Virus genome (UHGV): UHGV-2005300
Direction: 5' to 3' (one strand)
From: a virus
Length of the DNA: 38,727 bases
Made by a program: the position numbers and the translations under genes
In this document: positions 1 to 38,727 of the stretch, piece by piece
How the letters are laid out: each line of letters opens with the position of its first letter
Numbering within the stretch: the stretch's first letter is position 1
Notes under the pieces: model-generated
Database searches by the model: none
Seen by the model: the letters and a program-made list of their open reading frames with translations, nothing else
What the model was told of the DNA's origin: nothing

Positions 1-105
1 TGCTGAGATTTCAACCTGTTGCAGTAAAAATGAGTAGATATAGGGCAAGTGTGCTGCCAAACCCATCTTTTACGGGGCGAAGGTAGATATTGTTAGAAGG
101 GTATC

Positions 106-120
106 TGGTGTCCCCTGCAG
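106..120. repeat. attL core TGGTGTCCCCTGCAG (displaced copy of the tRNA 3' end)
   Basis: Exact 15-bp match to 38652-38666; sequence diverges immediately on both sides. Confidence 0.8.
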
Positions 121-193
121 ACATCTACTTGAGGCGGCAGGGGATTGATTGGAATGGTGTTTTTTAGATGTGAAAAATATTTTACCCGCTATT

Positions 194-394
194 TTACCCA
201 TTGGCGCGGCTTAAGAGCTTATTTTTGAATTCACAATGGTCACGATATAACCATCTTGCTCGTCCGTGGATAACTTTGGCTTTAGGCAGGTCGCCGGACT
301 TAATCCGGTCATAGATGAAGGTCTTACCGAAGCCAGTATCAGCCATGATGAATTTCAAATCAACCAGTGAATCAGGTTGTAGTTCGTGTTGCAT
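194..394 (-). CDS. AlpA-family excisionase / small DNA-binding regulator
   Basis: 66 aa; motif MADTGFGKTFIYDRIKSGDLPKAKV resembles AlpA/Xis-type helix-turn-helix; GGAGA ribosome-binding site; last gene before attL. Confidence 0.6.
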   Translation of the reverse strand: MQHELQPDSLVDLKFIMADTGFGKTFIYDRIKSGDLPKAKVIHGRARWLYRDHCEFKNKLLSRANG

Positions 395-436
395 GAGTGC
401 TATCTCCGAATATGGAATCGAACCTGCAAATCAGGT

Positions 437-460
437 AATAAAAAAACCGCATTGATGCGG
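437..460 (-). terminator. Intrinsic terminator upstream of xis
   Basis: Minus-strand RNA CCGCAUcaAUGCGG followed by U7. Confidence 0.5.
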
Positions 461-517
461 CGATGGTAGGTCTGGATATCTTGATAAATGAAAATGCCTC
501 ATCGAGTGTGAGGCGGG

Positions 518-862
518 TTAGTCCTTGCGTAGCTCGCTGATTCTTCTGTAAGTCTCTGGTGCTTTGTTTCCGTGTATCTTCATTTCAGACTTCAACAGAG
601 CAACGAGAGAATCCCATTCGTTGAGGATGCCTTTGAATGCCGGAACGCGCTTTGCAACCTTGTCGAATGAATCTCTGATTTCTGGAATCTGCTCAACAAG
701 TGCAACGCATCGCCGGAAATCGGCTGCGTCATGTGGAGCACCGAAGCTATGACCATAGATATTCTTTTTCAGTCCACATGCGATTGAGGCAAGAGTTGCG
801 CTACTGATGCCGACATCGCCAGTCGATTGCCATTTCAAAACCTTCATAGCCAAATCTGACAT
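518..862 (-). CDS. Hypothetical protein (114 aa)
   Basis: ORF-track ORF 518-889 trimmed to the ATG at 862 (MSDLAMK...), because the upstream ATG lies inside the terminator hairpin. Confidence 0.5.
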   Translation of the reverse strand: MSDLAMKVLKWQSTGDVGISSATLASIACGLKKNIYGHSFGAPHDAADFRRCVALVEQIPEIRDSFDKVAKRVPAFKGILNEWDSLVALLKSEMKIHGNKAPETYRRISELRKD

Positions 863-874
863 TTCTTGTCTACA

Positions 875-897
875 ATAAAAAACCGCCATCAGGCGGC
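875..897 (-). terminator. Intrinsic terminator
   Basis: Minus-strand hairpin CCGCC-UGAU-GGCGG followed by U6; overlaps the stop of the 55-aa gene. Confidence 0.5.
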
Positions 898-1056
898 ATG
901 GTGTTCTTTCAGTTCTTCAATTCGAATATTGGTTACGTCTGCATGCGCTATCTGCGCCCATATCATCCAGTGGTTATAGCAGTCGTTGATGTTCTCTGCT
1001 TCGATAACTCTGTTGAATGGTTCTCCATTCCATTCACCTGTGACTCGGAAGTGCAT
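889..1056 (-). CDS. Hypothetical small protein (55 aa, MHFRVTGEWNGEPF...)
   Basis: Not in the ORF track (under 60 aa); ATG with GGAG ribosome-binding site 7 nt upstream; translated by hand. Confidence 0.4.
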   Translation of the reverse strand: MHFRVTGEWNGEPFNRVIEAENINDCYNHWMIWAQIAHADVTNIRIEELKEHHAA

Positions 1057-1068
1057 TTATCATCTCCA

Positions 1069-1094
1069 TAAAACAAAACTCGCCGTAGCGAGTT
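1069..1094 (-). terminator. Intrinsic terminator
   Basis: Minus-strand hairpin AACUCGC-uacg-GCGAGUU followed by a U-rich tract. Confidence 0.45.
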
Positions 1095-1139
1095 CAGATA
1101 TAATTTCCACCAAAGGCAGTAGTTGCTTGATGCTAAGAA

Positions 1140-1568
1140 TTATTCAATATCTATTCCTGTAATATCTTTTATCTTTTTCCTTGCAAAGCCTTTTGCTAGT
1201 GATTTTGAAACACTCATAAGTGTACTAATTCCCTCATCCTTAAAGTTTGTTTTTATAGCTTGCCAGACATCCTTTTGACGTAAGTCAGCAATAAAATCAT
1301 GCCCTCTTGCTGTCAACCTCAGTGGTACTTCGATCCAACTATATCCAACACCTTCCCCTAACGCTTTGGACATTATATGACCGAACCCAGGTTTTCCATC
1401 AACCCTGACTATTAATTCGTAGTCATATAATAATCGCATATGGAAAATAAAATCTTGGTCATATCTATTAAAGCCATTATCCTCTAGTTCACTAAGCATC
1501 GTGTCAGGGCCACGAGTTTTTTCGAATGCGATAAGTAGATCTTTTAGATATTGCTGGTCTAATTTCAT
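1140..1568 (-). CDS. Hypothetical protein (142 aa), AT-rich accessory gene
   Basis: Intact ORF with GGAGG ribosome-binding site 5 nt before the ATG; GC content visibly lower than neighbours; the motif LRLTARGHDFIADLRQKDVWQ may match a small phage DUF family (uncertain). Confidence 0.65.
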   Translation of the reverse strand: MKLDQQYLKDLLIAFEKTRGPDTMLSELEDNGFNRYDQDFIFHMRLLYDYELIVRVDGKPGFGHIMSKALGEGVGYSWIEVPLRLTARGHDFIADLRQKDVWQAIKTNFKDEGISTLMSVSKSLAKGFARKKIKDITGIDIE

Positions 1569-1578
1569 TGCCGCCTCC

Positions 1579-1590
1579 GTGACATGTCAC
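1579..1590. promoter_or_regulatory. Perfect 12-bp palindrome GTGACATGTCAC, candidate operator
   Basis: Sits immediately upstream of the ribosome-binding site of the 1140-1568 gene. Confidence 0.3.
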
Positions 1591-1757
1591 AGAGATTTAT
1601 ATCATTAATTTTGTTTCGTGCCAGCCTTTGGTCACCCAGCATTGTGAGTCACCATTACACGGGCATGAATTAACAGGAACTCTCTCGCCGCACTTACCGC
1701 AACGTTTTCTGCTGATCGATTTTATACGCCAGCGCACATGTGCATCATCCTGGCGGC

Positions 1758-2213
1758 TCAGTAACGCGATGTACTCACCAAACTCGCAAGGCGAATGCCT
1801 GAAGCGGCGCGTGGCTCAGTTACGATCCAGCATTTCAATTTCCTGAGCATCAAGTACAAGCTCCAGCTTACGCATACCGGATGATGCTTGCTTGGCTCTC
1901 TGATCGGCTTTGCGCTCTGCTGATGATTTAGCCATTCTGCTTTTCCTGCATTAGGAGAAAGACAATCATGGCGGCGCGGATACTTCCGGTATCTTTTTAC
2001 GCGATATTCCCCATCCAGAGCACATACAAGAAGAGATCCATCAACAGGAGTGAGTGATGAATCGACCACCAGCAATGCACCCTGCAATATTCCCTCACGA
2101 TGATGGCTACCAGCTGCCCTCAAGAAGTAGGTCGCTGAAGGATGTCTAATTATCTGCTGATCAAGAGAAATACGGCTCTCAGCATAATCCGCCGCAGGAG
2201 AAGGGAAGCCCAT
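1758..2213 (-). CDS. UmuD'-like S24-fold protein (HumD-like, no cleavable N-terminal arm), divergent C-terminus
   Basis: Starts M-GFPSPAADYAESRISLDQQIIRHPSATYF, closely matching E. coli UmuD from its Cys24/Gly25 cleavage site; the reading frame after VKRY no longer resembles UmuD. Confidence 0.6.
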   Translation of the reverse strand: MGFPSPAADYAESRISLDQQIIRHPSATYFLRAAGSHHREGILQGALLVVDSSLTPVDGSLLVCALDGEYRVKRYRKYPRRHDCLSPNAGKAEWLNHQQSAKPIREPSKHHPVCVSWSLYLMLRKLKCWIVTEPRAASGIRLASLVSTSRY

Positions 2214-2231
2214 AATACTCGCCTCTTAATG

Positions 2232-2274
2232 CTGTGTATATATACAGTATATGTTGAAGCTATATATTTTTGAA
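2232..2274 (-). promoter_or_regulatory. SOS promoter: LexA box CTGTGTATATATACAG overlapping -10 TATACT, with -35 TTCAAA
   Basis: CTGT-N8-ACAG consensus at 2232-2247, 19 bp upstream of the UmuD'-like ATG; 17-bp spacer between -35 and -10 (read on the minus strand). Confidence 0.7.
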
Positions 2275-2544
2275 CTCTATCTCTTAAAAAAGATGTTAAT
2301 AAGATGCTAACTATTGAAAGGCATAAATATATACTATTCCAACAAACGTTATTTTTAACAAATTTTTTCTCTCCGTTGACTTTTGCGAAAGCCTTGTCTG
2401 GCCTAAATTGCGCGGAAGCTACTTTTTCCTTCCTGAGTTATCCACAGAGTTATGCACTTGCATGTATAACCTATACACACTATCTTAATTCGCAAGACAT
2501 TGATGTTGCGGTATTGAAGGTTCATTGGGTTAAAAATAGACATT

Positions 2545-2575
2545 AAAAAGCCCAGTTGACTAGGCTGGGCTTTTT
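2545..2575. terminator. Bidirectional intrinsic terminator
   Basis: AAAAAGCCCAG-ttgactag-GCTGGGCTTTTT, with an A-run on one side and a T-run on the other. Confidence 0.55.
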
Positions 2576-2612
2576 AAAAGGAAACAGAGTTTGCGGCTCT
2601 GTTCCTGAGCCA

Positions 2613-2801
2613 TAAGTATCTGGCGACTGAATTAAGATTAACCGAATGTACTGGATTCATCAAGAAACGTTGAGTGGTCATACCAGGTAATAATGACCAT
2701 TTACTAAACATCGTTGTTCTCAAAGAAGATTTAAGTCCAGGTTTTTGGTGACTCTAAAACCTTACCTTAACTCGAAATCGTGCCGTAAGTATCTGGCGAC
2801 T
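2613..2801. repeat. Direct repeats TAAGTATCTGGCGACT (2613-2628, 2786-2801), part of a degenerate tandem duplication
   Basis: Two 16-bp copies; the 2771-2790 segment also resembles the 5' end of the small ORF at 2876. Confidence 0.5.
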
Positions 2802-2875
2802 ACAGATATTGCAACTGCAAAGGCAAGCCCAAAGGTATTTGCAGCTAGGCGCGATAAAACTAAGTGAGGCCTGTT

Positions 2876-2959
2876 ATGGTTAACTTACTGTTCAAAATCG
2901 TGCCGCCGATGTTCGCGATTATCAAAGCGATCATTGAGTACGTAAACCAGCGTCCATAA
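2876..2959 (+). CDS. Small hydrophobic peptide (27 aa, MVNLLFKIVPPMFAIIKAIIEYVNQRP)
   Basis: GAGG ribosome-binding site 6 nt upstream; followed by a GC-rich 8-bp stem hairpin at 2973-2997; opposite strand to the surrounding operon; under the ORF-track length cutoff. Confidence 0.35.
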   Translation: MVNLLFKIVPPMFAIIKAIIEYVNQRP

Positions 2960-3014
2960 CGCTAGTTGCTACAGGCCCCATCAAGAGCATGGGGCCTCTT
3001 TATCGTACTATTGC

Positions 3015-3680
3015 TTATTTTTTACGGACTGAGTTGTTCACTGCTCTGGCAATCTTCTCCCGCAATTGCTGCGTTCCGTGGTACTGAACCGCAATATCCC
3101 TCAACTCGTTCACCAGTTCTCGAATCTGGTGATCTTTAAGCTCATTATTTGGGTGATTGGTAACAACTCTGGTTAATTCACCCTTGTCTTTTGCTCTTAC
3201 GTATGCAGCTCTTGTGCATTCGACCCATGTATTACCGCCTACATTAACTTCGTAGATTAGGCTGGACTTATCTGTCAATTCGGAACAAATACGGGCCGTG
3301 GTCTGGCAACTAGAGCATTCGCAGTTATCGCGGAAACCGTGGTCTACTGGCTTCGGTTTCACATCATCAACTTTTTCTACCCTATTGGAATTTAAATACT
3401 TCGAAGCCTTGCTATGCCAATCGCTGGTTTTAGGATCTTGTCCATCCATCAAACGCCAGGCTTCAGCGATTAACTCATAACTAGTGACTGTAGCTTCCTG
3501 CGCATCACCAATAAGTCGTGTAATCTCTCTTTCAAGCCGACCGCCTAGCTCTGTTTTAGTGCAATGTTCTGACCAATCGCCAGCCTCAAGCAGCGCGAGA
3601 ATGCTTAAAATATCGTCCAATAGAACGGTAGTATTATCGACTTCCTTCTGAAACTCACCGGCTACTGATTTATGCATCAT
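3015..3680 (-). CDS. Hypothetical early protein (221 aa)
   Basis: Long intact ORF coupled (ATGA) to the upstream gene; contains a cysteine cluster DNCECSSCQTTARIC; no family recognised by eye. Confidence 0.7.
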   Translation of the reverse strand: MMHKSVAGEFQKEVDNTTVLLDDILSILALLEAGDWSEHCTKTELGGRLEREITRLIGDAQEATVTSYELIAEAWRLMDGQDPKTSDWHSKASKYLNSNRVEKVDDVKPKPVDHGFRDNCECSSCQTTARICSELTDKSSLIYEVNVGGNTWVECTRAAYVRAKDKGELTRVVTNHPNNELKDHQIRELVNELRDIAVQYHGTQQLREKIARAVNNSVRKK

Positions 3681-3898
3681 TCGTCATCCTCATCCGAGTC
3701 ATCCTCATCACAGGATGAGAGTAGTGGGTTAGTCATTCGCCCTACTTGAGTGGCGTAGCCACGCCGACAGAGATTGCGCAGCACACTGTATATTTCGAAC
3801 ATCTCGGTTCGTTCATCGCCAACATCAAGCTCAGATGCTATAGCGTGGCATTCAGTCGCGAGAGCCGATATTTTCTGAAATAACTCTGCTTTATTCAC
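3677..3898 (-). CDS. Hypothetical acidic small protein (73 aa, GTG start)
   Basis: Trimmed from ORF 3677-4075; proposed GTG start overlaps the stop of the upstream gene with GGAG 7 nt upstream; acidic C-terminal tail. Confidence 0.4.
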   Translation of the reverse strand: MNKAELFQKISALATECHAIASELDVGDERTEMFEIYSVLRNLCRRGYATQVGRMTNPLLSSCDEDDSDEDDE

Positions 3899-4187
3899 TC
3901 TTCGACTCCTGTGGCGGTTCTGGTAGTGGCATCCAGTGAGTTGCTTGCTCAATAATGAGTTGCTCTTCGCTTTTCTCCAGTTCAGCAATGCGCTTACTCC
4001 CATCCGAGATAACACCTTCGTAATACTCACGCTGCTCGTTGAGTTTTGATTCAAGTTCACCGAACTTACGGACAAGATATTCAGCGTTTGTTTCGTTAAC
4101 CTTTAAATCTCGTGGGATGCATTTACCTTTCAGAAATCCATCCATCTCAATTAGTGACATTTGTTTCATTTCTTCCCACTCCGCCAC
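3891..4187 (-). CDS. Hypothetical coiled-coil protein (98 aa)
   Basis: ORF-track ORF with protein-like charged/helical composition. Confidence 0.6.
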
Positions 4188-4348
4188 ATCGCATTCAGAT
4201 ATTTGTTTTGATTTACTGATGGAAAAGAATTTCTCTTAAGCAATTCCTCTCTCGATGGCATTGGCTTTACGCGTTGGCGAATAATCATTTCTGCCGGAAG
4301 AATGCCGGGATTGTATGCAAGTCCTCTCATGGTAAATTCCTCAGTCAT
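4166..4348 (-). CDS. Hypothetical small protein (60 aa)
   Basis: Internal ATG of ORF 4166-4480 that overlaps the stop of the upstream 97-aa gene. Confidence 0.35.
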
Positions 4349-4634
4349 TACTGATAGCGCCATAGCGTGAGCGGTAATTACGCAGGCGCGGGTCAATTTC
4401 AGGGAAGTGGGTATATGTGGCTTTGCGGAATGGTCGGATTGATGTCTGGTAAATTCGCTCGCGTTCTTCTTTCTCTGCAAGCCATATACAGTGGCGAAAT
4501 TCCTTTTCCTCTTTCGTTTCCTGCGGTAGAGCCATTATTCGATCGTAGTTTTTTCTGAATTTATCCAGCACCTCCGATACGGAATTGCCGGAACAGCGGC
4601 GTGGGTCATCCGCACCATACAGAGGCGCTGGCAT
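4341..4634 (-). CDS. Hypothetical early protein (97 aa), possibly Abc2-like anti-RecBCD
   Basis: Position downstream of erf and size match my recollection of P22 Abc2; not verified. Confidence 0.55.
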
Positions 4635-4657
4635 AATTAAATCCTTATTTTTCTAAA

Positions 4658-5041
4658 TCAGAATGGGATGGAATCGTCGTATACAGGAGTGTTCTGCTGG
4701 TTACTACTTTGCTGCTGCGGGCCATTTCCTGAAGCTGCAAATCCAATTTTTGCATTCAGTAATTCAAGAGTGATTGATTGACCATTTTGCCCCTGATAAA
4801 CATCAACCCTGATGTTTTCTCCGGTAATTTCCACAATGCCACCTTCAACAAGAACACTACGGTAGTAATCCGCTTGCGCTCCCGGCTTGGCAAATACAAC
4901 GGCGCTGTAGTTTGTCCATTCTTTCTTTTTTGTCTGGCGATCGTAATACTGAACGCCAGCACGGATGTTGAATCCGATATTTTCCCCGGCCTGAAACTCT
5001 CTTGCGGGCTTGTTTAGTCTTACAGTAATCGAATGTGCCAT
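4658..5041 (-). CDS. SSB-like protein (127 aa) with SSB-type C-terminal tip
   Basis: Gln/Gly-rich linker and C-terminus PVYDDSIPF, resembling the bacterial SSB DDDIPF tip; ATG overlaps the erf stop (TAATG). Confidence 0.65.
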   Translation of the reverse strand: MAHSITVRLNKPAREFQAGENIGFNIRAGVQYYDRQTKKKEWTNYSAVVFAKPGAQADYYRSVLVEGGIVEITGENIRVDVYQGQNGQSITLELLNAKIGFAASGNGPQQQSSNQQNTPVYDDSIPF

Positions 5042-5646
5042 TAAGCAGCCGCTCCTTCTAATTCGTCTCGTCTGATGTTGTAAACGCCCTGCGCTTTGTG
5101 CTGCTCCGGTGTGCCTTCGAGCATCTTCCACGCTTTGGCGAACGCCTGTTTAAGCTCTTCTACGGTGTTTTTCTGCATTGCTGCGTCAGTGAATGCTTTT
5201 AGAACCTGTTCAGGTGTAGGTGATGGCTTTGATTGCTTTGCTGCTGCGTTCTGCTGATGTTTATGCTCGTCGGTATCTGCATCTTTCGCATCATCAATGC
5301 CGAATAAACCATTGAGGCAATACTTGCGTGCATAAGAGCTTGTAGCTCCAGTAACTTGTGCAGAATCCATTCCTTTCTTGCTTTCTTCCTCTCGTGCAAG
5401 AGCGGTTGCCGTATGACTGTTTTCGCCATCGGTAATAGTTGCCGTGGCTTTCACGTAATACCGATCACCAATCAACACAACTTCATCGCTGATTGATAAA
5501 AACAGGCCATTCAGTAACGGCTTAACGCCTTCAAGAATGTCTTCGCAGCTTCTGTATTTATATTTGCCGAATGAGTTGTACTGATTCTTTGGCGCGTTCA
5601 GATTCTCCTGAATAGCTGCCAGTCTTGCGTAAAATTCTTTGCTCAT
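5041..5646 (-). CDS. erf: Erf-family single-strand annealing recombinase
   Basis: MSKEFYARLAAIQENLNAPKNQYNSFGKYKYRSCEDILEG matches P22 Erf from memory; first ATG of the ORF. Confidence 0.85.
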   Translation of the reverse strand: MSKEFYARLAAIQENLNAPKNQYNSFGKYKYRSCEDILEGVKPLLNGLFLSISDEVVLIGDRYYVKATATITDGENSHTATALAREEESKKGMDSAQVTGATSSYARKYCLNGLFGIDDAKDADTDEHKHQQNAAAKQSKPSPTPEQVLKAFTDAAMQKNTVEELKQAFAKAWKMLEGTPEQHKAQGVYNIRRDELEGAAA

Positions 5647-5747
5647 ATTATTGTTCTCAGAATGGACACGGCCCAAGGAAATAACGCTGATTTAATACTT
5701 CGACTCGGGACAAATTAAGGCATACCCGCATCCCTTCGCGGTCACCA

Positions 5748-5906
5748 TTATGGCGATACCAGAGAGCTTTCTGCGTGTACATGCGTCTCTGTAACTTGCT
5801 CTCCTTCACTGTGGTTGCAAGTGACATGAATATCTCCTTCGTTACCGATTAAATCTTTCATCTGACGAATGAATTCTTCGTCTGACCAGTTATCTGTAAA
5901 ACTCAT
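5748..5906 (-). CDS. Hypothetical small protein (52 aa, MSFTDNWSDEEF...)
   Basis: ATG overlaps the kil-like stop (ATGA); a competing overlapping 56-aa ORF exists at 5657-5827. Confidence 0.3.
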   Translation of the reverse strand: MSFTDNWSDEEFIRQMKDLIGNEGDIHVTCNHSEGEQVTETHVHAESSLVSP

Positions 5907-6055
5907 TTCCTGCGATACCACGGAAGGTTGATAGCTGATTTCATCGCTTTATTTGCTTCAAGCCACATTTTTGAATCACCAATAAATCTGGCTATTACTG
6001 CTTTGTTCTGTGCAGCACGAAGCATCTGGTGATTAATGGCTATTTCATTGCGCAT
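5903..6055 (-). CDS. kil: Kil-like small protein (50 aa)
   Basis: Segment IARFIGDSKMWLEA resembles lambda Kil as I recall it; GGAGG ribosome-binding site; position after cIII as in lambda. Confidence 0.45.
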   Translation of the reverse strand: MRNEIAINHQMLRAAQNKAVIARFIGDSKMWLEANKAMKSAINLPWYRRK

Positions 6056-6174
6056 AACGCCTCCAGTTGTTTCTTTGCTGCTCTGATTAATTGTTTAACT
6101 CGGCGTGATAATTCAGATTCGTGCGGGTAGAAAGCGGACATGACGCCGCTACCCGCGAGCTGAAAGTGCATCAT
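6040..6174 (-). CDS. cIII: cIII-like small protein (44 aa)
   Basis: MMHFQLAGSGVMSAFYPHESELSRRVKQLIR resembles the lambda CIII core; AAGGAG ribosome-binding site before ATGATG. Confidence 0.5.
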   Translation of the reverse strand: MMHFQLAGSGVMSAFYPHESELSRRVKQLIRAAKKQLEALCAMK

Positions 6175-6257
6175 GGGTAACTCCTTATATTTGATTGCAT
6201 AACGAAAATGCCTCTCGTGAAGCATTATTGGTATGCGGTAAAGCCGCGCTCAGGCGG

Positions 6258-6506
6258 CTACTCTATTTCTTCTTCGAATGATTTTATTAGTCGGTCAATA
6301 ACATCATCCGTTTCAATATCATTTCCGTCTGATTGCTTTAATACATCTATTGATTCTGCAGCGGTAAATTCCATCGCTGTGAGAAACTCGACAATTGTAC
6401 ACTCAACGACATATCGTTCTTCATCTGTACGACATGAGATAAAAGAGCATTTAATTGCTGTTATTACTTTTTGTTTAAGCTCTGCAGGGTAATCAGTTTT
6501 TATCAT
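6258..6506 (-). CDS. Hypothetical acidic protein (82 aa)
   Basis: Intact ORF with GGAG ribosome-binding site; first gene after the terminator at 6519-6548. Confidence 0.6.
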   Translation of the reverse strand: MIKTDYPAELKQKVITAIKCSFISCRTDEERYVVECTIVEFLTAMEFTAAESIDVLKQSDGNDIETDDVIDRLIKSFEEEIE

Positions 6507-6518
6507 CGTTTACTCCGT

Positions 6519-6548
6519 CAAAAAAAACTGCCCTCACATTGGAGGGCA
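6519..6548 (-). terminator. Intrinsic terminator in the leftward early operon (tL-like)
   Basis: Minus-strand hairpin GCCCUC-caaugu-GAGGGC followed by U8. Confidence 0.55.
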
Positions 6549-6670
6549 AAGAAGATTTCCAATAATCAGAACAAGTCGGCTCCTGTTTAGTTACGAGCGA
6601 CATTGCTCCGTGTATTCACTCGTTGGAATGAATACACAGTGCAGTGTTTATTAGTATGCCTGTCTTTTAA

Positions 6671-7568
<898 letters not shown>

Positions 7569-7836
7569 CTGGATTCTCCTGTCAGTTAGCTTTGGTGGTG
7601 TGGTGGCTGGTAGTCTAGCTCCAGCTTGTTGAGTCTCATTCGGAGGGGTATAACCGGCACCCCAGCGATTTTTCCATGCGACAACGTGCGCGTTATGGCG
7701 GCCTTATCGCCCGCGGCTCCCCATCTCGTCCACGCTATTGCTAGCGTTGGGAGCGCTTCACCGCTCAACAGTAGGTAAGCACTTGCCAGTGACTAGCTGG
7801 CTTCACCACACCCCAAAGCCTTCTGCTTTGAATGCT

Positions 7837-7867
7837 GCCCTTCTTCAGGGCTTAATTTTTAAGAGCC
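7837..7867 (-). promoter_or_regulatory. nutL (boxA GGCTCTTAA, boxB GCCCTGAAGAAGGGC)
   Basis: Read on the minus strand; boxB identical to lambda nutL; lies between the candidate pL and N. Confidence 0.8.
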
Positions 7868-7906
7868 TCACCTTCATGGTGGTCAGTGCGTCCTGCTGAT
7901 GGCTAA

Positions 7907-7935
7907 ATAGTACGATTTGTACTTTATCGAGTCAA
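7907..7935 (-). promoter_or_regulatory. Candidate pL (-35 TTGACT, -10 TACTAT) with overlapping dyad AGTACgatttGTACT
   Basis: 17-bp spacer; located between the cI terminator and nutL; dyad at 7909-7923. Confidence 0.45.
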
Positions 7936-7999
7936 TACAAAATGTTCTAAATATAATTAGTTTTTTATAACGCTTTGTATTTAATGGGTTTATATTTTG

Positions 8000-8030
8000 G
8001 AAAAAGAAAACCCGACGCTAAGGTCGGGTT
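8000..8030 (-). terminator. Intrinsic terminator downstream of the repressor gene
   Basis: Minus-strand hairpin AACCCGAC-cuuagc-GUCGGGUU followed by UUUUCUUUUU. Confidence 0.55.
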
Positions 8031-8060
8031 ATTGTTGTGTGTTTTAGAGTTGTGAGGCTG

Positions 8061-8714
8061 TTAACTAAATGTCTCTTCAGGCCACTGGCTGGCGATAACT
8101 TTCCCTACTACGGAACAGCTATCATTGCATGGAATCATTGGATATTGCGGGTTTAGTGGCTGTAGGAACACCTGACCGCTATCCCTGATCAGTTTCTTGA
8201 AGGTAAACTCGTCACCACCAAGTCTGGCTATGCAGAAATCACCTGGCTCAACAGCCTGCTCAGGGTCAACGAGAATTAACATCCCGTCAGGAAAGCTTGG
8301 CTTGGATCCTGTTGGCGCGGTCATGGAATTACCTTCAACTTCAAGCCAGAACGCACAATCACTGGCTTTTTTGGTTGTGCTGACCCATCTCTCCGCATCA
8401 CCTTTGGTAAAGGTTCTAAGCTCAGGCGAGAACATCCCGGCCTGAACATGAGAAAAAACAGGGTACTCATATTGTTTTTTAACGGGGGCAGATGAGTATT
8501 CGCCAACAGGTGAAAATGTACCGTCGTGGTTGAATGAGACGTTATCAATACCAAGGTATTTAAACACCACACCAATCTCGTCAAGAGATGGATGACGAGA
8601 TCCGCGCAACCAGTGACCAATTCCACCCTGCGTCATACCAAGCTCTTCAGCTAACTTCTCTTGAGTTATGCCGAGCTCTTTCATTCTGGATCTAGCCAGT
8701 TCATACCATTTCAT
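8061..8714 (-). CDS. cI: CI/C2-type prophage repressor (HTH plus S24 autopeptidase domain)
   Basis: C-terminal [13 protein letters not shown]...FKKL...LNPQYPMI matches P22 C2 / LexA-like domain; N-terminal [23 protein letters not shown]; start chosen for RBS spacing, alternatives at 8720 and 8762. Confidence 0.85.
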
Positions 8715-8775
8715 TTTCATACCCTTATTATTACGCTCTGTACTAAAACCATCCATGCACAAGATGTATTTTTTG

Positions 8776-8805
8776 TTTGCATTCTAAAAGTACATATCGT
8801 ATTAT
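8776..8805 (+). promoter_or_regulatory. Candidate pR (-35 TTTGCA, -10 TATTAT)
   Basis: About 27 nt upstream of the cro ATG; 18-bp spacer; operators not confidently resolved. Confidence 0.4.
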
Positions 8806-8831
8806 TGTTTCATGGTTACTATGGAGGGCAT

Positions 8832-9047
8832 ATGAGCAACCTACGAAAATATCGAGAGTCACTGAATATCTCTCAAACAACACTTGCTAAGGCAGTTGGA
8901 TGCACACAGGGAGCTATCGGACATTGGGAATCTGGTCGTCGCTTCCCAGACCTTAAAACATGCCGTGCTCTTGTTGAGTGCCTAAACAAGTTGGGCGCAA
9001 AAGTCAGTCTTGATGACGTGTTCCCGCCGGAACACAAAGCCGCTTAA
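8832..9047 (+). CDS. cro: Cro-type HTH repressor (71 aa)
   Basis: GGAGGG ribosome-binding site; HTH LNISQTTLAKAVGCTQGAIGHWESG; divergent from cI; ORF-track ORF trimmed to the RBS-supported ATG. Confidence 0.8.
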   Translation: MSNLRKYRESLNISQTTLAKAVGCTQGAIGHWESGRRFPDLKTCRALVECLNKLGAKVSLDDVFPPEHKAA

Positions 9048-9055
9048 GACATTCC

Positions 9056-9087
9056 CGCTCTTACACATCCCAGCCCTGAAAAAGGGC
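9056..9087 (+). promoter_or_regulatory. nutR (boxA CGCTCTTAC, boxB GCCCTGAAAAAGGGC)
   Basis: Exact lambda-type boxA and boxB just after the cro stop. Confidence 0.8.
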
Positions 9088-9150
9088 ATCAAATTAAACC
9101 ACACCTATGGTGTATGCATTTATTTGCATACATTCAATCAATTGTTATCT
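9088..9150 (+). terminator. tR1-like region (Rho-dependent in lambda)
   Basis: Sequence ATCAAATTAAACCACACCTATGGTGTATGCATTTATTTGCATACATTC matches lambda tR1 from memory. Confidence 0.35.
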
Positions 9151-9166
9151 AAGGAAATACTTACAT

Positions 9167-9460
9167 ATGGTTCGTGCAAACAAACGCAACGAGGCTCTAC
9201 GAATCGAGAGTGCGTTGCTTAACAAAATCGCAATGCTTGGAACTGAGAAGACAGCGGAAGCTGTGGGAGTTGATAAGTCGCAGATCAGCAGGTGGAAGAG
9301 GGACTGGATTCCAAAGTTCTCAATGCTGCTTGCTGTTCTTGAATGGGGCGTCGTTGACGACGACATGGCTCGATTGGCACGACAAGTTGCTTCGATTCTC
9401 ACCAATAAAAAACGCCCGGCGGCAACCGAGCGTTCTGATCAAATCCAGATGGAGTTCTGA
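9167..9460 (+). CDS. cII: Transcriptional activator CII
   Basis: 97 aa [47 protein letters not shown]... essentially lambda CII from memory. Confidence 0.9.
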
Positions 9461-9492
9461 GGTCATTACTGGATCTATCAACAGGAGTAATT

Positions 9493-9637
9493 ATGACAAA
9501 ACAACTCAGTCCTTACCAGGACAAAATTCACAAACACATACTACGTGATCGCTTCCTGTCCAGCTTCAAGCAGCCTGGTCGATTCCGGGCTGAGTTGGAA
9601 AAAGTGAAGCTGATGCAGAAGGAGAAAGGTCATGAGT
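9493..9637 (+). CDS. Hypothetical small protein (48 aa) between cII and O
   Basis: AGGAG ribosome-binding site 5 nt upstream; stop overlaps the O start; under the ORF-track cutoff. Confidence 0.4.
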
Positions 9638-10492
9638 AATCTTGCAACCGTAACACATTTAAGGCCTTCACAACGGCCTGTGGAGCGTCGTGTGGCAGAA
9701 GTTGAAGATGGTTATACCCGTCTTGCAAATGCCCTGTATGAAGAGCTTATCGGCGCAGATTTAACGAAAAATCAGAGCAAGGTTGCCCACGCCATATGCC
9801 GTAAAACATACGGCTACGGTAAAAAGATGGATCGCATCTCTGATAGTCAGTTAGCTCAAATTACCAGGCTGCCAAGACAGAAGGTAAACAAGGCCAAGAA
9901 TGAGCTTATCGCGATGAAGGTAATCCTTCGCGAAGGCCAGCAAATCGGGCCTAACAAGAACATCGAGGAATGGCAAATCGAAGGGTGTCACTACTCTGGT
10001 GATAATGTCACTGCATTGGTGACAAAAAGTGTCACCAAAACGGTGACAGCGCTGTCACCAAAACAGGGACACACAAAAGAAACTATTACAAAAGAAAAAA
10101 GAAATAATAAAAACACTATGTCCGAAAGTGTTCGGACGGAGTGTGAAAAATCATCTGACCGTCACGAAGAAACCGACAAGGCATTCGAGGAAATATTCTG
10201 GTGTGCAGGCATGCGGAAAGCCGGGAAGAAAAACGCAGCTTCAGCATTCAGAACACAGTTCAGGGAATGGCGTAAAACTACCAAGGGTACGGCAAGCGAG
10301 TTTGCCACGATGCTGGCAGAAGACATCGCATGCAGGAATGGTAAGCAGTTCGGATTCGACAGGTTGTTACCATCGAGCTACCTGAACGGTCAGCGCTGGA
10401 ACGACGAGAAGCCAGAAACTATTCAACCACAATCCAAACCATCATCCGCAATCACCGTATCGAAAACTGGCTACGTGTTTTTCGACAGGTGA
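9632..10492 (+). CDS. O: Replication initiator O (lambda-O-like N-terminal domain, different C-terminal domain)
   Basis: N-terminal segments [13 protein letters not shown] and [20 protein letters not shown]...[16 protein letters not shown] parallel lambda O; iterons inside the gene. Confidence 0.85.
9980..10115. repeat. Replication origin: GTGACA/TGTCAC iterons followed by an AT-rich tract
   Basis: Repeated TGGTGACA / TGTCACCA units at about 9984-10066, then an A-rich stretch to about 10115, inside O as in lambda ori. Confidence 0.6.
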
Positions 10493-10495
10493 ACC

Positions 10496-10603
10496 ATGAA
10501 ATCAAAAATCAAATCGCTACTGGTCGCTGGTTATAACCACGGCTGGTTAAGTATTTCGTTTGTCGATTTCTGGTTTAAAAATCTCAATCTGAGGGAATCA
10601 TGA
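10496..10603 (+). CDS. Hypothetical small protein (35 aa) coupled between O and the helicase
   Basis: Starts 4 nt after the O stop; its stop overlaps the next ATG (ATGA); under the ORF-track cutoff. Confidence 0.3.
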   Translation: MKSKIKSLLVAGYNHGWLSISFVDFWFKNLNLRES

Positions 10604-12480
10604 CGCCAAGTGAACTCAGTGACCTGCTTTGGGCGCAGGTTGACAGGGTGGCTCCGCACCTGTTGCCAAACGGCAAGAAAGAGGGGCATGAGTGGGTTGC
10701 CGGTAACGTCAACGGTGACAAGGGAAACAGCCTTAAGGTCAACCTTAGCGGCAAGAAAAAATGGGCTGATTTCGCTGAGGGAGACGGCGGTGACATGCTT
10801 GATTTGTGGATGGCATGTCGTGGAATTAACCTGCATCAGGCTATGCAGGAAGCGAAAGCCTTTCTCGGAATCAAGGATGACGATCACCATTTCGATGCCA
10901 AACGTGAGAAGAAATTCTCCAGACCTGACCGCAAGAAAATCGCCCGCTACGTTACCAGAACAGAATCCCATCTTGAGTACCTGCAATCGCGTGGCATATC
11001 GCCAGAAGTCGTAAAGCGCTACGAGGTTGTCAGCGGCAAGGTGTGGAATGGAGAACGAGAACTTGATGCACTGGTGCTTCCGTACAAGCGCGATGGTGAG
11101 TTGTTGCAGGTCAAGCGAATCAGCACTGAGCGCCCGGACGGGAAGAAAGTCATTATGGCAGAAGGTGATTGCGAACCTTGTCTGTTCGGATGGCAGGCTC
11201 TGGACGCTGGCGTGAGGGCGGTTGTACTTTGCGAAGGCGAAATTGATTGTATGAGCTATGCGCAATACGGCATCTCGGCGTTATCCGTGCCGTTTGGTGG
11301 CGGGAAAGGCGCTAAGCAACAGTGGATTGAGTTTGAGTATCACAACCTCGACAGGTTTGAGGAAATATTCATCTCGATGGACGTTGATGATGTTGGTCGT
11401 GAGGCCGCAAGGGAAATCGCAAGCCGACTCGGTGAACATCGTTGCCGTCTTGTTACTCTGCCGTACAAAGACATCAACGAATGCCTGATGAACGGTGTTA
11501 CCGAGGATGAAATCTGGCAGTACATCGGCACGGCATCCTACTTCGACCCTGAAGAACTCTACAGCGCGCGAGAGTTTTACCAGGACACTATCAACGCTTT
11601 CTACGGCAAGCAGCAGTATCTGTTTAATCCACCGTGGGAATCTCTGGCAGATAAATTCCAGTTCCGTGAGGCCGAGTTGACGCTGGTCAATGGTGTGAAC
11701 GGTCACGGAAAAACGGAGGTTGTCGGGCATATGGCACTTGAGGCAATGCGTCAGGGTGTGAAGACGTGCATCGCGTCACTTGAGCTGAAGCCTGGTATTC
11801 TCCTTAAGCGCCTTACCCGTCAGGCGACGTGCTGCAAGATGCCGCCAGTGCTGGAAATTGACTCTGCATTTAAATTTTATGACGAAAGACTTTGGGTGTT
11901 TGGCCTGACCGGAACGGCGAAAGCCGACAGGCTGATCGAAATATTCGACTACGCTCGCCGCCGATACGGGATCCAGTTATTCATCATCGACAGCCTGATG
12001 AAATGTGGCATAGGCGACGATGACTATAACGGGCAGAAGGCGTTTGTTGACTCGATTTGCGACTTCAAAAACAAAACAAACTCCCACGTCATTCTCGTTA
12101 CTCACTCGCGAAAAGGAGACAGCGAAGAAAAACCAACCGGGAAAATGGACGTAAAAGGCTCTGGAGCGATAACAGACCTGACAGACAACCTTTTCATCAT
12201 CTGGCGTAACAAGGCTCGCGAGAGAGCGTTACAGAGAGTTCAGAGTGGTGAAAAGATGTCAGAGAAGGACGAACAGCTACTGGCATCTCCGGCATCTGTT
12301 TTGATGCTTGAAAAACAACGTAACGGCGAAGGTTGGGAGGGTGGTGTCCCGTTGTTCCTTGACGAGCAATCGCACCAGTTCCTGCAACTTGAATCAGGAT
12401 CGCCATATAGCTACATCGCCAATATGCCGAAATCGGAATATGACGAGGCGTGGCGACAGGAAAACGTGACGGAGTATTAA
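10600..12480 (+). CDS. Replicative primase/helicase fusion (primase-like N-terminus plus DnaB/RecA-fold helicase)
   Basis: 626 aa; Walker A GVNGHGKT and Walker B-like LFIIDSL in the C-terminal half; occupies the lambda P position. Confidence 0.85.
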   Translation: MTPSELSDLLWAQVDRVAPHLLPNGKKEGHEWVAGNVNGDKGNSLKVNLSGKKKWADFAEGDGGDMLDLWMACRGINLHQAMQEAKAFLGIKDDDHHFDAKREKKFSRPDRKKIARYVTRTESHLEYLQSRGISPEVVKRYEVVSGKVWNGERELDALVLPYKRDGELLQVKRISTERPDGKKVIMAEGDCEPCLFGWQALDAGVRAVVLCEGEIDCMSYAQYGISALSVPFGGGKGAKQQWIEFEYHNLDRFEEIFISMDVDDVGREAAREIASRLGEHRCRLVTLPYKDINECLMNGVTEDEIWQYIGTASYFDPEELYSAREFYQDTINAFYGKQQYLFNPPWESLADKFQFREAELTLVNGVNGHGKTEVVGHMALEAMRQGVKTCIASLELKPGILLKRLTRQATCCKMPPVLEIDSAFKFYDERLWVFGLTGTAKADRLIEIFDYARRRYGIQLFIIDSLMKCGIGDDDYNGQKAFVDSICDFKNKTNSHVILVTHSRKGDSEEKPTGKMDVKGSGAITDLTDNLFIIWRNKARERALQRVQSGEKMSEKDEQLLASPASVLMLEKQRNGEGWEGGVPLFLDEQSHQFLQLESGSPYSYIANMPKSEYDEAWRQENVTEY

Positions 12481-12509
12481 ATGACCATCTACATCACTGA
12501 GCTAATAAC

Positions 12510-12540
12510 AGGCCTGCTGGTAATCGCAGGCCTTTTTATT
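12510..12540 (+). terminator. Intrinsic terminator after the replication genes (tR2-like)
   Basis: AGGCCTGC-tggtaatc-GCAGGCCT followed by TTTTATT. Confidence 0.55.
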
Positions 12541-12557
12541 TGGGGGAGAGGGAAGTC

Positions 12558-12998
12558 ATGAAAAAACTAACCTTTGAAATTCGATCTCCAGCACATCAGC
12601 AAAACGCTATTCACGCAGTACAGCAAATTCTTCCAGACCCAACCAAACCAATCGTAGTGACCATCCAGGAACGCAACCGCAGCTTAGACCAAAACAGGAA
12701 GCTATGGGCCTGCTTAGGTGACGTCTCTCGTCAGGTTGAATGGCATGGTCGCTGGCTGGATGCAGAAAGCTGGAAGTGTGTGTTTACCGCAGCATTAAAG
12801 CAGCAGGATGTTGTTCCTAACCTTGCCGGGAATGGCTTTGTGGTAATAGGCCAGTCAACCAGCAGGATGCGTGTAAGCGAATTTGCGGAGCTATTAGAGC
12901 TTATACAGGCATTCGGTACAGAGCGTGGCGTTAAGTGGTCAGACGAAGCGCGACTGGCTCTGGAGTGGAAAGCGAGATGGGGAGATCGGGCAGCATGA
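12558..12998 (+). CDS. ninB: NinB (Orf-family recombination mediator)
   Basis: [53 protein letters not shown]... as lambda NinB from memory. Confidence 0.85.
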
Positions 12999-13168
12999 TG
13001 CGATGTTATCGGTGCGGTGAATGCAAAGAAGATAACCGCTTCCGACCAAATCAACCTTACTGGAATCGATGGTGTCTCCGGTGTGAAAGAACACCAATAT
13101 GGGTGTTACCACTACCGCAGGAAAAGGAGGACGTGTGGCGAGACAGCGACGAAGTATCACCGACATAA
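12995..13168 (+). CDS. ninD: NinD-like zinc-ribbon protein (57 aa)
   Basis: [16 protein letters not shown]...CLRCE; ATG overlaps the ninB stop. Confidence 0.7.
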
Positions 13169-13311
13169 TCTGTGAAAACTGCAAATACCTTCCAACGAAA
13201 CGCTCCAGAAACAAACGCAAGCCAATCCCAAAAGAATCTGACGTAAAAACCTTCAACTACACGGCTCACCTGTGGGATATCCGGTGGCTAAGACATCGTG
13301 CGAGGAAATGA
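13135..13311 (+). CDS. ninE: NinE-like protein (58 aa, GTG start)
   Basis: (V)[50 protein letters not shown] matches lambda NinE from memory; AAGGAGG 5 nt before the GTG. Confidence 0.6.
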
Positions 13312-13715
13312 CAATGCTTTTAATTCAACCTGGATTTGGCCTTAGCATCAAAAAAGGGCACATGTTTGGCGAGAAAGAGTCTCAACGAAAAATGGTGTCG
13401 ATACAGTTGCCATTTATCAGTATTTATTGGCTAAACAGGGAGGCAACAAATTATTGGTATACATGCGCCAGAGCAGCATTTAACGACCCTGACTGGTTTG
13501 TGAATAACCACCACGCAGTTCGTCAGGCAAAGAGAAAGGCCAATACGACATACATGAAGGCGTATCGAAAAGCATGGAAAGAACACCGCGATCGATACCA
13601 GCAAGACATGGAAAAGCTTGAATCAGAAAACATGGAATTAAGACGAAAGCTTGGTGAAGCAAAACGAGACATTGATGCTTACAAGCGACTTTTTAATGGT
13701 GAAAGCCATGCTTAG
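13308..13715 (+). CDS. Hypothetical nin-region protein (135 aa)
   Basis: ATG overlaps the ninE stop; basic C-terminal coiled coil; not a lambda nin product that I recognise. Confidence 0.6.
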
Positions 13716-13884
13716 TCCATCCCAATCTCTTCAATACCAGAAAGAAAGCGTCGAGCGGGCTTTAACGTGCGCTAACTGCGGTCAGAAGCTGCATGTGCTG
13801 GAAGTTCACGTGTGCTCCGATTGCTGCGCAGAACTGATGAGCGATCCGAATAGCTCAATGTACGAGGAAGAAGACGATGAATGA
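13708..13884 (+). CDS. ninF: NinF-like protein (58 aa)
   Basis: [36 protein letters not shown]... matches lambda NinF from memory. Confidence 0.7.
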   Translation: MLSPSQSLQYQKESVERALTCANCGQKLHVLEVHVCSDCCAELMSDPNSSMYEEEDDE

Positions 13885-14599
13885 GTTAATAAATGGCAAT
13901 GCCATCAAAATGACAAGCATTGAAATCGCTGAGTTGGTGGGAAGTCGTCATGACAAGGTGAAACAATCTATTGAACGACTGGCGGCTCGAGGTGTGATCC
14001 GAAATCCCCCAATGGTGGTTTTCGAAAAAATCAATAACTTAGGATTACTTCGTGGCGTAGAGGCTTACGTTTTTGAGGGAGAACAAGGTAAGCGCGACAG
14101 CATTATTGTCGTCGCTCAGTTGTCGCCGGAATTCACCGCTCGTCTTGTTGACCGTTGGCGAGAGCTTGAAGAAACTGCGGTTAATATTCCCAAAACGCTA
14201 CCAGAAGCGTTGCGCCTTGCTGCTGATCTTGCTGAGCAGAAAATGCAACTGGAAAACCAGCTCGCAATTGCCGCACCTAAAGTTGAGTTTGCCGATCGCG
14301 TTGGCGAGGCCAGCGGAATTTTGATCGGAAACTTTGCAAAGGTTGTTGGAATTGGTCCAAACAAACTGTTTGCGTGGATGCGCGATCACAAAATCCTTAT
14401 TGCTTCAGGTTCCCGGCGCAATGTGCCAATGCAGGAATATATGGATCGCGGCTATTTCACAGTGAAAGAAACAGCGGTCAACACAAATCACGGAATACAG
14501 ATATCGTTCACCACAAAAATCACCGGGCGTGGTCAACAGTGGCTGACCAGAAAGCTTCTCGATATCGGAATGCTGAAAGTAACCGGGGAGGCTGCTTAA
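13877..14599 (+). CDS. Phage antirepressor-like regulator (Rha/Bro-N-type N-terminus, antirepressor C-terminal domain)
   Basis: N-terminal MTSIEIAELVGSRHDKVKQSIERL typical of Rha/ORF6N proteins; 240 aa. Confidence 0.7.
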   Translation: MNELINGNAIKMTSIEIAELVGSRHDKVKQSIERLAARGVIRNPPMVVFEKINNLGLLRGVEAYVFEGEQGKRDSIIVVAQLSPEFTARLVDRWRELEETAVNIPKTLPEALRLAADLAEQKMQLENQLAIAAPKVEFADRVGEASGILIGNFAKVVGIGPNKLFAWMRDHKILIASGSRRNVPMQEYMDRGYFTVKETAVNTNHGIQISFTTKITGRGQQWLTRKLLDIGMLKVTGEAA

Positions 14600-14889
14600 T
14601 GGCTAACCTACGCAAAGAAGCACGCGGCAGAGAATGCCAGGTACGTATTTACGGCATATGCAATGGCAATCCTGAAACTACAGTTCTGGCACATTACCGG
14701 ATGGCTGGAATTTGCGGAACGGGAATGAAGCCTGACGACCTGATCGGCGCATGGGCTTGTAGCGCGTGTCACGATGAAATCGACCGACGCACCCATAATA
14801 TCGACAACAAAGACGCCAGACTTTACCACCTCGAAGGCGTGATCAGGACGCAGGCGATACTACTGAAGGAGGGAAAGATTAAGCCATGA
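14599..14889 (+). CDS. YbcO-like DUF1364 protein (putative nuclease, 96 aa)
   Basis: Cys/His-rich; sits immediately upstream of rusA as ybcO does in E. coli DLP12; GGGGAG ribosome-binding site. Confidence 0.7.
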   Translation: MANLRKEARGRECQVRIYGICNGNPETTVLAHYRMAGICGTGMKPDDLIGAWACSACHDEIDRRTHNIDNKDARLYHLEGVIRTQAILLKEGKIKP

Positions 14890-15248
14890 ACGAATATCAG
14901 TTTGTGCTTCCATACCCGCCGTCGGTGAATACCTACTGGCGAAGACGGGGAAGCCAATACTACATCAGCGATAAAGGCCAGAAATACCGAAAAGACGTTC
15001 AGCAAATCATCCACCAACTCAAGTTAGATATTTTCACCAAATCACGACTCCGCATCAAAGTCATCGCAGACGTTCCAGACTCCCGCCGCCGCGACCTCGA
15101 TAACATCCTGAAGGGTTTACTCGACTCCCTTATCCACGCCGGATTTGCGGAAGACGACGAGCAATTCGATGACATTCGCGTAATTCGTGGTGTGAAAGTA
15201 CCAGGCGGAAGGCTTGGAATAAAAATCACCGAACTGGAGAACGTATGA
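14886..15248 (+). CDS. rusA: Holliday junction resolvase RusA
   Basis: 120 aa with the RusA signature RRRDLDN and C-terminal GGRLGIKITE. Confidence 0.9.
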   Translation: MNEYQFVLPYPPSVNTYWRRRGSQYYISDKGQKYRKDVQQIIHQLKLDIFTKSRLRIKVIADVPDSRRRDLDNILKGLLDSLIHAGFAEDDEQFDDIRVIRGVKVPGGRLGIKITELENV

Positions 15249-15433
15249 ACGCCACAATTCAAACGATACCAGAGCTTCTTATCCAGACACGAGGCAATCA
15301 GACCGAAGTGGCGAGGATGCTTTCCTGCGCAAGAGGAACAGTGCTCAAGTACAACCGAGACAGCAAAGGCGAGCGTCACGTAATAGTTAACGGCGTCCTG
15401 ATGGTCAAACAGGGCAAGAGGGGAAGACGATGA
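15245..15433 (+). CDS. ninH: NinH-like protein (62 aa)
   Basis: GNQTEVARMLSCARGTVLKY matches the lambda NinH motif. Confidence 0.8.
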   Translation: MNATIQTIPELLIQTRGNQTEVARMLSCARGTVLKYNRDSKGERHVIVNGVLMVKQGKRGRR

Positions 15434-16053
15434 GACTCGAAAGCGTAGCTAAATTTCATTCGCCAAAAAGCCCGATGATGAGTGACTCACCACGGGCCAC
15501 GGCTTCTGACTCTCTTTCCGGTACTGATGTGATGGCTGCTATGGGGATGGCGCAATCACAAGCCGGATTCGGAATGGCTGCATTCTGTGGTAAGCACGAA
15601 CTCAGCCAGAATGACAAACAAAAGGCTATCAACTATCTGATGCAATTTGCACACAAGGTATCGGGGAAATACCGTGGTGTGGCAAAGCTCGAAGGAAATA
15701 CTAAGGCAAAGGTACTGCAAGTGCTCGCAACATTCGCTTATGCGGATTATTGCCGTAGTGCCGCGACGCCGGGCGCAAGATGCAGAGATTGCCACGGTAC
15801 TGGCCGGGCCGTTGATATTGCCAAAACAGAGCAGTGGGGGAGAGTTGTCGAGAAAGAGTGCGGAAGATGCAAAGGCGTCGGCTATTCTAGGATGCCAGCA
15901 AGCGCCGCATATCGCGCTGTAACGATGCTAATCCCCAACCTTACCCAACCCACCTGGTCACGCACTGTTAAGCCTCTGTATGACGCTCTGGTGGTGCAAT
16001 GCCACAAGGAAGAGTCAATCGCAGACAACATTTTGAACGCGGTCACACGTTAG
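15430..16053 (+). CDS. Q: Late antiterminator Q
   Basis: 207 aa MRLESVAKFHSPKSPMMSDSPRATASDSL... with zinc finger CRDCHGTGR...CGRCKG, essentially lambda Q. Confidence 0.9.
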   Translation: MRLESVAKFHSPKSPMMSDSPRATASDSLSGTDVMAAMGMAQSQAGFGMAAFCGKHELSQNDKQKAINYLMQFAHKVSGKYRGVAKLEGNTKAKVLQVLATFAYADYCRSAATPGARCRDCHGTGRAVDIAKTEQWGRVVEKECGRCKGVGYSRMPASAAYRAVTMLIPNLTQPTWSRTVKPLYDALVVQCHKEESIADNILNAVTR

Positions 16054-16095
16054 CAGCATGATTGCCACGGATGGCAACATATTAACGGCATGATA

Positions 16096-16124
16096 TTGAC
16101 TTTTTGAATAAAGTTGGGTAAATT
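16096..16124 (+). promoter_or_regulatory. Late promoter pR' (-35 TTGACT, -10 TAAATT) with the qut region
   Basis: 17-bp spacer; sequence context matches lambda pR'/qut. Confidence 0.6.
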
Positions 16125-16130
16125 TGACCC

Positions 16131-16326
16131 AACGATGGGTTAATTCGCTCGTTGTGGTAGTGAGATAAAAAGAGGCGGCGATTACTACCGATTCCGCCTA
16201 GTTGGTCACTTCGACGTATCGTCTGGAACTCCAACCATTGCAGGCTGAGAGGTCTGCAAAATGCAATCCCGAAACAGTTCGCAGGTAATAGTTAGAGCCT
16301 GCATAACGGTTTCGGGATTTTTTATA
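16131..16326 (+). ncRNA. pR'-to-tR' leader transcript (homolog of lambda 6S RNA)
   Basis: Runs from the inferred start after pR' to the tR' hairpin; no ORF expected. Confidence 0.4.
16265..16326 (+). terminator. tR' intrinsic terminator
   Basis: 11-bp stem AATCCCGAAAC / GTTTCGGGATT with an internal structured loop, followed by TTTTTTAT. Confidence 0.7.
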
Positions 16327-16328
16327 TC

Positions 16329-16660
16329 TGTGCAACAGGTAAGAGCATTCTCCCTTATGGGGCTTGGCTTAAATGCACCGAGTGCTCTTATCGTTGTGGC
16401 AGCACAACGATAGTTTTCGTCAGAGTTGGCGACTTTGCGGTTTTTTAGAAACTGACCACAAAGATAAATGCAAACGATGATGTTGTTCTGATGGCGGCGT
16501 AATAGCCTGTAAGTCAGCAAGGTCTTCCGACTCCTTGTAAACAAATTCGGCGCACTGGCCCGGTGTGATTAATAATGGGCACACAACAGGTAAGAGCATT
16601 GAACCCGCAGACCTCGCGGAATTGGTGAAAGGTGCCGCGCAGTGCTCTTATCGTTGTGGT
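16329..16660 (+). repeat. Two copies of a structured element closed by GGTAAGAGCA...TGCTCTTATC stems
   Basis: Shared flanks ACAACAGGTAAGAGCATT and AGTGCTCTTATCGTTGTGG at 16333-16400 and 16575-16660, with different interiors. Confidence 0.4.
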
Positions 16661-17025
16661 GAAGCTCAATGGCGAGCTAGCAGATAGGCGACAGTGAAAA
16701 TACTAGTCATGTAGCTGACCGCCGCGCGTACTGCAATCGGCAGCGCACCGATGGAAGCCGGTTCGATTCCGGCCGCCACAACCCAAACTGATCCGTAGCC
16801 ACTGGCTATCCTGAATTCATCAGTGATAGTTACGCTGCGGCCTTCTACACATGACCTCGTGAAAGCGGGTGGCAAGAGGTTGCGCTAACAACCTCCTGCC
16901 GTTTTGCCCGTGCATATCGGTCACGAACAAATCTGATTACTAAACACAGTAGCCTGGATTTGTTCTATCAGTAATCGACCTTATTCCTAATTAAATAGAG
17001 CAAATCCCCTTATTGGGGGTAAGAC

Positions 17026-17349
17026 ATGAAGATGCCAGAAAAACATGACCTGTTAGCCGCTATTCTCGCGGCAAAGGAACAAGGCATCGGGGCAATCCTT
17101 GCGTTTGCAATGGCGTACCTTCGCGGCAGATATAATGGCGGTGCGTTTACAAAAACAGTAATCGACGCAACGATGTGCGCCATTATCGCCTGGTTCATTC
17201 GTGACCTTCTCGACTTCGCCGGACTAAGTAGCAATCTCGCTTATATAACGAGCGTGTTTATCGGCTACATCGGTACTGACTCGATTGGTTCGCTTATCAA
17301 ACGCTTCGCTGCTAAAAAAGCCGGAGTAGAAGATGGTGGAAATCAATAA
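17026..17349 (+). CDS. S: Holin S (dual-start MKM motif)
   Basis: 107 aa [39 protein letters not shown]... essentially lambda S. Confidence 0.9.
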
Positions 17350-17809
17350 TCAACGTAAGGCGTTCCTCGATATGCTGGCGTGGTCGGAGGGAACTGATAA
17401 CGGACGTCAGAAAACCAGAAATCATGGTTATGACGTCATTGTTGGCGGAGAGCTATTCACTGATTACTCCGATCACCCTCGCAAACTTGTCACGCTAAAC
17501 CCCAAACTCAAATCAACAGCTGCAGGCCGTTACCAGCTTCTTTCCCGTTGGTGGGATGCCTATCGTAAGCAGCTTGGCCTGAAAGACTTCTCTCCGAAAA
17601 GCCAGGACGCTGTGGCACTGCAACAGATTAAAGAGCGTGGCGCTTTACCGATGATTGATCGCGGTGATATTCGTCAGGCTATCGACCGTTGCAGCAATAT
17701 CTGGGCTTCACTGCCGGGCGCTGGTTATGGCCAGTTCGAGCATAAGGCTGACAGCCTGATTGCAAAATTCAAAGAGGCTGGCGGAACGGTCAGAGAGATT
17801 GAGGTATGA
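17333..17809 (+). CDS. R: Endolysin R (lytic transglycosylase)
   Basis: 158 aa [39 protein letters not shown]... essentially lambda R. Confidence 0.9.
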
Positions 17810-18243
17810 GCAGAGTCACCGCGATTATCTCCGCTCTGATTATCTGCATCATCGTCTGTCTGTCATGGGCTGTTAATCATTACCGTGATAACGCCATTAC
17901 CTATAAAGAACAGCGCGATAAAGCCACATCCATCATCGCTGACATGCAGAAGCGTCAACGTGATGTAGCAGAACTCGACGCCAGATACACAAAGGAGCTT
18001 GCTGATGCTAACGCGACTATCGAAAGTCTCCGTGCTGATGTTTCTGCTGGTCGTAAGCGCCTGCAAGTCGCCGCCACCTGTGCAAAGTCAACGACCGGAG
18101 CCAGCAGCATGGGCGATGGAGAAAGCCCAAGACTTACAGCAGATGCTGAACTCAATTATTACCGTCTCCGAAGTGGAATCGACAGGATAACCGCGCAGGT
18201 TAACTACTTGCAGGAATACATCAGGACGCAATGCCTTCGATGA
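17806..18243 (+). CDS. Rz: Spanin inner-membrane subunit Rz
   Basis: [34 protein letters not shown]... lambda-Rz-like N-terminus with a divergent periplasmic part. Confidence 0.85.
17999..18190 (+). CDS. Rz1: Spanin outer-membrane lipoprotein Rz1, embedded in Rz in the +1 frame
   Basis: Signal peptide ending in lipobox VVSAC, then a proline-rich segment. Confidence 0.7.
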
Positions 18244-18416
18244 TAGCGATAATTTTACTCATCATCCTTCACATCTGGCTCTGTAGACAGGGTGGTGATC
18301 ACTTCTGGAGTGAATCCAGATTAAACATCTCATTGCTGATGCTTGAAGTTGAGCATATGGCACGCGGTAAGGGGCTGCGTTGAGATAAGAGCCAGTCATT
18401 ACAAATACCAGGATTT

Positions 18417-18441
18417 AGCCTCGCATTTGCGGGGCTTTTTT
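18417..18441 (+). terminator. Intrinsic terminator after the lysis cassette
   Basis: Hairpin GCCTCGCA-ttt-GCGGGGCT followed by TTTTTT. Confidence 0.5.
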
Positions 18442-18587
18442 ACATCTGCAGTAAACCGCGCATCGCAGCGCGTAACAATCCCGAGTCTTTCAGAAAGCTG
18501 AGCCTGAGAACTGCCGTATATGGTGGCGACCATCTCGGGGCGGCTTTTCTGTGCGAACAGGCTCATCTTTCTAAAAGGTAAGACGCT

Positions 18588-19112
18588 ATGAATAATCATT
18601 CAGTTATTCCAGCCTTCGACTTCCGAGAAATGGTGCAAGCCAAAAACGGAGAGGTCGTTACCACATCCAGAAAAATTGCCAAGTACTTCGGCAAGCGACA
18701 CGGTGATGTTCTCAGGAAAATCGAGCAGGTTAAGGCTGATTGCTCGAGTGAGTTTAGCCAACGCAATTTTGCGTCGGCTGATTATATCGATGAGCAGGGT
18801 AAGGTTCGCCCGATGTACAGCCTGACGAAAGATGGCTGGATCATGGTTGTGATGGGGTTCACCGGGAAAGCTGCTGCGGCAATCAAGGAGAGCTATATCG
18901 CAGCATTCAACTGGATGGCAGAGCAACTGAGCCGCCGCATGGCAATTGGCGAAGAAATGCAGCACCGCTACGCCATCAAAGAAACACGCTCAAAGCTGAA
19001 AGGTACGATCGGCAGTCGGTTAATGAACGAACGGAAGAAAGAGAAGCGTGTCCTTGCTGTCGAGCATGAATACATCTTGCAGGTGACACAGCCTGAACTG
19101 CTGATTAATTGA
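18588..19112 (+). CDS. rha: Rha-family phage regulatory protein
   Basis: N-terminal VVTTSRKIAKYFGKRHGDVLRKIE typical of Rha; 174 aa. Confidence 0.8.
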   Translation: MNNHSVIPAFDFREMVQAKNGEVVTTSRKIAKYFGKRHGDVLRKIEQVKADCSSEFSQRNFASADYIDEQGKVRPMYSLTKDGWIMVVMGFTGKAAAAIKESYIAAFNWMAEQLSRRMAIGEEMQHRYAIKETRSKLKGTIGSRLMNERKKEKRVLAVEHEYILQVTQPELLIN

Positions 19113-19411
19113 AGATGCCATTACAAAGCCTATCTGCGGGTGGGCTTGATAATGAAACCGGAATTTATTCTGGGCAACCAGTTACGGCAGTACAGCGAAA
19201 CAACCCAAGCCAGTAAGTGGGGAAATAACACTGGCAGCCACTGAAAGATGAACCTCCAGCCTTATGGCAAAAAAGATTCTTTGTGGTGGCGGACTGATGG
19301 AAAGACATCGGTTATTGCAGAGGCCATTCAATGAGTGGTCTCGACAATGGCTTATACCCTACACGGGATAACTTAACTGATATCCCTTTTAACGGATAAA
19401 CGGAGCCAACA

Positions 19412-19654
19412 ATGGCAGAGATTATTCCCATGACTGAAGAACAGAAATTCCAGTTAGAGATTTACAAACTGGTCATGAACCAGAACGCAGCCGCAGAAGA
19501 AGCATTTCAGTTCATTGGCACTGACGAGCTGAAGCTTGAGCTATTCAAAATTCACTTCCAGTCAGGTGGCGCTAATTCAGATATCACGACCCGCACTATC
19601 GAAGCGGTGCGTAAATCGAAGGAAGCGTTAGACCTGTTCACTACCGGAGTGTAA
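19412..19654 (+). CDS. Hypothetical protein (80 aa)
   Basis: ORF-track ORF with GGAG ribosome-binding site. Confidence 0.5.
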   Translation: MAEIIPMTEEQKFQLEIYKLVMNQNAAAEEAFQFIGTDELKLELFKIHFQSGGANSDITTRTIEAVRKSKEALDLFTTGV

Positions 19655-19657
19655 GAG

Positions 19658-19945
19658 ATGACTGAACAAGAAATGCCGAGATACCAGTGCCACAAAAAAG
19701 TTCGCGCCCTGAAGATTGGCTCTATAGAACATAAGCCAAACCCAGATCAGCCTGGTAAGTCTGGCTCTTCTAGTTATGGGGCAATTATTCATCCGGATGA
19801 TAAGAAATACGCAGCATTTGATGTTAGCGCGGAATATATCTGTAAGCACCGACCAATGCCTGGAGGCTATTACGTTGTCTATGAGGATGGATATGAATCA
19901 TATTCTCCTGCTGAGGTATTTGAGTCTGGATATTCAAAATTATAG
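19658..19945 (+). CDS. Hypothetical protein (95 aa)
   Basis: ORF-track ORF immediately following the previous gene. Confidence 0.55.
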   Translation: MTEQEMPRYQCHKKVRALKIGSIEHKPNPDQPGKSGSSSYGAIIHPDDKKYAAFDVSAEYICKHRPMPGGYYVVYEDGYESYSPAEVFESGYSKL

Positions 19946-19954
19946 GAATCCTCT

Positions 19955-20133
19955 ATGACAATCGTCGTTGATCTTGGTAAGGAGAAGAAATTCCCAATTA
20001 CTCAAGAGCTATACGAGCGACTTGAAAGCGTCATCCATGATTACGATGGTGAAATCAGTTTATGCGAGGCGATTGGCACACTCGAATTGCTGAAGCAGTC
20101 ACTGATTGAAGGCGCGAAAGAGTCCTCAGCCTG
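19955..20133 (+). CDS. Hypothetical small protein (59 aa, MTIVVDLGKEKKF...)
   Basis: Under the ORF-track cutoff; fills the gap before the terminase genes. Confidence 0.35.
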
Positions 20134-20157
20134 AAATAACAACTAAGTGAGATGAAT

Positions 20158-20646
20158 ATGGCAGCACCAAAGGGCAACCGATTTTGGGAGGCCCGCAGTA
20201 GTCATGGGAGAAACCCTAAATTCGAATCGCCTGAGGCGCTGTGGGCTGCTTGTTGTGAATACTTCGAGTGGGCTGATGATAACCCGCTATGGGAGGGTAA
20301 GGTATTTTCATATCAGGGAGAAATAATTAAGGCTAATGTCCCTAAGATGCGAGCCATGACTATTTCAGGATTGTGTACCTTCCTTGATATCACCAGGCAA
20401 ACATGGGGAACCTTCCGGTCAATGGAAGGTTTTTCTGACGTCACATCACGAGCGGAAGACATCATCTACGACCAGAAATTCTCTGGCGCAGCCGCTGACC
20501 TTCTCAACGCTAACATCATCGCCCGTGATTTGGGCCTCAAAGAGCAGTCGCAAGTTGAAGACGTGACACCTGATAAGGGAGATCGCGATAAGCGACGCTC
20601 TCGTATCAAGGAGCTATTCAACCGTGGAACTGGACGCGATTCTTGA
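20158..20646 (+). CDS. Terminase small subunit (P22 gp3-like)
   Basis: 162 aa starting [23 protein letters not shown]22-gp3-like; start at the second ATG. Confidence 0.85.
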
Positions 20647-22123
20647 TAACCTGAGCGACGAAGAGCAAATCGAATTGCTCGAGCTACTAGAAGAAGAAGA
20701 GAACTACCGGAACACACACCTGCTATATGAATTTACGCCATACAGCAAACAGCGTGAGTTCATCGACGCCGGACATGACTATCCAGAGCGATGTTTTATG
20801 GCTGGTAACCAGCTTGGTAAGTCATTTACTGGCGCTGCTGAAGTCGCGTTTCACCTTACCGGGCGTTATCCGGGCACAAAAGGCTATCCTGCTGATGGTA
20901 AATATGGCGGTGAGTGGAAAGGTAAGCGTTTCTATGAGCCTGTTGTCTTCTGGATTGGTGGCGAGACAAACGAGACGGTAACCAAAACGACTCAACGCAT
21001 CCTGTGCGGTCGTATTGAAGAGAATGATGAGCCGGGCTACGGTTCCATACCGAAAGAAGACATCATTAGCTGGAAGAAGTCTCCTTTCTTTCCGAACCTT
21101 GTTGATCATCTTCTGGTTAAGCATCACACGGCTGATGGCGTTGAAGATGGCATTTCAATCTGCTACTTCAAACCATACTCGCAAGGCCGTGCTCGCTGGC
21201 AGGGTGACACAATCCACGGCGTGTGGTTTGACGAAGAGCCACCATACAGCATTTATGGCGAAGGTCTTACCCGTACCAACAAATACGGGCAATTCTCAAT
21301 CCTGACGTTTACCCCGCTGATGGGGATGTCTGACGTTGTTACCAAGTTCCTGAAGAATCCCAGCAAGTCGCAGAAAGTGGTCAACATGACCATCTATGAC
21401 GCTGAGCACTATACCGACGAGCAGAAAGAGCAAATCATCGCATCCTATCCAGAGCATGAGAGAGAGGCTCGAGCTCGCGGTATTCCTACGATGGGTAGTG
21501 GTCGAATCTTCCAGATACCGGAAGAGACGATTAAGTGTCAGCCGTTCGAGTGTCCTGATCACTTCTACGTAATTGGCGGTATGGATTTCGGATGGGATCA
21601 CCCGCAGGCGCAGGTTCAGCTTTGGTGGGATAAGGACGCAGACATAATCTACCTTTCACGCGTTTGGAAGGCGAAAGAAAAGACAGCCGTTCAGGCGTGG
21701 GGAGCTGTTAAACCATGGGCGCATAAAGTGCCAACCGCATGGCCTCATGACGGAAACCAGCACGAGAAGGGCGGCGGTGAGCAGCTCAAAGGGCAGTATG
21801 CGGACGCTGGATTTATGATGTTGCAGGAGCATGCGACATGGCCTGATGGCGGTAACGCTGTTGAGCCTGGCATCACTGAATTGCGAGACATGATGCTCGA
21901 CGGTCGCTTCAAAGTATTCAACACCTGTGAGCCATTCTTTGAGGAGTTCCGCCTCTATCACCGTGATGAAAACGGGAAAATCGTCAAGCTTAACGACGAC
22001 GTTCTCTCAGCCGTTCGCTATGCATACATGATGCGCCGCTTCGCCAAAATGATGCGCGACATCAAAAAACCAAAAGAGAAAAAGATACCAGCCCCAATCA
22101 GGCCCATCGCACGGAGAACTTAA
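20624..22123 (+). CDS. Terminase large subunit (P22 gp2-like)
   Basis: 499 aa; GTG start overlapping the terS 3' end; followed directly by portal. Confidence 0.9.
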
Positions 22124-24289
22124 ATGGCCGACGAAAACAGACTCAATTCCATTCTGTGTAAGTTTGACGCGGACTGGATGGCGAGCGATGAAGCCAGAAC
22201 CGAGGCGACAAATGACCTGTATTTTAGCCGAGTGTCGCAATGGGATGACTGGCTATCAAACTACACTACCCTGCAATATCGCGGACAATTCGATGTTGTT
22301 CGCCCGGTGGTCAGGAAACTGGTCGCAGAGATGCGCCGGAACCCTATCGACGTTCTATTCAGACCAAAAGACGGCGCTAATCCTGATGCTGCCGATGTGT
22401 TGATGGGAATGTATCGTACTGATATGCGCCATAACACGGCAAAGATTGCCGTTAACGTTGGAGTTCGTGAGCAGATAGAGTCCGGCGTTGGTGCATGGCG
22501 TCTGGTCACCCAGTACGAAGACAACGACCCAACAAGCAACAATCAGGTAATCCGACGCCTGCCAATCCATGAAGCTTGCTCACACGTTATATGGGACGCC
22601 AACAGCAAGCAGATGGATAAGAGCGACGCTAAGCATTGCACGGTGATTAACGCCTTGTCGCGCAATGGCTGGAAAGAGTTCGCAGAGGATTACGGTATTG
22701 ACCCGGATACCTTGCCATCTTTCCAGAATCCTAACGATACATGGCTATTCCCGTGGGTGTCGAATGATGTCGTCTACGTCGCTGAGTATTACGAGGTAGA
22801 AGAGAAGAAGGAGAAGGTCTTCATCTACCGCGACCCGCTGACAGGTGAGCCGGTCAGCTATTACCAGCAGGATATCAAAGACGTCATCGACGACCTGGCT
22901 AATCGTGGATTCATTAAGGTAGCAGAGCGCAAGTTGAAGCGTCGGCGTGTGTATAAGTCGATCATCACCTGCACGCAGATACTGAAAGACCGCGAGAAGA
23001 TAGCCGGAGAGCATATTCCAATCGTTCCAGTGTATGGCGAATGGTCATTCGCTGGTGACAAGGAGTGCTACGAAGGAGTGGTAAGGCTGACGAAAGACGG
23101 TCAACGCCTTCGTAACATGATCATGTCGTTCAACGCCGATATTGTTGCTCGTTCACCGAAGAAGAAACCTACCTTCTTCCCTGAGCAAATCGAAGGCTAC
23201 GAATACATGTACGGTGGAAATGATGACTATCCGTACTATCTGCAGAACAGGACCGATGAAAACGGTAACGACCTGCCGATAGGTCCAATCTCCTACATGG
23301 AAAACCCTGAAGTGCCGCAAGCCAACGCTTACATGCTTGAGGCTGCCACCAACGCAGTGAAAGAGGTGGCTAGTCTTGGCGTTGATGCGCAGGCGGCAAA
23401 TGGTCAGGTCGCTTTCGATACCGTCAATCAACTGAACATGCGGGCAGACCTTGAGACATACGTGTTTCAGGATAACCTGGCTACCGCAATGCGACGTGAT
23501 GGCGAGATTTATGCCTCAATGGTCAACGATATTTATGACGTTCCTCGTCATGTAACGCTGACACTTGAAGATGGAAGCGAGAAAGACATTCAACTCTATG
23601 CGCAAGTTGTAGATTACCAGTCTGGCAATGTGGTCACACTCAACGACATTCGCGGTCGCTATGAGTGCTATACAGACGTTGGACCATCCTTCCAGAGTAT
23701 GAAGGAACAGAACCGCGCAGAGATTCAGGAGTTACTCACCAAGGTTCCGCAAGGTACTCCAGAGTTCCAGATGCTGATGCTGCAATACTTCACGCTGCTT
23801 GACGGTAAAGGCGTCGAGATGATGCGAGAGTACGCGAACAAGCAACTGGTGATGATGGGGCTGAAGAAACCAGAAACACCTGAAGAGATGGAGATGGTGC
23901 AGCAGGCACAACAACAGCCGCAGCAGCCATCAGCAGAGCAAATTCAGGCGCAGGGTATCCTTCTGCAAGGTCAGGCTGAATTGCTCAAGGCAGAGAACCA
24001 ACAGGCGCAGATTCAGGTTGAAGCTGCCAAGGTTGAAGCCCAAAACCAACTCAACGCCGCGAAGATTGCAGAAATCTTCAACAATATGGACCTCGACAAG
24101 CAGGCAGAACTGCGTGAGTACCTCAAGCTCGTAGGTCAATTCCAGCAACAGCGCAGCAAAGATGCTCGTGCTAACGCTGAGCTGCTTCTTAAAGATGCAG
24201 ACCAGACTCATTCACAACGCATGGATTTCGCGAATCTTATGCGTCAAGTTCAAATCCCCTCCGGCGGAGTAGCCGAGACACCTCAATAA
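22124..24289 (+). CDS. Portal protein (P22 gp1-like)
   Basis: 721 aa with a Gln-rich coiled-coil C-terminal barrel region typical of P22-like portals. Confidence 0.9.
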
Positions 24290-24302
24290 GAGAGAGTTAA
24301 TC

Positions 24303-25214
24303 ATGGACCAAACCACCGACATTCAGGCTTCTGAAGAATTAACCCTGCCCGGCAATCATGCAGCGGCATCTGCTGATGGCTTAGTTGTCGATAATGCCAA
24401 CGACAACGCAGGTCAGGAAGAAGGCTTCGAGATTGTCCTGAAAGACGATGAGAAACCAAAACAAGACCCGGCAACTAATGCTGAATTTGCCCGTCGCCGC
24501 ATCGAACGCAAACGCCAGCGTGAGCTTGAGCAGCAGATGGAAGCGGTTAAGCGTGGAGAGTTGCCGGAGCACCTGCGGGTGAACCCTGAGTTACCAAAAC
24601 AACCAGACCCTAACGATTATCTTTCCGAAGACGCACTGGCTAAGTACGACTATGACCAGAGCCGCGCACTGGCTGCCTTCCAGCAGGCAAACAGTGAATG
24701 GCAGATCAAGGCTATGGACGCACGAAGCCAGGCTGTCGCCGAGCAGGGTCGCAAAACTCAGGAGTTCACCCAGCAATCAGCGCAATACGTCGAGGCAGCC
24801 CGTAAGCACTACGACGCAGCGGAAAAGCTCAATATCCCTGACTATCAGGAGAAAGAGGATGCATTCATGCAACTGGTGCCGCCAGCAGTCGGTGCCGACA
24901 TCATGCGCCTCTTCCCGGAGAAATCCGCTGCTCTCATGTATCACCTTGGTGCTAATCCTGAGAAAACACGCCAGTTGCTGGCGATGGACGGGCAATCCGC
25001 GTTGATTGAACTCACTCGACTGTCAGAACGTTTAACTCTCAAGCCTCGAGCCAAGCCTGTTTCAGAAGCCCCGTTACCTGATGAACCCATTCAGGGACAC
25101 GCTGTTGCTGCAAATATCTCTGCGATTGAAAAGCAGATGGAAGCGGCAGCAAACAAAGGGGATGTAGAGACGTACCGCAAGCTCAAGGCGCAACTGAATA
25201 AAGGAATTCGATAA
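24303..25214 (+). CDS. Scaffolding protein (P22 gp8-like)
   Basis: 303 aa, helical and charged; between portal and coat. Confidence 0.85.
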
Positions 25215-26509
25215 TGGCATTAAATGAAGGTCAACTGGTCACGTATGCTCTGGATGAAATCATCGAAACCGTCCAGAACCTGACGCCAATGGCGTCCAAA
25301 GTGACAAAATACACCCCTCCGGCAGAATCCATGCAGCGTTCAAGCAACACCGTGTGGATGCCTGTTGAGCAGGAAGCGCCAACCCAGACTGGCTGGGATT
25401 TAACTGGCAACGCAACCGGGATTCTGGAACTCTCCGTGAAATGCAACATGGGCGACCCGGATAACGATTTTTTCGAGCTTCGTGCAGATGACCTGCGTGA
25501 TGAGCGTTCTTACCGTCGCCGCATCCAGGCATCCGCCAAAAAACTGGCGAATAACATTGAGTCAGCGATTGCCAAACAGGCAACTGAAATGGGCTCGCTT
25601 GTTGTTCACGATACCCGCGCAATTGGTCCATCTACTGGCCTGTCTGGCTGGGATTTTGTGTCTGATGCAGAGCGCCTGATGTTCTCCCGTGAGCTAAACC
25701 GCGATATGGGCATCAGTTACTTCCTGAACCCTGACGATTACCGCAAAGCAGGCCGCAACCTGGTAGATGGTGACATCTTTGGGCGCGTTCCTGAAGAAGC
25801 GTATCGTAACGGTACTATTCAGCGTCAGATTGCTGGATTTGATGAAATTCTTCGCTCACCGAAACTTCCGGCAGTTACCAAGTCAACCGCTACTGGTGTA
25901 ACTGTTTCTGGTGCGCAGAAGTTTAAGCCGCAGGCATACACCCTTGATACCGATGGTAACAAAGAGAACGTCGACAACCGTGTTGCAACGGTGACCGTAT
26001 CATCTACCACCGGATTTAAGCGCGGCGACAAAATCAGCTTCACTGGTGTGAAATTCCTATCTCAGATGGCGAAGAACGTGCTGACTGATGATGCTACTTT
26101 CTCAATCACCCGTGTGATCGATGGTACTCACATCGAAATCACGCCGAAGCCGATTGCGCTGGATGACGCGTCACTGACAAAAGAAGAGAAGGCTTACGCT
26201 AATGTAAACACCTCTCTTGCTGATTCCACTCCGGTAAACGTTCTGAACGTGGCAACAACCACCGCTAACGTGTTCTGGGCTGATGACTCAATCCGTCTGC
26301 TGTCTCAGCCGATCCCGGTAACCCATGAACTGTTTGCTGGCATGAAAACGTCTTCCTTCAGCATTCCTGGTATTGGTGTTAACGGCATCTTCGCAACGCA
26401 GGGTGATATCAACACTCTGTCTGGTAAGTGCCGTATTGCTGTGTGGTATTCAGCATGTGCTGTACGACCAGAGGCAATTGGTGTTGGTCTGCCTAACCAG
26501 ACCGCGTGA
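25214..26509 (+). CDS. Major coat protein (P22 gp5-like)
   Basis: 431 aa starting [16 protein letters not shown]; followed by a strong terminator. Confidence 0.9.
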
Positions 26510-26513
26510 TAAC

Positions 26514-26540
26514 CAGAGGGAGCTTCGGCTCCCTTTTTTA
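26514..26540 (+). terminator. Intrinsic terminator after the coat gene
   Basis: GAGGGAGC-ttcg-GCTCCC followed by TTTTTT. Confidence 0.7.
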
Positions 26541-26553
26541 TCTGGAGACAAGC

Positions 26554-26778
26554 ATGACACACATGATCTTTCGTCATGGCGACATGAAGAAATGGAAAGG
26601 CGTTGGATACGACTTTGAAATCGTGAAAGCCGAAGAGCTTCAGGAATATCTGGATGCTGGCTGGTTTTCACATCCTGATGACCTTTTGAAGGATGTTGCA
26701 GAGCAAGAAGAAAAACAGCGTAAAAAGCCTGGTCGAAAACCTAAGGCGGCAGCAGATGAACCTGACAACGAAGGGTGA
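26554..26778 (+). CDS. Hypothetical protein (74 aa) between coat and gp4
   Basis: GGAGA ribosome-binding site; ORF-track ORF trimmed to the first RBS-supported ATG. Confidence 0.5.
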
Positions 26779-27256
26779 TTTAGTTCTTGCGGCATTACGT
26801 AAGCTCGGTGTGGCATCAAATGCCACGTTAACCGATGTCGAACCTCAGTCCATGGAAGATGGTGTCAACGACCTTGAAATGATGATGGCGGAATGGCTTG
26901 GCGGTGATGCGTCACCTGGTATCAACGTTGGCTACATTTTTGCTGATGCAGATGTCGCTCCGGATCCTGGCGATGAGCACGGTTTGTCAAATAACGCTAT
27001 CAATGCCGTCATTTTCAACCTTGCCTGCCGCATTGCTCCAGATTATGCGCTGGAAGCGTCTGCAAAACTTATAACCACTGCCAGATACGGGAAAGAGCGA
27101 CTCGTCAAACTGTCTGCAATGGACAGAGCAAAAGCCGCTAAATGTAAGTCCGGTTATCCAAACCGTATGCCTGTTGGTAGCGGTAATCAGTTGGCGAAGT
27201 GGAACGGTTGGAATTACTTCCACCGAAAGGAACCTTGCGATAACGGGAGCGAATAA
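26756..27256 (+). CDS. Head completion / tail adaptor protein (P22 gp4-like)
   Basis: 166 aa from the internal [16 protein letters not shown] region P22-gp4-like. Confidence 0.8.
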
Positions 27257-28675
27257 ATGCCGATTCAGCAACTTCCGCTTATGAAAGGTGTCGGCAAAGA
27301 CTTCCGAAATGCCGACTATATCGACTATCTGCCAGTGAATATGTTGGCTACACCCAAAGAAATCCTGAACAGCAGCGGATATCTTCGCTCATTCCCTGGC
27401 ATTGCAAAACGTTCTGATGTGAACGGTGTATCTCGCGGTGTCGAGTACAACATGGCGCAGAATGCTGTTTATCGCGTGTGTGGTGGCAAACTGTACAAAG
27501 GAGAAAATGCAGTCGGTGATGTTGCCGGAAGTGGTCGCGTATCAATGGCGCATGGTCGGACATCTCAGGCTGTAGGCGTTAATGGTCAACTGGTCGAGTA
27601 TCGCTATGATGGCACGGTTAAAACCGTCTCAAACTGGCCTACAGACAGCGGATTCACTCAGTATGAGTTAGGTTCAGTTCGCGACATTACGCGCTTACGT
27701 GGGCGTTATGCGTGGTCAAAAGACGGAACTGATTCATGGTTTATCACTGACCCTGAAGACGAATCGCACCCTGACCGATACAGTGCACAATATCGCGCAG
27801 AATCGCAGCCGGACGGCATCATCGGTATCGGGACATGGCGAGACTTCATCGTCTGCTTTGGTTCATCGACGATTGAGTATTTTTCCCTGACTGGTGCAAC
27901 CACCGTTGGTGCTGCTTTGTATGTCGCCCAGCCATCGCTGATGGTGCAGAAAGGCATTGCCGGAACCTACTGCAAAACGCCGTTTGCTGACTCGTATGCG
28001 TTCATCAGCAATCCGGCAACAGGTGCGCCGTCTGTGTATATCATCGGCTCCGGTCAGGTATCACCAATCGCCAGCGCGAGCATTGAGAAAATTCTCCGCT
28101 CCTACACTGCTGATGAACTGGCTGAGGGTGTGATGGAGTCTCTGCGATTTGATGCGCATGAGTTGCTGATTATCCACCTTCCTCGCCATGTTCTCGTGTA
28201 CGACGCATCTTCAAGCGCCAATGGTCCGCAATGGTGCGTACTGAAAACAGGACTGTATGACGATGTGTACCGCGCTATTGACTTCATTTACGAAGGCAAT
28301 CAGATAACGTGCGGCGATAAGCTGGAGTCCGTGACCGGGAAATTGCAATTCGATATCAGTAGCCAGTACGACAAGCAACAGGAACACCTTCTGTTTACTC
28401 CGTTGTTCAAAGCAGATAACGCCAGATGCTTTGATCTGGAGGTGGAATCATCGACGGGTGTTGCGCAGTACGCTGACCGCCTGTTTCTGTCTGCAACCAC
28501 TGATGGCATCAATTGGGGTCGTGAGCAGATGATTGAGCAGAATGAACCGTTCGTTTACGACAAACGCGTTTTGTGGAAAAAAGTAGGGCGCATCAGGAAA
28601 AACATTGGCTTCAAATTGCGCGTTATCACTAAGTCACCTGTCACTCTGTCTGGTTGCCAGATAAGGATTGAGTAA
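27257..28675 (+). CDS. Tail hub protein (P22 gp10-like)
   Basis: 472 aa starting [29 protein letters not shown]. Confidence 0.85.
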
Positions 28676-29628
28676 TGGCTGATTCGAATCTCAATGAGCC
28701 GGTAATCATTCAGGCTACACGGCTCGACACATCAGTCCTTCCACGCAATATCTTCTCGCAGTCATATCTGCTGTACGTTATCGCACAGGGTACTGATGTT
28801 GGTAACGTGGCGAACAAGGCCAACGAAGCAGGGAAGGGGGCTTATGATGCACAGGTGAAGAATGATGAGCAGGATGTCACCCTTGCAGACCATGAATCCA
28901 GAATTGAAGCTGCTGAAGCAACTCTCAACAATCATGAACATAGAATCTCAGCAGCGGAAAGCACTCTTGCAGATCATGAAACAAGGATTACGGCTGCTGA
29001 AACAGAGTTGGCTGATCACGAGGCGCGAATTGCTGCTAATGAATCTGAGTTAGCAAACCATGATGTGCGCATTACTCAGAATACAGACGATATCGAAGCA
29101 CTTGATACCAGGCTCACAGCGGCAGATGGAAGTATTTCGACGCTACAAAGCACAGTTGGTGATCACTCAACAAGAATATCTGCGCTTGAGTATGCCACTA
29201 CGCGCAAGAAGTCAGAGGTTGTTTACTCTGGCGTATCTGTCACCATCCCGACAGCGCCGACCAACCTTGTTAGCCTGCTGAAAACGCTCACGCCGTCATC
29301 CGGCACGTTGGCACCATTCTTCGATACCGTTAACAACAAGATGGTTGTGTTCAACGAGAACAAAACCTTGTTCTTCAAGCTGTCGATCGTCGGGACGTGG
29401 CCCAGCGGAACCGCTAACAGATCAATGCAGCTAACCTTTTCCGGCTCTGTTCCTGACACACTGGTTAGCAGTCGTAATGCGGCGACAACAACCGACAACA
29501 TCCTGTTAGCTACGTTCTTCAGCGTGGATAAAGACGGATTTCTTGCCACAAATGGCAGTACGTTAACCATTCAGTCAAATGATGCGGCGTTTACTGCCAC
29601 AACCATCAAGATAATCGCGGAGCAGTAA
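28675..29628 (+). CDS. Tail needle (P22 gp26-like N-terminus and coiled coil, plus a C-terminal knob domain)
   Basis: [43 protein letters not shown] then heptad repeats, then about 140 aa of non-coiled-coil sequence. Confidence 0.85.
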
Positions 29629-30083
29629 TGATTCAGTTCAAACCAACGCGAAACATCGACCTGATCGAAGCAGTCGGAAATCACCCTGACATTATCGCCG
29701 GAAGCAATAACGGTGATGGATACGACTACAAGCCTGAATGCCGTTACTTCGAGGTGAACGTGCACGGGCAGTTCGGCGGCATTGTTTACTATCAGGAGAT
29801 TCAGCCGCTGACATTCGATTGCCACGCCATGTATCTGCCAGAGATTCGCGGCTTCAGCAAGGAAATCGGGCTGGCGTTCTGGCGATACATTCTGACTAAC
29901 ACCACCGTTCAGTGCATCACATCGTTCGCTGCACGCAAATTCCGCCACGGGCAGATGTACTGCGCAATGATTGGCCTTAAGCGTGTAGGAACCATCAAGA
30001 AATACTTCAAAGGCGTGGATGACGTGACGTTTTACAGCGCCACACGCGAAGAACTAATCGACTTCCTGAATCACGGGAGATAG
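29628..30083 (+). CDS. Head-associated protein (P22 gp14-like)
   Basis: 151 aa in the conserved position after the needle. Confidence 0.8.
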   Translation: MIQFKPTRNIDLIEAVGNHPDIIAGSNNGDGYDYKPECRYFEVNVHGQFGGIVYYQEIQPLTFDCHAMYLPEIRGFSKEIGLAFWRYILTNTTVQCITSFAARKFRHGQMYCAMIGLKRVGTIKKYFKGVDDVTFYSATREELIDFLNHGR

Positions 30084-30085
30084 CC

Positions 30086-38727: not shown

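What the first reader, a model, noticed from the sequence alone, without database searches (positions are those of the whole stretch)
437..1094. Three consecutive intrinsic terminators punctuating the att-proximal early genes
Similar hairpin-plus-U-run terminators at 437-460, 875-897 and 1069-1094 precede xis, the 114-aa gene and the 55-aa gene in turn. All three share an AAAAAACCGC... architecture. Expression of xis would therefore depend on N antitermination, giving tight coupling of excision to early transcription.
Basis: seen in the sequence. Interest (0 to 1): 0.4.

Follow-up and report, generated by a model that had tools for sequence, protein, structure and literature searches.

The report
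Known lambda-type terminators upstream of xis
The hairpins are real, sense-oriented intrinsic transcription terminators in the leftward early operon of a P22-like E. coli prophage, but they arrived with a gene block shared with phages lambda, 434 and HK022, where two of them are already annotated, so the finding is correct and ordinary.

Summary
On the minus strand, hairpin plus U-run sites lie at 461..439 (T1), 897..876 (T2) and 1095..1066 (T3). A fourth, weaker site at 514..486 was missed. That is four strict sites in 700 nt against 0.034 expected from shuffles. Only T1 and T2 share the AAAAAACCGC motif.

Window 441-1100 is about 97% identical to the orf55-ORF114 block of HK022 and 434. T1 matches the hairpin annotated t'I in phage 434. 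T2 holds the orf55 stop codon in its loop and sits where lambda has its hairpin just upstream of pI. T3 is an unannotated hairpin next to the annotated tL4, and tL4 itself is absent here.

The prophage has lambda N, lambda nutL and pL about 7.4 kb upstream. Reading xis as dependent on N is therefore plausible, and it is the textbook lambda logic, but it is untested here.

Three additions:
- xis is a TorI-type excision factor, and att separates it from int.
- A LexA-box promoter at 2232-2247 points toward xis, so the terminators may also shield xis from N-independent SOS transcription.
- Mosaic joints fall in or beside the U-runs.

Novelty is low.

The parts
437..461 (-). T1: intrinsic terminator. 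Stem 461..446, loop UCAA, U7 at 445..439. It follows ORF114 and lies 51 nt upstream of the xis ATG. It is the counterpart of the annotated 434 t'I.
   Evidence: for anatomy and energy; the 434 records annotate this hairpin as terminator t'I; it is present after ORF114 in 16 of 18 sequences (17 database loci plus the window), and the only stem changes are wobble-compatible.
486..514 (-). Fourth, weaker hairpin directly after the ORF114 stop codon (stem 514..496, tail AUUUUCAUUU).
   Evidence: the stem is kept in all ORF114-bearing sequences, including two with a different loop and no U-rich tail. It may therefore be a 3' hairpin rather than a terminator.
518..862 (-). ORF114 (114 aa, phrog_1229, unknown function), the gene bracketed by T2 and T1.
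   Evidence: It corresponds to 'ORF114' of phage 434 record M60848.
875..897 (-). T2: intrinsic terminator. Stem 897..882, U6 at 881..876. The orf55 stop codon TGA (889-891) lies in the loop. It corresponds in position and sequence to the lambda hairpin immediately upstream of pI (the lambda t'I position).
   Evidence: it is nearly invariant in 108 sequences whatever gene follows it.
889..1056 (-). orf55 (55 aa, phrog_676), the homologue of lambda orf55.
1066..1095 (-). T3: terminator-like hairpin in the orf55 leader. 8-bp stem, UACG tetraloop, then UUUUGUUUU. It is not the annotated tL4, which is the neighbouring upstream hairpin and is absent from this window.
   Evidence: it is present in 92 of 99 orf55 leaders. 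The homologous lambda site is at 29324..29305.
194..394 (-). xis, a TorI-type recombination directionality factor (66 aa), the last gene before att.
   Evidence: phrog_66. RefSeq annotates identical genes as torI.
106..120 (.). att core TGGTGTCCCCTGCAG. It is repeated at 38652-38666 inside argW tRNA-Arg(CCU).
2232..2274 (-). LexA box CTGTGTATATATACAG (2232-2247), adjoined by a -10-like TATACT that shares 2 nt with it, in a leftward promoter-like site (2274..2246) in front of a decayed UmuD-like gene. It is a candidate N-independent source of transcription toward T3-T1 and xis.
   Evidence: this is the only exact CTGT-N8-ACAG in the window.
7245..7568 (-). Lambda-type N antiterminator gene.
7837..7935 (-). 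pL-like promoter (7935..7907) and lambda-type nutL (boxA GCTCTTAAAAA, boxB GCCCTGAAGAAGGGC at 7851..7837).

Best explanation
T1, T2 and T3, and perhaps the weaker hairpin at 514..496, are Rho-independent terminators of the leftward early (pL) operon of a P22-like, argW-integrated E. coli prophage.

They are not local inventions. They belong to a 660-bp orf55-ORF114 block (441-1100) shared at about 97% identity with lambda-like phages. T1 corresponds to the hairpin annotated t'I in phage 434. T2 corresponds to the lambda hairpin at the orf55 stop, just upstream of pI. T3 is the second hairpin of a tandem pair whose first member is annotated tL4 in HK022 and 434.

Proposed mechanism (inferred, not shown). 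RNA polymerase that starts at pL and is modified by N at nutL reads through all of them and transcribes xis. Unmodified polymerase is stopped stepwise before xis. Unmodified polymerase could come from pL before N accumulates, or from internal N-independent promoters such as the LexA-box promoter at 2232-2274.

In this recombination module int lies across att. In the related KplE1 prophage, int has its own promoter. The supply of the excision factor is therefore likely to be the deciding input for excision, so its insulation is functionally sensible.
For: - Anatomy and statistics. There are 4 strict sites in 701 nt against 0.034 expected. All are in sense orientation and at gene boundaries.
- Orthology to annotated terminators: window 441-1100 matches HK022 and 434 at 95-97% identity. 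M60848 and OL657226 annotate the T1 counterpart as terminator t'I, the latter citing PMID 6305007.
- Positive control: the same scan on lambda flags the homologous sites at 29128, 29324 and 29356, plus five other sites on the lambda leftward strand.
- Antitermination machinery: lambda N, and nutL and nutR boxB.
- No promoter-like site and no CII box between T3 and xis.
- Lambda precedent for xis-int co-transcription from PL through N antitermination, and for uncoupled int and RDF transcription in KplE1/HK620/Sf6-type modules: PMC2951348.
- xis is TorI-type. int is at 37333-38526, across att.
- LexA box in front of the UmuD-like gene.
Against: - No transcription data were available, so termination efficiency, N-dependence and activity of the LexA-box promoter are all inferred.
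- The homologues are too similar (at least 95%) for covariation to prove structure. Stem changes seen are wobble-compatible (T1 GCUGC; T3 U-G), but some lineages carry disruptive changes. The 434-type T2 reads GGAGG (-7.3 instead of -13.0 kcal/mol), and there are T3 variants at -5 to -6 kcal/mol. Not every copy is under strong selection.
- T2's 5' arm is coding, so part of its conservation is protein constraint.
- A closely following ribosome terminating at the stop codon in the T2 loop could suppress T2.
- The related phage Kapi1 has only T2 before the same xis. Three or four terminators are therefore not required for this xis.
Confidence: 0.8

Rival explanations
1. Cassette terminators whose main selected role is insulation. 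Each hairpin is the 3' end (T2, T1) or 5' gate (T3) of an independently mobile small gene. Their relevant job is to stop N-independent transcripts, for example from the SOS-controlled promoter at 2232-2274 that may fire in a lysogen, from reaching xis. On this view they do not exist to make pL-driven xis expression N-dependent.
For: - T2 stays with orf55 and T1 with ORF114 whatever lies downstream.
- The LexA box adjoins a -10-like hexamer 1.15 kb upstream of T3, with no strict terminator-like site between them.
- In KplE1-type modules int is expressed on its own (PMC2951348), so stray xis transcription would be costly.
Against: - This is compatible with, rather than exclusive of, the N-gating view.
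- The UmuD-like cassette looks decayed: the S24 match is truncated and the regulator is split into two ORFs. Its promoter may be irrelevant.
- ORF114 has no promoter of its own, so it is not a classical moron.
- Kapi1-type phages manage with T2 alone.
Confidence: 0.35
2. Translation-coupled attenuators or RNA 3'-end stabilisers. T2, with the orf55 stop codon in its loop, would terminate only when orf55 is not being translated. The hairpins would mainly protect upstream mRNA from 3' exonucleases or set relative gene dosage along the operon.
For: - The stop codon TGA sits in the T2 loop and the last two codons form the 5' arm.
- The 514..496 hairpin keeps its stem in relatives that lack a U-rich tail. 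That fits a stabiliser rather than a terminator.
Against: - T1 and T2 have uninterrupted U7 and U6 tracts directly after short GC-rich stems, which is the signature of termination and is not needed for a stabiliser.
- The T1 counterpart is annotated as a terminator with a literature reference.
Confidence: 0.12
3. Recombination linkers. On this view the hairpin-plus-T-run sequences are conserved mainly because they are shared microhomologies at which lambdoid modules are exchanged, and they have little transcriptional role in this phage.
For: - Mosaic joints fall in or just beside the T-runs.
- At least five different downstream modules follow T2. T1 is joined to either lambda-type or TorI-type xis. 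Three different hairpins precede one common TTTCTTTTATCT run upstream of T3.
- T1 and T2 form a direct repeat flanking ORF114. ORF114-less relatives look like the product of recombination between the two copies.
Against: - Joints at gene boundaries are expected anyway, because only such recombinants are viable.
- This view does not explain the strict sense orientation, the GC-rich stems or the uninterrupted U tracts.
- It is not exclusive of terminator function.
Confidence: 0.08

Closest known systems
t'I terminator of phages lambda and 434, upstream of the CII-dependent pI promoter. GenBank M60848 carries the feature 't'-I'. OL657226 annotates it as a terminator citing PMID 6305007. From memory, that paper is Benedik, Mascarenhas and Campbell 1983, Virology 126:658.
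   Same: T1 is the same hairpin as the 434 t'I: GCCGCATCAATGCGG followed by a T-run, after ORF114 and before xis. T2 is the same hairpin as the lambda element between orf55 and pI/xis: GCCGCCTGATGGCGG followed by T6. Both face the same way in the pL operon.
   Different: In lambda, 434 and HK022 the T-run runs straight into the CII box and pI -35 region (CTTGCGTGTAATTGC). Here the sequence after the T-run is replaced by the leader of a TorI-type xis, and there is no CII box. The host phage is a P22-like podovirus, not a lambda-like siphovirus.
tL4 terminator, annotated in HK022 (X51962) and 434 (M60848)
   Same: It has the same location class, upstream of orf55 at the end of the preceding gene. 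In lambda, HK022 and 434, T3 lies about 10 nt downstream of tL4, so the two form a tandem pair.
   Different: The annotated tL4 hairpin (AATCCTCGCAYTCGCGGGGATT) is absent from the window. Homology starts at 1100, just after the tL4 T-run. T3 itself carries no annotation in any record I retrieved.
Lambda pL operon terminators overridden by N-nutL antitermination (textbook; PMC2951348 for xis-int)
   Same: Lambda-type N, nutL and pL are present. There are several intrinsic terminators between pL and xis. The window site 6549..6528 is homologous to the lambda site 33952..33931.
   Different: int is not downstream of xis in the prophage, because att lies between them. N-dependent readthrough would therefore deliver only the excision factor, not Int, until the genome is circular.
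KplE1 / HK620 / Sf6 recombination module (TorI RDF, IntS, argW)
   Same: The same RDF (annotated torI), the same argW attachment site, and int and RDF at opposite prophage ends.
   Different: KplE1 is a remnant without the immunity and N region. Here the module sits at the end of an apparently intact N-controlled operon.
Morons: promoter-gene-terminator cassettes of lambdoid phages (Hendrix and Juhala concept, from memory)
   Same: Small accessory genes with their own terminators, with variable presence between otherwise collinear phages.
   Different: orf55 and ORF114 have no detectable promoters of their own. They are read from the operon.

Membership tests
Rho-independent (intrinsic) terminator | Short GC-rich stem with a small loop | tested here: met
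   T1 has 6 bp with 4 GC and a loop of 4. T2 has 6 bp with 5 GC and a loop of 4. T3 has 8 bp with 4 GC and a UACG loop. Context energies are -9.3, -11.4 and -12.1 kcal/mol, with z from -2.5 to -3.0.
Rho-independent (intrinsic) terminator | U-tract immediately 3' of the stem | tested here: met
   T1 has U7, T2 has U6, and T3 has UUUUGUUUU with the first three U in the stem. The 514..496 hairpin has only AUUUUCAUUU, which is borderline.
Rho-independent (intrinsic) terminator | Sense orientation at a gene boundary of a transcription unit, more often than chance | tested here: met
   All sites are on the coding (minus) strand between or at the ends of genes. There are 4 sites against 0.034 expected in 2000 shuffles.
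Rho-independent (intrinsic) terminator | RNA 3' ends or transcript release at the U-tract | not testable with these tools
   No transcriptome data were available. The only indirect support is the annotation of the 434 homologue with a literature reference.
lambda/434 t'I | Sequence orthology to the annotated t'I hairpin | tested here: met
   T1 differs from the 434 t'I stem only at the closing position (GCGGT against GCGGC). T2 matches the 6-pair core of the lambda hairpin at 29128..29109; only a flanking base differs.
lambda/434 t'I | Lies directly upstream of the CII-activated pI promoter | tested here: not met
   There is no TTGY-N6-TTGY box and no promoter-like site between T1 and xis. The only lambda-like CII box is the pRE-type site at 9176-9189.
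tL4 (HK022/434 annotation) | Identity with the annotated hairpin AATCCTCGC...GGGGATT | tested here: not met
   That hairpin is missing from the window. T3 is the adjacent downstream hairpin.
N-antiterminated lambdoid early operon | N protein plus nut site (boxA and boxB) downstream of the early promoter, on the same strand as the terminators | tested here: met
   PF11438 at E = 1.5e-26. boxB GCCCTGAAGAAGGGC at 7837-7851 (minus strand), preceded by GCTCTTAAAAA. pL-like promoter at 7935..7907.
N-antiterminated lambdoid early operon | Readthrough of these terminators requires N | not testable with these tools
   This needs an RNA comparison between N+ and N- prophages.
Moron cassette | Own promoter upstream and own terminator downstream of the accessory gene | tested here: not met
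   Terminators are present, but no minus-strand promoter-like site lies upstream of orf55 or ORF114. The UmuD-like/DUF2513 cassette (1140-2274) does have a LexA-box promoter-like site and is followed by T3, which is inconclusive for that cassette.

The most novel reading that the evidence does not exclude
The terminator cluster may be more than inherited lambda baggage. It could be the working gate of excision in a module where Int is made independently of the lytic operon. On this reading the LexA-box promoter at 2232-2274 sends SOS-induced, N-independent transcripts toward the TorI-type xis. The series T3, T2, 514..496 and T1 would set how much leaks through, with T2 modulated by translation of orf55 because its stop codon lies in the loop. 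Excision would then respond to LexA cleavage partly independently of cI and N. In addition, the hairpin and U-run junctions would be the preferred crossover points that move orf55 and ORF114 between lambda-like siphoviruses and P22-like podoviruses.
Probability: 0.12. Interest if true: 0.45.

Novelty: already known. Interest (0 to 1): 0.15.

Why it matters
It matters little beyond correct annotation. The sites should be labelled as intrinsic terminators of the pL operon. T1 and T2 are t'I-type. T3 is the unannotated partner of tL4.

Three points are modestly useful:
1. The annotated tL4 and T3 are different hairpins, so tL4 should not be transferred to this phage.
2. The same terminator-bounded orf55-ORF114 block circulates between lambda-like and P22-like phages, with joints in or beside the U-runs.
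3. In KplE1-type recombination modules the excision factor is the only lytic-operon-controlled recombination protein. Its insulation by terminators, and a nearby SOS-box promoter, would be worth one experiment if prophage stability at argW is of interest.

Tried and rejected
- **Literature.** Searches for tL4, tL2/tL3, the t'I paper and the exo-xis region found no held paper describing these terminators. The PMID 6305007 paper and a lambda review I tried are not in the library. The link to t'I and tL4 therefore rests on GenBank feature tables and on my memory of the 1983 paper's title.
- **Lambda records.** NC_001416 and J02459 carry no terminator features in this region.
- **Rfam.** No family matches 437-1094 at gathering thresholds or at E <= 1.
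- **Covariation.** The 100-odd homologous loci are 95-100% identical. I tabulated stem variants and energies instead of running a formal test. The result is mostly invariance, a few wobble-compatible changes and some disruptive ones, which is not decisive.
- **Genome-contig scan for orf55**. It returned mainly lambda DNA in unrelated taxa, which looks like control-DNA contamination, so it added no diversity.
- **pI-like promoter or CII box downstream of T1.** None found.
- **Bidirectional terminators.** Rejected. The plus-strand complements lack T-runs after the stems. Only a weak plus-strand hit at 884-903 was reported.
- **ORF114 as a classical moron.** Rejected for lack of a promoter.
- **Chance.** Rejected by shuffling.

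Full report
**What the window is**

The 38.7-kb window is a complete P22-like (Lederbergvirus-type) prophage. Its closest annotated relatives around the finding include Kapi1, N7 and HF4s.

The prophage is integrated at argW. tRNA-Arg(CCU) lies at 38652-38726 on the minus strand. The 15-nt att core TGGTGTCCCCTGCAG occurs at 106-120 and at 38652-38666.

The integrase gene (397 aa; Phage_integrase, Arm-DNA-bind_3) is at 37333-38526 at the right end. The excision gene is at 194-394 at the left end, and both are on the minus strand. Identical genes are called torI in RefSeq E. coli genomes, and Kapi1 has the same layout. This is the KplE1/HK620/Sf6-type recombination module, in which att separates int from the excision factor and the two are transcribed separately (PMC2951348).

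**The leftward operon**

Reading the minus strand from high to low coordinates:
- a pL-like promoter, TTGACT-17-TACTAT, at 7935..7907;
- a lambda-type nutL, with boxA GCTCTTAAAAA and boxB GCCCTGAAGAAGGGC at 7851..7837;
- a lambda-type N gene at 7568..7245 (PF11438, E = 1.5e-26).

nutR boxB is at 9073-9087 on the plus strand. Genes then run leftward down to xis.

**Checking the observation**

| Site | Stem | Tail | MFE of folded context (kcal/mol) |
|---|---|---|---|
| T1 | 461..446, GCCGCAUCAAUGCGGU | U7 | -9.3 |
| T2 | 897..882, GCCGCCUGAUGGCGGU | U6 | -11.4 |
| T3 | 1095..1076, GAACUCGC-UACG-GCGAGUUU | UGUUUUAUGG | -12.1 |

Each context folds 2.5 to 3.0 sd better than its shuffles. The hairpins survive in 100-nt contexts.

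A stricter scan of my own finds four minus-strand sites in 420-1120. The fourth is 514..496, just after the ORF114 stop. The mean in 2000 dinucleotide shuffles is 0.034, and no shuffle had more than one site. The whole leftward operon (1-7950) has six such sites, at 6549, 2566, 1095, 897, 514 and 461. The cluster is therefore real and far beyond chance.

Two details of the description need correcting. Only T1 and T2 share the AAAAAACCGC motif; they form a 21-nt direct repeat at 81% identity, 436 nt apart. T2 overlaps the end of orf55, with the stop codon TGA (889-891) in its loop.

**What the sites are**

Window 441-1100 is 95-97% identical to the orf55-ORF114 segment of HK022, 434, mEp043, mEp213, Gally and several Stx1a phages. 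Three public records carry relevant features:
- The 434 record M60848 annotates 'ORF114', 'ORF55', a terminator 't'-I' between ORF114 and xis, and a terminator 't-L4' upstream of ORF55.
- The re-annotated 434 genome OL657226 marks the same t'I hairpin as a terminator, citing PMID 6305007. The hairpin directly abuts the CII box and the pI -35 region.
- The HK022 record X51962 annotates 'tL4'.

Side-by-side sequences give the following picture.

1. T1 is the 434/HK022 t'I hairpin, GCCGCATCAATGCGG.
2. T2 is the hairpin that sits at the orf55 stop and immediately precedes the CII box and pI in lambda, which has no ORF114. It is therefore the lambda counterpart of t'I. I recall, but could not retrieve, that PMID 6305007 is Benedik, Mascarenhas and Campbell 1983, 'The integrase promoter and T'I terminator in bacteriophages lambda and 434'.
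3. The annotated tL4 is a different hairpin, AATCCTCGCAYTCGCGGGGATT. It lies about 10 nt upstream of the T3 homologue and is absent from the window, because homology begins at 1100, just after its T-run. T3 is thus the unannotated second member of a tandem pair.

As a control, my scan on lambda flags 29356 (tL4 position), 29324 (T3 homologue) and 29128 (t'I position). It also flags five other sites on the lambda leftward strand, including 33952, which is homologous to window 6549..6528.

**Comparative behaviour**

I collected about 100 loci containing orf55.

- **T2.** It is almost invariant in 108 sequences, whatever follows it. The downstream partner can be lambda xis with its CII box, ORF114, the TorI-type xis, or two other genes. 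Divergence begins in or right after the T-run.
- **T1.** It follows ORF114 in 16 of 18 sequences (17 database loci plus the window) and is joined to either lambda-type or TorI-type xis. The only stem changes are wobble-compatible: GCUGC within the stem, and G-U in place of G-C at the closing pair.
- **T3.** It is part of the orf55 leader in 92 of 99 sequences. Upstream of it, several different genes, and three different hairpins, abut one common TTTCTTTTATCT run.
- **ORF114 presence.** Phages such as Kapi1 have orf55-T2-xis with no ORF114. That is exactly the product expected from recombination between the T2 and T1 repeats.
- **Degraded copies.** Some lineages carry weakened hairpins. The 434-type T2 has a C-to-A mismatch (-7.3 against -13.0 kcal/mol), and some T3 variants fall to -5 or -6 kcal/mol.

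The sequences are too similar for a meaningful covariation test.

**How it most likely works**

What is shown:
- canonical terminator anatomy in the sense orientation;
- orthology to annotated terminators;
- presence of N and nutL;
- no promoter-like site and no CII box between T3 and xis.

What is inferred: N-modified polymerase from pL reads through the series and expresses xis, and unmodified polymerase is stopped. [quoted passage not shown]

Two local features add colour.

First, int lies across att. In KplE1 it has its own autoregulated promoter. Supply of the excision factor is therefore probably the deciding signal for excision, which makes leak-proofing of xis sensible.

Second, a near-consensus LexA box, CTGTGTATATATACAG (2232-2247), is the only exact CTGT-N8-ACAG in the window. 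It adjoins a -10-like TATACT and shares 2 nt with it, in a leftward promoter-like site (2274..2246). That site stands in front of a decayed UmuD-like gene, a split regulator and a DUF2513 gene. No strict terminator-like site separates this promoter from T3. The cluster would therefore also shield xis from SOS-driven, N-independent transcription. That role is a hypothesis.

A further inference concerns T2. Because its loop holds the orf55 stop codon, a tightly coupled ribosome could suppress it.

**Verdict**

These are already-described lambda-family terminators, t'I-type plus the partner of tL4, carried on a mobile orf55-ORF114 block into a P22-like prophage. Interest is low. The residual novelty lies in the possible SOS-insulation role and in the joints in or beside the U-runs.

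Noticed in passing
window 414-429 and 38666-38681, with the att core at 106-120 and 38652-38666: The 16 nt of argW tRNA that directly adjoin the att core (GGAATCGAACCTGCAA, T-arm) recur between T1 and the xis start codon. The two neighbouring pieces of the tRNA 3' half are therefore separated in the phage by about 293 nt that hold xis/torI. It looks as if the excision-factor cassette sits inside an older, longer tRNA homology of attP. The same 16-mer is in the Kapi1 xis leader.
   Followed up: partly
window 2212-2274: A near-consensus LexA (SOS) box, CTGTGTATATATACAG, lies at 2232-2247 next to a leftward -10-like hexamer. It stands directly upstream of a UmuD-like (Peptidase_S24) ORF and is the only exact match to the pattern in the window.
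   Followed up: partly
window 1597-2213 (minus strand): The UmuD-like ORF matches only positions 21-104 of a 140-position profile. The phrog_536 regulator is split into two ORFs (1816-1935 and 1597-1737). The cassette looks frameshifted or decayed, and phage Chlobot carries a similar arrangement.
   Followed up: partly
window 2542-3000: A bidirectional hairpin terminator lies at 2547-2570. There is a weak, sub-threshold Rfam similarity to the AgrB antisense RNA at 2542-2623 on the minus strand (E = 0.074). A small hydrophobic ORF at 2864-2959 on the plus strand (MRPVMVNLLFKIVPPMFAIIKAIIEYVNQRP) is followed by a strong plus-strand terminator at 2973-2997, antisense to the early operon. This could be a small toxin or sRNA insert.
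   Followed up: no
window 7568-7836 (minus strand): The leader between the lambda-identical nutL and the N start codon is about 260 nt, GC-rich, and differs from the lambda sequence I recall.
   Followed up: no
loci L006-L025 (genome-contig hits to orf55): Nearly all hits are lambda-identical DNA in assemblies of unrelated taxa such as Shewanella, Kitasatospora, Oceanobacillus and Bradyrhizobium. Several are on contigs of about 48.4-48.5 kb, and many hits have coverage of roughly 1-2x. This looks like lambda control-DNA contamination of public assemblies.
   Followed up: no
window 862-875: The Shine-Dalgarno sequence of ORF114 reads GTAG here, where HK022 and 434 have GGAG. Only 2 of the collected sequences share this change, so ORF114 may be poorly translated in this prophage.
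   Followed up: no
window 441-445, 876-881 and 1096-1100, and loci L026-L105: Mosaic joints between lambda-like and P22-like modules fall in or just beside the T-runs that follow T1, T2 and the (absent) tL4 hairpin. At least five different downstream modules follow T2, and three different hairpins precede one common T-run upstream of T3.
   Followed up: partly

Follow-up and report, generated by a model that had tools for sequence, protein, structure and literature searches.

A stand-alone DUF2513 winged-helix gene in a P22-like prophage, preceded by a conserved palindrome associated with the upstream phrog_536 gene

The window (the whole 38,727-nt stretch of DNA analysed here, UHGV virus genome UHGV-2005300) carries near one end an AT-rich accessory gene for a stand-alone winged-helix protein of the DUF2513 family. 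The perfect 12-bp palindrome in the leader of this gene belongs, judged by its distribution across genomes, to the upstream phrog_536 gene, and is not a private operator of DUF2513. The comparisons support classification of the DUF2513 ORF as a horizontally mobile accessory gene (moron), and our best guess at its function is a role in phage-host conflict. To the complete account, in which a DUF2513 moron acts in such conflict and the palindrome is bound by the phrog_536 protein, we give an even chance of being correct. The features at this end of the window and the landmarks of the prophage are:

1140-1568, minus strand: intact 142-aa ORF, the accessory gene, encoding the stand-alone DUF2513 winged-helix protein
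1574-1578, minus strand: Shine-Dalgarno sequence GGAGG, 5 nt 5' of the DUF2513 ATG and touching the palindrome, from the sequence
1579-1590, no strand: perfect 12-bp palindrome GTGACATGTCAC, in the DUF2513 5' leader, a conserved cis-site of the phrog_536 unit
1076-1095, minus strand: intrinsic terminator, GAACTCGCTACGGCGAGTTT then TGTTTTAT, from a terminator scan and the sequence
37333-38526: integrase
38652-38726: tRNA-Arg

The initial annotation described a 142-aa ORF of low GC content with a GGAGG ribosome-binding site and a terminator below it, and each of these elements was recovered. The ORF is present on the minus strand at 1140-1568 and the ribosome-binding site at 1574-1578; the GC content is 0.361 in the DUF2513 gene and 0.44-0.50 in the neighbouring genes (0.472 in the whole window). 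An intrinsic-terminator-like site at 1095-1076 (minus strand) lies 45 nt past the DUF2513 stop codon, where it probably closes the transcription unit. The proposed location ‘near attL’ is right as to distance, with the end of the prophage about 1.1 kb away, but not as to name: this is the integrase-distal end of a complete prophage, which is P22-like and integrated at the tRNA-Arg gene, and in KplE1-type prophages that end is usually called attR. At the catalogue level the gene is ordinary. RefSeq already lists this exact protein as an uncharacterised ‘DUF2513 domain-containing protein’, and of 5426 complete E. coli genomes approximately 143 encode it. An Rfam scan of positions 1-3200 gave no family at threshold.

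The palindrome was annotated correctly as a perfect 12-mer, GTGACATGTCAC, exactly at 1579-1590. Within the window, perfect 12-bp palindromes are present at chance level (9 found against 9.5 expected under an i.i.d. model, with 10.2 ± 4.4 in Markov simulations), and the significance of this one can therefore come only from conservation across genomes. The count of 9 against 9.5 is what speaks for a functionless chance feature, a reading that is already refuted and whose probability is virtually nil: the fetched loci contain 72 copies in 1.44 Mb, where about 0.09 would be expected (0.06 per Mb for this 12-mer), and more than 20 diverged lineages have the same 12-mer in this position. Among 16 distinct orthologous upstream regions, 12 have it unchanged between flanks that vary, in lineages whose DUF2513 proteins share only 59-77% identity. 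At the orthologous loci the purine-rich Shine-Dalgarno sequence always begins 0-1 nt past the palindrome, and the spacing from there to the ATG varies.

The gene to which the palindrome is anchored lies directly upstream:

1597-1935, minus strand: phrog_536 homologue (epsilon15 gp49, phiV10 p55, ZF40 gp22 family), 112 codons, annotated ‘transcriptional regulator’

Loci with phrog_536 contain 68 copies of the palindrome in 649 kb, versus 4 copies in 795 kb of loci without it, and all 4 of the latter adjoin 3' remnants of phrog_536. The palindrome lies 0-10 nt past the phrog_536 stop codon, also at loci that lack DUF2513 or have it in a non-adjacent position; at three loci (L007, L128 and L132) it follows phrog_536 with DUF2513 located elsewhere than next to it. 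Phages epsilon15, phiV10, ZF40, Kp4865-1 and PAT1, none of which encodes DUF2513, each have 2-3 exact copies, one of them at the phrog_536 stop codon, and in these five phages GTGACATGTCAC is the only multi-copy 12-bp palindrome. The genes 3' of the palindrome differ from phage to phage, and include DUF2513, terS, a NinB-like gene and others. Two lineages (L112 and L133) have kept both genes and lost the palindrome. In three lineages with a degraded phrog_536 (the window, Enterobacter and L107) the palindrome is still perfect, which would fit equally well with a binding protein encoded elsewhere.

What holds of the earlier suggestion of a repressor operator is the reality of the site and its strong conservation. 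Its anchor, however, is the phrog_536 stop codon, and phages without DUF2513 have it in multiple copies. Because the palindrome tracks phrog_536, a gene that is itself interrupted by a nonsense codon in the window, the idea of a private repressor operator is mostly wrong. In its simplest form, that idea would have a DUF2513 dimer as the dedicated repressor, acting on its own gene. The winged-helix fold does resemble that of the MarR and PadR repressors, and the MarR-type regulator SlyA has a 12-bp palindromic consensus, which we count toward autorepression; moreover, the palindrome is situated between a possible promoter and the Shine-Dalgarno sequence, abuts the latter wherever both occur, and is retained where phrog_536 is degraded. 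We nevertheless consider a dedicated repressor, and with it autorepression, very improbable, given that the same 12-mer is present two or three times in each of the five phages without DUF2513, that its position is set by the phrog_536 stop and not by the DUF2513 start (L007, L128, L132), that distant DUF2513 genes, including all those in integron cassettes, are not accompanied by it, and that the winged helix has an acidic pI of 5.0. A covariation between DUF2513 and the palindrome, involving residue 39 (D/E versus N) before the recognition helix, failed once all loci were tabulated. Two other assignments of the site were rejected: a LexA box, read as CTGT-GACATGTC-ACGG, because the outer CTGT/ACAG bases vary among orthologues, and a CRP or sigma-54 site, to which the palindrome does not conform when judged by eye.

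In the window, phrog_536 has an in-frame TGA at codon 40 (1816-1818), where homologues have a conserved Cys. The two pieces, an N-terminal one of 39 aa and a C-terminal one of 46 aa, match the two ends of the PHROG model, and tblastn against an intact homologue gives 60% identity over 112 aa. An identical sequence in RefSeq has this gene labelled as a pseudogene (internal stop), and sibling E. coli prophages have intact alleles. The family has no Pfam relative and no sequence match in the PDB. Its AlphaFold2 monomer is all-helical and of low confidence (pLDDT 55). These searches and the model gave no confirmation of a ribbon-helix-helix DNA-binding fold, for which the PHROG label ‘transcriptional regulator’ is the sole support. 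From co-occurrence only, we infer that the phrog_536 protein binds the palindrome, which would be its DNA site. A toxin-antitoxin pair of phrog_536 and DUF2513 was considered and rejected, as DUF2513 is intact where phrog_536 is lost or broken.

A different possibility is that the palindrome works as an RNA hairpin (GUGA-CAUG-UCAC) in termination, processing, stability or translation, or as a module-boundary or recombination site. The three copies in Uetakeviruses all abut intrinsic terminators at operon ends and the gene content differs beyond each copy; DUF2513, terS, the NinB-like gene and others follow the palindrome in different phages; in the window, the predicted hairpin reaches 8 bp and covers GGAG of the Shine-Dalgarno sequence (-12 kcal/mol, z=-2.0). 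However, the hairpins of the orthologues have only 5-6 bp, do not consistently include the Shine-Dalgarno sequence, and do not exceed shuffled sequences in stability (z-scores of -0.1 to -1.3). The sequence is strictly invariant and shows no compensatory changes, which speaks for sequence-specific recognition over structure alone, and two of the ZF40 copies are located inside annotated coding regions, away from terminators. We consider a role as hairpin or boundary site unlikely. Recognition by the phrog_536 protein remains our preferred reading, and the distribution points to a regulator-site pair that may control operon boundaries or late-gene entry in the phages that carry it. The palindrome is thereby a multi-copy signature, often next to terminators, of the epsilon15 gp49/phiV10 p55/ZF40 gp22 family in otherwise unrelated temperate phages. 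The searchable literature yielded nothing relevant on the palindrome or on epsilon15 gp49.

Further upstream lie a peptidase gene and its control region:

1758-2213, minus strand: truncated HumD/UmuD'-like S24 peptidase gene, in which homology stops near 1928
2274-2246, minus strand: sigma-70-like promoter, TTCAAA-17-TATACT
2232-2247, no strand: perfect LexA box CTGTGTATATATACAG (CTGT-N8-ACAG), overlapping the sigma-70-like promoter, as membership of the SOS regulon requires

The initial annotation placed an SOS-regulated UmuD'-like gene above the accessory gene. The perfect LexA box agrees with the regulation proposed, but of the gene itself only a truncated remnant is left, and the immediate neighbour is phrog_536. 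Positions 1-95 of 129 of the NCBIfam HumD model and 8-89 of 116 of Pfam Peptidase_S24 are matched, and the remainder of the 1758-2213 ORF is an out-of-frame read-through across phrog_536. RefSeq, too, annotates the gene without its C-terminus. A mosaic joint is found here between Chlobot-like (873-2078) and Cyrano-like (1981-3000) sequence.

Expression of DUF2513 could draw on several sources. No convincing terminator was found on the minus strand between 2213 and 1569, and SOS-driven read-through from the LexA-controlled humD' promoter may reach DUF2513. The mRNA may also come from early-left transcription of the prophage, for which no promoter was mapped; the gene is on the same strand as all ORFs of its prophage arm. 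A third source could be a weak promoter inside phrog_536:

1596-1624, minus strand: candidate internal promoter in the 3' end of phrog_536, with -35 CTGGCA (1619-1624) and -10 TATAAA (1596-1601)

The two hexamers are separated by a 17-nt spacer that includes a TG, and orthologues show a like geometry with TATAAA, TATAGT or TATAAC as -10 element. The candidate was missed by a consensus scan, which demands T at the last -10 position. Since the same bases encode a conserved GWHETKL-I/V-stop peptide, their conservation alone is no evidence for a promoter. If it is used, transcription would start approximately at the palindrome. Transcripts from any of these sources would end at 1095-1076. Insertion of the DUF2513 gene just past the palindrome would have brought its ribosome-binding site to abut the site, so that occupancy would gate either transcription into DUF2513 or its translation. 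With the nonsense codon in phrog_536, the palindrome in the window would be without its partner, except where the protein is provided by a co-resident phage.

The earlier description of the gene as a moron is well supported. It is AT-rich, has a terminator on its 3' side, occurs in some related phages and is missing from others between shared flanking genes, and recurs in several prophage slots as well as in integron cassettes. Phage ZF40 has the order gp22-palindrome-gp23-gp24-Q-like without DUF2513, and a Yersinia prophage (L005) has the same genes, 56-78% identical, with DUF2513 placed behind the palindrome; the two have in common phrog_536, the palindrome and the three genes that follow. 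Among the slots occupied in prophages are the classic moron positions Rz-terS, the nin region and the xis-proximal region. At least eight DUF2513 loci are integron cassettes, flanked on either side by attC/VCR repeats. These encode distant family members and were recognized as a single ORF between attC sites with a GTTRRRY core; attC/VCR-like repeats flank the ORF in Vibrio, Rhodanobacter, Herminiimonas, Marinobacter and Gallionella. The copy in the window is not itself an integron cassette. A Pfam survey of 111 neighbouring proteins revealed no recurrent partner family beyond phage lysis and terminase genes.

Membership of the family was judged by a whole-protein score above the curated gathering threshold together with full-length coverage of the profile. 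The profile search that had been proposed for a suspected DUF match identified Pfam DUF2513 (PF10711) with a score of 41.3 bits (cut-off 29.6; E=2.1e-10), and residues 2-115 align with profile positions 1-100 of 100. The protein also matches PHROG 585 (phrog_585), and it has the length and architecture of most of the family, which comprises 1310 clusters, mostly of 130-145 aa. The AlphaFold2 model (pLDDT 92) has a three-helix bundle and a beta-hairpin wing, superimposable on known winged helix-turn-helix domains. An acidic winged helix (residues ~1-97, pI 5.0) is followed by a basic helical tail of only about 45 residues, with no effector domain. Foldseek searches of the PDB and of viral models returned only generic winged-helix or uncharacterised matches, none of them in the PDB at E≤0.001 (best E=0.087). 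No relative with a solved structure was found in the PDB by sequence or profile search, and the searchable literature contained nothing on the function of DUF2513 or YjcQ. The one appearance of the family there is in a B. anthracis marker-gene paper.

The link to phage-host conflict comes from relatives in which DUF2513 forms the N-terminus of a single-protein defence candidate with a TIR, TIR-like or AbiTi-like module. DUF2513 is fused to a CAP12/Pycsar-type TIR in P0127, to a ThsB-like TIR in P0242 (PDC-S66, 1.8e-57) and to a PDC-S60/DUF4062-like domain in P0194, and it occurs with an AbiTi-like C-terminus in P0113, P0196 and P0205. In BLASTP, the window protein is 38% identical to P0127 over 133 aa (7e-26) and 39% identical to P0242 over 99 aa (2e-16). 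At one further locus (L134), a gene with a weak match to a TIR effector stops 1 nt before a stand-alone DUF2513 gene; this match is only partial (E=7.5e-6), and neither Pfam nor the PDB supports it. The fusions are a minority, about 9 among the best 150 of the 1310 clusters, and lie on contigs of 1.3-2.3 kb, too short for gene context. The window protein itself has no PADLOC match at E≤0.1 and none in NCBIfam, and PADLOC matches are confined to the fused relatives, through their effector domains. Winged-helix domains are fused to many things, which makes guilt by fusion a weak argument.

DUF2513 might instead be an ordinary sequence-specific transcription factor that changes the expression of host or phage genes, as in lysogenic conversion, unrelated to defence and only incidentally fused. 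The closest folds to the window protein all belong to DNA-binding regulators, prophages commonly carry small winged-helix regulators, and PADLOC found no match. However, the presumed binding domain is acidic, no lineage has a conserved adjacent target gene, and the fusions to TIR and AbiTi-like modules recur. Promoterless integron cassettes in unrelated bacteria would also be odd if a cognate site were needed in the recipient. An ordinary transcription factor is a possibility to be taken seriously, although we consider it rather unlikely. A role in phage-host conflict is favoured by the fusions to TIR and AbiT-like modules, by the existence of stand-alone copies without conserved neighbours, and by recurrence in prophage moron slots and promoterless integron cassettes, and the ‘defence or anti-defence’ function suggested in the initial annotation is plausible on these grounds. 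We propose that DUF2513 acts alone, as a small sensor or adaptor that binds a ligand or nucleic acid, and that it contributes to superinfection exclusion or defence; a decoy would be less likely.

In its most far-reaching form, the hypothesis would make DUF2513 the sensing module of an unrecognised minimal anti-phage family. In some bacteria its effector, of TIR or AbiT-like type, would be part of the same protein or operon; in prophages and integron cassettes DUF2513 would work alone or with an unlinked partner. In enterobacterial prophages its expression would be gated by a hitherto undescribed regulator-site pair, an epsilon15 gp49-family protein acting on GTGACATGTCAC. We regard this full version as decidedly unlikely. 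If it is true, the DUF2513 gene would respond to phages that bring an epsilon15 gp49-family regulator. A DUF family without a function gains a concrete hypothesis. To judge by the searchable literature, neither this hypothesis nor the palindrome signature has been described before; both can be tested, and neither would overturn current views. The combination of fusions, single-gene cassettes and morons makes DUF2513 a candidate that could be screened cheaply for defence or counter-defence.

DUF2513 (PF10711) is related to the YjcQ family (PF09639). From regulators of the MarR/PadR/HxlR type it differs in that it lacks a match to their sequence families (no MarR or PadR Pfam match at E≤0.1 for the window protein), in its C-terminal helices and in the acidity of its domain, and, unlike for those regulators, neither a cognate operator nor a regulated neighbour was found. 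With the single-protein TIR candidates (ThsB-like; PDC-S35, PDC-S66 and PDC-S60; Pycsar/CBASS-type) and lactococcal AbiTi, it shares the whole N-terminal domain in those versions that bear DUF2513; these proteins carry an effector domain, whereas the window protein has none. Lambdoid phages contain morons of the Hendrix type, extra genes such as lambda bor and lom. Like them, the DUF2513 gene is AT-rich relative to its surroundings, has its own terminator and separates genes that are direct neighbours in a related phage, but its own promoter is only a weak candidate and expression may need read-through. P22 Arc/Mnt, the heptads bound by plasmid omega and the MetJ boxes are examples of regulators paired with short-dyad operators. 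The phrog_536 product, likewise, is a small, basic phage protein, and the short perfect dyad linked to it recurs at a few regulatory junctions per genome; in contrast to those systems, the palindrome is located where the gene of the presumed regulator ends, next to terminators, and not in a promoter-operator region.

The window comprises one complete prophage of the P22-like or lambdoid type. The ORF, ribosome-binding site, palindrome, low GC content and downstream terminator reported in the initial annotation are all present, and its observation is largely correct. The gene has a GC content of 0.361; its neighbours range over 0.44-0.50, and the window as a whole is at 0.472.

Prophage landmarks and features around the DUF2513 gene
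194-394 (-), TorI/Xis-like gene (landmark)
1095..1076 (-), terminator-like hairpin with T-run, on the strand of the DUF2513 gene
1140..1568 (-), DUF2513 ORF, 142 aa
1574-1578, GGAGG ribosome-binding site of the DUF2513 gene, 5 nt from the ATG
1579-1590, perfect 12-bp palindrome GTGACATGTCAC, directly upstream of GGAGG
1597-1935 (-), phrog_536 homologue, 112 codons
2232-2247, perfect LexA box CTGTGTATATATACAG, overlapping a promoter-like site
8061-8762 (-), CI-like repressor (landmark)
34678, tailspike head-binding domain (landmark)
37333-38526 (-), tyrosine integrase (landmark)
38652-38726, tRNA-Arg(CCU) (landmark)

By itself, the palindrome is not unusual in the window, where nine perfect 12-bp palindromes are present; length alone predicts 9.5, and Markov simulations gave 10.2 +/- 4.4. 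Our alignment took in 16 distinct upstream regions from lineages whose DUF2513 proteins have diverged to 59-77% identity. Twelve of these regions carry GTGACATGTCAC unchanged, amid flanking bases on both sides and an SD-to-ATG spacing that are free to vary, so the site is under selection. Among the remaining lineages one has a single mismatch, one is degenerate and two have lost the palindrome. Autoregulation by DUF2513 through the palindrome was rejected, as there is no covariation between presence of the site and the residues immediately preceding the recognition helix.

Judged by its distribution across sequences, the palindrome tracks phrog_536, the family of epsilon15 gp49, phiV10 p55 and ZF40 gp22, and not DUF2513. 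Throughout the fetched loci, all exact copies adjoining DUF2513 are preceded, at a distance of 0-10 nt, by a phrog_536 homologue or the 3' remnant of one, and in three loci (L007, L128 and L132) the palindrome follows phrog_536 with DUF2513 not adjoining. Loci with phrog_536 contain 68 copies in 649 kb; those without it contain 4 in 795 kb, all four beside a phrog_536 remnant (chance expectation 0.06 per Mb). Decisive for the link are phages that have phrog_536 but no DUF2513. The sole multi-copy 12-bp palindrome in each of epsilon15, phiV10, ZF40, Kp4865-1 and PAT1 is GTGACATGTCAC, with three exact copies each in epsilon15, ZF40 and Kp4865-1; phiV10 and PAT1 each have two exact copies and a third with a single mismatch. 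In all five, one copy either overlaps the stop codon of phrog_536 or comes directly after it, and tblastn found no DUF2513 in them. The initial reading of the palindrome as a private repressor operator of the DUF2513 gene is therefore mostly wrong: the site is conserved and under selection, but it is tied to phrog_536.

In Uetakeviruses, three palindrome copies lie at operon ends, each abutting an intrinsic terminator. Diverged genomes have them in the same three places: downstream of gp49; downstream of terL, facing a gene on the reverse strand; and where the structural operon ends. The epsilon15 record annotates many regulatory features, but the palindrome is not one of them.

Positions of palindrome copies in Uetakevirus loci
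phiV10 (L143): 2262, 19493, 39101
epsilon15 (L144): 2142, 19517, 39612
L146: 12697, 15252, 24674
L147: 3438, 23124, 26302

The simplest reading is that the palindrome is the DNA target of the phrog_536 protein, whose PHROG label is 'transcriptional regulator'. Pfam and PDB gave no match for this protein and its AlphaFold2 model is poor; the sequence pattern, taken alone, gives the impression of a ribbon-helix-helix protein with a zinc ribbon. Alternatively, the palindrome could act at the RNA level as a hairpin, which in the window reaches 8 bp and takes in GGAG (-12 kcal/mol, z=-2.0). However, the hairpins of orthologues are only 5-6 bp long, with a stability no better than that of shuffled sequence, and the strict invariance of the site without compensatory changes favours sequence-specific recognition. 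Whatever binds the palindrome would be positioned to obstruct the entry of transcription or translation, as the SD of the DUF2513 gene abuts it. A plausible candidate for an internal promoter, CTGGCA-17-TGATATAAA (1596-1624), was picked out by eye; it is confounded by overlapping conserved codons, and a consensus promoter scan did not detect it. In L002 (E. coli E143, about 4484-4535) and also in L075, IS1 is inserted in the palindrome's place and ends directly at the GGAGG of a DUF2513 gene that is intact in other respects (upstream sequence ...CAGTAAGTTGGCAGCATCACC joined to GGAGGCGGCAATG).

The phrog_536 homologue, and not a UmuD'-like gene as initially annotated, is the immediate upstream neighbour. 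It contains an in-frame TGA at codon 40 (1816-1818), where a Cys is invariant in homologues, and the identical sequence in E. coli 13C1065T is annotated in RefSeq as a pseudogene with an internal stop. Intact and TGA alleles are both present among sibling E. coli prophages, the TGA is common to several diverged E. coli haplotypes, and the frame downstream of it is still open; possible explanations are an old pseudogene, a gene in two pieces, and stop-codon read-through or recoding. The UmuD'-like gene (1758-2247 region) belongs to the HumD family and is truncated, matching positions 1-95 of 129, with the remainder of the ORF being out-of-frame read-through. The truncation falls at a mosaic joint near 1981-2078 between Chlobot-like (873-2078) and Cyrano-like (1981-3000) sequence, which gave rise to this remnant. 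Its LexA box and promoter are now directed into the phrog_536/DUF2513 unit. Since the LexA box over the promoter-like site is retained, we infer that SOS-driven read-through into the DUF2513 gene is possible.

In an E. coli variant (L080), HumD is joined in frame to the C-terminal half of phrog_536. An 800-bp AT-rich stretch (2214-3014, above all 2542-2631 on the minus strand), also present in the 108-kb phage Cyrano, has no convincing ORFs. A terminator lies within it at 2566..2549 (-), Rfam gives matches below threshold to antisense RNAs (AgrB, 27.6 bits; RNAI, 23.1 bits), and the stretch may encode a small RNA.

The description of the DUF2513 gene as a moron is supported by its low GC content and terminator, its several genomic slots and an insertion signature. 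The gene and its upstream region occur in about 143 of 5426 complete E. coli genomes, and close relatives (59-77% identical) are found in prophages of Enterobacter, Citrobacter, Serratia, Yersinia, Cronobacter, Pantoea and Pectobacterium. No recurrent partner gene emerged when 111 proteins flanking DUF2513 at 31 loci were scanned with Pfam; small terminase, lysozyme and Rz are the only repeated neighbours, and DUF2513 therefore occupies several classic moron slots (between Rz and terS, in the nin region and on the xis-proximal arm). The genes and site shared by ZF40 and a Yersinia prophage (L005) are phrog_536, the palindrome and the next three genes; the two differ in whether DUF2513 is present right after the palindrome or absent, a clean signature of insertion. 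More distantly, at least eight homologues (35-48% identical) are cassettes of a single gene in the chromosomal integrons of unrelated bacteria, bordered on either side by attC/VCR-type repeats: Vibrio (four loci: L014, L019, L022, L035), Rhodanobacter, Herminiimonas, Marinobacter and Gallionella. The cassette loci outside Vibrio are L008, L030, L015 and L006.

A 22-nt block, TCGGAYTGAACACCCGATAACC, is conserved before the gp23-like gene in ZF40 (L145, about 15040-15062) and L005 (about 6465-6487), and marks the distal edge of the DUF2513 insertion. In L128 (143-613), a 145-aa gene separates the palindrome from the DUF2513 gene that follows. Its product likewise looks, by eye, like a small winged-helix protein, with a hydrophobic C-terminus, and has no match in Pfam or PADLOC; the slot after the palindrome may collect small winged-helix-type genes. 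A second DUF2513 clade lies between Rz and terS (L007, L010, L013, L016-L018, L136). It has its own conserved block, located some 60 nt ahead of the DUF2513 start and carrying an extended -10-like TGyTAnATT; several loci also have an imperfect dyad, GGCAYTCAC-TGAGTGCC. The arrangement looks like an independent promoter or operator solution.

The DUF2513 protein belongs, over its full length, to Pfam DUF2513 (41.3 bits; the cut-off is 29.6) and to phrog_585; PADLOC and NCBIfam gave no match. Searching 1.84 billion cluster representatives yielded 1310 DUF2513 clusters at E<=0.001, nearly all 130-145 aa in length. The AlphaFold2 model is confident (pLDDT 92.2, 27-sequence alignment), with three helices, a four-stranded wing region and three further helices. 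Charge differs along the protein: pI is 5.0 (acidic) for the winged-helix part and 9.5 (basic) for the last 56 residues. No solved structure was found for any DUF2513 relative, and Foldseek against solved and viral structures returned nothing specific. About 9 of the 150 best clusters are longer than the others, several with a defence-linked module after the DUF2513 domain.

Longer DUF2513 proteins
P0127: CAP12/Pycsar-type TIR domain; window protein 38% identical over 133 aa (7e-26)
P0242: ThsB-like TIR domain (PADLOC PDC-S66, 1.8e-57); window protein 39% identical over 99 aa (2e-16)
P0194: PDC-S60/DUF4062-like domain
P0113, P0196, P0205: C-terminus matching PADLOC AbiTi and PDC-M14B
P0159, P0240: similar to the preceding three by eye

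In a viral contig (L134), a 307-aa gene (3076-3999) stops one base before a stand-alone DUF2513 gene (4001-4417). It has a weak partial match to a PADLOC TIR effector model (E=7.5e-6), with no support for TIR from Pfam and PDB, and the pair may correspond to a DUF2513-TIR fusion in split form. The fusions and this neighbour are the only evidence bearing on DUF2513 function; they do not prove the stand-alone protein a defender, and suggest that the domain is a sensor or adaptor in conflict systems. The proposed role in defence or anti-defence thus gains indirect support from the fusions, against which stands the lack of a PADLOC match for the window protein. At catalogue level, the DUF2513 gene is an uncharacterised member of an already known family. 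The literature searched mentions neither the DUF2513-effector fusions nor the association of the palindrome with the gp49 family, and each is modestly novel.

Follow-up and report, generated by a model that had tools for sequence, protein, structure and literature searches.

A probable humD pseudogene downstream of a predicted LexA operator in a P22-like prophage

The UHGV virus genome UHGV-2005300, a stretch of 38,727 nucleotides referred to here as the window, looks like a complete P22-like prophage and matches Sf101, IME10, HZ41 and other phages over much of its first 25 kb. The near-identical prophage of strain AST215 carries tailspike, gp5 capsid, portal, terminase, lysis, Q, nin, replication and cI/cro genes as well as N, kil, an erf-type recombinase, ssb and abc, which are followed by a humD remnant, a broken regulator gene, a DUF2513 gene and torI. 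A tRNA gene at the far end of the window (38655-38726, minus strand; Rfam tRNA, 63.4 bits) is probably the attachment-site tRNA of the prophage, and no Rfam RNA family other than this tRNA was found in the window.

The feature under study is an open reading frame (ORF) on the minus strand, which starts with the ATG at 2213, ends with the stop codon at 1760..1758 and encodes a protein of 151 aa with the N-terminus MGFPSPAADYAESRISLDQQIIRHPSATYF.... Its first part is a humD remnant that comprises codons 1–82 of a 129-codon gene (1968..2213, minus strand), as identified by tblastn, DNA identity and a pseudogene call of PGAP. The rest, codons 83–151 and the stop codon (1758..1967, minus strand), is an out-of-frame tail according to frame analysis. 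A Shine-Dalgarno sequence, AAGAGG, can be read 8 nt before the ATG (2222..2227, minus strand), behind a sigma-70-like promoter and a predicted LexA operator. Downstream on the same strand lie a phrog_536 'transcriptional regulator' pseudogene (1597..1935), in which the Cys40 codon TGT is changed to TGA at 1818..1816, and an intact DUF2513 gene (1140..1568; PF10711, 41.3 bits against a cut-off of 29.6).

humD is a phage gene for a ready-made UmuD'-type subunit whose partner in SOS mutagenesis is the host UmuC, and the HumD of P1 has reportedly been characterised (McLenigan et al. 1999, J Bacteriol 181:7005, as cited in PMC4713147 and PMC8460599). In a delta-umuD umuC+ strain, P1 HumD reportedly restores UV or MMS mutagenesis. 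E. coli UmuD, in contrast, is a 139-aa precursor that needs RecA*-mediated self-cleavage. The ORF product is an S24-family homologue of UmuD' (PDB 1UMU, 1I4V and 1AY9; full-length UmuD, 8GMT). In the comparison with solved structures it aligns with residues 1–79 of the 116 residues of UmuD' (1umu_A; E = 4e-21) and with residues 25–103 of full-length UmuD (8gmt_B), which places its residue 2 (Gly) on Gly25 of UmuD, the first residue of UmuD'. The HumD-family trait of a start at the Gly25 equivalent, without a pro-peptide, is therefore present. The initial annotation had likewise placed the start at the UmuD autocleavage residue and followed the likeness to UmuD through the motifs HPSATYF and DGEYRVKRY, and both observations are correct. 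The residues of the Ser-Lys dyad are also kept in the alignment (Ser36 for UmuD Ser60, Lys73 for Lys97).

The profile searches agree with a HumD-type N-terminal part. Pfam Peptidase_S24 (PF00717) matches the ORF with 42.3 bits (cut-off 23.3) over profile positions 8–89 of 116. The NCBIfam HumD equivalog NF051876 gives 139.5 bits over positions 1–95 of 129; this score is above the family cut-off of 120 despite the truncation, which counts against a pseudogene, and comes entirely from the N-terminal part, with true homology ending at residue 82. The intact HumD obtains 219.3 bits over positions 1–129 of the same profile. With the NCBIfam UmuD subfamily model NF007621, the ORF (82.9 bits) and intact HumD (87.9 bits) are both under the cut-off of 110, which is expected for the latter because HumD is a separate family.

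Two intact genes were used for close comparison. P1 HumD (AAQ14181) shares with the ORF the M-GFPSPAADY start at the UmuD cleavage point, an ADSHH-type motif and the equivalents of the Ser and Lys residues; its gene has a LexA operator just upstream of the start and is 85% identical in DNA from the box to codon ~80. However, P1 HumD has 129 aa with the conserved C-terminus ...VFGVITHVINDARSGEFDDCPVI, whereas the window contains codons 1–82 followed by unrelated sequence. The closest intact relative is the HumD of a Cyrano-like phage-plasmid, pMB3825A_2 (WP_000506720.1), which is annotated as an intact 'HumD family translesion DNA polymerase', is identical to the protein of phage Cyrano and shares 91.5% identity with P1 HumD. 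By BLAST, this phage-plasmid (L001 3001-4376) corresponds to window 1975-3350 with 98.4% DNA identity, and the likeness spans the 5' part of the gene, the operator, the promoter and an upstream stretch of ~800 bp without an annotated gene. The intact protein differs in its length (129 aa) and in Met31, Asp35 and Gln81, compared with Leu31, Gly35 and Arg81 in the window, and its operator has one mismatch to the consensus compared with two in the window. Copies of the housekeeping genes metG and apbC lie directly downstream of the intact humD in pMB3825A_2 (L001 1-2812).

The likeness to HumD stops abruptly. When intact HumD was searched against the whole window with tblastn, a single match was obtained, which covers aa 1–82 (2213..1968; 96% identity, E = 2.6e-51), and the 47 C-terminal residues (83–129) found nothing better than E = 0.17 in any frame of the window. 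At the DNA level, the alignment with intact humD is near-identical through ...AAGTATCCGCGCCGCCAT and shows no identity beyond, so that homology ends at ~1968-1976. These alignments define a recombination or deletion junction, ...CCGCGCCGCCAT/GATTGTC..., inside codons 80–82 (1968..1976, minus strand). The closest annotated DNA also splits the ORF: from ~1975 rightwards the window is 97–98% identical to phage-plasmids of ~100–113 kb, while the full stretch is matched by six chromosomes only. Since the C-terminus of HumD is present in no frame and the DNA homology itself ends, the gene is truncated rather than frameshifted. A frameshift, the usual cause when a C-terminus suddenly departs from its family, had been raised in the initial annotation as a frameshifted umuD, and is rejected after translation of the three frames and tblastn left no trace of the HumD C-terminus in any of them. 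A sequencing or assembly error is opposed by the recurrence of the junction: about 140 complete genomes that were assembled independently have it, as does a Logan contig. A complete humD disrupted by a simple frameshift or by such an error is thus hardly credible.

The missing part holds the block that the family conserves most. In an alignment of 36 diverse HumD proteins, 12 invariant columns (G89, E92, F108, G109, V110, T112, I115, D117, R119, E122, D124 and P127) fall within the region absent here, and the conserved C-terminal block VFGVITxIINDARxGEFDDCPVM is missing from every frame of the whole window. The complete S24 core corresponds to UmuD residues 40–139; the ORF covers residues 1–79 of the 116 of 1UMU and has no counterpart of UmuD residues 104–139. 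AlphaFold2 models built on alignments of 36–38 sequences were of low confidence for both intact HumD (mean pLDDT 51.9) and the 151-aa ORF (44.4), and the view that the ORF cannot fold therefore rests on the coverage of solved UmuD' and on family conservation. A review (PMC3901139) contains nothing specific on the C-terminus of UmuD'. The proposal that the protein would be made as an already activated UmuD' fails on this point, because the last 47 residues of HumD, with the most conserved block of the family, are not there.

The tail has a different origin. Residues 83–151 (69 aa) show no similarity to UmuD, as the initial annotation had noticed for the C-terminal ~70 aa, or to HumD, and they are encoded by the +1 frame of a 32-nt spacer and of the first 175 nt of the next gene. 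That gene is intact in strain YJ6, where it encodes a regulator of 112 aa, MAKSATEHKADQRAKQ...CGKCGERVPVNSCPCNGDSQCW... (phrog_536, E = 7e-48). The intact regulator is RHH/zinc-ribbon-like and has a Cys-rich C-terminus, CGKCG...CPCNGDSQCW. Five intact homologues, down to 70% DNA identity, keep the 112-aa frame open and contain 3–8 stop codons in the frame of the tail, and the substitutions in the regulator gene are mostly at third positions (38 of 70 and 58 of 103). Selection acts on the regulator's own frame. Among 328 database homologues of the 151-aa ORF, the tail is common to one cluster only (P0001, 38 members); the others cover the first ~54–63% of the ORF and are typically 126–130 aa long. 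The tail is also predicted with pLDDT below 50. The reading of the foreign C-terminus as a diverged domain is therefore not tenable, since the tail comes from a spacer and a neighbouring gene, both read in the +1 frame, and the DNA homology to humD has ended.

The two broken genes have been recognised before. On near-identical chromosomes, PGAP calls window 1968..2213 'incomplete... missing C-terminus' and 1597..1935 'internal stop'. The RefSeq pseudogenes ACZ46T_RS13330 (AST215) and BWI86_RS29465 (13C1065T) represent the same locus at 99.5–99.9% identity with the coordinates 1968..2213, labelled 'HumD family translesion DNA polymerase / S24 family peptidase; incomplete; missing C-terminus'. 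AST215 differs from the window in a retained Asp35 and a slightly different operator. The locus is in this sense a known kind of pseudogene, because HumD is a characterised family and the exact locus is already a partial pseudogene in RefSeq. Four of the six complete-genome matches listed label the locus 'S24 family peptidase', and the 13C1065T record is flagged as an incomplete pseudogene. 'S24 peptidase' or 'UmuD-like' calls at this position, whether made automatically or by eye, should not be taken to mean that a working mutagenesis gene is present.

We conclude that the locus is very probably a humD pseudogene, which was truncated by an old recombination and now reads out of frame into the next gene. 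An ancestral humD with its LexA-controlled promoter, located on P1-like or Cyrano-like phage-plasmid DNA, would have been cut after codon ~81, and illegitimate recombination or deletion would have fused its 5' part to prophage sequence that begins 32 nt before an unrelated regulator gene. Such an event would leave the promoter, the LexA operator, the ribosome-binding site, the start codon and 82 codons, followed by 69 codons in the wrong frame, and would remove the invariant C-terminal block and with it about a third of the S24 fold. With this loss, the 151-aa product should not be a functional UmuD' or HumD subunit; coverage of the fold and family conservation both point to a lost coding function, and the truncated ORF is predicted not to replace UmuD' in an assay with UmuC. 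The locus also offers a clear example of phage-plasmids (P1/P7-like, Cyrano-like) that exchange DNA with integrated lambdoid or P22-like prophages.

What counts against a pseudogene is that the ORF is open in two sequence variants and that it has kept all its expression signals, which would allow a product to be made. The initial annotation had left the choice between a mutagenesis modulator and a decaying remnant; the truncation and the out-of-frame tail bear out the remnant, and the modulator finds no support. A functional, diverged UmuD'-like modulator made of the 82 residues and the new tail, for example a dominant-negative partner of UmuD/UmuD' or UmuC, could draw on an open and expressible frame, on the retained UmuD' N-terminal arm with Ser36 and Lys73, and on the second fusion variant, which is 91% identical and likewise open. 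However, its tail would be an alternative frame of a gene that is selected in another frame, with homologues confined to one cluster and a low predicted confidence; the invariant C-terminal block is missing, and in most sequences with the junction the start codon is gone. We consider such a modulator very unlikely.

The sequence GSHH, ORF residues 35–38, aligns with D59-S60-M61-I62 of UmuD with the Ser kept. P1 and Cyrano-type HumD read AADSHH and the HK140 homologue reads GATHY; the 36 aligned family members vary at position 35 (D, R, C, A, N, T, K, Q) and have either Ser or Thr at position 36. The motif of the HumD relatives is xSHF/DSHH and not GDSM. The oddity that had been pointed out, GSHH in place of GDSM, is literally there, but it is a normal feature of HumD. 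Decay of the active site, which had been a candidate explanation, is ruled out by the ADSHH of P1 and Cyrano-type HumD and by the variability of position 35; with Ser36 and Lys73 aligned, GSHH is a trait of the family. The window departs from the P1/Cyrano-type motif by D35G only. The sister prophage in AST215 retains Asp35 (GAT), which makes this change recent and later than the truncation.

The junction is far more widespread than the window type. The sequence ...CCGCGCCGCCAT/GATTGTCTTTCTCC... occurs in about 140 of 5,426 complete E. coli genomes, and an identical junction is present in ATCC 8739, KS-NP019 and Logan contig L013. Six genomes only are of the window type, which keeps the 5' part, the promoter and the start codon. 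About 134 are of the ATCC 8739 type and carry the junction in lambda-like prophages at ybhC/att-lambda, with the promoter and codons 1–45 lost. ATCC 8739 (ECOLC_RS26410, 'DNA repair protein') and KS-NP019 share the 3' junction with the window, but retain codons ~46–81 only: the promoter, the operator and codons 1–45 with the start codon are gone, and an in-frame TAA is found in ATCC 8739. The TGA at Cys40 of the regulator gene is the same in ATCC 8739 and KS-NP019. The third type, on contig L013, lies in a lambda-like early-left operon (gam...Ea22), where a homologue of hot (Pol III theta) and a P1-type LexA box (TACTGTATGAATAAACAGTA) accompany the same truncated humD and the regulator gene is intact; for this allele (hot, P1-type box and truncated humD), no complete E. 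coli genome covers the full query. Because the junction is found in three contexts, one of which (L013) has an intact regulator gene, it is older than the nonsense mutation in the regulator.

Compared site by site, the window copy is a mosaic in which Cyrano-type segments are combined with L013/ATCC-type ones. By these comparisons, the junction has since recombined onto at least three upstream contexts through the homology of the humD 5' part. The great majority of intact humD 3' ends, at 705 of 758 places, lie on plasmids. In YJ6, an IS1 end lies 9 nt from the junction position, and other phages have a different gene upstream, which the regulator gene overlaps. A PHROG of 40 residues (34005) matches the regulator stub, and the truncated form thus recurs in phage records. 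In HK140 (L008 2501-3006), a putative attP overlaps the 3' end of a full-length humD homologue. Stx2 phages, Sf101, mEp234 and E212 contain only residues ~45–128 of a humD homologue, which in the Stx2 phages and mEp234 is near one end of the genome record, and the ATCC 8739 fragment likewise begins at codon ~46. In lambdoid phages, recombination or integration may recur at humD-like genes. The remnant of the window type is also found outside a complete prophage. In 13C1065T (L012 1-8300), the first ~3.7 kb of the window lie in a degraded KplE1-like element at the dsdC/argW locus, with window 1400-2700 99.9% identical and the order torI...humD remnant...IS3, tail-fibre fragment, acyltransferase, intS and tRNA-Arg. 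The remnant thus survives both in a complete P22-like prophage and in the remains of a cryptic one.

In front of the remnant, the ORF retains a genuine-looking LexA operator at the place known from P1. The predicted operator (2230..2249; TACTGTATATATACACAGCA on the gene strand) agrees with the consensus TACTGTATATATATACAGTA at 18 of 20 positions, and none of 100 shuffled sequences contained any match with three or fewer mismatches. In contrast, the bare core CTGT-N8-ACAG (2232-2247) is not significant, with 0.41 expected by chance and at least one in 34 of 100 shuffles. The 20-mer overlaps the –10 hexamer; from its end to the ATG there are 16 nt, and from the end of its core 18 nt. The box reported by the initial annotation is thus there as an operator with the CTGT-N8-ACAG core and the overlap with the –10 hexamer; its spacing, measured from the core, is 18 nt and not 19. 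Its position is that of the LexA site annotated in the P1 record AF234173 'in the regulatory region of lxr and humD', and the P1, Cyrano-type, AST215 and L013 versions of the site all have the CTGT/ACAG core but different flanks. humD has been described as a LexA-regulated SOS gene (PMC9603915). P1 has a divergent lxr across the box, whereas the window has none: a tblastn search of the whole window for an lxr homologue gave a best E value of 0.36, at another place.

The sigma-70-like promoter, TTCAAA-17 nt-TATACT (2246..2274, minus strand), matches the consensus at 9 of 12 positions in a scan and is identical in the Cyrano-like phage-plasmid. The region has about as many promoter-like sites as shuffles would give (4 against 3.5 expected), so the support for this promoter is positional only. 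The regulatory part of the gene is probably still functional and the surviving promoter still under LexA control. After DNA damage, LexA cleavage would probably de-repress it, and from the remnant only an aberrant polypeptide would be made. The SOS transcript would begin near 2240, cover the remnant, the broken regulator gene and DUF2513, and probably stop at an intrinsic-terminator-like hairpin of 8 pairs with a T-run (1076..1095, minus strand), found in a hairpin scan. The DUF2513 gene is the last before this first good terminator and could be co-transcribed from the surviving promoter. An orphan LexA operator with its promoter could in this way add a small SOS-inducible transcript to a prophage. 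The usefulness of the transcript is doubtful, because most carriers of the junction have lost the promoter.

These elements also bear on a further explanation, in which the coding part is dead and the retained LexA-controlled promoter has been captured to put the phrog_536 regulator (where intact) and DUF2513 under SOS control, independent of cleavage of the prophage repressor. The promoter, operator and ribosome-binding site are intact and near-consensus, and the downstream genes lie on the same strand with gaps of 28–32 nt and no convincing terminator before 1095..1076. On L013, the junction precedes an intact regulator gene with the P1-type LexA box kept, and residues 9–48 of the regulator show a faint, sub-threshold match to the YbfE 'LexA regulated protein' family (E = 0.007; 16.8 bits against a cut-off of 62). 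However, the promoter and operator are deleted in about 134 of the about 140 complete genomes with the junction, the first downstream gene has a nonsense codon in the window, and the downstream genes are already within the early-left transcription unit of the prophage. Promoter capture is therefore an improbable reading, although a better one than the modulator; if true, it would be a regulatory exaptation of a pseudogene and the reason why the dead gene persists in these few prophages.

The flanks of the pseudogene show several minor features. Within window 1-2300, terminator-like hairpins are enriched between DUF2513 and torI (8 found, 1.6 expected from shuffles), with those on the minus strand at 446-461, 496-514, 882-898 and 1076-1095, which suggests separate insulation of the small accessory genes located upstream of the excisionase. 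On the other side, the stretch at 2250..3014 (~765 bp), which carries no annotated gene in the window or in phage Cyrano, is 99.5% identical to Cyrano and was co-inherited with the humD 5' part. It matches no Rfam family, and over its first ~210 bp it shares 84% identity with the upf91.x-LPhot/DnaA-box region of P7 and a P1 variant. A pair of DnaA-box-like sequences is present at 2438-2446 (TTATCCACA) and 2450-2458 (TTATGCACT). A GC-rich hairpin, AGCCCAG...CTGGGCT (2546-2582), is flanked by an A-run and a T-run and looks like a bidirectional intrinsic terminator. Together with a promoter-like site on the plus strand (2241-2268), this hairpin could bound a divergent transcript of ~300 nt that shares the LexA box.

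What the first reader, a model, noticed from the sequence alone, without database searches (positions are those of the whole stretch)
2580..3000. Small hydrophobic peptide ORF with degenerate tandem copies, candidate type I toxin-like module
A 27-codon ORF (MVNLLFKIVPPMFAIIKAIIEYVNQRP) has a GAGG ribosome-binding site and a GC-rich hairpin just downstream, and runs opposite to the surrounding operon in an otherwise ORF-free AT-rich gap. Upstream are two degenerate partial copies of its 5' region (AAATCGTGCCG at 2775 and 2895) and of a 16-bp element TAAGTATCTGGCGACT (2613, 2786). Size, hydrophobicity and tandem decay resemble small membrane-toxin loci with antisense RNAs.
Basis: inference. Interest (0 to 1): 0.6.

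Follow-up and report, generated by a model that had tools for sequence, protein, structure and literature searches.

The report
Unannotated small toxin with RNA antidote
This unannotated gap most likely holds a type I toxin-antitoxin module, a 27-residue membrane peptide kept silent by a neighbouring small antisense RNA, built like the known DinQ/AgrB and DqlB/AgrB systems but with a toxin peptide that no current family model recognises.

Summary
The 27-codon ORF (2876-2959, +), its GAGG site, the downstream terminator and both repeats are all present.

Comparison with about 75 related loci from plasmids, phage-plasmids and prophages of Escherichia, Citrobacter, Enterobacter, Klebsiella and Kosakonia shows a conserved three-part cassette:
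- **Antisense RNA.** An RNA of about 83 nt is read from the minus strand (2628 to 2546). It has a conserved sigma-70 promoter, a covarying hairpin and a terminator.
- **Leader.** A structured plus-strand leader (about 2737-2875) displays a 20-23 nt site (2779-2801) complementary to the RNA's 5' end. The site lies in a hairpin.
- **Peptide gene.** The ORF evolves under purifying selection (pN/pS 0.25).

The RNA's seed and its target have changed together in at least eight lineages.

They are the RNA seed, its target, and an alternative pairing element.

The layout matches DinQ/AgrB and plasmid DqlB/AgrB. A covariance model built from this RNA family finds the true AgrB and AgrA genes. However, the RNA falls below Rfam's AgrB threshold, and the peptides match no DinQ, DqlB or Pfam model.

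Verdict: a real, unannotated, divergent variant of a known kind of type I toxin-antitoxin system. Toxicity, the mRNA 5' end and the silencing mechanism are inferred, not shown.

The parts
2876..2959 (+). Toxin-candidate ORF ('type B' peptide): 27 codons plus stop, MVNLLFKIVPPMFAIIKAIIEYVNQRP.
   Evidence: The frame is open in every family member. Thirteen distinct 27-codon alleles vary at codon positions 1/2/3 in 13/3/20 sites, with pN/pS 0.245, and the other two frames carry stops. The best 19-residue hydropathy window is 1.85. It is a paralogue of the 'type A' peptide (hhalign probability 94%).
2866..2869 (+). Shine-Dalgarno sequence GAGG, 6 nt upstream of the ATG.
   Evidence: Read from the sequence. 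A purine-rich site sits at the same position in the leader alignment. It is predicted to be base-paired (unpaired probability 0.03) in the window's full-length mRNA.
2737..3003 (+). Inferred toxin mRNA. The 5' end is tentative; the 3' end is at the terminator.
   Evidence: The leader helices covary and contain 42 G.U cells against 5 A.C cells, so the + strand is the folded RNA. The 272-nt fold has a z-score of -3.7. The transcription start is not determined.
2725..2730 (+). Candidate -10 hexamer (GAAGAT) for the toxin mRNA. Tentative.
   Evidence: Every family member listed has a hexamer with A at position 2 and T at position 6 (GAAATT, GAATTT, TAAATT, GATATT or TATATT) at a near-constant short distance upstream of the first leader hairpin. 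No convincing -35 element was found, and the consensus scan did not report a promoter here.
2739..2762 (+). Leader stem-loop 1 (AGGUUU / AAACCU) with the conserved loop UUGGUGA.
   Evidence: Helix 1 has 6 pairs, 4 of them with changes on both sides, and 94.7% of cells paired. A similar TTTAAGTCCWGG motif followed by a hairpin with a GGUG loop is seen in the dinQ and dqlB leaders (by eye).
2779..2801 (+). Antisense target ('copy 2'), complementary to the 5' end of the sRNA.
   Evidence: The predicted duplex is -38.5 kcal/mol against -17.4 +/- 2.8 for 500 shuffles. It is the best non-self site in the 38.7-kb window. At least eight seed variants covary with copy 1.
2788..2810 (+). Target hairpin (AGUAUC / GAUAUU). 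Its loop UGGCGACUACA exposes the complement of the sRNA 5' end AGUCGCC.
   Evidence: Helix 3 has 4 of 6 pairs changed on both sides. The 3' arm covaries with the seed sequence, for example GTTAAC/GTTAAC, GTGTC/GACAC and CACTG/CAGTG.
2777..2784 (+). Element a1 (AUCGUGCC).
   Evidence: It pairs with a' (2848-2855). Helix 2 has 97% of cells paired and two pairs changed on both sides. Matched a1/a' variants are listed.
2815..2844 (+). Leader hairpin 3 (CUGCAAA / UUUGCAG) with a 16-nt loop.
   Evidence: All cells are paired, and one pair changes C-G to U-A in Kosakonia loci. This hairpin was the anchor used to collect family members. In the C. freundii loci L003 and L044, its loop (AGGCAAGTGTAAGAGT) resembles that of the dqlB leader hairpin (by eye).
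2848..2855 (+). Element a' (GGCGCGAU), between hairpin 3 and the Shine-Dalgarno sequence.
   Evidence: It pairs with a1 in the family consensus. In the window's own minimum-energy fold it pairs with a2 instead.
2897..2904 (+). Possible alternative partner of a'. Hypothesis only.
   Evidence: The a':a2 helix plus pairing of AGUGAGGCC with GGU..CUUACU closes the ribosome-binding site in the predicted fold. A contiguous match of 7 nt or more exists only in the window clade and, as CUCGCGC, in loci where ORF A comes first. There is no covariation support.
2973..2997 (+). Rho-independent terminator of the toxin mRNA.
   Evidence: Found by the terminator scan. Different G+C-rich hairpins with T tails follow the last small ORF in the other family members.
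2546..2628 (-). Antitoxin-candidate sRNA (AgrB-like, about 83 nt): single-stranded 5' seed, hairpin, terminator.
   Evidence: - The 27 distinct homologues are 92.6% paired, with 9 pairs changed on both sides. The covariation score and the count of doubly changed cells were reached by 0 of 500 shuffles; the count of doubly changed pairs was reached by 45 of 500.
- Rfam's AgrB model gives a full-length hit of 27.6 bits against a threshold of 40.
- Covariance model R1, built from this family, finds K-12 agrB and agrA and the plasmid agrB genes within a few bases of their annotated or Rfam-matched coordinates.
2635..2663 (-). Promoter of the sRNA: -35 TTGATG (2663-2658), 17-nt spacer, -10 TAATCT (2640-2635), then 6 nt to the start at A2628.
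   Evidence: The geometry TTGAWG-17-TAAKMT-6/7-AGTCGCC is kept in all 27 distinct promoter sequences, although the spacers differ.
2580..2605 (-). Hairpin 1 of the sRNA (GGAACAGAG / CUCUGUUUCC, loop CCGCAAA).
   Evidence: Helix 1 has 6 of 11 pairs changed on both sides. The stem and loop resemble AgrB's AGAGCCACCAACUC.
2543..2577 (.). Bidirectional terminator (13-bp perfect stem), used by the sRNA and by the convergent + strand transcript.
   Evidence: Found (inverted repeat I3). Across the family the G.U pairs favour the minus-strand reading.
2488..2578 (+). 'RNA X': a possible convergent, degenerate paralogue of the sRNA. Whether it belongs to the module is uncertain.
   Evidence: Model R1 scores it at 25.3 bits, E about 4.5e-5. 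It has a promoter TTGCAT(2458-2463)-17-TATCTT(2481-2486). Its -10 region ATCTTAATTC is an exact inverted copy of the sRNA promoter's (I7). No target for it was found in the window.

Best explanation
The region is a type I toxin-antitoxin module with the divergent, non-overlapping layout of DinQ/AgrB, DqlB/AgrB, ZorO/OrzO and TisB/IstR-1.

**Components**
- A weakly transcribed + strand mRNA runs from roughly 2737 to 3003. It carries a structured leader of about 140 nt and a 27-codon ORF (2876-2959) for a small hydrophobic, probably membrane-inserting peptide.
- About 100 bp upstream, a strong conserved promoter drives an sRNA of about 83 nt on the opposite strand (2628 to 2546).

**Proposed action**
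- The sRNA's single-stranded 5' end (AGUCGCCAGAUACUUAUGGC) pairs with leader nucleotides 2779-2801, about 75-95 nt upstream of the start codon. Pairing probably begins at the GGCGACU loop of a target hairpin.
- The target lies too far from the ribosome-binding site for direct occlusion. Silencing most likely works as in DinQ/AgrB. The duplex captures element a1 (2777-2784) and frees its partner a' (2848-2855). That favours a fold in which the Shine-Dalgarno sequence and start codon are closed, and/or creates an RNase III substrate or blocks a ribosome standby site.
- On plasmids and phage-plasmids this would give post-segregational killing, that is, maintenance. In this chromosomal prophage it would stabilise the element or be a carried-over passenger.

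**Shown by sequence comparison**
- The sRNA gene, with promoter, covarying structure and terminator.
- The folded + strand leader.
- Seed-target covariation.
- Purifying selection on the ORF.

**Inferred**
- Transcription itself and the mRNA 5' end.
- Toxicity of the peptide and rescue by the sRNA.
- The structural-switch step.
For: **Conserved cassette**
- The same order of parts is found in about 75 related loci. These come from E. coli, E. albertii, Shigella, Citrobacter, Enterobacter, Klebsiella and Kosakonia plasmids, from IMG/VR viral contigs, and from metagenomes.
- The order is terminator, sRNA, promoter, leader, small ORF(s), terminator.

**The sRNA**
- The promoter TTGAWG-17-TAAKMT-6/7-AGTCGCC is kept in all 27 distinct variants.
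- The two-helix structure is 92.6% paired, with 9 pairs changed on both sides. The covariation score and the count of doubly changed cells were reached by 0 of 500 shuffles, and slid controls collapse.

**The leader**
- Four helices are 96.6% paired, with 11 pairs changed on both sides. None of 500 shuffles reached the observed value on any of the five measures.
- There are 42 G.U cells against 5 A.C cells, which identifies the + strand as the RNA.

**The interaction**
- At least eight different seed sequences exist, and each matches its own target copy.
- Every mismatch inside the core is copy1-A/copy2-G or copy1-C/copy2-U. These are G.U wobbles only for the pairing of minus-strand sRNA with plus-strand mRNA.
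- The 3' arm of the target hairpin covaries with the seed as well.
- The duplex is -38.5 kcal/mol against -17.4 +/- 2.8 for shuffles, and is the best non-self site in the window.

**Coding**
- pN/pS is 0.245, and variable sites fall 13/3/20 across codon positions.
- ATG-to-GTG start changes keep a start codon.
- Length differences between ORF variants (25, 26 or 27 codons) keep the reading frame.

**Kinship with AgrB**
- Rfam's AgrB model gives a full-length hit at 27.6 bits, E = 0.026.
- Model R1 hits K-12 agrB (24.6 bits), K-12 agrA (22.4) and the plasmid agrB genes (23.7 and 33.7). Each hit lies within a few bases of the annotated or Rfam-matched coordinates.
- An nhmmer profile of the family lands on the agrB position of a dqlB locus (E = 0.007).

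**Precedent**
- DqlB/AgrB on pOXA-48 is an experimentally validated addiction module. It has a 35-nt complementarity between the 5' UTR and the sRNA (PMC12365149).
- In DinQ/AgrB, mutually exclusive leader structures and RNase III control translation (PMC5066626).
Against: - There are no expression data of any kind, so transcription, translation and toxicity are untested.
- No convincing sigma-70 promoter was found for the toxin mRNA. Only a conserved -10-like hexamer is present, with no -35.
- The peptide matches no Pfam, NCBIfam (DinQ, DqlB) or PHROGs model. Profile comparison with DinQ/DqlB gives 7% probability.
- The peptide is less hydrophobic than DinQ or DqlB, and has two lysines and two prolines inside the hydrophobic stretch.
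- The sRNA does not reach Rfam's AgrB gathering score.
- In the window's thermodynamic ensemble the ribosome-binding site is closed whether or not the target is blocked. The modelled switch therefore shows no sRNA effect in silico.
- The a':a2 helix has no covariation support and is absent from several clades.
Confidence: 0.72

Rival explanations
1. Two-sRNA model, a literal copy of the K-12 dinQ-agrA-agrB layout. Copy 2 (2782-2801) would be the 5' end of a second minus-strand sRNA that ends after the hairpin at 2739-2762. The toxin mRNA would start downstream of 2801. The antisense target would be the AAATCGTGCCG element inside the ORF (2895-2905).
For: - Model R1 gives weak minus-strand hits over copy 2 in the window (19.2 bits) and in the other loci (18-23 bits).
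- The K-12 locus does have two tandem sRNA genes.
- The 14-mer repeat links copy 2 to the ORF.
Against: - There is no conserved promoter to the right of copy 2, and no T-tract after the hairpin on the minus strand.
- The helices in this segment carry 42 G.U cells against 5 A.C cells, so the + strand is the one that folds.
- The covarying a1:a' helix spans from copy 2 to beyond hairpin 3, which requires a single + strand RNA.
- All copy1/copy2 mismatches are wobbles only in the sRNA-1-to-copy-2 direction.
- The ORF-internal 11-mer is not conserved in other clades.
Confidence: 0.07
2. The upstream repeats would be decaying tandem duplicates of the toxin gene's 5' end, and control would come from a cis-encoded antisense RNA overlapping the ORF.
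For: - Copy 2 plus its flank shares about 70% identity with ORF codons 7-15 over 27 nt (by eye).
- A weak minus-strand promoter-like site lies at 2946-2918 inside the ORF.
Against: - The repeats hold no ORF remnants.
- Copy 1 lies inside a separately promoted and terminated minus-strand RNA gene with its own covarying structure.
- The copies covary as a seed-target pair, which would not be expected of decaying, unconstrained duplicates.
- The 2946-2918 site is a 9-of-12 consensus match. Four such sites were found against 2.6 expected, so it is at chance level. Its conservation was not assessed.
Confidence: 0.05
3. The cassette is real, but the peptide is not a toxin. It would be a small regulatory or accessory membrane protein of mobile elements whose translation is tuned by the sRNA. 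Alternatively, the sRNA's main job would be regulating other targets in trans.
For: - The peptide is only moderately hydrophobic, carries charged residues, and belongs to no toxin family.
- Many small membrane proteins are not toxic at native levels (review PMC12648545).
- The predicted default state of the mRNA is translationally closed.
Against: - The architecture is, part for part, that of validated toxin systems: a strong sRNA promoter against a weak mRNA promoter, a long structured 5' UTR, a distal target and a closed ribosome-binding site (PMC12365149, PMC5066626, PMC5397157).
- The cassette sits beside replication genes on several plasmids, where addiction modules are common.
- The sRNA's best non-self target in the window is its neighbour.
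Confidence: 0.13
4. The region is a non-functional relic in this particular prophage. The cassette would function on plasmids but be silent or decaying here.
For: - The neighbouring S24 peptidase gene is a pseudogene, with further pseudogenes nearby in the near-identical chromosomal copy.
- 110 of the 143 E. coli places are on plasmids.
Against: - The window's cassette is identical to copies in two IMG/VR viral contigs.
- The 461-bp core is 100% identical to many plasmid copies.
- The promoter, seed, target, Shine-Dalgarno sequence, ORF and terminators are all intact.
Confidence: 0.03

Closest known systems
DqlB/AgrB (plasmid dinQ-like type I toxin-antitoxin; pOXA-48, IncL/M, IncI, IncX; PMC12365149, PMC5066626)
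   Same: - The gene order and strands match: an sRNA with 5' seed, hairpin and terminator, then back-to-back promoters, then a long structured 5' UTR with the complementary stretch, then a small ORF of 27-31 codons, then a terminator (searches compared).
- The sRNA is about 85 nt, and model R1 cross-detects the AgrB genes.
- Short leader motifs are shared by eye: TTTAAGTCCWGG, a hairpin with a GGUG loop, and the loop AGGCAA.TGTAAGAGT.
- The peptides begin M-[IV]-N-L-L.
- Both are found on plasmids and are often left unannotated.
   Different: - The peptide is not recognised by NF041473 or NF041472, and hhalign gives 7% probability.
- It contains Pro-Pro and a polar C-terminus EYVNQRP.
- The complementarity is 20-23 nt rather than 35 nt.
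- The sRNA is below Rfam's AgrB threshold (27.6 bits against 40, whereas true DqlB loci score 52-60).
- There is no blastn-level similarity.
- Many members carry two paralogous toxin ORFs in tandem behind one leader.
DinQ/AgrA/AgrB of E. coli K-12 (PMC3567139, PMC5066626)
   Same: - The layout is divergent and non-overlapping, with direct repeats providing the antisense complementarity.
- The peptide has 27 residues.
- The leader has mutually exclusive pairings, and the ribosome-binding site is closed in the full-length mRNA.
- A second, paralogous sRNA-like copy is present in the locus (AgrA there, RNA X here).
   Different: - dinQ has a LexA box at its own promoter. Here the only LexA box (2230-2249) lies about 490 bp upstream of the leader, in front of the S24 peptidase gene.
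- AgrA is in tandem with AgrB, whereas RNA X is convergent and shares the terminator.
- There is no sequence-level similarity in the peptide or the leader.
ZorO/OrzO and TisB/IstR-1 (type I systems with a distal 5' UTR target or standby site; PMC5397157, PMC11264685)
   Same: - The sRNA is encoded 5' of the toxin gene and divergently from it.
- It pairs far upstream of the ribosome-binding site, about 75-95 nt here.
- In those systems the full-length 5' UTR inhibits translation. Here it is predicted to do so.
   Different: - Rfam's OrzO-P model gives only sub-threshold hits on two family members (34 and 30 bits against 60).
- The peptides are unrelated in sequence.
- tisB is LexA-controlled.
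Ldr/Rdl and Fst/RNAII superfamily
   Same: The peptides share a superficial pattern: a hydrophobic N-terminal part with a conserved proline, then an aromatic and basic C-terminus (type A: ...LAHPV..IIMTLLGYWKDR). This resemblance is recalled from memory and is only a lead.
   Different: - No Pfam Ldr or Fst model matches at E up to 10.
- From established knowledge: Rdl overlaps the ldr 5' UTR in cis, and par RNA II converges on the toxin mRNA. Here the antisense gene is upstream and non-overlapping.

Membership tests
AgrB sRNA (Rfam RF02891) | The covariance-model score reaches Rfam's gathering threshold of 40 bits. | tested here: not met
   Window 2542-2623 (-) gives 27.6 bits, E = 0.026, as a full-length 1-84 match. 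No AgrB hit appeared on ten other family members in a joint scan, while true dqlB loci score 51.8-60.1 bits.
AgrB sRNA (Rfam RF02891) | Shared architecture and reciprocal detectability: a 5' single-stranded seed, an internal hairpin and a terminator in about 85 nt. | tested here: met
   Model R1, built from this family, hits K-12 agrB (24.6 bits), K-12 agrA (22.4), L048 agrB (23.7) and L049 agrB (33.7). All are full-length hits within a few bases of the annotated or Rfam-matched coordinates, and they rank among the best non-self matches in 72 kb. The window's own RNA X paralogue scores between them, and other terminators score 13 bits or less. This is compatible with distant homology but does not prove it.
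DinQ / DqlB toxins (NCBIfam NF041472, NF041473) | The peptide matches the family HMM above its cut-off. | tested here: not met
   None of seven family peptides hit at E up to 10. The DinQ control scores 54 bits. hhalign gives 7% probability for type B against DinQ/DqlB and 0.3% for type A.
dql (dinQ-like) genes as defined by Kristiansen et al. 2016 | BLAST-detectable similarity to the dinQ 5' UTR, plus signature residues of DinQ. | tested here: not met
   blastn with word size 7 and E up to 1 found no hit between the window and the K-12 locus. Only a 24-nt terminator match (E = 0.016) links dqlB loci to Kosakonia members. The published DqlA sequences could not be inspected, because the figure is not held.
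DinQ/AgrB-type locus organisation (T1TAdb class: antisense RNA 5' of the mRNA, non-overlapping) | A divergent sRNA gene upstream of the toxin mRNA, with 20-35 nt complementarity to the 5' UTR. | tested here: met
   The sRNA lies at 2628-2546 (-) and the target at 2779-2801 (+). The pairing is 20 nt with one G.U, at -38.5 kcal/mol. Strand assignment rests on the promoter, the terminator and G.U asymmetry.
DinQ proper / TisB (SOS-induced type I toxins) | A LexA operator at the toxin promoter. | tested here: not met
   The only LexA-box match in the window is at 2230-2249, next to the S24 peptidase gene. The distant homologues examined have no annotated S24 gene next to the cassette.
OrzO-P sRNA (Rfam RF02083) / Zor-Orz | The covariance-model score reaches the gathering threshold of 60 bits. 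| tested here: not met
   The sRNA position scores 34.2 bits in L041 and 29.8 bits in L042. There was no hit on the window.
Ldr and Fst toxins (Pfam) | The peptide matches the Pfam model. | tested here: not met
   Five peptides gave no Pfam family at E up to 10.
Hok/Sok | A peptide of about 50 residues with a mok leader ORF, and a Sok RNA overlapping the 5' UTR. | tested here: not met
   The Rfam sok model hits elsewhere in L048 and L004 but never at this cassette. The peptide is 25-30 residues, and there is no overlapping antisense gene.
Type I toxin-antitoxin system (general definition) | A small hydrophobic protein-coding ORF under selection. | tested here: met
   pN/pS is 0.245, variable sites fall 13/3/20 across codon positions, and the frame is open in all members. 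The best 19-residue hydropathy window is 1.85.
Type I toxin-antitoxin system (general definition) | Overexpression of the peptide is toxic, and the antisense RNA neutralises it by base pairing. | not testable with these tools
   This needs inducible expression with and without the sRNA, plus compensatory seed and target mutations.
Type I toxin-antitoxin system (general definition) | A labile antitoxin RNA and a stable toxin mRNA, which is the basis of post-segregational killing. | not testable with these tools
   This needs RNA half-life measurements after rifampicin, and plasmid-curing assays.

The most novel reading that the evidence does not exclude
This would be a previously unrecognised toxin-peptide family of proline-containing peptides of 25-30 residues. 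It comes in two paralogous types that are often co-transcribed in tandem. It would have been grafted onto an AgrB-like antisense control unit that has diversified into at least eight mutually orthogonal seed specificities. It would also run as a three-RNA circuit. In that circuit the convergent paralogous 'RNA X' shares the terminator with the antitoxin and is preceded by two DnaA boxes. RNA X would modulate the antitoxin, as a sponge or by transcriptional interference, and so couple killing to replication status.
Probability: 0.12. Interest if true: 0.7.

Novelty: new variant of a known kind. Interest (0 to 1): 0.5.

Why it matters
- **Annotation.**
  - The cassette is unannotated in all 20 E. 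coli records listed of the 143 that matched (142 of 5,426 complete genomes) and in about 100 PLSDB plasmids. In the two records with a feature under the match, the feature is an unrelated 'hypothetical protein'.
  - The exact peptide was found under only two entries among about 15 billion predicted proteins, neither with a functional name.
  - If it works as proposed, it is a maintenance or addiction determinant of SSU5-like phage-plasmids such as pLF82/Cyrano of the Crohn's-associated strain LF82. It would play the same role in phage-plasmid-like replicons of Citrobacter and Enterobacter and in conjugative Kosakonia and Klebsiella plasmids. That bears on plasmid curing and on prophage stability.
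- **Evolution of these systems.**
  - It extends the DinQ/Dql-AgrB control architecture to a different toxin peptide.
  - It offers a natural set of covarying seed, target and target-hairpin triplets. These could be used to study how specificity and cross-talk evolve in type I systems.
- **Search methods.** It shows that model-based searches (Pfam, NCBIfam, Rfam at gathering thresholds) miss such loci, while comparative RNA analysis finds them.

Tried and rejected
**Searches that failed or found nothing**
- **Mis-counted spacer.** My first collection scans used a pattern with the spacer wrong by one base. The single genome-contig scan returned only chance hits. One viral scan and one metagenome scan found nothing. 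The corrected pattern was checked locally first and then worked. Three of those loci (L053, L071, L077) are chance matches and were dropped.
- **Family models.** Pfam, NCBIfam and PHROGs scans of the peptides gave no hits.
- **Literature.** No paper in the library contains the peptide or seed strings. A search for 'dqlA' gave nothing useful, and the 2016 dql paper has no supplements held.

**Ideas tested and not supported**
- **Toxin promoter.** Only a conserved -10-like hexamer was found. The TTTACT and TGATT motifs are not at a consistent distance from it.
- **SOS control.** Rejected.
- **Ldr/Fst kinship.** This came from memory and is not supported.
- **sRNA-triggered closing of the ribosome-binding site.** The site is predicted closed with or without the target blocked. 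The closing helices show no covariation and are clade-limited. I keep this only as a hypothesis.
- **Second tandem sRNA at copy 2.** Rejected on strand asymmetry and the absence of a promoter and terminator.
- **Replication-control antisense RNA.** Rejected, because the PK-repBA elements lie elsewhere in L040 and L045.
- **Target for RNA X.** None was found in the window.
Full report
**Setting**

The window is a KplE1/CPS-53-type prophage with torI at one end and intS and tRNA-Arg at the other. It is 99.9% identical to E. coli 13C1065T over the 801-bp query, and a tRNA lies at 38655-38726.

The finding lies in an 801-bp gap (2214-3014). The gap sits between a pseudogenised S24/UmuD-like peptidase gene (1758-2213, -) and a 221-codon gene of unknown function (3015-3680, -).

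The same gap occurs in 143 E. coli records at identities from about 80% to above 99%. Of these places, 110 are on plasmids and 33 on chromosomes. It also occurs in phage Cyrano, a 108-kb SSU5-like phage-plasmid identical in length to pLF82. No feature is annotated under it in any listed record.

**The observation**

- The ORF has its ATG at 2876 and its stop ending at 2959.
- GAGG lies at 2866-2869.
- A +-strand terminator-like hairpin lies at 2973-2997.
- G+C is 0.30-0.40.
- The 20-mer repeat is at 2609 and 2782, and the 14-mer repeat at 2772 and 2892.

One correction is needed: the second 11-mer is inside the ORF, not upstream of it.

**Relatives**

Distant blastn against plasmids found diverged copies (68-78% identity) in unannotated gaps. 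They fall into three groups:
- Citrobacter and Enterobacter replicons of 84-99 kb that are non-mobilizable and resemble phage-plasmids.
- A 261-kb Klebsiella IncFIB plasmid.
- Conjugative MOBF plasmids of Kosakonia.

A pattern taken from the most conserved leader hairpin retrieved 64 further loci from IMG/VR and metagenomes. Three of them were chance matches.

All true members share one order of parts:
1. a bidirectional terminator;
2. a hairpin;
3. repeat copy 1;
4. a promoter-like block;
5. a hairpin;
6. repeat copy 2;
7. a second hairpin;
8. a purine-rich ribosome-binding site;
9. one or two small ORFs;
10. a terminator.

**The antisense RNA**

To the right of copy 1, on the minus strand, every member keeps cTTGAWG, a 17-nt spacer, TAAKMT, then 6-7 nt, then AGTCGCC. 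The spacers differ between members. In the window these are -35 at 2663-2658, -10 at 2640-2635 and a start at 2628.

The transcript would run through a hairpin (2605-2580) and stop at the terminator (2577-2543).

Twenty-seven distinct sequences were aligned. They support two helices:
- 92.6% of cells are paired.
- Nine pairs have changes on both sides.
- The covariation score and the count of doubly changed cells were reached by 0 of 500 shuffles. The count of doubly changed pairs was reached by 45 of 500.
- Controls with the partner slid by one to three columns collapse to 32-64% paired.
- G.U cells outnumber A.C cells 54 to 20, which favours the minus strand.

**The leader**

Nineteen diverse + strand sequences running from the first hairpin to the start codon fold into a consensus of four helices.

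| Helix | Window coordinates | Note |
|---|---|---|
| SL1 | 2739-2744 / 2757-2762 | loop UUGGUGA |
| a1:a' (long-range) | UCGUGCC 2778-2784 / GGCGCGA 2848-2854 | spans the two helices below |
| Target hairpin | 2788-2793 / 2805-2810 | loop holds GGCGACU |
| Hairpin 3 | 2815-2821 / 2838-2844 | anchor used for collection |

Support for this fold is strong:
- 96.6% of cells are paired.
- Eleven pairs have changes on both sides.
- None of 500 shuffles reached the observed value on any of the five measures.
- Slid controls fall to 33-43% paired.

G.U cells outnumber A.C cells 42 to 5. A single + strand RNA must therefore cover SL1, copy 2 and the ribosome-binding site. This excludes the idea that copy 2 is merely a second minus-strand sRNA gene.

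**The interaction**

Copy 1 and copy 2 differ between lineages but match within each locus. At least eight seed variants exist:
- TAAGTATCTGGCGACT
- AATGTATCTGGCGACT
- TTGTTAACCGGCGAC
- AATGTATCTGGCAGC
- TATGTGTCTGCCAGC
- AATGTRTCTGGCTAC
- TAAAACACTGGCGAC
- AATGTATCCGGYGACT

The 3' arm of the target hairpin changes with them.

Every mismatch inside the core is copy1-A/copy2-G or copy1-C/copy2-T, at five or more different positions. These become G.U wobbles only if the minus-strand RNA of copy 1 pairs with the plus-strand RNA of copy 2.

In the window the first 26 nt of the sRNA pair with 2779-2801 at -38.5 kcal/mol. Shuffled seeds give -17.4 +/- 2.8, and none of 500 reaches the observed value. 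The next best non-self site in 38.7 kb is -29.5.

**The ORF**

Across the family there are two peptide types:
- Type B, as in the window: M-V-N-L-L-x-K-I-V-P-P-...-Y-V-N-Q-R-P.
- Type A: MQMLLLFLKLAHPVxVIIMTLLGYWKDR.

They are paralogues (hhalign 94%, E = 1.6e-7, full length). Some loci have B alone, some have A followed by B with separate ribosome-binding sites, and some have A alone.

Thirteen distinct 27-codon B alleles show 13/3/20 variable sites at codon positions 1/2/3 and pN/pS 0.245. The other two frames carry stops. ATG-to-GTG changes at the start keep a start codon.

The best 19-residue hydropathy window is 1.85. This fits one membrane helix, though a less hydrophobic one than DinQ or DqlB (2.6-2.7).

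**What it resembles**

Rfam in permissive mode matched the window's sRNA full-length to AgrB, the antitoxin of DinQ. The score was 27.6 bits against a gathering score of 40.

The K-12 dinQ-agrA-agrB locus and the plasmid dqlB-agrB loci have the same layout. The dql family is described in PMC5066626. DqlB/AgrB of pOXA-48 was shown to be toxic, to be neutralised through a 35-nt 5' UTR pairing proven by compensatory mutations, and to act as an addiction module (PMC12365149).

Evidence for kinship of the sRNA:
- Covariance model R1, built from my alignment, hits K-12 agrB and agrA and both plasmid agrB genes, full-length. Each hit lies within a few bases of the annotated or Rfam-matched coordinates, at 22-34 bits. 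Unrelated terminators score 13 bits or less.
- An nhmmer profile of the family lands on the agrB position of a dqlB locus (E = 0.007 in 15 kb).
- By eye, the leaders share TTTAAGTCCWGG followed by a hairpin with a GGUG loop. They also share a loop AGGCAA.TGTAAGAGT in the hairpin before the ribosome-binding site.
- DqlB and type B both begin M-[IV]-N-L-L.

Evidence against family membership:
- The sRNA is below the Rfam threshold, whereas true dqlB loci score 52-60 bits.
- The peptides miss the NCBIfam DinQ and DqlB models and all of Pfam.
- hhalign against DinQ/DqlB gives 7% and 0.3% probability.
- blastn finds nothing beyond a 24-nt terminator match.
- There is no LexA box at the toxin promoter.

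I therefore file it as working like DinQ/DqlB-AgrB, with an AgrB-like and probably distantly homologous antitoxin, but not as a member of the DinQ/DqlB toxin families.

**Mechanism, and its weak points**

The target is 75-95 nt upstream of the start codon, so direct occlusion of the ribosome-binding site is unlikely.

AGUGAGGCC pairs with GGU..CUUACU, which buries the Shine-Dalgarno sequence (unpaired probability 0.03). In the leader-only consensus, a' pairs with a1, which overlaps the sRNA target.

This suggests a DinQ-like switch: sRNA binding to a1 would hand a' over to a2 and close the ribosome-binding site. Three results weaken that idea:
- The in silico ensemble is already closed without the sRNA.
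- The closing helices show no covariation.
- A contiguous a':a2 match exists in only two clades.

RNase III cleavage of the duplex and blocking of a standby site are equally possible. The toxin mRNA's 5' end is also unresolved. A -10-like hexamer with conserved A2 and T6 (GAAGAT, 2725-2730) sits at a near-constant distance from SL1 in every member listed, but no -35 element is evident.

**Conclusion**

The evidence for a conserved sRNA, structured leader and small-ORF cassette with a co-evolving base-pairing interaction is strong, and it is entirely comparative. Its identification as a toxin-antitoxin (addiction) module rests on architecture and on precedent.

It is a new, unannotated variant of a known kind. 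The exact peptide was found under only two entries among about 15 billion predicted proteins, neither with a functional name. No paper in the searchable library contains its peptide or seed sequences.

Noticed in passing
window 2458-2578 (+): 'RNA X' is a + strand unit with promoter TTGCAT-17-TATCTT. It converges on the same bidirectional terminator as the antitoxin sRNA. Covariance model R1 scores it at 25.3 bits, and its 5' end AUUCGCAAGACA resembles the seed AGUCGCCAGAUA. The -10 region ATCTTAATTC is an exact inverted copy of the sRNA promoter's. It looks like a degenerate, inverted paralogue, comparable to AgrA. No target was found in the window.
   Followed up: partly
window 2230-2249: A near-consensus LexA box (TGCTGTGTATATATACAGTA) lies in the promoter region of the S24/UmuD-like peptidase gene. 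That gene is a pseudogene here (1758-2213, -) but is intact in the phage-plasmids. The box lies about 490 bp upstream of the toxin leader.
   Followed up: partly
window 2438-2458: A perfect DnaA box (TTATCCACA) is followed 3 nt later by TTATGCACT. Together they form a tandem 12-bp repeat (GAGTTATCCAC / GAGTTATGCAC) that directly abuts the -35 element of RNA X. It is the only perfect TTATCCACA box in the window.
   Followed up: partly
window 2304-2546 (+): An 80-codon ORF fills the left half of the gap and matches phrog_28987, a family of unknown function. The segment 2214-2462 is 81% identical to an unannotated gap of P1-like IncY plasmids. Conservation there comes in fully conserved blocks rather than in a codon-like pattern, so the segment may not be coding.
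   Followed up: partly
L114 (NZ_CP012491.1, P1-like IncY plasmid) about 2018-2155: Another unannotated small hydrophobic ORF (MNAFFQFLSAFLDAPIISQILAIILIIVLILLLRSVKNGIMHWLT, 45 residues) lies in the same unannotated gap of the P1-like plasmid.
   Followed up: no
window 1758-3680 compared with L001 (phage Cyrano / pLF82-type) and L002: The gap is 99% identical, and the genes either side of it correspond, between a chromosomal argW-integrated KplE1/CPS-53-type prophage and SSU5-like phage-plasmids of about 110 kb. This indicates recent exchange of a module between an integrated prophage and an extrachromosomal phage-plasmid.
   Followed up: partly
L004, L005, L040-L042, L045, L046, L072 and others (downstream of the leader): Many family members carry two paralogous small ORFs (type A, then type B) in tandem behind one leader, each with its own ribosome-binding site. 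The window and several independent clades have only B, and L003 and L044 have only A.
   Followed up: yes
L040-L042, L052, L056, L072, L095, L102 (between the sRNA promoter and the leader): Repeated GAACNGTT / GGTTTAGAAC motifs and a GGAACC..GGTTCC hairpin occupy the spacer where the toxin promoter should lie. They are absent from the window type, which instead has the hairpin GGTCAT..ATGACC (2677-2699) with a compensatory change in L037.
   Followed up: no
L060, L113 (otherwise identical to the window) and L038, L039: Natural variants touch the translation signals. The Shine-Dalgarno GAGG becomes GGGG in two metagenomic or viral copies, and the start ATG becomes GTG in several plasmid copies. 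These may be attenuated alleles.
   Followed up: no
L048 (IncI plasmid) 722-879 and 1503-1945: A classic hok/sok locus and a dqlB/agrB locus sit within 1 kb of each other on the same IncI plasmid. This shows that such plasmids stack several type I systems.
   Followed up: no

Follow-up and report, generated by a model that had tools for sequence, protein, structure and literature searches.

Positions 3015-4634 of the window, as we call the whole 38,727-nt stretch of viral DNA analysed here, are bounded exactly by the stop of a 221-aa ORF and the start of a 97-aa ORF, and hold five genes, all of them, like these two ORFs, on the minus strand. Three of the raw ORFs turned out to be over-extended, and after refinement the genes are abc2 (4341-4634, 97 aa, ATG start), a DUF2737 gene (4166-4330, 54 aa, ATG start, in place of a raw 104-aa ORF with a TTG start), a 92-aa gene (3891-4169, ATG start, in place of a raw 98-aa ORF with a GTG start), a 73-aa gene (3677-3898, GTG start preceded by AGGAG, in place of a raw 132-aa ORF with a TTG start) and a 221-aa gene (3015-3680, ATG start). 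They are joined by one 10-nt gap and three start/stop overlaps, the spacing from abc2 to the 221-aa gene being +10, -4 (ATGA), -8 and -4 (ATGA) nt, which bears out an earlier description, made from the sequence alone, of five tightly packed and mostly overlapping genes. A 99%-identical E. coli prophage in RefSeq carries identical models for four of the genes, the 92-aa gene being annotated there as a shorter partial pseudogene. The genes are genuine and not chance ORFs: each of the exact protein sequences recurs in public contigs, of which there are between 44 and at least 1000 per protein.

Each of the five proteins matched a Pfam or PHROG family, with E-values from 1e-27 to 1e-162. On the other hand, the NCBIfam search gave no match for any of them, the PDB sequence searches were empty apart from Abc2, and PADLOC returned only chance-level matches (E>0.003, about 14 bits) for the proteins of the block. 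Nothing on the four genes other than abc2 turned up in the literature, which was searched for their accessions, gene names and PHROG numbers. Directly upstream of abc2, and on the same strand, lie an SSB-like gene of the HK97 gp40 type (4658-5041; phrog_44 'single strand DNA binding protein', 2.9e-27) and a gene for an Erf single-strand annealing protein (5041-5646; Pfam PF04404 ERF, 2.4e-44). The block forms the distal end of the leftward early (PL) operon of a P22-like E. coli phage, and the earlier description placed it correctly between a terminator region and the recombination genes, with a terminator hairpin at its far end.

The suggestion, based on size and position, that the 97-aa protein is an Abc2-type anti-RecBCD factor was confirmed by the profile searches, in which it matched Pfam PF11043 (Anti-RecBCD_p2) over its full length (positions 1-97 of 97; 2e-63, 211 bits against a cut-off of 25) and phrog_656 'abc2 anti-RecBCD' (5e-55). 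It also matched PDB 8B1T_A, P22 Abc2 on RecBCD, at 5.6e-58 with 88 of 97 residues identical, and RefSeq labels the identical protein 'phage anti-RecBCD protein'. By its sequence, the protein is Abc2, and its gene is the last one in a recombination module made up of Erf, an SSB-like protein and Abc2. Its length equals that of P22 Abc2 (PF11043; PDB 8B1T/8B1U), only 3 substitutions fall in the ordered RecC-binding residues 3-66, and Pro68, the PpiB site, is kept within IRPFRK. As P22 Abc2 on RecBCD leaves the helicase activity in place while the Chi response is lost (PMC9836394), RecC binding and loss of the RecBCD Chi response can be putatively assigned to the protein described here by orthology, at 91% identity. 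The host here is Escherichia while that of P22 is Salmonella, and the solved P22 Abc2 complex was already one with E. coli RecBCD. As in P22, abc2 closes a Rec module that contains Erf, and the small DUF2737 gene comes next; unlike in P22, the SSB-like gene occupies the place where P22 carries abc1, and no arf was identified in the module. The gene order erf-gp40-abc2 is that of HK97, and the Rec-module context has been described before (PMC12315714).

The small basic protein (pI 11) encoded from 10 nt past the abc2 stop belongs to DUF2737 (Pfam PF10930, positions 1-52 of 53, 1.5e-30, 105 bits against a cut-off of 25; phrog_1117, 4e-38). Its equivalents P22 ORF56, HK620 HkaI and HK97 gp38 likewise follow abc2 at a distance of 10 nt, and the protein has no feature that distinguishes it from them, being 100% identical to HK620 HkaI and 94% to HK97 gp38. 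DUF2737 was found downstream of abc2 in 77 of 79 IMG/VR loci, with the identical 10-nt gap in 59, and among phage records Abc2 is present in 225 and full-length DUF2737 in 223. The 120 homologues listed are mostly 50-60 aa long (35-95 aa if partial and over-extended calls are counted) and carry PF10930 alone; none of them is fused to Abc2 or to another domain. From synteny we infer for DUF2737 a role in the early DNA-end or recombination processes in which Abc2 takes part. However, records matching DUF2737 number 647 in all, several hundred of which are virulent siphoviruses that match only its C-terminal half, and since Abc2 occurs in only 225 records, almost all of them temperate enterobacterial phages, these siphoviruses are largely without Abc2. 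The function of DUF2737 thus need not involve RecBCD. Abc2, for its part, binds RecBCD without DUF2737 (PMC9836394). The linkage of abc2 and DUF2737 (77 of 79 loci) offers a cheap and testable lead on an unstudied family of small proteins.

The next gene starts with an ATG that overlaps the DUF2737 stop as ATGA, and its 92-aa product is a composite. Its first 66 residues form an Ea22-like N-terminus and a coiled coil and match HK022 gp35 'ead/Ea22-like' without a difference; a 6-aa joint follows, and then the last ~20 aa of DUF551, without any C-terminal domain. These ~20 residues recur without change at the end of P0072, a DUF551 protein, and are all that the two have in common. The match to Pfam DUF551 (PF04448, a domain of ~68 residues) scores 34.8 bits, above the cut-off of 22. 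RefSeq annotates the gene as a partial DUF551 pseudogene. Ea22 proteins are built of a variable N-terminus, a coiled coil and a swappable C-terminal domain, DUF551 included (PMC10834534). In its N-terminal segment and coiled coil the 92-aa protein resembles this family (PF13935), in particular HK022 gp35 and those Ea22_V2 variants whose C-terminal domain is DUF551; its sequence ends in HWMPLPEPP, the signature of DUF551, and its gene occupies the slot between the recombination genes and xis that Ea22 has in lambda and Stx phages. Unlike the family, it has lost the whole C-terminal domain, having 92 aa instead of 182-235 aa, and the three-part architecture is absent, with only 26 aa following the N-terminus and coiled coil. 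The gene is a truncated Ea22/DUF551 chimera with a recombination joint, not a free-standing novel gene.

As Ea22 promotes lysogeny in lambda and Stx phages and belongs to a mosaic family with swappable C-terminal domains (PMC10834534), the 92-aa protein, with its Ea22-type N-terminus and coiled coil, and the 221-aa protein might act as modulators of the lysis-lysogeny decision in the strict sense of lambda Ea22, biasing it to lysogeny. We regard this as unlikely, because the match of the 92-aa protein to Pfam Ead_Ea22 (PF13935) stays at 23.2-23.5 bits, under the cut-off of 27, and spans profile positions 113-139 only, and because the C-terminal domain is missing, although what the literature records on that point is solely the inactivity of an isolated C-terminal domain (PMC10834534). 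Moreover, the 221-aa protein has no Ea22 similarity.

The 92-aa gene also contains a mosaic junction (3938-3971), with DNA of SSU5-like phage-plasmids to its left and DNA of HK022/HK97/Stx phages to its right. Positions 1975-3938 of the window are 98.5% identical to the SSU5-like phage-plasmid Cyrano, which is pLF82 (PMC9928086), and positions 3971-6236 are 96-97% identical to HK022/HK97. The left-hand segment was imported from an SSU5-like phage-plasmid such as Cyrano/pLF82. In the coding sequences of the 221-aa and 73-aa proteins (CYRAN_96/CYRAN_97 in Cyrano), and in the 800-bp gap next to humD, identity to Cyrano is 98-99%. The imported segment begins and ends within genes, namely humD, the truncated neighbour of the block, and DUF551, so that the 73-aa and 221-aa genes may be mere passengers. 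The arrangement shows that genes have passed between phage-plasmids of the SSU5 type and integrative phages of the P22 type. The combination is a rare one: at least 80% of positions 2900-4700 was found in one place in only 7 of 5426 E. coli genomes, and some part of it in 2466. The 1.5 kb that follow DUF2737 fell into 61 clusters among 70 sequences, most of which share with the window just the first 110-124 nt.

The 73-aa gene (3677-3898), whose GTG start with an AGGAG Shine-Dalgarno sequence overlaps the upstream stop by 8 nt, is carried by RefSeq as an identical CDS. Its product matched phrog_4220 (8.8e-42, positions 1-73 of 79), and 56 homologues were found, those named by source coming from Escherichia or Klebsiella. 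In an alignment of 32 sequences (70-87 aa) 11 columns are invariant, lying within GDERTEMFEIY..VL and NPLL, while the acidic tail, SSCDEDDSDEDDE in the protein described here (pI 4.3), is variable in sequence and present in 29 of 31 homologues. AlphaFold2 gave a model with a mean pLDDT of 81, with helices at residues 3-23 and 28-56 and values below 50 in the tail; the protein is accordingly predicted to be a two-helix hairpin with a disordered polyacidic tail. Against the homologue from a Klebsiella phage, which also has a GTG start, dN/dS is 0.12 (dS ~1.1).

In Cyrano one C is missing after CCAGAA, whereby the DUF551 ORF runs into the frame of the 73-aa gene and yields a 217-aa fusion; unlike Cyrano, the window keeps two separate genes and the canonical stop. 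The Cyrano fusion gave rise to the idea of a programmed frameshift joining the 92-aa and 73-aa ORFs. We rejected it because the 73-aa family is stand-alone with a conserved GTG/ATG start, and because the fusion in Cyrano comes from a 1-nt deletion. A fixed gene partner for the 73-aa gene was ruled out as well, the homologues being found in unrelated places (the nin region of a Klebsiella phage; the C-terminus of HK639_32).

The 221-aa protein (3015-3680) matched phrog_20174 at 9.5e-162 over positions 1-221 of 284, short of the full length of the family, as its 284-aa relatives bear an extra 63-aa C-terminal domain that is absent here. It belongs to no Pfam, NCBIfam or PADLOC family, and the AlphaFold2 model, built on an alignment of 46 sequences, was too poor for a fold search (mean pLDDT 47, pTM 0.27). 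Its exact sequence occurs in 337 contigs, and compared with Cyrano/pEsc11 the gene shows 1 non-synonymous versus 4-5 synonymous differences. The protein is best described, from comparison with its relatives, as a string of short portable modules. The first is a helical module (aa 1-105; 3366-3680, minus strand) common to many proteins with other C-terminal domains: 91-98% identical copies form the N-terminus of 176-aa proteins and of DUF551 proteins, its first ~75 aa recur at 97-100% identity at the start of a 3'-5' exoribonuclease (PF16473) and of an HTH protein, and phrog_19524 covers residues 1-63. The last is a portable helical motif of 36-39 aa (aa 178-216; 3033-3149, minus strand), ELKDHQIRELVNELRDIAVQYHGTQQLREKIARAVNN. 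At E<=1e-3, 672 cluster representatives match the 221-aa protein, and most of those listed match only this motif, as do five PHROG families. In the relatives it is typically 75-85% identical and stands at the N-terminus, in the middle or at the C-terminus of proteins of ~50-460 aa.

Between these two lies a cysteine knuckle (aa 112-135; 3276-3347, minus strand), PVDHGFRDNCECSSCQTTARICSE. The cysteine cluster pointed out in the sequence-only reading, DNCECSSCQTTARIC, is real; it consists of Cys 120, 122, 125 and 132 (CxCxxCx6C), and the pattern DHG[FY]R..C[EV]C..C..TARIC is kept in the representatives of five separate 50%-identity clusters (P0249, P0250, P0254, P0255 and P0263) in different sequence contexts. 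With four cysteines whose spacing is kept across divergent homologues, the cluster has the general form of a zinc-binding cysteine knuckle, and its metal binding is putative; the 221-aa protein matched none of the Pfam zinc-finger families. The mosaic joints fall in conserved short motifs, such as HWMPLPEPP and the 36-aa HQIRELVN...QQLRE, which suggests that such motifs serve as recombination linkers besides being protein modules.

The 92-, 73- and 221-aa ORFs could instead be non-functional remnants of mosaic recombination. The 92-aa gene lacks its C-terminal domain and is a pseudogene in RefSeq, the 221-aa protein lacks the 63 aa that end its 284-aa relatives, the adjacent humD is truncated, and the model of the 221-aa protein is of low confidence. 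However, the open frames, the start/stop overlaps and the Shine-Dalgarno sites have all been preserved, the exact proteins occur in 278 (for the 92-aa protein) to at least 1000 contigs, and the 221-aa form is also that of the phage-plasmid Cyrano and the plasmid pEsc11. Substitutions speak against debris too, both in the 73-aa gene, with its dN/dS of 0.12 at a dS of ~1.1, and in the 221-aa gene, where the synonymous differences outnumber the single non-synonymous one. We consider mere debris to be rather improbable; purifying selection acts on the 73-aa and 221-aa genes, both of which are intact.

Another possibility is that the block is an anti-defence island, in which the 73-aa, 221-aa and DUF2737 proteins would inhibit host immunity, for example as DNA mimics or decoys against restriction enzymes, RecBCD-guarding systems or systems of the Gabija/OLD type. 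The genes are expressed early and adjoin a proven RecBCD modulator, the content of the slot is extremely variable, as is typical of counter-defence loci, and the 73-aa protein is strongly acidic, with a tail whose polyacidic character is kept across its family. Recent work, in which Rec-locus genes trigger or evade OLD and Gabija, points the same way. On the other hand, no homology or structural match to known anti-defence proteins was found, the PADLOC matches being noise. Foldseek searches of the PDB and the viral BFVD with the 73-aa model, the only one fit for a structural search, yielded just generic helical hairpins at E>0.6 and no match at E<0.1. Moreover, the segment came as a block whose ends cut genes, so that selection on each gene is not implied. 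An island of this kind is, in our estimate, a doubtful explanation.

The profile and structure searches proposed in the sequence-only reading thus identified Abc2 and DUF2737 by their profiles, and left the 73-aa protein without a structural match. Its assignment of the region to host takeover and anti-defence holds for Abc2; for the other four proteins it follows from position only, as the searches of PADLOC, NCBIfam and PDB sequences, and of structures for the 73-aa protein, gave no matches. Its statement that the five genes lack a recognisable function holds only in part, since abc2 encodes a RecBCD modulator, DUF2737 is a named family that nearly always follows abc2, and the 92-aa gene is an Ea22/DUF551 chimera. 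As a correction to the annotation, five 'unknown' genes include one RecBCD modulator, one constant companion and one recombination scar. The block is an ordinary region that was correctly spotted.

Taken as a whole, we consider it likely that the locus is a distal part of the N-antiterminated PL operon of a complete P22-like podovirus, comprising the conserved abc2-DUF2737 pair and three hypervariable accessory genes. The pair (4166-4634) would close the Erf / SSB-like / Abc2 recombination module, in which the Abc2-altered RecBCD would resect phage DNA ends for Erf and would neither degrade the phage nor load RecA. The three accessory genes (3015-4169) would be of the lambdoid 'exo-xis / ea' type, made of short portable modules and acquired by recombination, and the joint within the Ea22/DUF551 gene would have left a 92-aa coiled-coil protein without its C-terminal domain. 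Judging by composition, fold and position, their products are most likely non-enzymatic binders of host or phage proteins, which would modulate early development or interference with the host, as has been reported of lambda Ea22; in the 73-aa protein the acidic tail would serve as a nucleic-acid or SSB-tail-like decoy.

A bolder proposal, which we hold to be a long shot, joins two parts. DUF2737 would be a third player in the hijack of RecBCD by Abc2, linking, for example, the altered enzyme with SSB or the annealing protein, which would explain its fixed 10-nt distance after abc2 whatever the recombinase. The 73-aa hairpin, whose polyacidic tail often contains Trp, would be a decoy of a new kind that inhibits a DNA-binding or defence protein of the host, and it would move between phage-plasmids and integrative phages.

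Just past the stop of the 221-aa gene, a hairpin on the plus strand (2973-2997) has a 9-bp stem with 6 G-C pairs, followed by CTTTATCG. As its T-rich tail is present on the plus strand only, it should terminate a convergent small-peptide transcript and not the leftward operon. In the phage-plasmid relatives the stem is kept while the loop varies. The adjoining unannotated gap (2540-3000) looks like a type I toxin-antitoxin locus, which has no sequence-level similarity to dinQ/agrAB of K-12, and we judge this gap to be more interesting than the five-gene block itself. Its predicted parts would be a minus-strand RNA of ~90 nt (2631 to 2542), a plus-strand mRNA that ends at 2997, and a 27-aa peptide. 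The candidate locus is widespread in Escherichia phage-plasmids.

The window covers the complete genome, circularly permuted, of a P22-like Escherichia podovirus, with vB_EcoP-720R6, HZ41, IME10 and Sf101 as its closest relatives. The block of five minus-strand genes at 3015-4634 lies in the leftward early operon. It is preceded there by an N-like gene (7245-7568) and the genes for Erf (5041-5646) and an SSB-like protein (4658-5041), and followed by an excisionase-like gene (194-394, minus strand; RefSeq 'TorI' in a 99%-identical prophage) and the integrase gene int (37333-38526, minus strand). Three of the five raw ORFs were over-extended, and the models were refined accordingly to abc2 (4341-4634, 97 aa), a DUF2737 gene (4166-4330, 54 aa) and genes of 92 aa (3891-4169), 73 aa (3677-3898, with a GTG start 7 nt after an AGGAG) and 221 aa (3015-3680), all on the minus strand. 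The gene-to-gene spacing is +10, -4, -8 and -4 nt, a close packing that probably couples their translation. RefSeq models in a 99%-identical E. coli prophage (window 1-4638) agree for four of the five genes, with the 92-aa gene annotated as a shorter partial pseudogene, and public collections contain exact copies of all five proteins, each in 44 to at least 1000 contigs. The gene models, their spacing, the RefSeq agreement and the public copies therefore bear out the sequence-only reading, which had described five packed, mostly overlapping genes; that observation was accurate, but the interpretation attached to it was right only in part. The region is of an ordinary, already catalogued kind, and only the abc2-DUF2737 pair and a neighbouring candidate toxin-antitoxin locus were judged worth a bench test.

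The absence of recognisable function, claimed for all five genes, does not hold for the 97-aa gene, and the accompanying guess that its product is Abc2 was correct. Its matches identify the protein as an orthologue of P22 Abc2: full-length to Pfam PF11043 (211 bits), to phrog_656, to the Abc2 chain of PDB 8B1T/8B1U (5.6e-58), and at 88 of 97 residues to P22 Abc2 itself. Only three substitutions fall within the ordered RecC-binding residues 3-66, and Pro68 is kept. P22 Abc2 co-purifies with host PpiB via Pro68 and does not block the helicase activity of RecBCD, and the data are consistent with Murphy's model, in which RecBCD becomes a Chi-blind resection machine serving the phage recombinase Erf (PMC9836394). 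We infer that the window's Abc2 would work as in P22. Erf, SSB-like and Abc2 form one lambdoid Rec-module type (PMC12315714), with the same gene order in HK97 as in the window.

The DUF2737 protein is basic (pI 11) and is 100% identical to HkaI of HK620, 94% to gp38 of HK97 and ~75% to ORF56 of P22. Among deposited phage records, Abc2 was found in 225 and full-length DUF2737 in 223, and in 77 of the 79 IMG/VR loci that reach far enough past abc2, DUF2737 follows on the same strand, 59 of these 77 pairs having the exact 10-nt spacer of the window. The pair is kept with varied upstream annealing proteins, namely Erf, Sak4 (HK620) and a Rad52-type protein (AST215 prophage), and no fusion of DUF2737 was present among the 120 homologues listed. 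The linkage is thus strong, but it is one of synteny only. A longer spacer of ~297-319 nt, seen in 18 of the 77 pairs, means that these loci have an additional small insert or gene between abc2 and DUF2737. DUF2737-matching records number 647 in all, in several hundred of which the C-terminal half alone matches, mostly in virulent Salmonella/Escherichia siphoviruses; since Abc2 is confined to its 225 records, almost all from temperate enterobacterial phages, these half-match records are largely without Abc2. Nothing was found in the literature on the DUF2737 family, which would act in the same early DNA-end context as Abc2.

Sequence comparison shows the 92-aa gene to be a recombination joint. 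Its product matches HK022 gp35 (Ea22-like, 235 aa) exactly over residues 1-66, the N-terminus and coiled coil, and six further residues lead into a 20-residue C-terminal end. This end corresponds to the final strand of a DUF551 domain and is shared unchanged with the C-terminus of the comparison protein P0072. DNA similarity to HK022, HK97 and Stx phages ends at 3971, and similarity to Cyrano (pLF82), an SSU5-like phage-plasmid (PMC9928086), begins at 3938. In Ea22 proteins, a variable N-terminus and a coiled coil are combined with an exchangeable C-terminal domain, which may be DUF551 (PMC10834534), and the 92-aa protein appears as an Ea22 without its C-terminal domain. Despite the RefSeq partial pseudogene call, its frame, start overlap and stop are all intact, and the exact sequence was found in 278 contigs from public collections.

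The 73-aa protein belongs to a small stand-alone family, phrog_4220, with named homologues from Escherichia and Klebsiella. The invariant and near-invariant positions fall in its core (…ALATECH…, GDERTEMFEIY..VL and NPLL), while the C-terminal tail is variable in sequence and almost always polyacidic, often DDDWDEDDD. AlphaFold2 models a two-helix hairpin with confidence (pLDDT 90-97 over residues 1-40) and leaves the tail disordered; the model had no structural neighbours above chance in Foldseek searches of PDB and BFVD. Compared with the Klebsiella-phage homologue, with which it has the GTG start in common, the gene is under purifying selection (dN/dS 0.12 at dS ~1.1). Neighbours of its homologues change between genomes. 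In Cyrano (4778-5431) and plasmid pEsc11 (4518-4769), a single-C deletion after CCAGAA has brought the DUF551 ORF and the 73-aa gene into one reading frame, annotated in Cyrano as a 217-aa fusion and by RefSeq as a pseudogene plus a separate 73-aa CDS, whereas the two are unfused in the window.

The 221-aa protein matches phrog_20174 at positions 1-221 of 284 only; the further 63 aa at the C-terminus of its 284-aa relatives are replaced in the window and Cyrano proteins by SVRKK-stop. Its matches describe a chain of portable pieces. The N-terminal helical module (aa 1-105) is found entire at the head of DUF551 proteins and 176-aa proteins, and its first ~75 aa form the start of a 3'-5' exoribonuclease and of an HTH protein as well; these copies are 91-100% identical. 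The cysteine cluster pointed out earlier is real: in the knuckle DHGFRDNCECSSCQTTARIC, the CxCxxCx6C spacing recurs in five divergent cluster representatives. A short strand-rich segment (EVNVGGNTWVEC...), also present in the comparison protein P0248, and a helical motif of 36-39 aa (HQIRELVNELRDIAVQYHGTQQLREKIAR, window 3033-3149) complete the chain. The motif is the part matched by most of the hits listed among 672 cluster representatives (E<=1e-3); its copies, typically 75-85% identical, have no fixed place in their proteins, which are about 50-460 aa long. As a 36-aa motif, HQIRELVNELRDIAVxYHGTQQLRExIAR, it occurs in hundreds of otherwise different enterobacterial phage accessory proteins (P0248-P0390), often flanked by Pro-rich linkers, and may double as a protein module and a recombination linker sequence. 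For the protein as a whole, AlphaFold2 gave no usable model (pLDDT 47). Against Cyrano and pEsc11, one non-synonymous and 4-5 synonymous differences give a purifying-selection trend like that of the 73-aa gene, from only 5-6 substitutions.

Window 1975-3938 is 98.5% identical to Cyrano and runs from the 5' part of humD across an 800-bp gap and the 221-aa and 73-aa genes to the DUF551 tail, both of its ends falling inside genes (humD and DUF551). The plasmid search covered only the gap portion of this segment (2214-3014), which recurs in about 83 non-mobilizable 100-120-kb Escherichia plasmids. Neither the 73-aa nor the 221-aa gene was found in any of 80 IMG/VR loci with near-identical abc2, and of 5426 complete E. 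coli genomes only 7 have the whole block. Over the 1.5 kb that follow DUF2737, 70 sequences form 61 clusters; the slot is hypervariable, a known trait of the lambdoid exo-xis / ea region. Sequence comparison demonstrates the chimeric and modular nature of the 92-, 73- and 221-aa genes and their origin. The 73-aa and 221-aa proteins are probably non-enzymatic binders or decoys, and an anti-defence role is possible for the four genes other than abc2, for which PADLOC gave only chance-level hits and Foldseek, run on the 73-aa model, no match above chance. In window 1758-2246, the humD/umuD-like gene, within which the phage-plasmid similarity starts at 1975, is truncated (Peptidase_S24 profile positions 8-89 of 116; partial in RefSeq), and a perfect LexA-box-like palindrome, CTGTGTATATATACAG, was seen at 2231-2246, just upstream of its start.

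Within the gap, both strands of 2540-3000 form a candidate type I toxin-antitoxin locus with the layout of tisB/istR or dinQ/agrB. The locus was annotated in none of the records examined, had no sequence similarity to K-12 dinQ/agrAB and matched no Pfam or NCBIfam toxin family. A putative small RNA of ~90 nt (2631 to 2542, minus strand) combines an unpaired 5' end with an internal hairpin and a terminator. It folds with z = -5.7, and its match to the full length of the Rfam AgrB model scores 27.6 bits, short of the gathering score (40). Because the repeat GCC[A/G]TAAGTATCTGGCGACT occurs at 2610 and 2783, the 5' end of the small RNA is complementary over 20 nt to plus-strand RNA 2783-2802, a predicted target site ~75-95 nt upstream of an ORF for a 27-aa amphipathic peptide (MVNLLFKIVPPMFAIIKAIIEYVNQRP; 2876-2959, plus strand, GAGG Shine-Dalgarno) that ends at a terminator (2973-2997). 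In phage-plasmid relatives (90-99% identity), the small RNA and the 5' UTR hardly change and the flank is variable, the peptide ORF has 6 synonymous vs 2 amino-acid changes, and the terminator keeps its stem with a variable loop.

Two other regions of the genome were noted. Directly upstream of erf, a 56-aa minus-strand ORF (5657-5827) without family match shares the position of HK97 gp41/42 and HK75 'Gp33'; 'Gp33' was reported to be sufficient to trigger the OLD abortive-infection system (2026 preprint). At 34900-38000, G+C falls to 33-39%, vs ~50% elsewhere in the late region, over a stretch which spans the receptor-binding part of the tailspike (34678-36339, with a P22 head-binding domain), holds a 201-aa minus-strand ORF (36425-37030) adjoining int, and may represent horizontally acquired cargo or host-range determinants.

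Follow-up and report, generated by a model that had tools for sequence, protein, structure and literature searches.

A predicted single-stranded DNA-binding protein of the HK97 gp40 type beside erf in a lambdoid phage genome, and its host-type C-terminal tip

HK97 gp40 received the name "SSB-1b" in 2025, in a Genome Research survey of the recombination modules of lambdoid phages, in which its AlphaFold-3 fold was reported to resemble those of bacterial single-stranded DNA-binding proteins (SSBs), with an identity to ES18 SSB-1 of at most 15% (PMC12315714). According to the survey authors, gp40-like proteins have had no experimental study, and the C-terminal tail of gp40 is not mentioned in the survey (PMC12315714); our own literature search found no experimental paper on the gp40 family.

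Two better-studied systems show how an SSB may cooperate with an annealing protein. In HK620, whose pair is the experimental paradigm, the neighbouring SSB stimulates annealing and recombineering by Sak4, and both this stimulation and the binding of Sak4 to SSB-coated ssDNA depend on NDYPPF, the hexapeptide at the end of the SSB (PMC5928155). The HK620 protein (HkaK, "SSB-2") is like the SSB described here in that its gene adjoins an annealing-protein gene and its acidic tip ends in PF, but it is of a different SSB sequence type and is paired with a Sak4 core rather than with Erf. Its PPF tip is also present in members of the gp40 family from Serratia and Rahnella prophages. In λ, binding of the E. 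coli SSB C-terminal (SSB-Ct) peptide by Redβ needs the C-terminal three-helix bundle of Redβ as well as Phe177 of SSB, and recombination in vivo depends on the Redβ–SSB interaction (PMC6393309). A C-terminal three-helix bundle is common to Redβ and to the Erf protein of the phage studied here, in the latter case by prediction, whereas λ has the host SSB only and this phage has an SSB gene of its own.

Here we describe this gene, ssb, in a 38,727-nucleotide stretch of viral DNA (UHGV virus genome UHGV-2005300, hereafter the window). It copies HK97 gp40 almost exactly, a phage SSB type that is common and has been described before, and its identification is not new. What goes beyond the published record is the family-wide occurrence of a host-type tip, the co-occurrence of this tip with a portable partner module, and the presence of family members at chromosomal ssb loci. 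As a whole, the evidence is best explained, with good probability in our judgement, by a diverged SSB that would hand ssDNA to the coupled Erf through its tip.

The ssb gene and its place in the phage genome

The window appears to be the complete, circularly permuted genome of a mosaic temperate lambdoid phage, with an excisionase-like gene at 194..394 and an integrase gene at 37333..38526 (both on the minus strand), an N-like antiterminator gene at 7245..7568, likewise on the minus strand, and virion genes downstream. It is highly mosaic: any single phage record covers at most 48% of its first 25 kb. A 151-aa open reading frame at 1758-2213 on the minus strand is matched by UmuD-like phage families over its first ~85-96 residues only, the rest being unrelated; it is probably a umuD-like gene that has been frameshifted or truncated.

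The ssb gene (gp40-type, SSB-1b) is located in the early-left operon at 4658..5041 on the minus strand, stop codon included, as assigned from its translation, its match to PHROG_44 and its identity with HK97 gp40. Translation of 5041..4661 gives exactly 127 aa, MAHSITVRLNK...QQQSSNQQNTPVYDDSIPF, followed by a TGA stop at 4660..4658; the product of the minus strand over 4658..5041 is written MAHSITVRLNKPAREF...GPQQQSSNQQNTPVYDDSIPF. Upstream of it lies erf (5041..5646, minus strand, ATG at 5646), which encodes a single-strand annealing protein of 201 aa (PF04404, E 2e-44, residues 5-143) and whose start is fixed by homologues beginning MSKEFYA. The erf frame closes with GAA GGA GCG GCT GCT TAA, the end of the gene being written ...GAAGGAGCGGCTGCTTAA. 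Its TAA (5043..5041) and the ATG of ssb (5041..5039) have the A at 5041 in common, forming the TAATG that is read directly from the minus strand at 5039..5043. The Shine-Dalgarno sequence of ssb, AAGGAG, is likewise read directly within the last erf codons (5052..5057, minus strand), 10 nt 5' of the ATG, and a promoter/terminator scan found neither element between the two genes. In a mechanical list of open reading frames the longest one in the ssb frame begins at a GTG at 5131 and would encode 157 aa; the 127-aa product is preferred because essentially all homologues start at the ATG, with M-[AS]-H-[ST]-[IV]-T. Third in the recombination module comes the anti-RecBCD gene abc2 (4341..4634, minus strand; PF11043, E 2e-63; PHROG_656), which begins 23 nt downstream of ssb. 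The order erf-ssb-abc2 is that of HK97, with ssb between the annealing-protein and anti-RecBCD genes of a lambdoid Rec module.

The product is 94.5% identical to HK97 gp40 over 127 aa and 100% identical to the copy of an Stx1a phage, and it matches PHROG_44, "single strand DNA binding protein", with an E value of 2.9e-27. HK97 gp40 is annotated with 129 aa as against 127 aa for the window copy; otherwise there is essentially no difference, the order erf-gp40-abc2, the start/stop overlap and the predicted SSB-like fold being the same. Among the closest relatives of the window protein, the visible differences lie in the linker that follows the folded domain. At the DNA level, erf-ssb-abc2 is 96-98% identical to HK022, HK97, HK106, HK542, mEp and several Stx-converting phages. 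The exact protein sequence is present on at least 1000 public contigs, under labels that range from "hypothetical protein" (NCBI) through "Bacteriophage HK97 gp40" (UniRef) to "single-strand DNA-binding protein" (JGI).

Fold and C-terminal tip

In direct searches the protein stays below the level of curated SSB families. It has no match in Pfam, scores 13.5 bits (E 0.069) against TIGR00621, for which the cut-off is 53.95, and gave nothing significant in direct sequence searches of PDB and NCBIfam. The relationship to SSB was detected by profiles and fold comparison only. The family is small: a first search gave 318 clusters at 90% identity, no more than 180 representatives were collected at 50% identity and E≤1e-3 among 1.84 billion proteins, and a search seeded with one distant member gave 1097 clusters. 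The family profile, built from 136 diverse members, matched the K. pneumoniae SSB (7f2n, E 1.5e-5) and yeast mitochondrial Rim1 (E 2.6e-4) in the PDB, and hhalign aligned it with E. coli SSB over the entire OB domain at 95.5% probability (E 1.5e-8). Taken individually, 10 of the 136 members reach PF00436 at E≤0.01. In the hhalign alignment, Y33, W42, F50 and Y82 fall on W40, W54, F60 and W88 of E. coli SSB, which we take to be its ssDNA-stacking residues (PDB 1EYG), and these columns are aromatic in 112, 136, 135 and 102 of the 136 members, respectively.

The AF2 model has a mean pLDDT of 88, with values of ~97 across most of residues 1-100. It contains strands at residues 3-8, 14-18, 21-34 and 39-51, a helix at 55-63, and further strands at 69-74, 76-84, 87-95 and 98-103; after residue 104 the pLDDT is 50-70, and it lies below 50 at residues 108-112. 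All 46 Foldseek matches in the PDB at E≤1e-3 are bacterial or mitochondrial SSBs or PriB. Membership of the T7 gp2.5-like SSB/annealases, which would call for an OB fold with the long extra helix of gp2.5 and for gp2.5 as the closest fold match, was tested and rejected. The gene may thus be divided, on the minus strand throughout, into a predicted OB-fold domain (residues 1-104, 4730..5041; from AF2, Foldseek, hhalign and the conserved aromatics), a linker rich in Q/N/S/G/P and predicted to be disordered (residues 105-119, 4685..4729; from the pLDDT, and hypervariable among homologues), and a C-terminal tip of the SSB-Ct type, VYDDSIPF (residues 120-127, 4661..4684; from the family consensus).

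E. coli SSB (PF00436/TIGR00621; PDB 1EYG, 1EQQ, 4MZ9) has in common with the window protein the OB fold, the four aromatic positions, a disordered linker and a D-D-x-I-P-F end, at an identity of ~15%. A two-residue N-Y insertion after the W54 equivalent is nearly invariant in the gp40 family and absent from E. coli SSB. The acidic tip carries two Asp in the window protein and three in E. coli SSB, and the linker of ~15 residues is shorter than that of E. coli SSB, a protein of 178 aa with a linker of roughly 55 residues.

Judged from these profiles and the structural model, the ssb product belongs genuinely to the SSB superfamily but has diverged strongly. The first-pass annotation had called it a compact SSB-like protein and named OB-fold prediction as a check; the OB fold with a disordered tail in the AF2 model, the SSB and PriB matches and the hhalign probability all agree with it. 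Because the thresholds of the curated SSB families were failed, the protein is filed under gp40/SSB-1b and not under PF00436. It could still be argued that such an OB-fold protein does not bind ssDNA, being a PriB-like adaptor or a decayed remnant whose tail resemblance is functionless, as PriB structures do occur among the fold matches and the query does lie below those thresholds. We hold this to be very improbable: the DNA-stacking aromatic positions are conserved family-wide, the tip has been kept although the linker before it is hypervariable, the exact sequence has been retained on at least 1000 contigs, and PriB is not known to carry an SSB-type tail. We infer that the window protein binds ssDNA, and a functional SSB-type binder with a functional tip is, in our estimate, highly likely.

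The tip is a property of the family and not of this copy alone. An x-P-F terminus is found in 207 of the 332 full-length-like family representatives, and in 19 further representatives the motif stands 1-2 residues from the end or is followed by an extension. The last eight positions, computed from the 207 members with x-P-F, are occupied by D (34%), F (51%), D (72%), D (68%), D (48%), I (75%), P (100%) and F (99%), and the resulting consensus, DFDDDIPF, is identical to the C-terminus of E. coli SSB. The tail after the OB domain varies from 12 to 116 residues and is Q/N/P/G-rich and unalignable, until the final residues align again, together with the ...MDFDDDIPF end of the K. pneumoniae SSB. 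In the window protein this tail measures 23 residues, towards the short end of the family range, and its tip keeps the aromatic residue at -7, two Asp and I-P-F. The tip is conserved in homologues of as low as ~30% identity, and such persistence next to a linker that varies so freely is the mark of a functional docking motif.

Both the consensus and the share of x-P-F termini bear out the SSB-type tip that the first-pass annotation had recognized, and conservation in homologues speaks against the coincidence that it had named as a possible refutation. What that annotation observed is confirmed in each element, and its interpretation is right in essentials. Its word "mimicking" stands only in part: the resemblance to host SSB is real, but "mimicry" is probably the wrong word for a family remotely homologous to bacterial SSB. 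As far as can be judged from sequence comparison, the tail is more likely inherited or shared than convergent, since the SSB homology and the chromosomal members described below fit a shared tail better than mimicry.

Some departures from the terminal motif were recorded in passing. Near-identical prophage copies (L154, L160; P0004, P0005) have tip variants at the penultimate proline, namely DDSIQF, VDIHF and DDSILF, which recall the P176S defect of E. coli ssb-113 and may mark decaying copies. In L005 (3001-3534), P0125, P0154 and P0168 the D-x-IPF motif is internal and precedes a conserved ~15-residue extension, "IPFAP[IV]GLQ...". The SSB of Yersinia phage vB_YenM_21.09, considered as a tip-less member, was ruled out as such, its translated locus ending in DFDDDIPF.

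Since the tip is of the host type, it would probably also engage host SSB-client proteins. One could go further and take this engagement as its main role, with the tip recruiting or titrating E. coli SSB clients (Pol III chi, PriA, DnaG, RecO, RecQ, RecJ, ExoI and others) on phage ssDNA while Erf works alongside, an arrangement that would aid recombination-dependent replication or blunt host nucleases and that is compatible with a hand-off to Erf. The identity of the last-eight consensus with the E. coli SSB-Ct, and the residues retained in the window tip (I-P-F, two Asp and the aromatic at -7), favour such a role. So does the EPxxDFDDDIPF motif of the chromosomal members, which agrees with the E. 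coli tail at 10 of 12 residues and would imply that the tip can serve a whole host interactome. What weighs on the other side comes from the genes next to ssb.

Annealing-protein partners and the Erf C-terminal module

Neighbourhoods were compared at 70 non-identical loci, taken from annotated phages, from species-representative genomes and from contigs in IMG/VR. A viral scan with a 35-sequence alignment returned near-identical E. coli prophage copies only; a scan of genomes, together with scans that started from distant members, supplied the diversity of loci. Among 50 diverse loci with an upstream open reading frame on the same strand, 25 have a 1-nt overlap with an upstream annealing-protein gene, and the coupling to erf through TAATG that had been proposed at first reading is thus seen in the window sequence and, as the same -1 gap, in half of these loci. 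The overlapping upstream gene usually encodes Erf in Enterobacterales prophages; its product is a Sak4-like AAA_24 ATPase in two prophages, one of Serratia and one of Leminorella, and belongs to the Rad52 family in Yersinia phage vB_YenM_21.09. The Erf-SSB order is kept in Vibrio phages at 44-51% identity, and marine phages at a greater distance have, upstream, a gene for a Mu-Gam-like protein, for a RecE/YqaJ-like exonuclease or for an annealing protein resembling Erf. Because the neighbours in the loci examined are recombination genes, gp40-type ssb is a component of the recombination module across the family.

This pattern also bears on a more general alternative, in which the protein is a phage replication SSB, its position in the recombination module reflects mosaic gene order, and it has no specific link to Erf. 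The family does contain apparent housekeeping ssb genes, and no SSB is listed for the Rec modules of λ and P22 (PMC12315714), so that neither Erf nor Redβ would strictly need one to function. We nevertheless find this alternative rather improbable, given that the loci examined adjoin annealing, Gam-like and exonuclease genes and not genes of replication initiators or helicases, and that the start/stop overlap persists even where the family of the annealing core has changed.

The candidate for the partner site is the C-terminal part of Erf, here called module A (residues 140-201; 5044..5229, minus strand), which AF2 predicts to be a three-helix bundle (pLDDT 88; helices at 10-23, 27-40 and 46-64 of a 66-residue construct) and which is our proposed dock for the tip. 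A module A of ~50 residues, with the consensus ...L..FT.AA......ELK.AF..AWK.L.GT..Q.KAKDVY.IRK.ELE..., is common to the Erf, Sak4-like (AAA_24) and Rad52-like cores encoded upstream of gp40-type SSBs, and the loci that carry it include L002, L003, L088-L094 and L153-L170. Annealing proteins ending in module A stand upstream of tip-bearing SSBs in phages of Enterobacterales and Vibrio. A module-A HMM identified 23 loci, and all 23 have an IPF/PPF-type tip, intact in 21 and with a single substitution in two (IQF, IHF). None of the 12 remaining tip-less SSBs follows a module-A protein (Fisher p=0.01, a value confounded by relatedness). As all module-A loci come from Enterobacterales or Vibrio phages, the association between tip and module is confounded by shared ancestry. 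A correlation of IPF versus PPF tips with subtypes of module A was considered and ruled out, L092 combining a PPF tip with an "IPF-type" module.

Tip-less SSBs that follow Erf proteins (L123, L125, L171) are paired with Erfs that have nearly the same N-terminal core and unrelated C-termini; these SSBs end in ...NFNQPQR, ...GGYNNNRG or ...PPGHRR. The tip-less pairs lie at 4455-4973 and 5001-5513 in L123 and at 2453-3016 and 3021-3503 in L125, with others in L171 and represented by P0137 and P0261. One alternative Erf C-terminus reads "QWIEAVKQDAGVLNQIVEPAYKQFI", and a similar motif ends some SSB family members themselves, P0137 ("NWVTAINSNGSTLDAIIDETYRAYIATLL") among them; this may point to another interaction module, one able to sit on either partner.

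Module A reaches beyond the gp40 family. It is ~40-45% identical in P22 Erf and in the RecT-type proteins of phiV10-like phages, and its presence there means that the module is not specific to gp40-type SSBs. No SSB is listed in the P22 Rec module (PMC12315714), and in P22 only the DDDIPF tip of the host would be available, which fits a module that reads a generic SSB tip. Module A has no sequence similarity to the C-terminal domain of λ Redβ (hhalign probability 0.1%), and the structural comparison of the two brought out no specific match. A search of a set of 5.8 billion proteins with the C-terminal 59 aa of Erf gave only 15 fragments. The module-A profile also met a segment of colicins E2/E3/E9 ("QAKAVQVYNSRKSELDAA"; PDB 2ysu_B, 1ujw_B, 5ew5_A) at E 0.0013, which we set aside as probably a coincidence between helical segments. 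Overall, module A looks like a shuffled partner-interaction domain.

We now return to the host-client role. Many tip-bearing members of the family, phage members included, follow genes without module A, as would be expected if the tip served the host interactome in the first place. Against this stand the conserved, tight translational coupling to the annealing protein, the occurrence of tip-less members exactly where the C-terminus of the partner Erf differs, and the HK620 precedent, in which the cognate annealing protein is the client. As the main role of the tip, engagement of the host interactome is therefore a serious possibility that we nonetheless judge less probable than not being the case.

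The hand-off to Erf is preferred because of the analogy with HK620 and Redβ and because of the domain anatomy, and it can be sketched as follows. The SSB would be made in fixed proportion to Erf from the early-left operon through the TAATG overlap, and its OB domain would coat the ssDNA arising from phage DNA ends and replication. The short flexible linker would expose the ...YDDSIPF tip for binding by the C-terminal three-helix module of Erf, so that Erf would be loaded on SSB-covered ssDNA and annealing stimulated, while Abc2 would protect the substrate from destruction by RecBCD. For the docking step taken by itself, that is, the tip seated on the C-terminal module of Erf, we regard the chances as evenly balanced on the present analysis.

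Chromosomal relatives and meaning for the family

A gp40-type protein of 206-215 aa is encoded directly after a conserved MFS transporter gene in 12 species-representative genomes, belonging to Rheinheimera spp. and to Alteromonadaceae/Gammaproteobacteria MAGs, with MFS transporters that are 73-84% identical among them. Their 10-kb flanks hold a divergent uvrA, the MFS gene and the gp40-type gene among ordinary chromosomal genes, and no phage genes. In L119, for example, uvrA lies at 5327-8164 on the minus strand, the MFS gene at 8436-9827 and the gp40-type gene at 10001-10636; the other chromosomal loci are L121 (9588-10235), L105, L108 and 8 more. This is the uvrA-MFS-ssb arrangement of the Pseudomonas type. 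The chromosomal protein has no Pfam or TIGR SSB match and is labelled "hypothetical protein" by RefSeq/PGAP. It shares 50% identity with the window protein in the OB domain and resembles E. coli SSB in its last 12 residues only (EPSIDFDDDIPF vs EPPMDFDDDIPF), where it bears the tail motif EPxxDFDDDIPF. Gene position and sequence together suggest that in these bacteria a gp40-type OB domain may act as the housekeeping SSB or may have taken its place, and the members at this chromosomal locus also suggest that the gp40 type can act as a genuine SSB.

For the window itself, the finding is of little importance, ssb being a routine and very common prophage gene, although its database label, mostly "hypothetical protein", could safely be changed to phage SSB, gp40/SSB-1b type. 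The family is of wider interest, as it shows how an essential fold can drift below the thresholds of curated models while its tail persists. More tentatively, and less probably than not, the gp40 type may be a distinct and mobile SSB lineage with two traits that have gone unreported. In Rheinheimera and related Alteromonadaceae it would have replaced, in place, the OB domain of the essential ssb at the uvrA-MFS-ssb locus, with retention of the host-type EPxxDFDDDIPF tail; in phages it would address interchangeable annealing cores through a portable three-helix module at their C-terminus that reads the DDxIPF tip, so that tip and module would follow a matching code. Compatibility of the SSB tail is known to affect the performance of phage annealing proteins in a given host (PMC6393309, PMC13490951), and for this reason a cassette of Erf and its cognate SSB with a mapped docking module could serve recombineering. 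If the matching code is true, the type of tip and the type of module would together predict which annealing proteins, whether Erf, Sak4-like, Rad52-like or RecT, are compatible with which SSBs.

Follow-up and report, generated by a model that had tools for sequence, protein, structure and literature searches.

The region between positions 7837 and 9150 of the virus genome UHGV-2005300 is, judging from its sequence, very probably a lambda-style bistable immunity switch with the specificity of phage VT2-Sakai (cI2c/cro4). It lies in a window of 38,727 nt, i.e., the whole stretch of DNA that was analysed, and is set between lambda-type N/nutL and nutR/cII modules in a P22-like phage, the virion genes of which are P22-like. 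This type of immunity is already known. It is an ordinary, previously catalogued lambdoid type, as in the Sakai Shiga-toxin phage, and the cI2c and cro4 types were named by Smith et al. 2012 (PMC3430580). The immunity-specific segment is present in 786 of 5,426 complete E. coli genomes.

The general architecture is that of a lambdoid CI/Cro switch. A gene for an HTH and LexA-like S24 repressor is divergent from a small HTH Cro gene, related dyads lie between the two genes and overlap pR and pRM, and a second set of dyads lies at pL. Specificity of the VT2-Sakai kind is indicated by the DNA-recognition residues of cI and Cro, which are the same, and by the half-sites, which are the same at six positions, bar position 3 of OL3 (T for C). 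Immunity of the lambda kind is not indicated. The window holds no operator of the TATCACCGCCAGTGGTA family, the lambda operator sequences find no match anywhere in it at three or fewer mismatches, and the N-terminal domain of cI and Cro align with the lambda proteins only as generic HTH sequences.

Mosaic Structure of the Region and Its Flanks

Compared with lambda (NC_001416), the region is a mosaic. The lambda-like stretches are 7807–7901, from nutL to the start of pL (98.9%), 8003–8038, which is the terminator, and 8067–8471, which encodes the cI C-terminal domain (93.8% at the nucleotide level, three amino acid differences). The stretches foreign to lambda are 7902–8002 (OL) and 8472–9053 (cI N-terminal domain, OR, and cro). 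The initial annotation described a non-lambda cassette, which is correct for OL, the cI N-terminal domain, OR, and cro, but the C-terminal domain of the repressor is lambda's. The flanking features and the terminator are as follows:

7245–7568, minus strand: N antiterminator of lambda type, 107 aa (Pfam N36, E = 1.5e-26; 96% nucleotide identity to lambda N)
7616–7806, minus strand: non-lambda insert in the nutL–N leader (no lambda match)
7837–7867, minus strand: nutL, with boxB GCCCTGAAGAAGGGC at 7837–7851 (identical to lambda) and boxA GGCTCTTA at 7860–7867
7999–8030, minus strand: intrinsic terminator 3' of cI, found by a terminator scan as an 8-bp stem followed by TTCTTTTT
9056–9087, plus strand: nutR, with boxA CGCTCTTA at 9056–9063 and boxB GCCCTGAAAAAGGGC at 9073–9087
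9167–9460, plus strand: cII of lambda type (Pfam Phage_CII, E = 5e-48; 98.4% identity to lambda)

The nut sites are of the lambda type, i.e., boxA CGCTCTTA and then the boxB hairpin GCCCTGAARAAGGGC are found downstream of pL and pR, together with a cognate N. They had been described as identical to those of lambda. This is true of both boxB elements and of the nutR boxA, but the boxA of nutL (GGCTCTTA) begins with G where lambda has C, its single mismatch, and the spacer between boxA and boxB of nutR carries one T>C change at 9069 relative to NC_001416. The arms GGGGUGUGGUG and CACCACACCACC, which flank the insert in the N leader, still pair. The insert itself recurs unchanged (100% identity) in 19 phage records, Sf6, HK544, and mEp213 among them, and its predicted fold reaches −114 kcal/mol (z = −4.4). 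An Rfam search of positions 7200–9500 at a permissive threshold gave no family for the insert and returned only a sub-threshold AgvB match (E = 0.28). The terminator 3' of cI corresponds by homology to the one that follows rexB in lambda (89% identity to lambda 35799–35834), and rexA and rexB are absent. At the 5' end of cII, the cII-binding repeat of pRE (TTGC-N6-TTGC) is found on the opposite strand.

Repressor and Cro

The two regulatory genes are divergent and belong to transcriptional repressor families (PHROG 4 and PHROG 3):

8061–8720, minus strand: cI (Pfam HTH_3 and Peptidase_S24; start at ATG 8720 or 8714)
8832–9047, plus strand: cro, 71 aa, of the all-alpha HTH_3 type (Pfam HTH_3, E = 1.4e-12)

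The repressor is a chimera of a Sakai-type N-terminal HTH domain and the C-terminal S24 domain of lambda. The C-terminal part of about 135 aa, which is responsible for oligomerisation and RecA-dependent self-cleavage, differs from lambda cI at three residues, and in the alignment, Ala94-Gly95, Ser132, and Lys175 match A111-G112, S149, and K192 of lambda. Residues 1–46, which contain the HTH, are identical to those of the cI of the Stx1-converting phage AP005153, and Cro differs from the Cro of that phage by one substitution, E49A, outside the HTH. The N-terminal domain of cI and Cro are 35% identical to each other (E = 5e-13), and the recognition helix of Cro (TQGAIGHW) is close to that of cI (TQGGIGHW). 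AP005153 annotates a longer cI, the start of which corresponds to position 8756 of the window and falls inside OR2. This start was rejected, and ATG 8720 or 8714 was preferred, because both of these ATGs and their distance from OR3 are kept in distant relatives.

Operators and Promoters

The predicted operator set consists of six 17-bp dyads with the consensus TA(G/A)TAC-N5-GTA(C/T)TA. Scores and ranks refer to a matrix that was built solely from the published list of Sakai operators and scanned over the 38.7-kb window. The dyads are given without strand:

7908–7924: OL1, TAGTACGATTTGTACTT, a perfect dyad that overlaps the pL −10 and spacer (21.8 bits, top in the window; AP005153 "putative operator" 41228–41244)
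7933–7949: OL2, CAATACAAAATGTTCTA, adjoining the pL −35 (17.5 bits, rank 3; AP005153 feature 41253–41269)
7966–7982: OL3, TATAACGCTTTGTATTT (15.6 bits, rank 4; AP005153 feature 41286–41302)
8729–8745: OR3, TATTACGCTCTGTACTA, overlapping the −10 of the inferred pRM (15.6 bits, rank 5; AP005153 feature 43457–43473)
8755–8771: OR2, ATGCACAAGATGTATTT, the weakest match (9.8 bits, rank 8; AP005153 feature 43483–43499)
8788–8804: OR1, AAGTACATATCGTATTA, overlapping the pR spacer and −10 (19.6 bits, rank 2; AP005153 feature 43515–43531)

Three promoters accompany the operators:

7900–7935, minus strand: pL, with −35 TTGACT at 7930–7935, a 17-nt spacer, and −10 TACTAT at 7907–7912 (promoter scan)
8777–8805, plus strand: pR, with −35 TTGCAT, a 17-nt spacer, and −10 TATTAT ("putative major rightward promoter" in AP005153)
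8728–8756, minus strand: inferred pRM, with a weak −35 ATGGAT at 8751–8756 and −10 TAATAA at 8728–8733 (sequence, geometry kept in relatives, and a similar AP005153 feature)

The start of pL (+1 = 7900) was assigned from its homology with that of lambda pL, and identity to lambda stops at 7901. Promoter scanning independently finds pL, which overlaps OL1 and OL2, and pR, which overlaps OR1, although it calls pR one base leftward (TTTGCA-18-TATTAT). The start of pRM probably falls at or beside the first ATG of cI (8720), which would give a leaderless cI mRNA, as in lambda.

OL1 is the sole perfectly symmetric site of the six, and 2 of its 17 positions differ when it is compared with OR1 in reverse complement. 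Only AC at positions 5–6 and the mirrored GT at positions 12–13 are invariant in all 12 half-sites. OL can be aligned to OR as a direct or an inverted copy (scores of 4 and −3, respectively, against −15 ± 5 for shuffles); the spacing favours a direct copy, but OL1 and OR1 are almost the same in opposite orientations, so that neither arrangement is clearly preferred. OL1–OL2 and OR2–OR3 are spaced 25–26 bp apart and OR1–OR2 33 bp apart, and OR2 does not overlap the −35 of pR. As this spacing is unlike that of lambda and OR2 is clear of the pR −35, pairwise cooperativity of the lambda kind cannot simply be assumed.

The initial annotation regarded the operators as unresolved and suggested that recurring GTAC elements might be half-sites. 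These elements are indeed found at 7909–7923 (AGTACGATTTGTACT), 8740–8744 (GTACT), and 8789–8793 (AGTAC). The first is the core of OL1, the second makes up the right half of OR3, and the third is OR1's left half. Promoter pR is not flanked by the second and third elements, as had been thought: OR3 overlaps pRM, and OR1 lies across the pR spacer and −10. The other sites were overlooked because their half-sites are degenerate (AATAC, ATTAC, ATAAC, AGAAC, TGCAC). The operators had in fact been located before: the same six sites are annotated as "putative operator" features in AP005153 and listed among the Sakai operators in Table S5 of PMC4587872, both of which are themselves predictions; the table's own attribution is to Fattah et al. 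2000.

Support for the Operators and Alternative Readings

Five of the six operators are the top five matrix matches in the window, and OR2 is the eighth. OR2 scores lower than two sites outside the immunity region (10.5 and 10.2 bits), and shuffled sequences reach scores of this size as well. In 200 shuffled windows, the mean best score was 12.6 bits. The matches at about 10 bits at 3779–3795 and 6405–6421 were taken as chance, since shuffled windows contain on average 1.7 positions at 10.5 bits or more.

An unbiased enumeration of dyads over both promoter regions, the kind of motif discovery that had been proposed as a check, ranked AATAC-N5-GTATT first. With up to two mismatches, this dyad has six matches within both promoter regions together (211 bp), where 0.11 would be expected from the rest of the window, i.e., an enrichment of about 50-fold. 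The matches are five of the operators and one AT-rich site at 7950–7964; OR2, with three mismatches, is missed. The site at 7950–7964 sits between OL2 and OL3, where the sequence varies most, and was rejected as a probable chance site.

Natural variation also supports the sites, as the half-site columns are mostly fixed. In a sample of 31 OR and 35 OL haplotypes, variation was found in 0/30 half-site columns of OR and 4/30 of OL, in 7/15 and 8/15 spacer columns, and in 28/70 and 30/50 inter-operator columns (Fisher test of the half-sites: p = 2e-9 versus the other columns as a whole, p = 6e-6 versus the spacers only). The half-site columns of OR3 show no variation in the 31 haplotypes. In prophages of Proteus, Providencia, and Moellerella, the N-terminal domain of which is 50% identical, three AC-N5-GT dyads, spaced 34 and 27 bp apart, likewise lie at unchanged distances from the start of cI.

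The low score of OR2, together with its three mismatches to the best dyad, leaves room for a bipartite switch, in which the repressor would bind only the good dyads (OL1, OR1, OR3, and perhaps OL2), and OR2 and OL3 would be fortuitous AT-rich look-alikes. A precedent would be the OL of 933W, which is cited as having OL1 and OL2 only (PMC4587872). This reading is quite improbable. In the 31 haplotypes, none of the 10 half-site columns of OR2 varies, whereas 4 of its 5 spacer columns do, and a dyad at the OR2 position also occurs in the relatives of only 50% identity. The distance of OR2 from the inferred pRM start is also like that of the activating site in lambda, and OL3, at 15.6 bits, exceeds the mean best score of the shuffled windows. 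It is scarcely credible that the GTAC elements merely reflect a chance likeness of the two promoter regions, or shared promoter sequence, with no repressor sites at all: both regions are AT-rich and the look-alike at 7950–7964, without other support, turns up in the same dyad scan, but the dyad is strongly enriched over the rest of the window, the half-sites are fixed while the spacers vary freely, a pattern that promoter hexamers alone would not yield, and the same sites have been derived independently in homologous phages.

Predicted Mechanism of the Switch

By analogy with lambda, a switch with six operators would work as follows. Repressor dimers are expected to occupy the six 17-bp dyads. 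OL1 and OL2 would cover pL, and OR1 would cover the spacer and −10 of pR, so that both early promoters would be turned off. OR2 is centred about 43 bp upstream from where pRM is inferred to start, the place from which lambda cI activates pRM, and OR3 over the pRM −10 may provide negative autoregulation. Cro, with a recognition helix almost that of cI, probably acts at the same sites. The lambda-derived C-terminal domain of cI would confer dimerisation, cooperativity, and RecA-stimulated self-cleavage.

The spacing between OR2 and OR3 is 26 bp in 87/87 loci, and that between OR1 and OR2 is about three helical turns, varying from 32 to 35 bp by slippage in a T-run. The promoter-proximal pair of operators is 25 bp apart at pL versus 33 bp at pR. 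It is an unlikely proposition that the lambda C-terminal domain works here on a non-lambda operator geometry that is conserved in the family; if true, this domain tolerates or uses a pairing scheme that is not that of lambda.

Comparison with Known Systems

The Sakai-type comparison set comprised VT2-Sakai (Sp5), the Stx1-converting phage AP005153, the Stx2-converting phage II AP005154, Nil2, and 2851. In the Sakai-type phages (AP005153, Stx2 II, Nil2, 2851, and the PA4-type Sakai phages), cI–cro is 92.9% identical at the nucleotide level to the region studied here, and six 17-bp operators likewise occur in the same order, with spacings of 25/33 bp in OL and 26/32–33 bp in OR. The operators differ from those of the present region by single bases, mostly in the central 5-bp spacers; outside the spacers, OL3 is changed at position 3, and OR1 and OR3 are each changed at position 17, the outermost one. 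The flanks are different. N, nut, and cII are of the lambda type here, whereas in the Stx phages N is HK97-like and cII is HK022-like, and the interval between cI and OL is without genes here, unlike in the Sakai-type Stx phages. The near-identity of the C-terminal domain of the Sakai-type cI to that of lambda was noted in PMC3430580 and also in a passage of PMC10742460 that cites Fattah 2000; by the account given in PMC10742460, Fattah et al. 2000 reported cross-immunity with lambda. Literature searches, in which the primary source Fattah et al. 2000 was covered through papers that cite it, found no footprint or gel shift of the cognate repressor or Cro for the Sakai-type specificity; for footprints, they returned only work on 933W and BAA2326, which have other specificities.

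The logic is the same as in lambda, i.e., tripartite 17-bp operators, divergent cI and cro, overlaps with pL, pR, and pRM, and OR2 about 42–43 bp upstream of pRM. Lambda's own components are also found here, namely the nut sites (nearly), N, cII, pRE, and the terminator after the cI operon. The half-site frame TAxxAC is common to both (TATCAC in lambda, TAGTAC or TAATAC here), and the equivalent of lambda Gln44 is kept in cI. On the other hand, the N-terminal domain of cI is highly divergent from that of lambda and falls 13 aa short of it at the N-terminus (residues 10–54 against lambda 23–67 in a PDB alignment), the all-alpha HTH_3 Cro is unrelated in sequence to lambda Cro, and the lambda operators are spaced 20–24 bp apart, compared with 25–26 and 33 bp here.

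The repressor of the Stx phage of BAA2326 (O104:H4) is lambda-related and has its own operator set; footprints were obtained for three OR sites, and cooperativity was measured between OR1 and OR2 (PMC5977221). It has another N-terminal domain and weakly symmetric operators (ATAACTGTGCGTAATG and others), and its specificity is different from that of the present region. In this case, a domain-swapped repressor with the lambda C-terminal domain functions as a lambda-like switch.

Significance

The operator map is not new, and the region has little importance beyond its correct annotation. Nevertheless, the coordinates of the operators, promoters, and mosaic junctions are now fixed for a very common immunity type of E. 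coli prophages. Sakai-type Stx2a and Stx1 prophages are under the same repressor specificity, so the operator map bears on studies of toxin-phage induction. On the unlikely reading of a non-lambda operator geometry, the polymorphism in OR1–OR2 spacing, if it alters cooperativity, could tune prophage stability and the induction threshold between strains, including Stx phages.

Operators and the tests of their assignment

In the initial annotation, the operators of this immunity region were left unresolved; six sites can now be assigned. In AP005153, the record of an Stx1-converting phage, six 17-bp features are annotated as putative operators, and these were transferred to the window. Table S5 of PMC4587872 gives these six sequences as those of the Sakai phage and credits them to Fattah et al. 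2000; its OL and OR labels are the reverse of those in the GenBank record.

Operators transferred from the putative operator features of AP005153
OL1, 7908-7924, TAGTACGATTTGTACTT
OL2, 7933-7949, CAATACAAAATGTTCTA
OL3, 7966-7982, TATAACGCTTTGTATTT
OR3, 8729-8745, TATTACGCTCTGTACTA
OR2, 8755-8771, ATGCACAAGATGTATTT
OR1, 8788-8804, AAGTACATATCGTATTA

The pattern of the twelve half-sites is A(G/A/T)TAC, in which AC never varies. The GTAC elements noticed earlier are present where they had been placed, and the cautious suggestion that they may be half-sites was apt: AGTAC...GTACT is OL1, and GTACT at 8740 and AGTAC at 8789 form the right half of OR3 and the left half of OR1, respectively.

A symmetrised matrix built solely from the published Sakai sites was scanned over the whole 38.7-kb window. 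Five of the six operators occupied ranks 1-5 (15.6-21.8 bits), and the mean maximum in shuffled windows was 12.6; OR2 scored 9.8 bits and ranked eighth. Motif discovery across the two promoter regions (211 bp), a check proposed in the initial annotation, was performed as an exhaustive search for 5-mer dyads with gaps of 2-9. The top dyad was AATAC-N5-GTATT, with 6 hits in these 211 bp vs. 0.11 expected, and five of these hits are operators. The other, at 7950-7964, is AT-rich, lacks other support as an operator and was rejected.

Homologous prophages, whose comparison had also been proposed, point the same way. From species-representative genomes and IMG/VR, 160 loci with relatives of the cI N-terminal domain were pooled with phage records, giving 31 different haplotypes at OR and 35 at OL, among which the half-sites vary least.

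Variable columns among 31 OR and 35 OL haplotypes
Half-sites: OR 0/30, OL 4/30
Spacers: OR 7/15, OL 8/15
Inter-operator: OR 28/70, OL 30/50

Half-sites differ in variability from the remaining columns taken together with a Fisher p of 2e-9, and from the spacers by themselves with one of 6e-6. In OR2, four of five spacer columns and none of ten half-site columns vary among the 31 OR haplotypes. No footprint with the cognate repressor was found in the literature; Koudelka-laboratory footprints concern the 933W and BAA2326 repressors, and lambda cI alone was assayed on Sakai sites in PMC10742460, with micromolar binding.

Repressor, Cro and immunity type

The repressor combines HTH_3 and Peptidase_S24 domains. 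Cro, also of HTH_3 type, has 71 aa and is 35% identical to the cI N-terminal domain (E=5e-13). Since their recognition helices are near-identical (TQGGIGHW in cI vs. TQGAIGHW in Cro), the reading of one operator set by both proteins would fit. Gln44 of lambda cI contacts A2 of the lambda half-site. In alignment, this residue is retained and Ser45 is replaced by Gly; compared with lambda TATCAC, the half-site shares T1, A2, A5 and C6 and differs at positions 3-4. The two patterns may go together. The acidic positive-control positions of lambda, Glu34 and Asp38, are both Glu here.

That repressor and Cro are of another specificity than lambda's was correctly seen, and the type can be named. The cI-cro DNA is 92.9% identical to AP005153, Stx2-converting phage II, Nil2, 2851 and PA4-type phages, the last equated with the Sakai Stx2a prophage in PMC4587872. 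Because cI residues 1-46, including the helix-turn-helix, are identical to the Stx-phage relative and the single residue change in Cro lies outside its HTH, the specificity should be, on sequence grounds, that of Sakai-type Stx phages.

Spacing and promoters

Centre-to-centre distances are 25 bp (OL1-OL2), 33 bp (OL2-OL3), 26 bp (OR3-OR2) and 33 bp (OR2-OR1), whereas lambda operators are spaced by 20-24 bp. OR3-OR2 is 26 bp in all 87 related loci compared, and OR2-OR1 is 33 bp in 73 of them, 34 in nine, 35 in two and 32 in three, because a T-run between OR2 and the pR -35 (8770-8774) varies in length. This polymorphism might modulate cooperativity or pR strength. On the + strand, spacing is short-then-long at both clusters (7908-7982, 25/33 bp; 8729-8804, 26/33 bp), so that the promoter-proximal pair is 25 bp apart at pL and 33 bp at pR; lambda clusters, in contrast, are mirror images. 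The OL1 sequence is near-identical to the reverse complement of OR1.

Promoters and terminator
pL, 7935 to 7907, - strand, TTGACT-17-TACTAT (consensus scan)
pR, 8776-8805, read as TTGCAT-17-TATTAT (consensus scan)
pRM, putative, - strand, -10 TAATAA at 8733-8728, weak -35 ATGGAT
Terminator after cI, 8009-8030 plus T-run

In the consensus scan of 7560-9180, the promoter-like sites were pL, pR and one inside cro. At pL, OL1 overlaps the -10 and spacer and OL2 adjoins the -35; at pR, OR1 overlaps the spacer and -10, and OR2 ends 6 bp upstream of the -35. With the putative pRM hexamers, transcription would start on or beside the first cI ATG (8720), OR2 would lie near -43 and OR3 would overlap the -10; this would be lambda's layout with a leaderless cI mRNA. 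Both cI ATGs and their distance to OR3 are conserved in distant relatives.

Mosaic structure and flanking genes

Positions 7245-9500 make up an early-control region of lambdoid type.

Genes
N, 7245-7568, - strand, leftmost, followed by nutL, pL/OL and the terminator
cI, 8061-8720, - strand, between terminator and OR
cro, 8832-9047, between OR and nutR
cII, 9167-9460, right of nutR

Lambda-like segments (blastn vs. lambda)
7245-7615, N, 96%
7807-7901, nutL and pL leader, 98.9%
8003-8038, terminator found after rexB in lambda
8067-8471, cI C-terminal domain, 93.8%
9054-9500, 98.4%

The cassette had been called non-lambda, which holds for OL, the cI N-terminal domain, OR and cro; the terminator and cI C-terminal domain are lambda-like. 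Immunity-specific DNA is confined to 7902-8002 (OL) and 8472-9053 (cI N-terminal domain, OR, cro), and segment 7807-7901 ends exactly at the counterpart of the lambda pL start base. Unlike lambda, the region lacks rexA and rexB. The cI C-terminal domain has just three residue differences from lambda cI through to the protein end, with the Ala-Gly cleavage site, Ser and Lys in register. The near-lambda C-terminus of the Sakai-class repressor was already remarked in PMC3430580 and, in a passage citing Fattah 2000, in PMC10742460. The start of cII carries lambda's pRE site, TTGC-N6-TTGC.

The nut boxes lie where they had been reported. Their identity to lambda (NC_001416) holds for both boxB hairpins and the nutR boxA but not for the nutL boxA (GGCTCTTA here vs. 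CGCTCTTA in lambda) or the nutR spacer (a single change, at 9069). N matches Pfam N36 (E=1.5e-26). Because the boxes are lambda-like and N has lambda's arginine-rich boxB-binding peptide, nut sites and N are judged a matched lambda pair.

In the nutL-N leader, a GC-rich segment of ~190 nt (7616-7806, - strand) stands between the retained pairing arms GGGGUGUGGUG and CACCACACCACC, in place of the apical part of the lambda N-leader hairpin, which in lambda contains the RNase III site. Nineteen phage records (including Sf6, Sf101, HK544, HK446, HK633, mEp213 and mEp043) have the segment at 100% identity; its predicted fold is -114 kcal/mol (z=-4.4), and an Rfam search matched it to no family. Louie, Dewey and 683R2 share the immunity type; their alignments to window 7560-9170 cover 86-88% of this stretch in two pieces, and they may be without the segment.

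A 167-aa ORF (6749-7252, +) runs opposite to N immediately to its left, overlapping its 3' end by 8 nt; it matches PHROG 1244 (E=5e-53; function unknown) and takes the place of lambda sieB. The replication module right of cII (9493-10492) is not lambda's: a 48-aa ORF, whose PHROG 1913 label 'tail protein' is probably a misnomer, is followed by a 286-aa O-like protein and a primase/helicase (annotation of ON470605). Rfam also gave a match below threshold to the prophage sRNA AgvB (9407-9468, -; 22 bits vs. a gathering score of 56, E=0.28); it falls at the 3' end of cII, the site of the antisense OOP RNA in lambda.

Relation to known phages

Escherichia phage vB_EcoP-720R6 (ON470605), whose classification is P22-like Lederbergvirus, matches window 7560-9170 at 100% identity. 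Segment 8472-9053 occurs in 786 of 5,426 complete E. coli genomes, including CFT073, Nissle 1917, E2348/69 and O157:H7 strains. GenBank already has the identical sequence, and for homologous Stx phages the operators have been annotated and published as a set. The system is an ordinary, previously described one; its operators are resolved, it contains no new kind of element, and the initial observation was correct and useful.

In Moellerella, Providencia and Proteus prophages (L010-L014), the cI N-terminal domain is ~50% identical and the recognition helix is SKGAVGHW. Three AC-N5-GT dyads (GTATAC-N5-GTAT..) are retained at locus positions ~2410-2500, at distances from the cI start as in the E. 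coli group and with spacings of 34 and 27 bp. Together, the two groups form a natural pair for studying the co-variation of recognition helix and half-site.

What the first reader, a model, noticed from the sequence alone, without database searches (positions are those of the whole stretch)
9493..12561. Replication module with a primase/helicase fusion and two short translationally coupled ORFs
In place of lambda P there is a 626-aa fusion with a primase-like N-terminus and a helicase C-terminus. It is preceded by a 35-codon ORF wedged between O and the helicase (stop/start overlaps on both sides). A separate 48-codon ORF with a good ribosome-binding site lies between cII and O. Neither small ORF is in the ORF track.
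Basis: partly seen in the sequence, partly recalled or inferred. Interest (0 to 1): 0.4.

Follow-up and report, generated by a model that had tools for sequence, protein, structure and literature searches.

The report
Known lambdoid primase-helicase replication module
This is the ordinary, already annotated "ES18-type" replication gene block of a P22-like phage, in which the phage carries its own T7-like primase-helicase instead of lambda P; the two tiny genes beside it are real and conserved, but their function is still unknown.

Summary
The window is a P22-like/lambdoid phage (about 99% identical to Sf101 and mEp043). On the + strand it carries cII, orf48 (9493-9639), an O-like initiator (9632-10492) with ori inside it, orf35 (10496-10603), a 626-aa primase-helicase (10600-12480), ninA and ninB.

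The 626-aa protein is a T7 gp4/Twinkle-type Toprim primase fused to an SF4 helicase, and all catalytic motifs are conserved. Its N-terminal CHC2-like zinc ribbon has lost every cysteine ligand.

orf48 is P22 orf48 (Pfam DUF2740). orf35 is ES18 gp60 (phrog_21848).

I show that orf35 is a real gene:
- It is exactly 35 codons in 31 of 37 related loci across Enterobacterales.
- Its pN/pS is 0.38, against 1.0 and 1.7 in the other two frames.
- Its stop always overlaps or abuts the helicase start.
- No conserved RNA structure explains the conservation.

orf35 travels with the helicase and the C-terminal domain of O while the N-terminal domain of O is swapped. It is cleanly missing in a few prophages.

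All parts have been annotated since 2005 (ES18 gp58-gp61). Novelty is nil and interest is low. The only open question is what the two mini-proteins do.

The parts
9493..9639 (+). orf48: a 48-codon basic mini-protein gene (P22 orf48 / HK620 hkaW / Pfam DUF2740). It has its own AGGAG RBS. Its stop lies 8 nt inside the O-like gene.
   Evidence: Pfam DUF2740 E = 9e-29. 85% identical to P22 orf48 and 100% to HK022/HK620/Stx-phage copies. 47-48 codons in 14 of 15 sequence variants, one 55. pN/pS 0.5 in frame against 1.0-1.4 off frame. Its ATG corresponds to the lambda O ATG (PMC3349717).
9632..10492 (+). O-like replication initiator, 286 aa. The N-terminal domain is lambda-O type. The C-terminal domain (aa 157-286) is a different type that is co-inherited with orf35 and the helicase.
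   Evidence: Phage_rep_O E = 1e-37 on residues 20-114. TIGR01610. phrog_33384 on residues 157-286. No Pfam hit for the C-terminal domain. Co-occurrence.
9986..10118 (.). ori inside the O-like gene. Four 19-bp dyad iterons (TGTCAC-N7-GGTGACA) start at 9986, 10006, 10030 and 10053, followed by an A+T-rich tract at 10073-10118.
   Evidence: the repeat finder families D1/D2 with spacing 20/24/23. Sequence. The same position is annotated as rep_origin in ES18 and epsilon34.
10496..10603 (+). orf35: a 35-codon mini-protein gene (ES18 gp60 / epsilon34 gp51 / phrog_21848). It starts 3 nt after the O stop, and its stop overlaps the helicase ATG (ATGA). The helicase SD (GAGG) lies in its last codons.
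   Evidence: phrog_21848 E = 4e-26. Present as exactly 35 codons in 31 of 37 loci. pN/pS 0.38 against 1.02 and 1.67 off frame; codon-position entropy 0.76/0.49/1.17. Invariant M1 K2 K6 L9 G12 G16 V23. No conserved RNA structure.
10600..12480 (+). 626-aa bifunctional primase-helicase of the T7 gp4/Twinkle type, in the position of lambda P.
   Evidence: phrog_239 E = 2e-171. Toprim_2, AAA_25 and DnaB_C. Best solved relatives are T7 gp4 (5ikn, 6n7i, E about 1e-23) and Twinkle. Annotated as primase/helicase in ES18, SEN22 and other records.
10675..10875 (+). N-terminal CHC2-like ribbon of the primase (aa 26-92) that lacks the Cys/His zinc ligands.
   Evidence: Zn_ribbon_DnaG matches only at E = 0.1. 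In an alignment of 31 homologues, the ligand positions as I placed them by eye against the CHC2 motif recalled from memory hold V/A...D/E rather than Cys.
11224..11487 (+). Toprim catalytic core of the primase (aa 209-296). It contains E212, D261/D263 and D291.
   Evidence: Toprim_2 E = 3e-12. The segments align residue for residue to T7 gp4 EGEID / DMDEAG / KDANE. These acidic residues are invariant in 31 homologues.
11662..12381 (+). SF4 (RecA-type) helicase domain (aa 355-594). Motifs: Walker A GHGK371T, Walker B D464, H502, K519-G520 and a putative arginine finger R574.
   Evidence: AAA_25/DnaB_C. Alignment to T7 gp4 up to query residue 539. Motif conservation.
12481..12561 (+). ninA: a 26-codon hydrophobic mini-ORF that starts right after the helicase stop and overlaps the ninB start. 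It contains a terminator-like hairpin with a T-run at 12510-12533.
   Evidence: phrog_5907 E = 2e-19. Hairpin. P22 annotates a terminator inside ninA.
9409..9436 (-). oop-type antisense terminator in the 3' end of cII (context for orf48). By homology with P22, the oop promoter overlaps the first codons of orf48.
   Evidence: 12-bp stem plus T-run on the minus strand. P22 annotation of the oop terminator and promoter around orf48. PMC3349717.

Best explanation
This is the early-right (pR) replication module of a P22-like/lambdoid temperate phage, of the 'ES18 type'.

The O-like initiator binds through its lambda-O-type N-terminal domain to four 19-bp iterons inside its own gene, next to an A+T-rich tract (ori). 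Lambda uses P to steal host DnaB. Here the distinct C-terminal domain of O would instead recruit the phage's own hexameric primase-helicase. That protein is T7 gp4/Twinkle type: a Toprim primase, a linker and an SF4 helicase. It both unwinds and primes, so replication should not need host DnaB, DnaC or DnaG.

The genes are strung together for coupled translation: orf48, then an 8-nt overlap, then O, then a 3-nt gap, then orf35, then a 4-nt overlap, then the primase-helicase, then a 0-nt gap, then ninA, then a 4-nt overlap, then ninB.

orf35 is a real, purifying-selected, probably alpha-helical mini-protein. It is co-inherited with the helicase and made just before it. My best guess is a non-essential accessory of helicase assembly or loading. 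orf48 is a small basic protein gene that many lambdoid phages carry between the oop promoter and their initiator, whatever helicase they use.

Shown: gene identities, motifs, the iterons, conservation and selection, and linkage. Inferred: the O-C/helicase contact, independence from host factors, actual translation of the small ORFs, and what they do.
For: Identity of the module:
- About 99% nucleotide identity to phages vB_EcoP-720R6, mEp043 and Sf101, and 88-92% to SEN22, epsilon34, g341c and ES18.
- ES18 and epsilon34 annotate the same gene order, including gp60/gp51 (35 aa) and 'putative primase/helicase similar to T7 gene 4'.

Domains:
- Phage_rep_O, Toprim_2 and AAA_25/DnaB_C, and phrog_239.
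- T7 gp4 structures at E about 1e-23 and Twinkle at 6e-14.
- Catalytic residues are invariant in 31 homologues.

ori: four iterons plus an AT tract.

orf35:
- 35 codons in 31 of 37 loci with 59-100% identical helicases, behind at least three initiator types.
- pN/pS 0.38 in frame against 1.02 and 1.67 off frame.
- All 44 tblastn hits in phage records, and 80 of 80 viral contigs, lie directly upstream of the helicase.
- No conserved RNA fold.

O C-terminal domain: present in 80 of 80 of those contigs, while the N-terminal domain differs in 21.

orf48: DUF2740. Found ahead of lambda-type O/P (HK022, HK620), P22 genes 18/12, and this module. pN/pS 0.5.
Against: - There is no expression or proteomic evidence for either mini-ORF.
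- orf35 is absent from five related prophages and from Pseudomonas phage AF. In Providencia L033 it looks precisely deleted between two TGAGG repeats while the O C-terminal domain and the helicase remain. It therefore cannot be an obligatory loader.
- orf35 alleles (71% against 100% identity) are shuffled relative to helicase alleles, so no co-evolution signal was seen.
- The primase N-terminal ribbon has none of the usual zinc ligands. In T7 that domain is needed for template recognition (my own knowledge), so primase activity is inferred only from the intact Toprim site.
- The AlphaFold model of the 626-aa protein without an alignment was useless (pLDDT 36).
- The orf35 model is a single helix from a single sequence (pLDDT 81) and is weak evidence.
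Confidence: 0.85

Rival explanations
1. orf35 has no function as a peptide. It is only a translated leader or spacer that delivers ribosomes from O to the helicase start (termination-reinitiation), or it covers an RNA or DNA regulatory element for helicase expression.
For: Stop/start geometry is conserved in every locus: ATGA, TAATG or TGATG. The helicase Shine-Dalgarno (GAGG) lies inside the last orf35 codons, which explains the conserved L32-R33. The local RNA folds slightly better than shuffles (z = -2.1). Clean natural deletions exist.
Against: The amino-acid sequence is conserved while synonymous sites are nearly saturated: pS 0.66 against pN 0.25, with third-position entropy 2.4 times that of the second position. 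G12, Y13, N14, H15 and G16 are kept through four Gly codons and both Tyr codons. Length is fixed at 35 codons. RNAalifold finds no shared structure: 4 pairs, -2.35 kcal/mol, covariation term -0.06.
Confidence: 0.2
2. The small ORFs are chance open frames in intergenic or junction DNA and are not genes.
For: They are very short. PGAP/RefSeq does not call orf35. Only three clusters of orf35-like proteins exist among 1.84 billion representatives. The PHROG and RefSeq label for orf48 ('tail protein') is plainly unreliable.
Against: Frame-specific purifying selection is seen for both. Length is preserved down to 40-50% amino-acid identity across Enterobacterales. There is a Pfam family for orf48 and a PHROG for orf35. 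Both have good RBSs.
Confidence: 0.05
3. The 626-aa protein works only as a helicase. Its primase half is degenerate, as in metazoan Twinkle, and host DnaG still primes.
For: The N-terminal CHC2-like ribbon has lost all Cys/His ligands in all 31 homologues. The precedent of Twinkle is from my own knowledge.
Against: The Toprim acidic residues E212, D261, D263 and D291 are invariant in 31 sequences down to 41% identity. The surrounding motifs match the active T7 primase. The ligand-less ribbon itself is strongly conserved (E31, W32, G35, D57, F58, A59, G61, G64 and D65 are invariant), which suggests it is functional rather than decaying.
Confidence: 0.15

Closest known systems
Salmonella phage ES18 genes 58-61 (also epsilon34 gp49-52, g341c, mEp043, Sf101, SEN22)
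   Same: Same gene order and same proteins: a small ORF between cII and O, an O-like initiator with internal ori, the 35-aa gp60, and the 626-aa 'putative primase/helicase similar to T7 gene 4'. ES18 is 88-89% identical at the nucleotide level. mEp043 and Sf101 are about 99% identical.
   Different: ES18 and epsilon34 carry a different small ORF upstream of O (53 aa, HK97 gp53 type) and a different O N-terminal domain (55% identity). They also have an extra gene (gp62) before ninA. These are only mosaic differences.
Bacteriophage T7 gp4 and mitochondrial Twinkle (SF4 primase-helicases)
   Same: Toprim primase core plus a RecA-type SF4 helicase in one chain. The catalytic motifs align (EGEID, DxD, KDxNE, Walker A/B, H3, H4) at E about 1e-23 for gp4 and 6e-14 for Twinkle.
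   Different: Only about 25% identity. The N-terminal ribbon lacks the four zinc ligands of gp4. It works in a theta/origin-initiator context with an O protein rather than in a T7-type RNA-polymerase-primed origin (the T7 side is from my own knowledge). No internal 4B-type start was examined.
Lambda O/P and P22 gene 18/gene 12 replication modules
   Same: Same position in the pR operon (cII, oop, O-like, helicase function, nin). Same O N-terminal family. Iterons plus an AT-rich ori inside the initiator gene. P22 also has orf48 and ninA with a terminator inside it.
   Different: Lambda P is a loader that hijacks host DnaB, and P22 gp12 is a DnaB-type helicase that uses host DnaG (Wickner 1984, cited in PMC8022706). 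Here the second gene is a self-contained primase-helicase, the O C-terminal domain is of another type, and orf35 is added. Lambda lacks orf48 (PMC3349717).

Membership tests
T7 gp4 / Twinkle-type bifunctional primase-helicase (SF4) | Toprim RNA-polymerase domain with conserved acidic catalytic residues | tested here: met
   Toprim_2 E = 3e-12. EGEID, MDxD and KDxNE align to T7 gp4. E212, D261, D263 and D291 are invariant in 31 homologues.
T7 gp4 / Twinkle-type bifunctional primase-helicase (SF4) | C-terminal RecA-type SF4 helicase motifs (Walker A, Walker B, H3 His, H4, Arg finger) | tested here: met
   AAA_25/DnaB_C. Alignment to gp4 up to query residue 539. K371, D464, H502, K519/G520 and R574 are conserved. 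The Arg-finger assignment is by position only and was not covered by the alignment.
T7 gp4 / Twinkle-type bifunctional primase-helicase (SF4) | N-terminal Cys4 zinc-binding domain for template recognition | tested here: not met
   Only a weak CHC2 ribbon match (E = 0.1). No conserved Cys or His at the ligand positions, as I placed them by eye, in 31 homologues. This resembles the ligand-less state of metazoan Twinkle (my own knowledge).
T7 gp4 / Twinkle-type bifunctional primase-helicase (SF4) | Hexameric ring, dTTP/NTP-driven 5'-3' unwinding, and oligoribonucleotide synthesis | not testable with these tools
   Needs biochemistry. The AlphaFold monomer model without an alignment failed (pLDDT 36).
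Lambda O-type replication initiators | Phage_rep_O N-terminal DNA-binding domain | tested here: met
   PF04492 E = 1e-37 on residues 20-114. TIGR01610 E = 2e-30.
Lambda O-type replication initiators | Iterons with dyad symmetry plus an A+T-rich region inside the gene (ori) | tested here: met
   Four 19-bp TGTCAC-N7-GGTGACA repeats at 9986-10071 and an AT tract at 10073-10118.
Lambda O-type replication initiators | C-terminal domain of the lambda type (binds P) | tested here: not met
   Residues 157-286 have no Pfam hit at E <= 10 and match phrog_33384 (E = 9e-89). This domain is co-inherited with the primase-helicase. No direct comparison with the lambda O C-terminus was run.
DUF2740 / P22 orf48 | Match to the family profile, about 48 aa, located between cII/oop and the initiator gene | tested here: met
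   PF10872 at 99 bits against a cut-off of 27. 85% identical to P22 orf48 in the same position.
phrog_21848 / ES18 gp60 | 35-aa protein encoded directly upstream of the primase-helicase | tested here: met
   E = 4e-26 over the full length. 97% identical to ES18 gp60. Position conserved.

The most novel reading that the evidence does not exclude
orf35 is a dedicated small subunit of the phage replisome. It would be a 35-residue helical adaptor or assembly factor, made in step with the gp4-like primase-helicase, that helps load it at the O-bound origin (a functional 'mini-P'). Alternatively it shields the helicase from host interference. orf48 would be a second mini-protein tuning initiation at the cII/oop/O junction. 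This would add an unrecognised accessory component to a self-loading SF4 helicase system present in about a third of complete E. coli genomes.
Probability: 0.25. Interest if true: 0.45.

Novelty: already known. Interest (0 to 1): 0.15.

Why it matters
It matters little for discovery. The module, the fusion protein and both mini-ORFs are already in GenBank annotations, Pfam and PHROGs, and in papers.

There is practical value for annotation:
- orf35 is a genuine gene that PGAP/RefSeq systematically misses.
- The label 'tail protein' on the orf48 family (phrog_1913 and RefSeq records) is wrong.

The module is very common. A match is found in 2005 of 5426 complete E. coli genomes, including Stx2 phages. 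A cheap experiment on what the 35-aa and 48-aa proteins do, and whether these phages replicate independently of host DnaB, DnaC and DnaG, would therefore fill a small but real gap in lambdoid phage biology.

Tried and rejected
- **Conserved RNA element under orf35.** The single-sequence fold was mildly stable (z = -2.1). RNAalifold on 16 diverged loci gave no consensus structure or covariation. Rejected.
- **Rfam scan of 8700-12700.** It gave only one sub-threshold hit (Mu-gpT-DE, 20 bits against a cut-off of 49, E = 0.25). Chance.
- **orf35 as a membrane peptide.** The best 19-residue Kyte-Doolittle mean is only 0.7-0.9, and homologues carry D/E/R in the stretch. Not supported.
- **orf35 against 1.84 billion representative proteins.** Only three true clusters were found. 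The two long hits (P0003, P0004) are repeat proteins sharing a 'GW.D..KVDFW' motif by chance.
- **AlphaFold of the 626-aa protein without an alignment.** pLDDT was 36 and the model was unusable, so no fold search was run. The single-sequence orf35 model is one helix and says little.
- **The search for homologous proteins.** It refuses queries shorter than 40 aa.
- **Long antisense ORFs inside the helicase gene** (10531-11265 and 11281-11730, minus strand). No Pfam or PHROG match. Treated as spurious.
- **The ES18 genome paper.** It could not be retrieved.
- **Literature searches.** A search for DUF2740 returned nothing. A search for Stx-phage primase-helicase work found nothing useful.
Full report
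**What is in the sequence.**
ORF listing and direct reading give the following on the + strand.
- cro: 8832-9047.
- cII: 9167-9460.
- A 48-codon ORF: 9493-9639.
- A 286-aa O-like gene: 9632-10492.
- A 35-codon ORF: 10496-10603.
- A 626-aa ORF: 10600-12480.
- A 26-codon ORF, ninA: 12481-12561.
- ninB: 12558-12998.

The cI-like repressor lies on the minus strand (8061-8762).

orf48 has a strong RBS (AGGAG, then 6 nt, then ATG), and its stop lies 8 nt inside the O-like gene (ATGAGTAA).

The one factual slip concerns orf35. It overlaps only the downstream gene (ATGA). Upstream, the O stop TGA is followed by 'acc' and then the ATG. That is a 3-nt gap, which still fits termination-reinitiation coupling.

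**Identity of the locus.**
Megablast against phage records shows about 99% identity to vB_EcoP-720R6, mEp043 and Sf101. Identity is 92% to SEN22 and 88-89% to Salmonella phages epsilon34, g341c and ES18. Large parts are also shared with Stx2 phages (24B, Min27).

The deposited annotations already describe the module.
- ES18 lists gp58 (small ORF), gp59 (O-like, with rep_origin), gp60 (35 aa, 'function unknown') and gp61 ('putative primase/helicase; similar to phage T7 gene 4').
- epsilon34 lists gp49-gp52 in the same way.

The module is common. 2005 of 5426 complete E. coli genomes hold a match, and 286 hold an uninterrupted one. PGAP annotates only 'replication protein' and 'toprim domain-containing protein' there, so orf35 is not called.

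**The 626-aa protein.**
Pfam finds Toprim_2 (residues 209-296, E = 3e-12) and AAA_25/DnaB_C (residues 355-594). PHROGs places it in phrog_239 'DNA primase/helicase' (E = 2e-171).

Against all PDB sequences, the best relatives are T7 gp4 (5ikn, 6n7i, 1q57; E about 1e-23 to 1e-21, query residues 191-539) and human Twinkle (8e2l, 7t8b). The alignment matches these segments:
- EGEID
- MDVDD to DMDEAG
- KDINE to KDANE
- GHGKT to GMGKS
- IIDS to ILDH
- THS to CHL
- KGSGA to RGSGA

In an alignment of 31 non-identical homologues (41-100% identity), E212, D261, D263, D291 and K371 are invariant. D464, H502 and R574 are each kept in 30 of 31.

The N-terminal roughly 90 residues resemble a CHC2 zinc ribbon only weakly (E = 0.1). 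I placed the ligand positions by eye against the CHC2 motif recalled from memory. At those positions the four ligands are V/A...D/E rather than Cys or His in every homologue. Other residues of that segment are nevertheless invariant (E31, W32, G35, D57, F58, A59, G61, G64, D65).

So it is a gp4/Twinkle-type primase-helicase with a conserved but zinc-ligand-less N-terminal domain. The family feature 'Cys4 zinc-binding domain' is therefore not met. The enzyme cores are met.

A single-sequence AlphaFold model was unusable (pLDDT 36), so no fold search was made.

**The initiator and ori.**
The O-like protein has the lambda O N-terminal domain (PF04492, E = 1e-37; TIGR01610).

Inside the gene there are four 19-bp dyad iterons (TGTCAC-N7-GGTGACA) at 9986, 10006, 10030 and 10053. 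They are followed by an A+T-rich tract at 10073-10118. This is the lambda ori layout, at the place annotated as rep_origin in ES18 and epsilon34.

The C-terminal domain (aa 157-286) has no Pfam match and matches phrog_33384. It is detectable in most of the loci that carry the primase-helicase, even when the N-terminal domain is replaced. In 80 viral contigs found through orf35, all 80 have this C-terminal domain and the helicase. Only 59 have this N-terminal domain.

By analogy with the lambda O C-terminus binding P (established knowledge), I infer that this domain recruits the primase-helicase. This contact is inferred, not shown.

**orf35.**
It matches phrog_21848 over its full length (E = 4e-26) and has no Pfam or NCBIfam family.

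tblastn finds it in 44 phage records. The rows listed, and the loci I fetched, place it directly upstream of the primase-helicase.

I fetched 32 genome loci around relatives of the helicase, plus annotated phage regions. In 31 of the 37 loci with a 59-100% identical helicase, there is an ORF of exactly 35 codons ending at the helicase start (ATGA, TAATG or TGATG; one case has a +3 gap). It sits behind at least three kinds of initiator:
- O-like;
- the two-gene set of S107;
- the Fraca, SaltyDalty and EKP1 types.

The consensus is MKs.iKslLiaGYNHGlLs..FV..wF.kl.LR.., with M1, K2, K6, L9, G12, G16 and V23 invariant.

Over 28 distinct nucleotide sequences the selection signal is frame-specific.

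| Measure | Reading frame | Frame +1 | Frame +2 |
|---|---|---|---|
| Pooled Nei-Gojobori pN/pS | 0.38 | 1.02 | 1.67 |
| Median dN/dS | 0.24 | 1.05 | 1.96 |

Positional entropy is 0.76, 0.49 and 1.17 for codon positions 1, 2 and 3.

RNAalifold on 16 diverged copies finds no shared structure. The conservation is therefore at the protein level, and orf35 is a real gene.

The last conserved codons (L32-R33, CTG AGG) also carry the helicase Shine-Dalgarno sequence.

orf35 is missing in Xenorhabdus and Providencia loci L022, L024, L026, L028 and L033, and in Pseudomonas phage AF. In L033 the junction looks like a clean deletion between two TGAGG repeats when compared with L036. The peptide is therefore dispensable in some lineages.

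orf35 alleles (100% against 71% identity) are shuffled relative to helicase alleles.

A single-sequence AlphaFold model is one long helix (pLDDT 81), which is weak evidence. Hydropathy does not support a membrane span.

**orf48.**
It matches Pfam DUF2740 (99 bits against a cut-off of 27). It is 85% identical to P22 orf48 and 100% identical to copies in HK022, HK620 (hkaW), HK630 and Stx1/Stx2 phages.

It precedes initiators of several types with different helicase partners:
- lambda-type O/P;
- P22 genes 18/12;
- the DnaB-type helicase of Erwinia phage Midgardsormr38;
- this module.

It therefore belongs to the cII/oop/initiator junction, not to the primase-helicase.

Diverged copies keep 47-48 codons in 14 of the 15 sequence variants recovered; one is 55 codons. 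They also keep a YQ..(I/L)HKN..R(D/E)RF core. pN/pS is 0.5 in frame against 1.0-1.4 off frame.

Hayes et al. [quoted passage not shown] P22 annotation places the oop promoter over the first codons of orf48 and the oop terminator in the cII 3' end. The window has the matching minus-strand terminator at 9436-9409.

**How it most likely works.**
The pR transcript carries a chain of closely coupled reading frames.
- O binds its iterons and opens the AT tract.
- Its C-terminal domain brings in the phage's own hexameric primase-helicase.
- That enzyme unwinds and primes without host DnaB, DnaC or DnaG.
- orf35 is made immediately before the helicase, probably in similar amounts.
- It is most likely a non-essential helical accessory of helicase assembly or loading.
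- orf48 is a basic mini-protein of unknown role at the cII/oop/initiator junction.

Gene identity, motifs, iterons, selection and linkage are shown. The protein contacts, host independence, translation, and the roles of the mini-proteins are inferred.

**Comparison and verdict.**
The module is a member of the ES18-type replication module of lambdoid/P22-like phages. Every component already has a database family or a published name.

It works like a T7 gp4/Twinkle enzyme placed under a lambda-type initiator. It differs from gp4 in the zinc-less N-terminal domain. It differs from lambda and P22 in replacing P/gp12 and in having orf35.

Novelty: already known. Interest: low. The residual open point is the function of the two (with ninA, three) mini-ORFs.

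Noticed in passing
L005 (phage 24B, HM208303) 3109-4134; empty site in the window at about 11710-11715 (GHGK371|T372): The Stx2-phage homologue ('P', 968 aa) is the same primase-helicase, interrupted in the Walker A loop by a 342-aa in-frame insert. The insert has LAGLIDADG-like motifs, starts with Ala-Cys and ends in THN followed by Thr. It looks like an intein (possibly class 3: Ala1, W...C...T). The window has the uninterrupted site.
   Followed up: partly
window 12481-12561 (+), hairpin at 12510-12533: The 26-codon hydrophobic ninA ORF (phrog_5907) contains a GC-rich hairpin followed by TTTTTATTT. P22 annotates a lambda-like terminator inside its ninA. The conservation of 'NinA' may therefore reflect the terminator as much as a peptide.
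   Followed up: partly
window 9409-9436 (-) and about 9490-9520 (-): There is an oop-type antisense RNA terminator in the 3' end of cII. By homology with P22, the oop promoter overlaps the RBS and first codons of orf48 on the other strand.
   Followed up: partly
window 9493-9639; RefSeq NC_019706, NC_027398, NC_028696; phrog_1913: The orf48/DUF2740 family is labelled 'tail protein' in PHROGs and in several RefSeq phage records. This is an evident annotation error for a 48-aa early-operon ORF, and it is being propagated.
   Followed up: no
window 10675-10875 (primase-helicase aa 26-92): The CHC2-like ribbon of the primase has no Cys/His ligands in any of 31 homologues, yet it is strongly conserved. 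This raises the question of how template recognition works without zinc.
   Followed up: partly
L033 about 2960-3003 compared with L036 2880-3003: A Providencia alcalifaciens prophage lacks orf35 through what looks like a precise deletion between two TGAGG repeats. The O C-terminal end, the SD and the helicase are left intact.
   Followed up: partly
window 9632-10492 (boundary near aa 120-157): There is a mosaic joint inside the initiator gene. In 21 of 80 viral contigs the N-terminal (iteron-binding) domain is of another type, while the C-terminal domain, orf35 and the helicase stay 90-100% identical.
   Followed up: partly
H186, E. coli 47-1826 NZ_CP184839 4454877-4457663: In this genome the same gene region carries an insertion of about 665 bp annotated as an HNH endonuclease. 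This is another mobile element targeting this module.
   Followed up: no
L009 (OM284015, 'Elizabethkingia phage EKP1'): A phage recorded as infecting Elizabethkingia carries an enterobacterial-style initiator, orf35 and primase-helicase module (59% identical helicase). The host assignment may deserve a check.
   Followed up: no
window 10531-11265 (-) and 11281-11730 (-): There are long antisense ORFs (244 and 149 aa) inside the primase-helicase gene. Neither has a Pfam or PHROG match, so they are probably spurious.
   Followed up: yes
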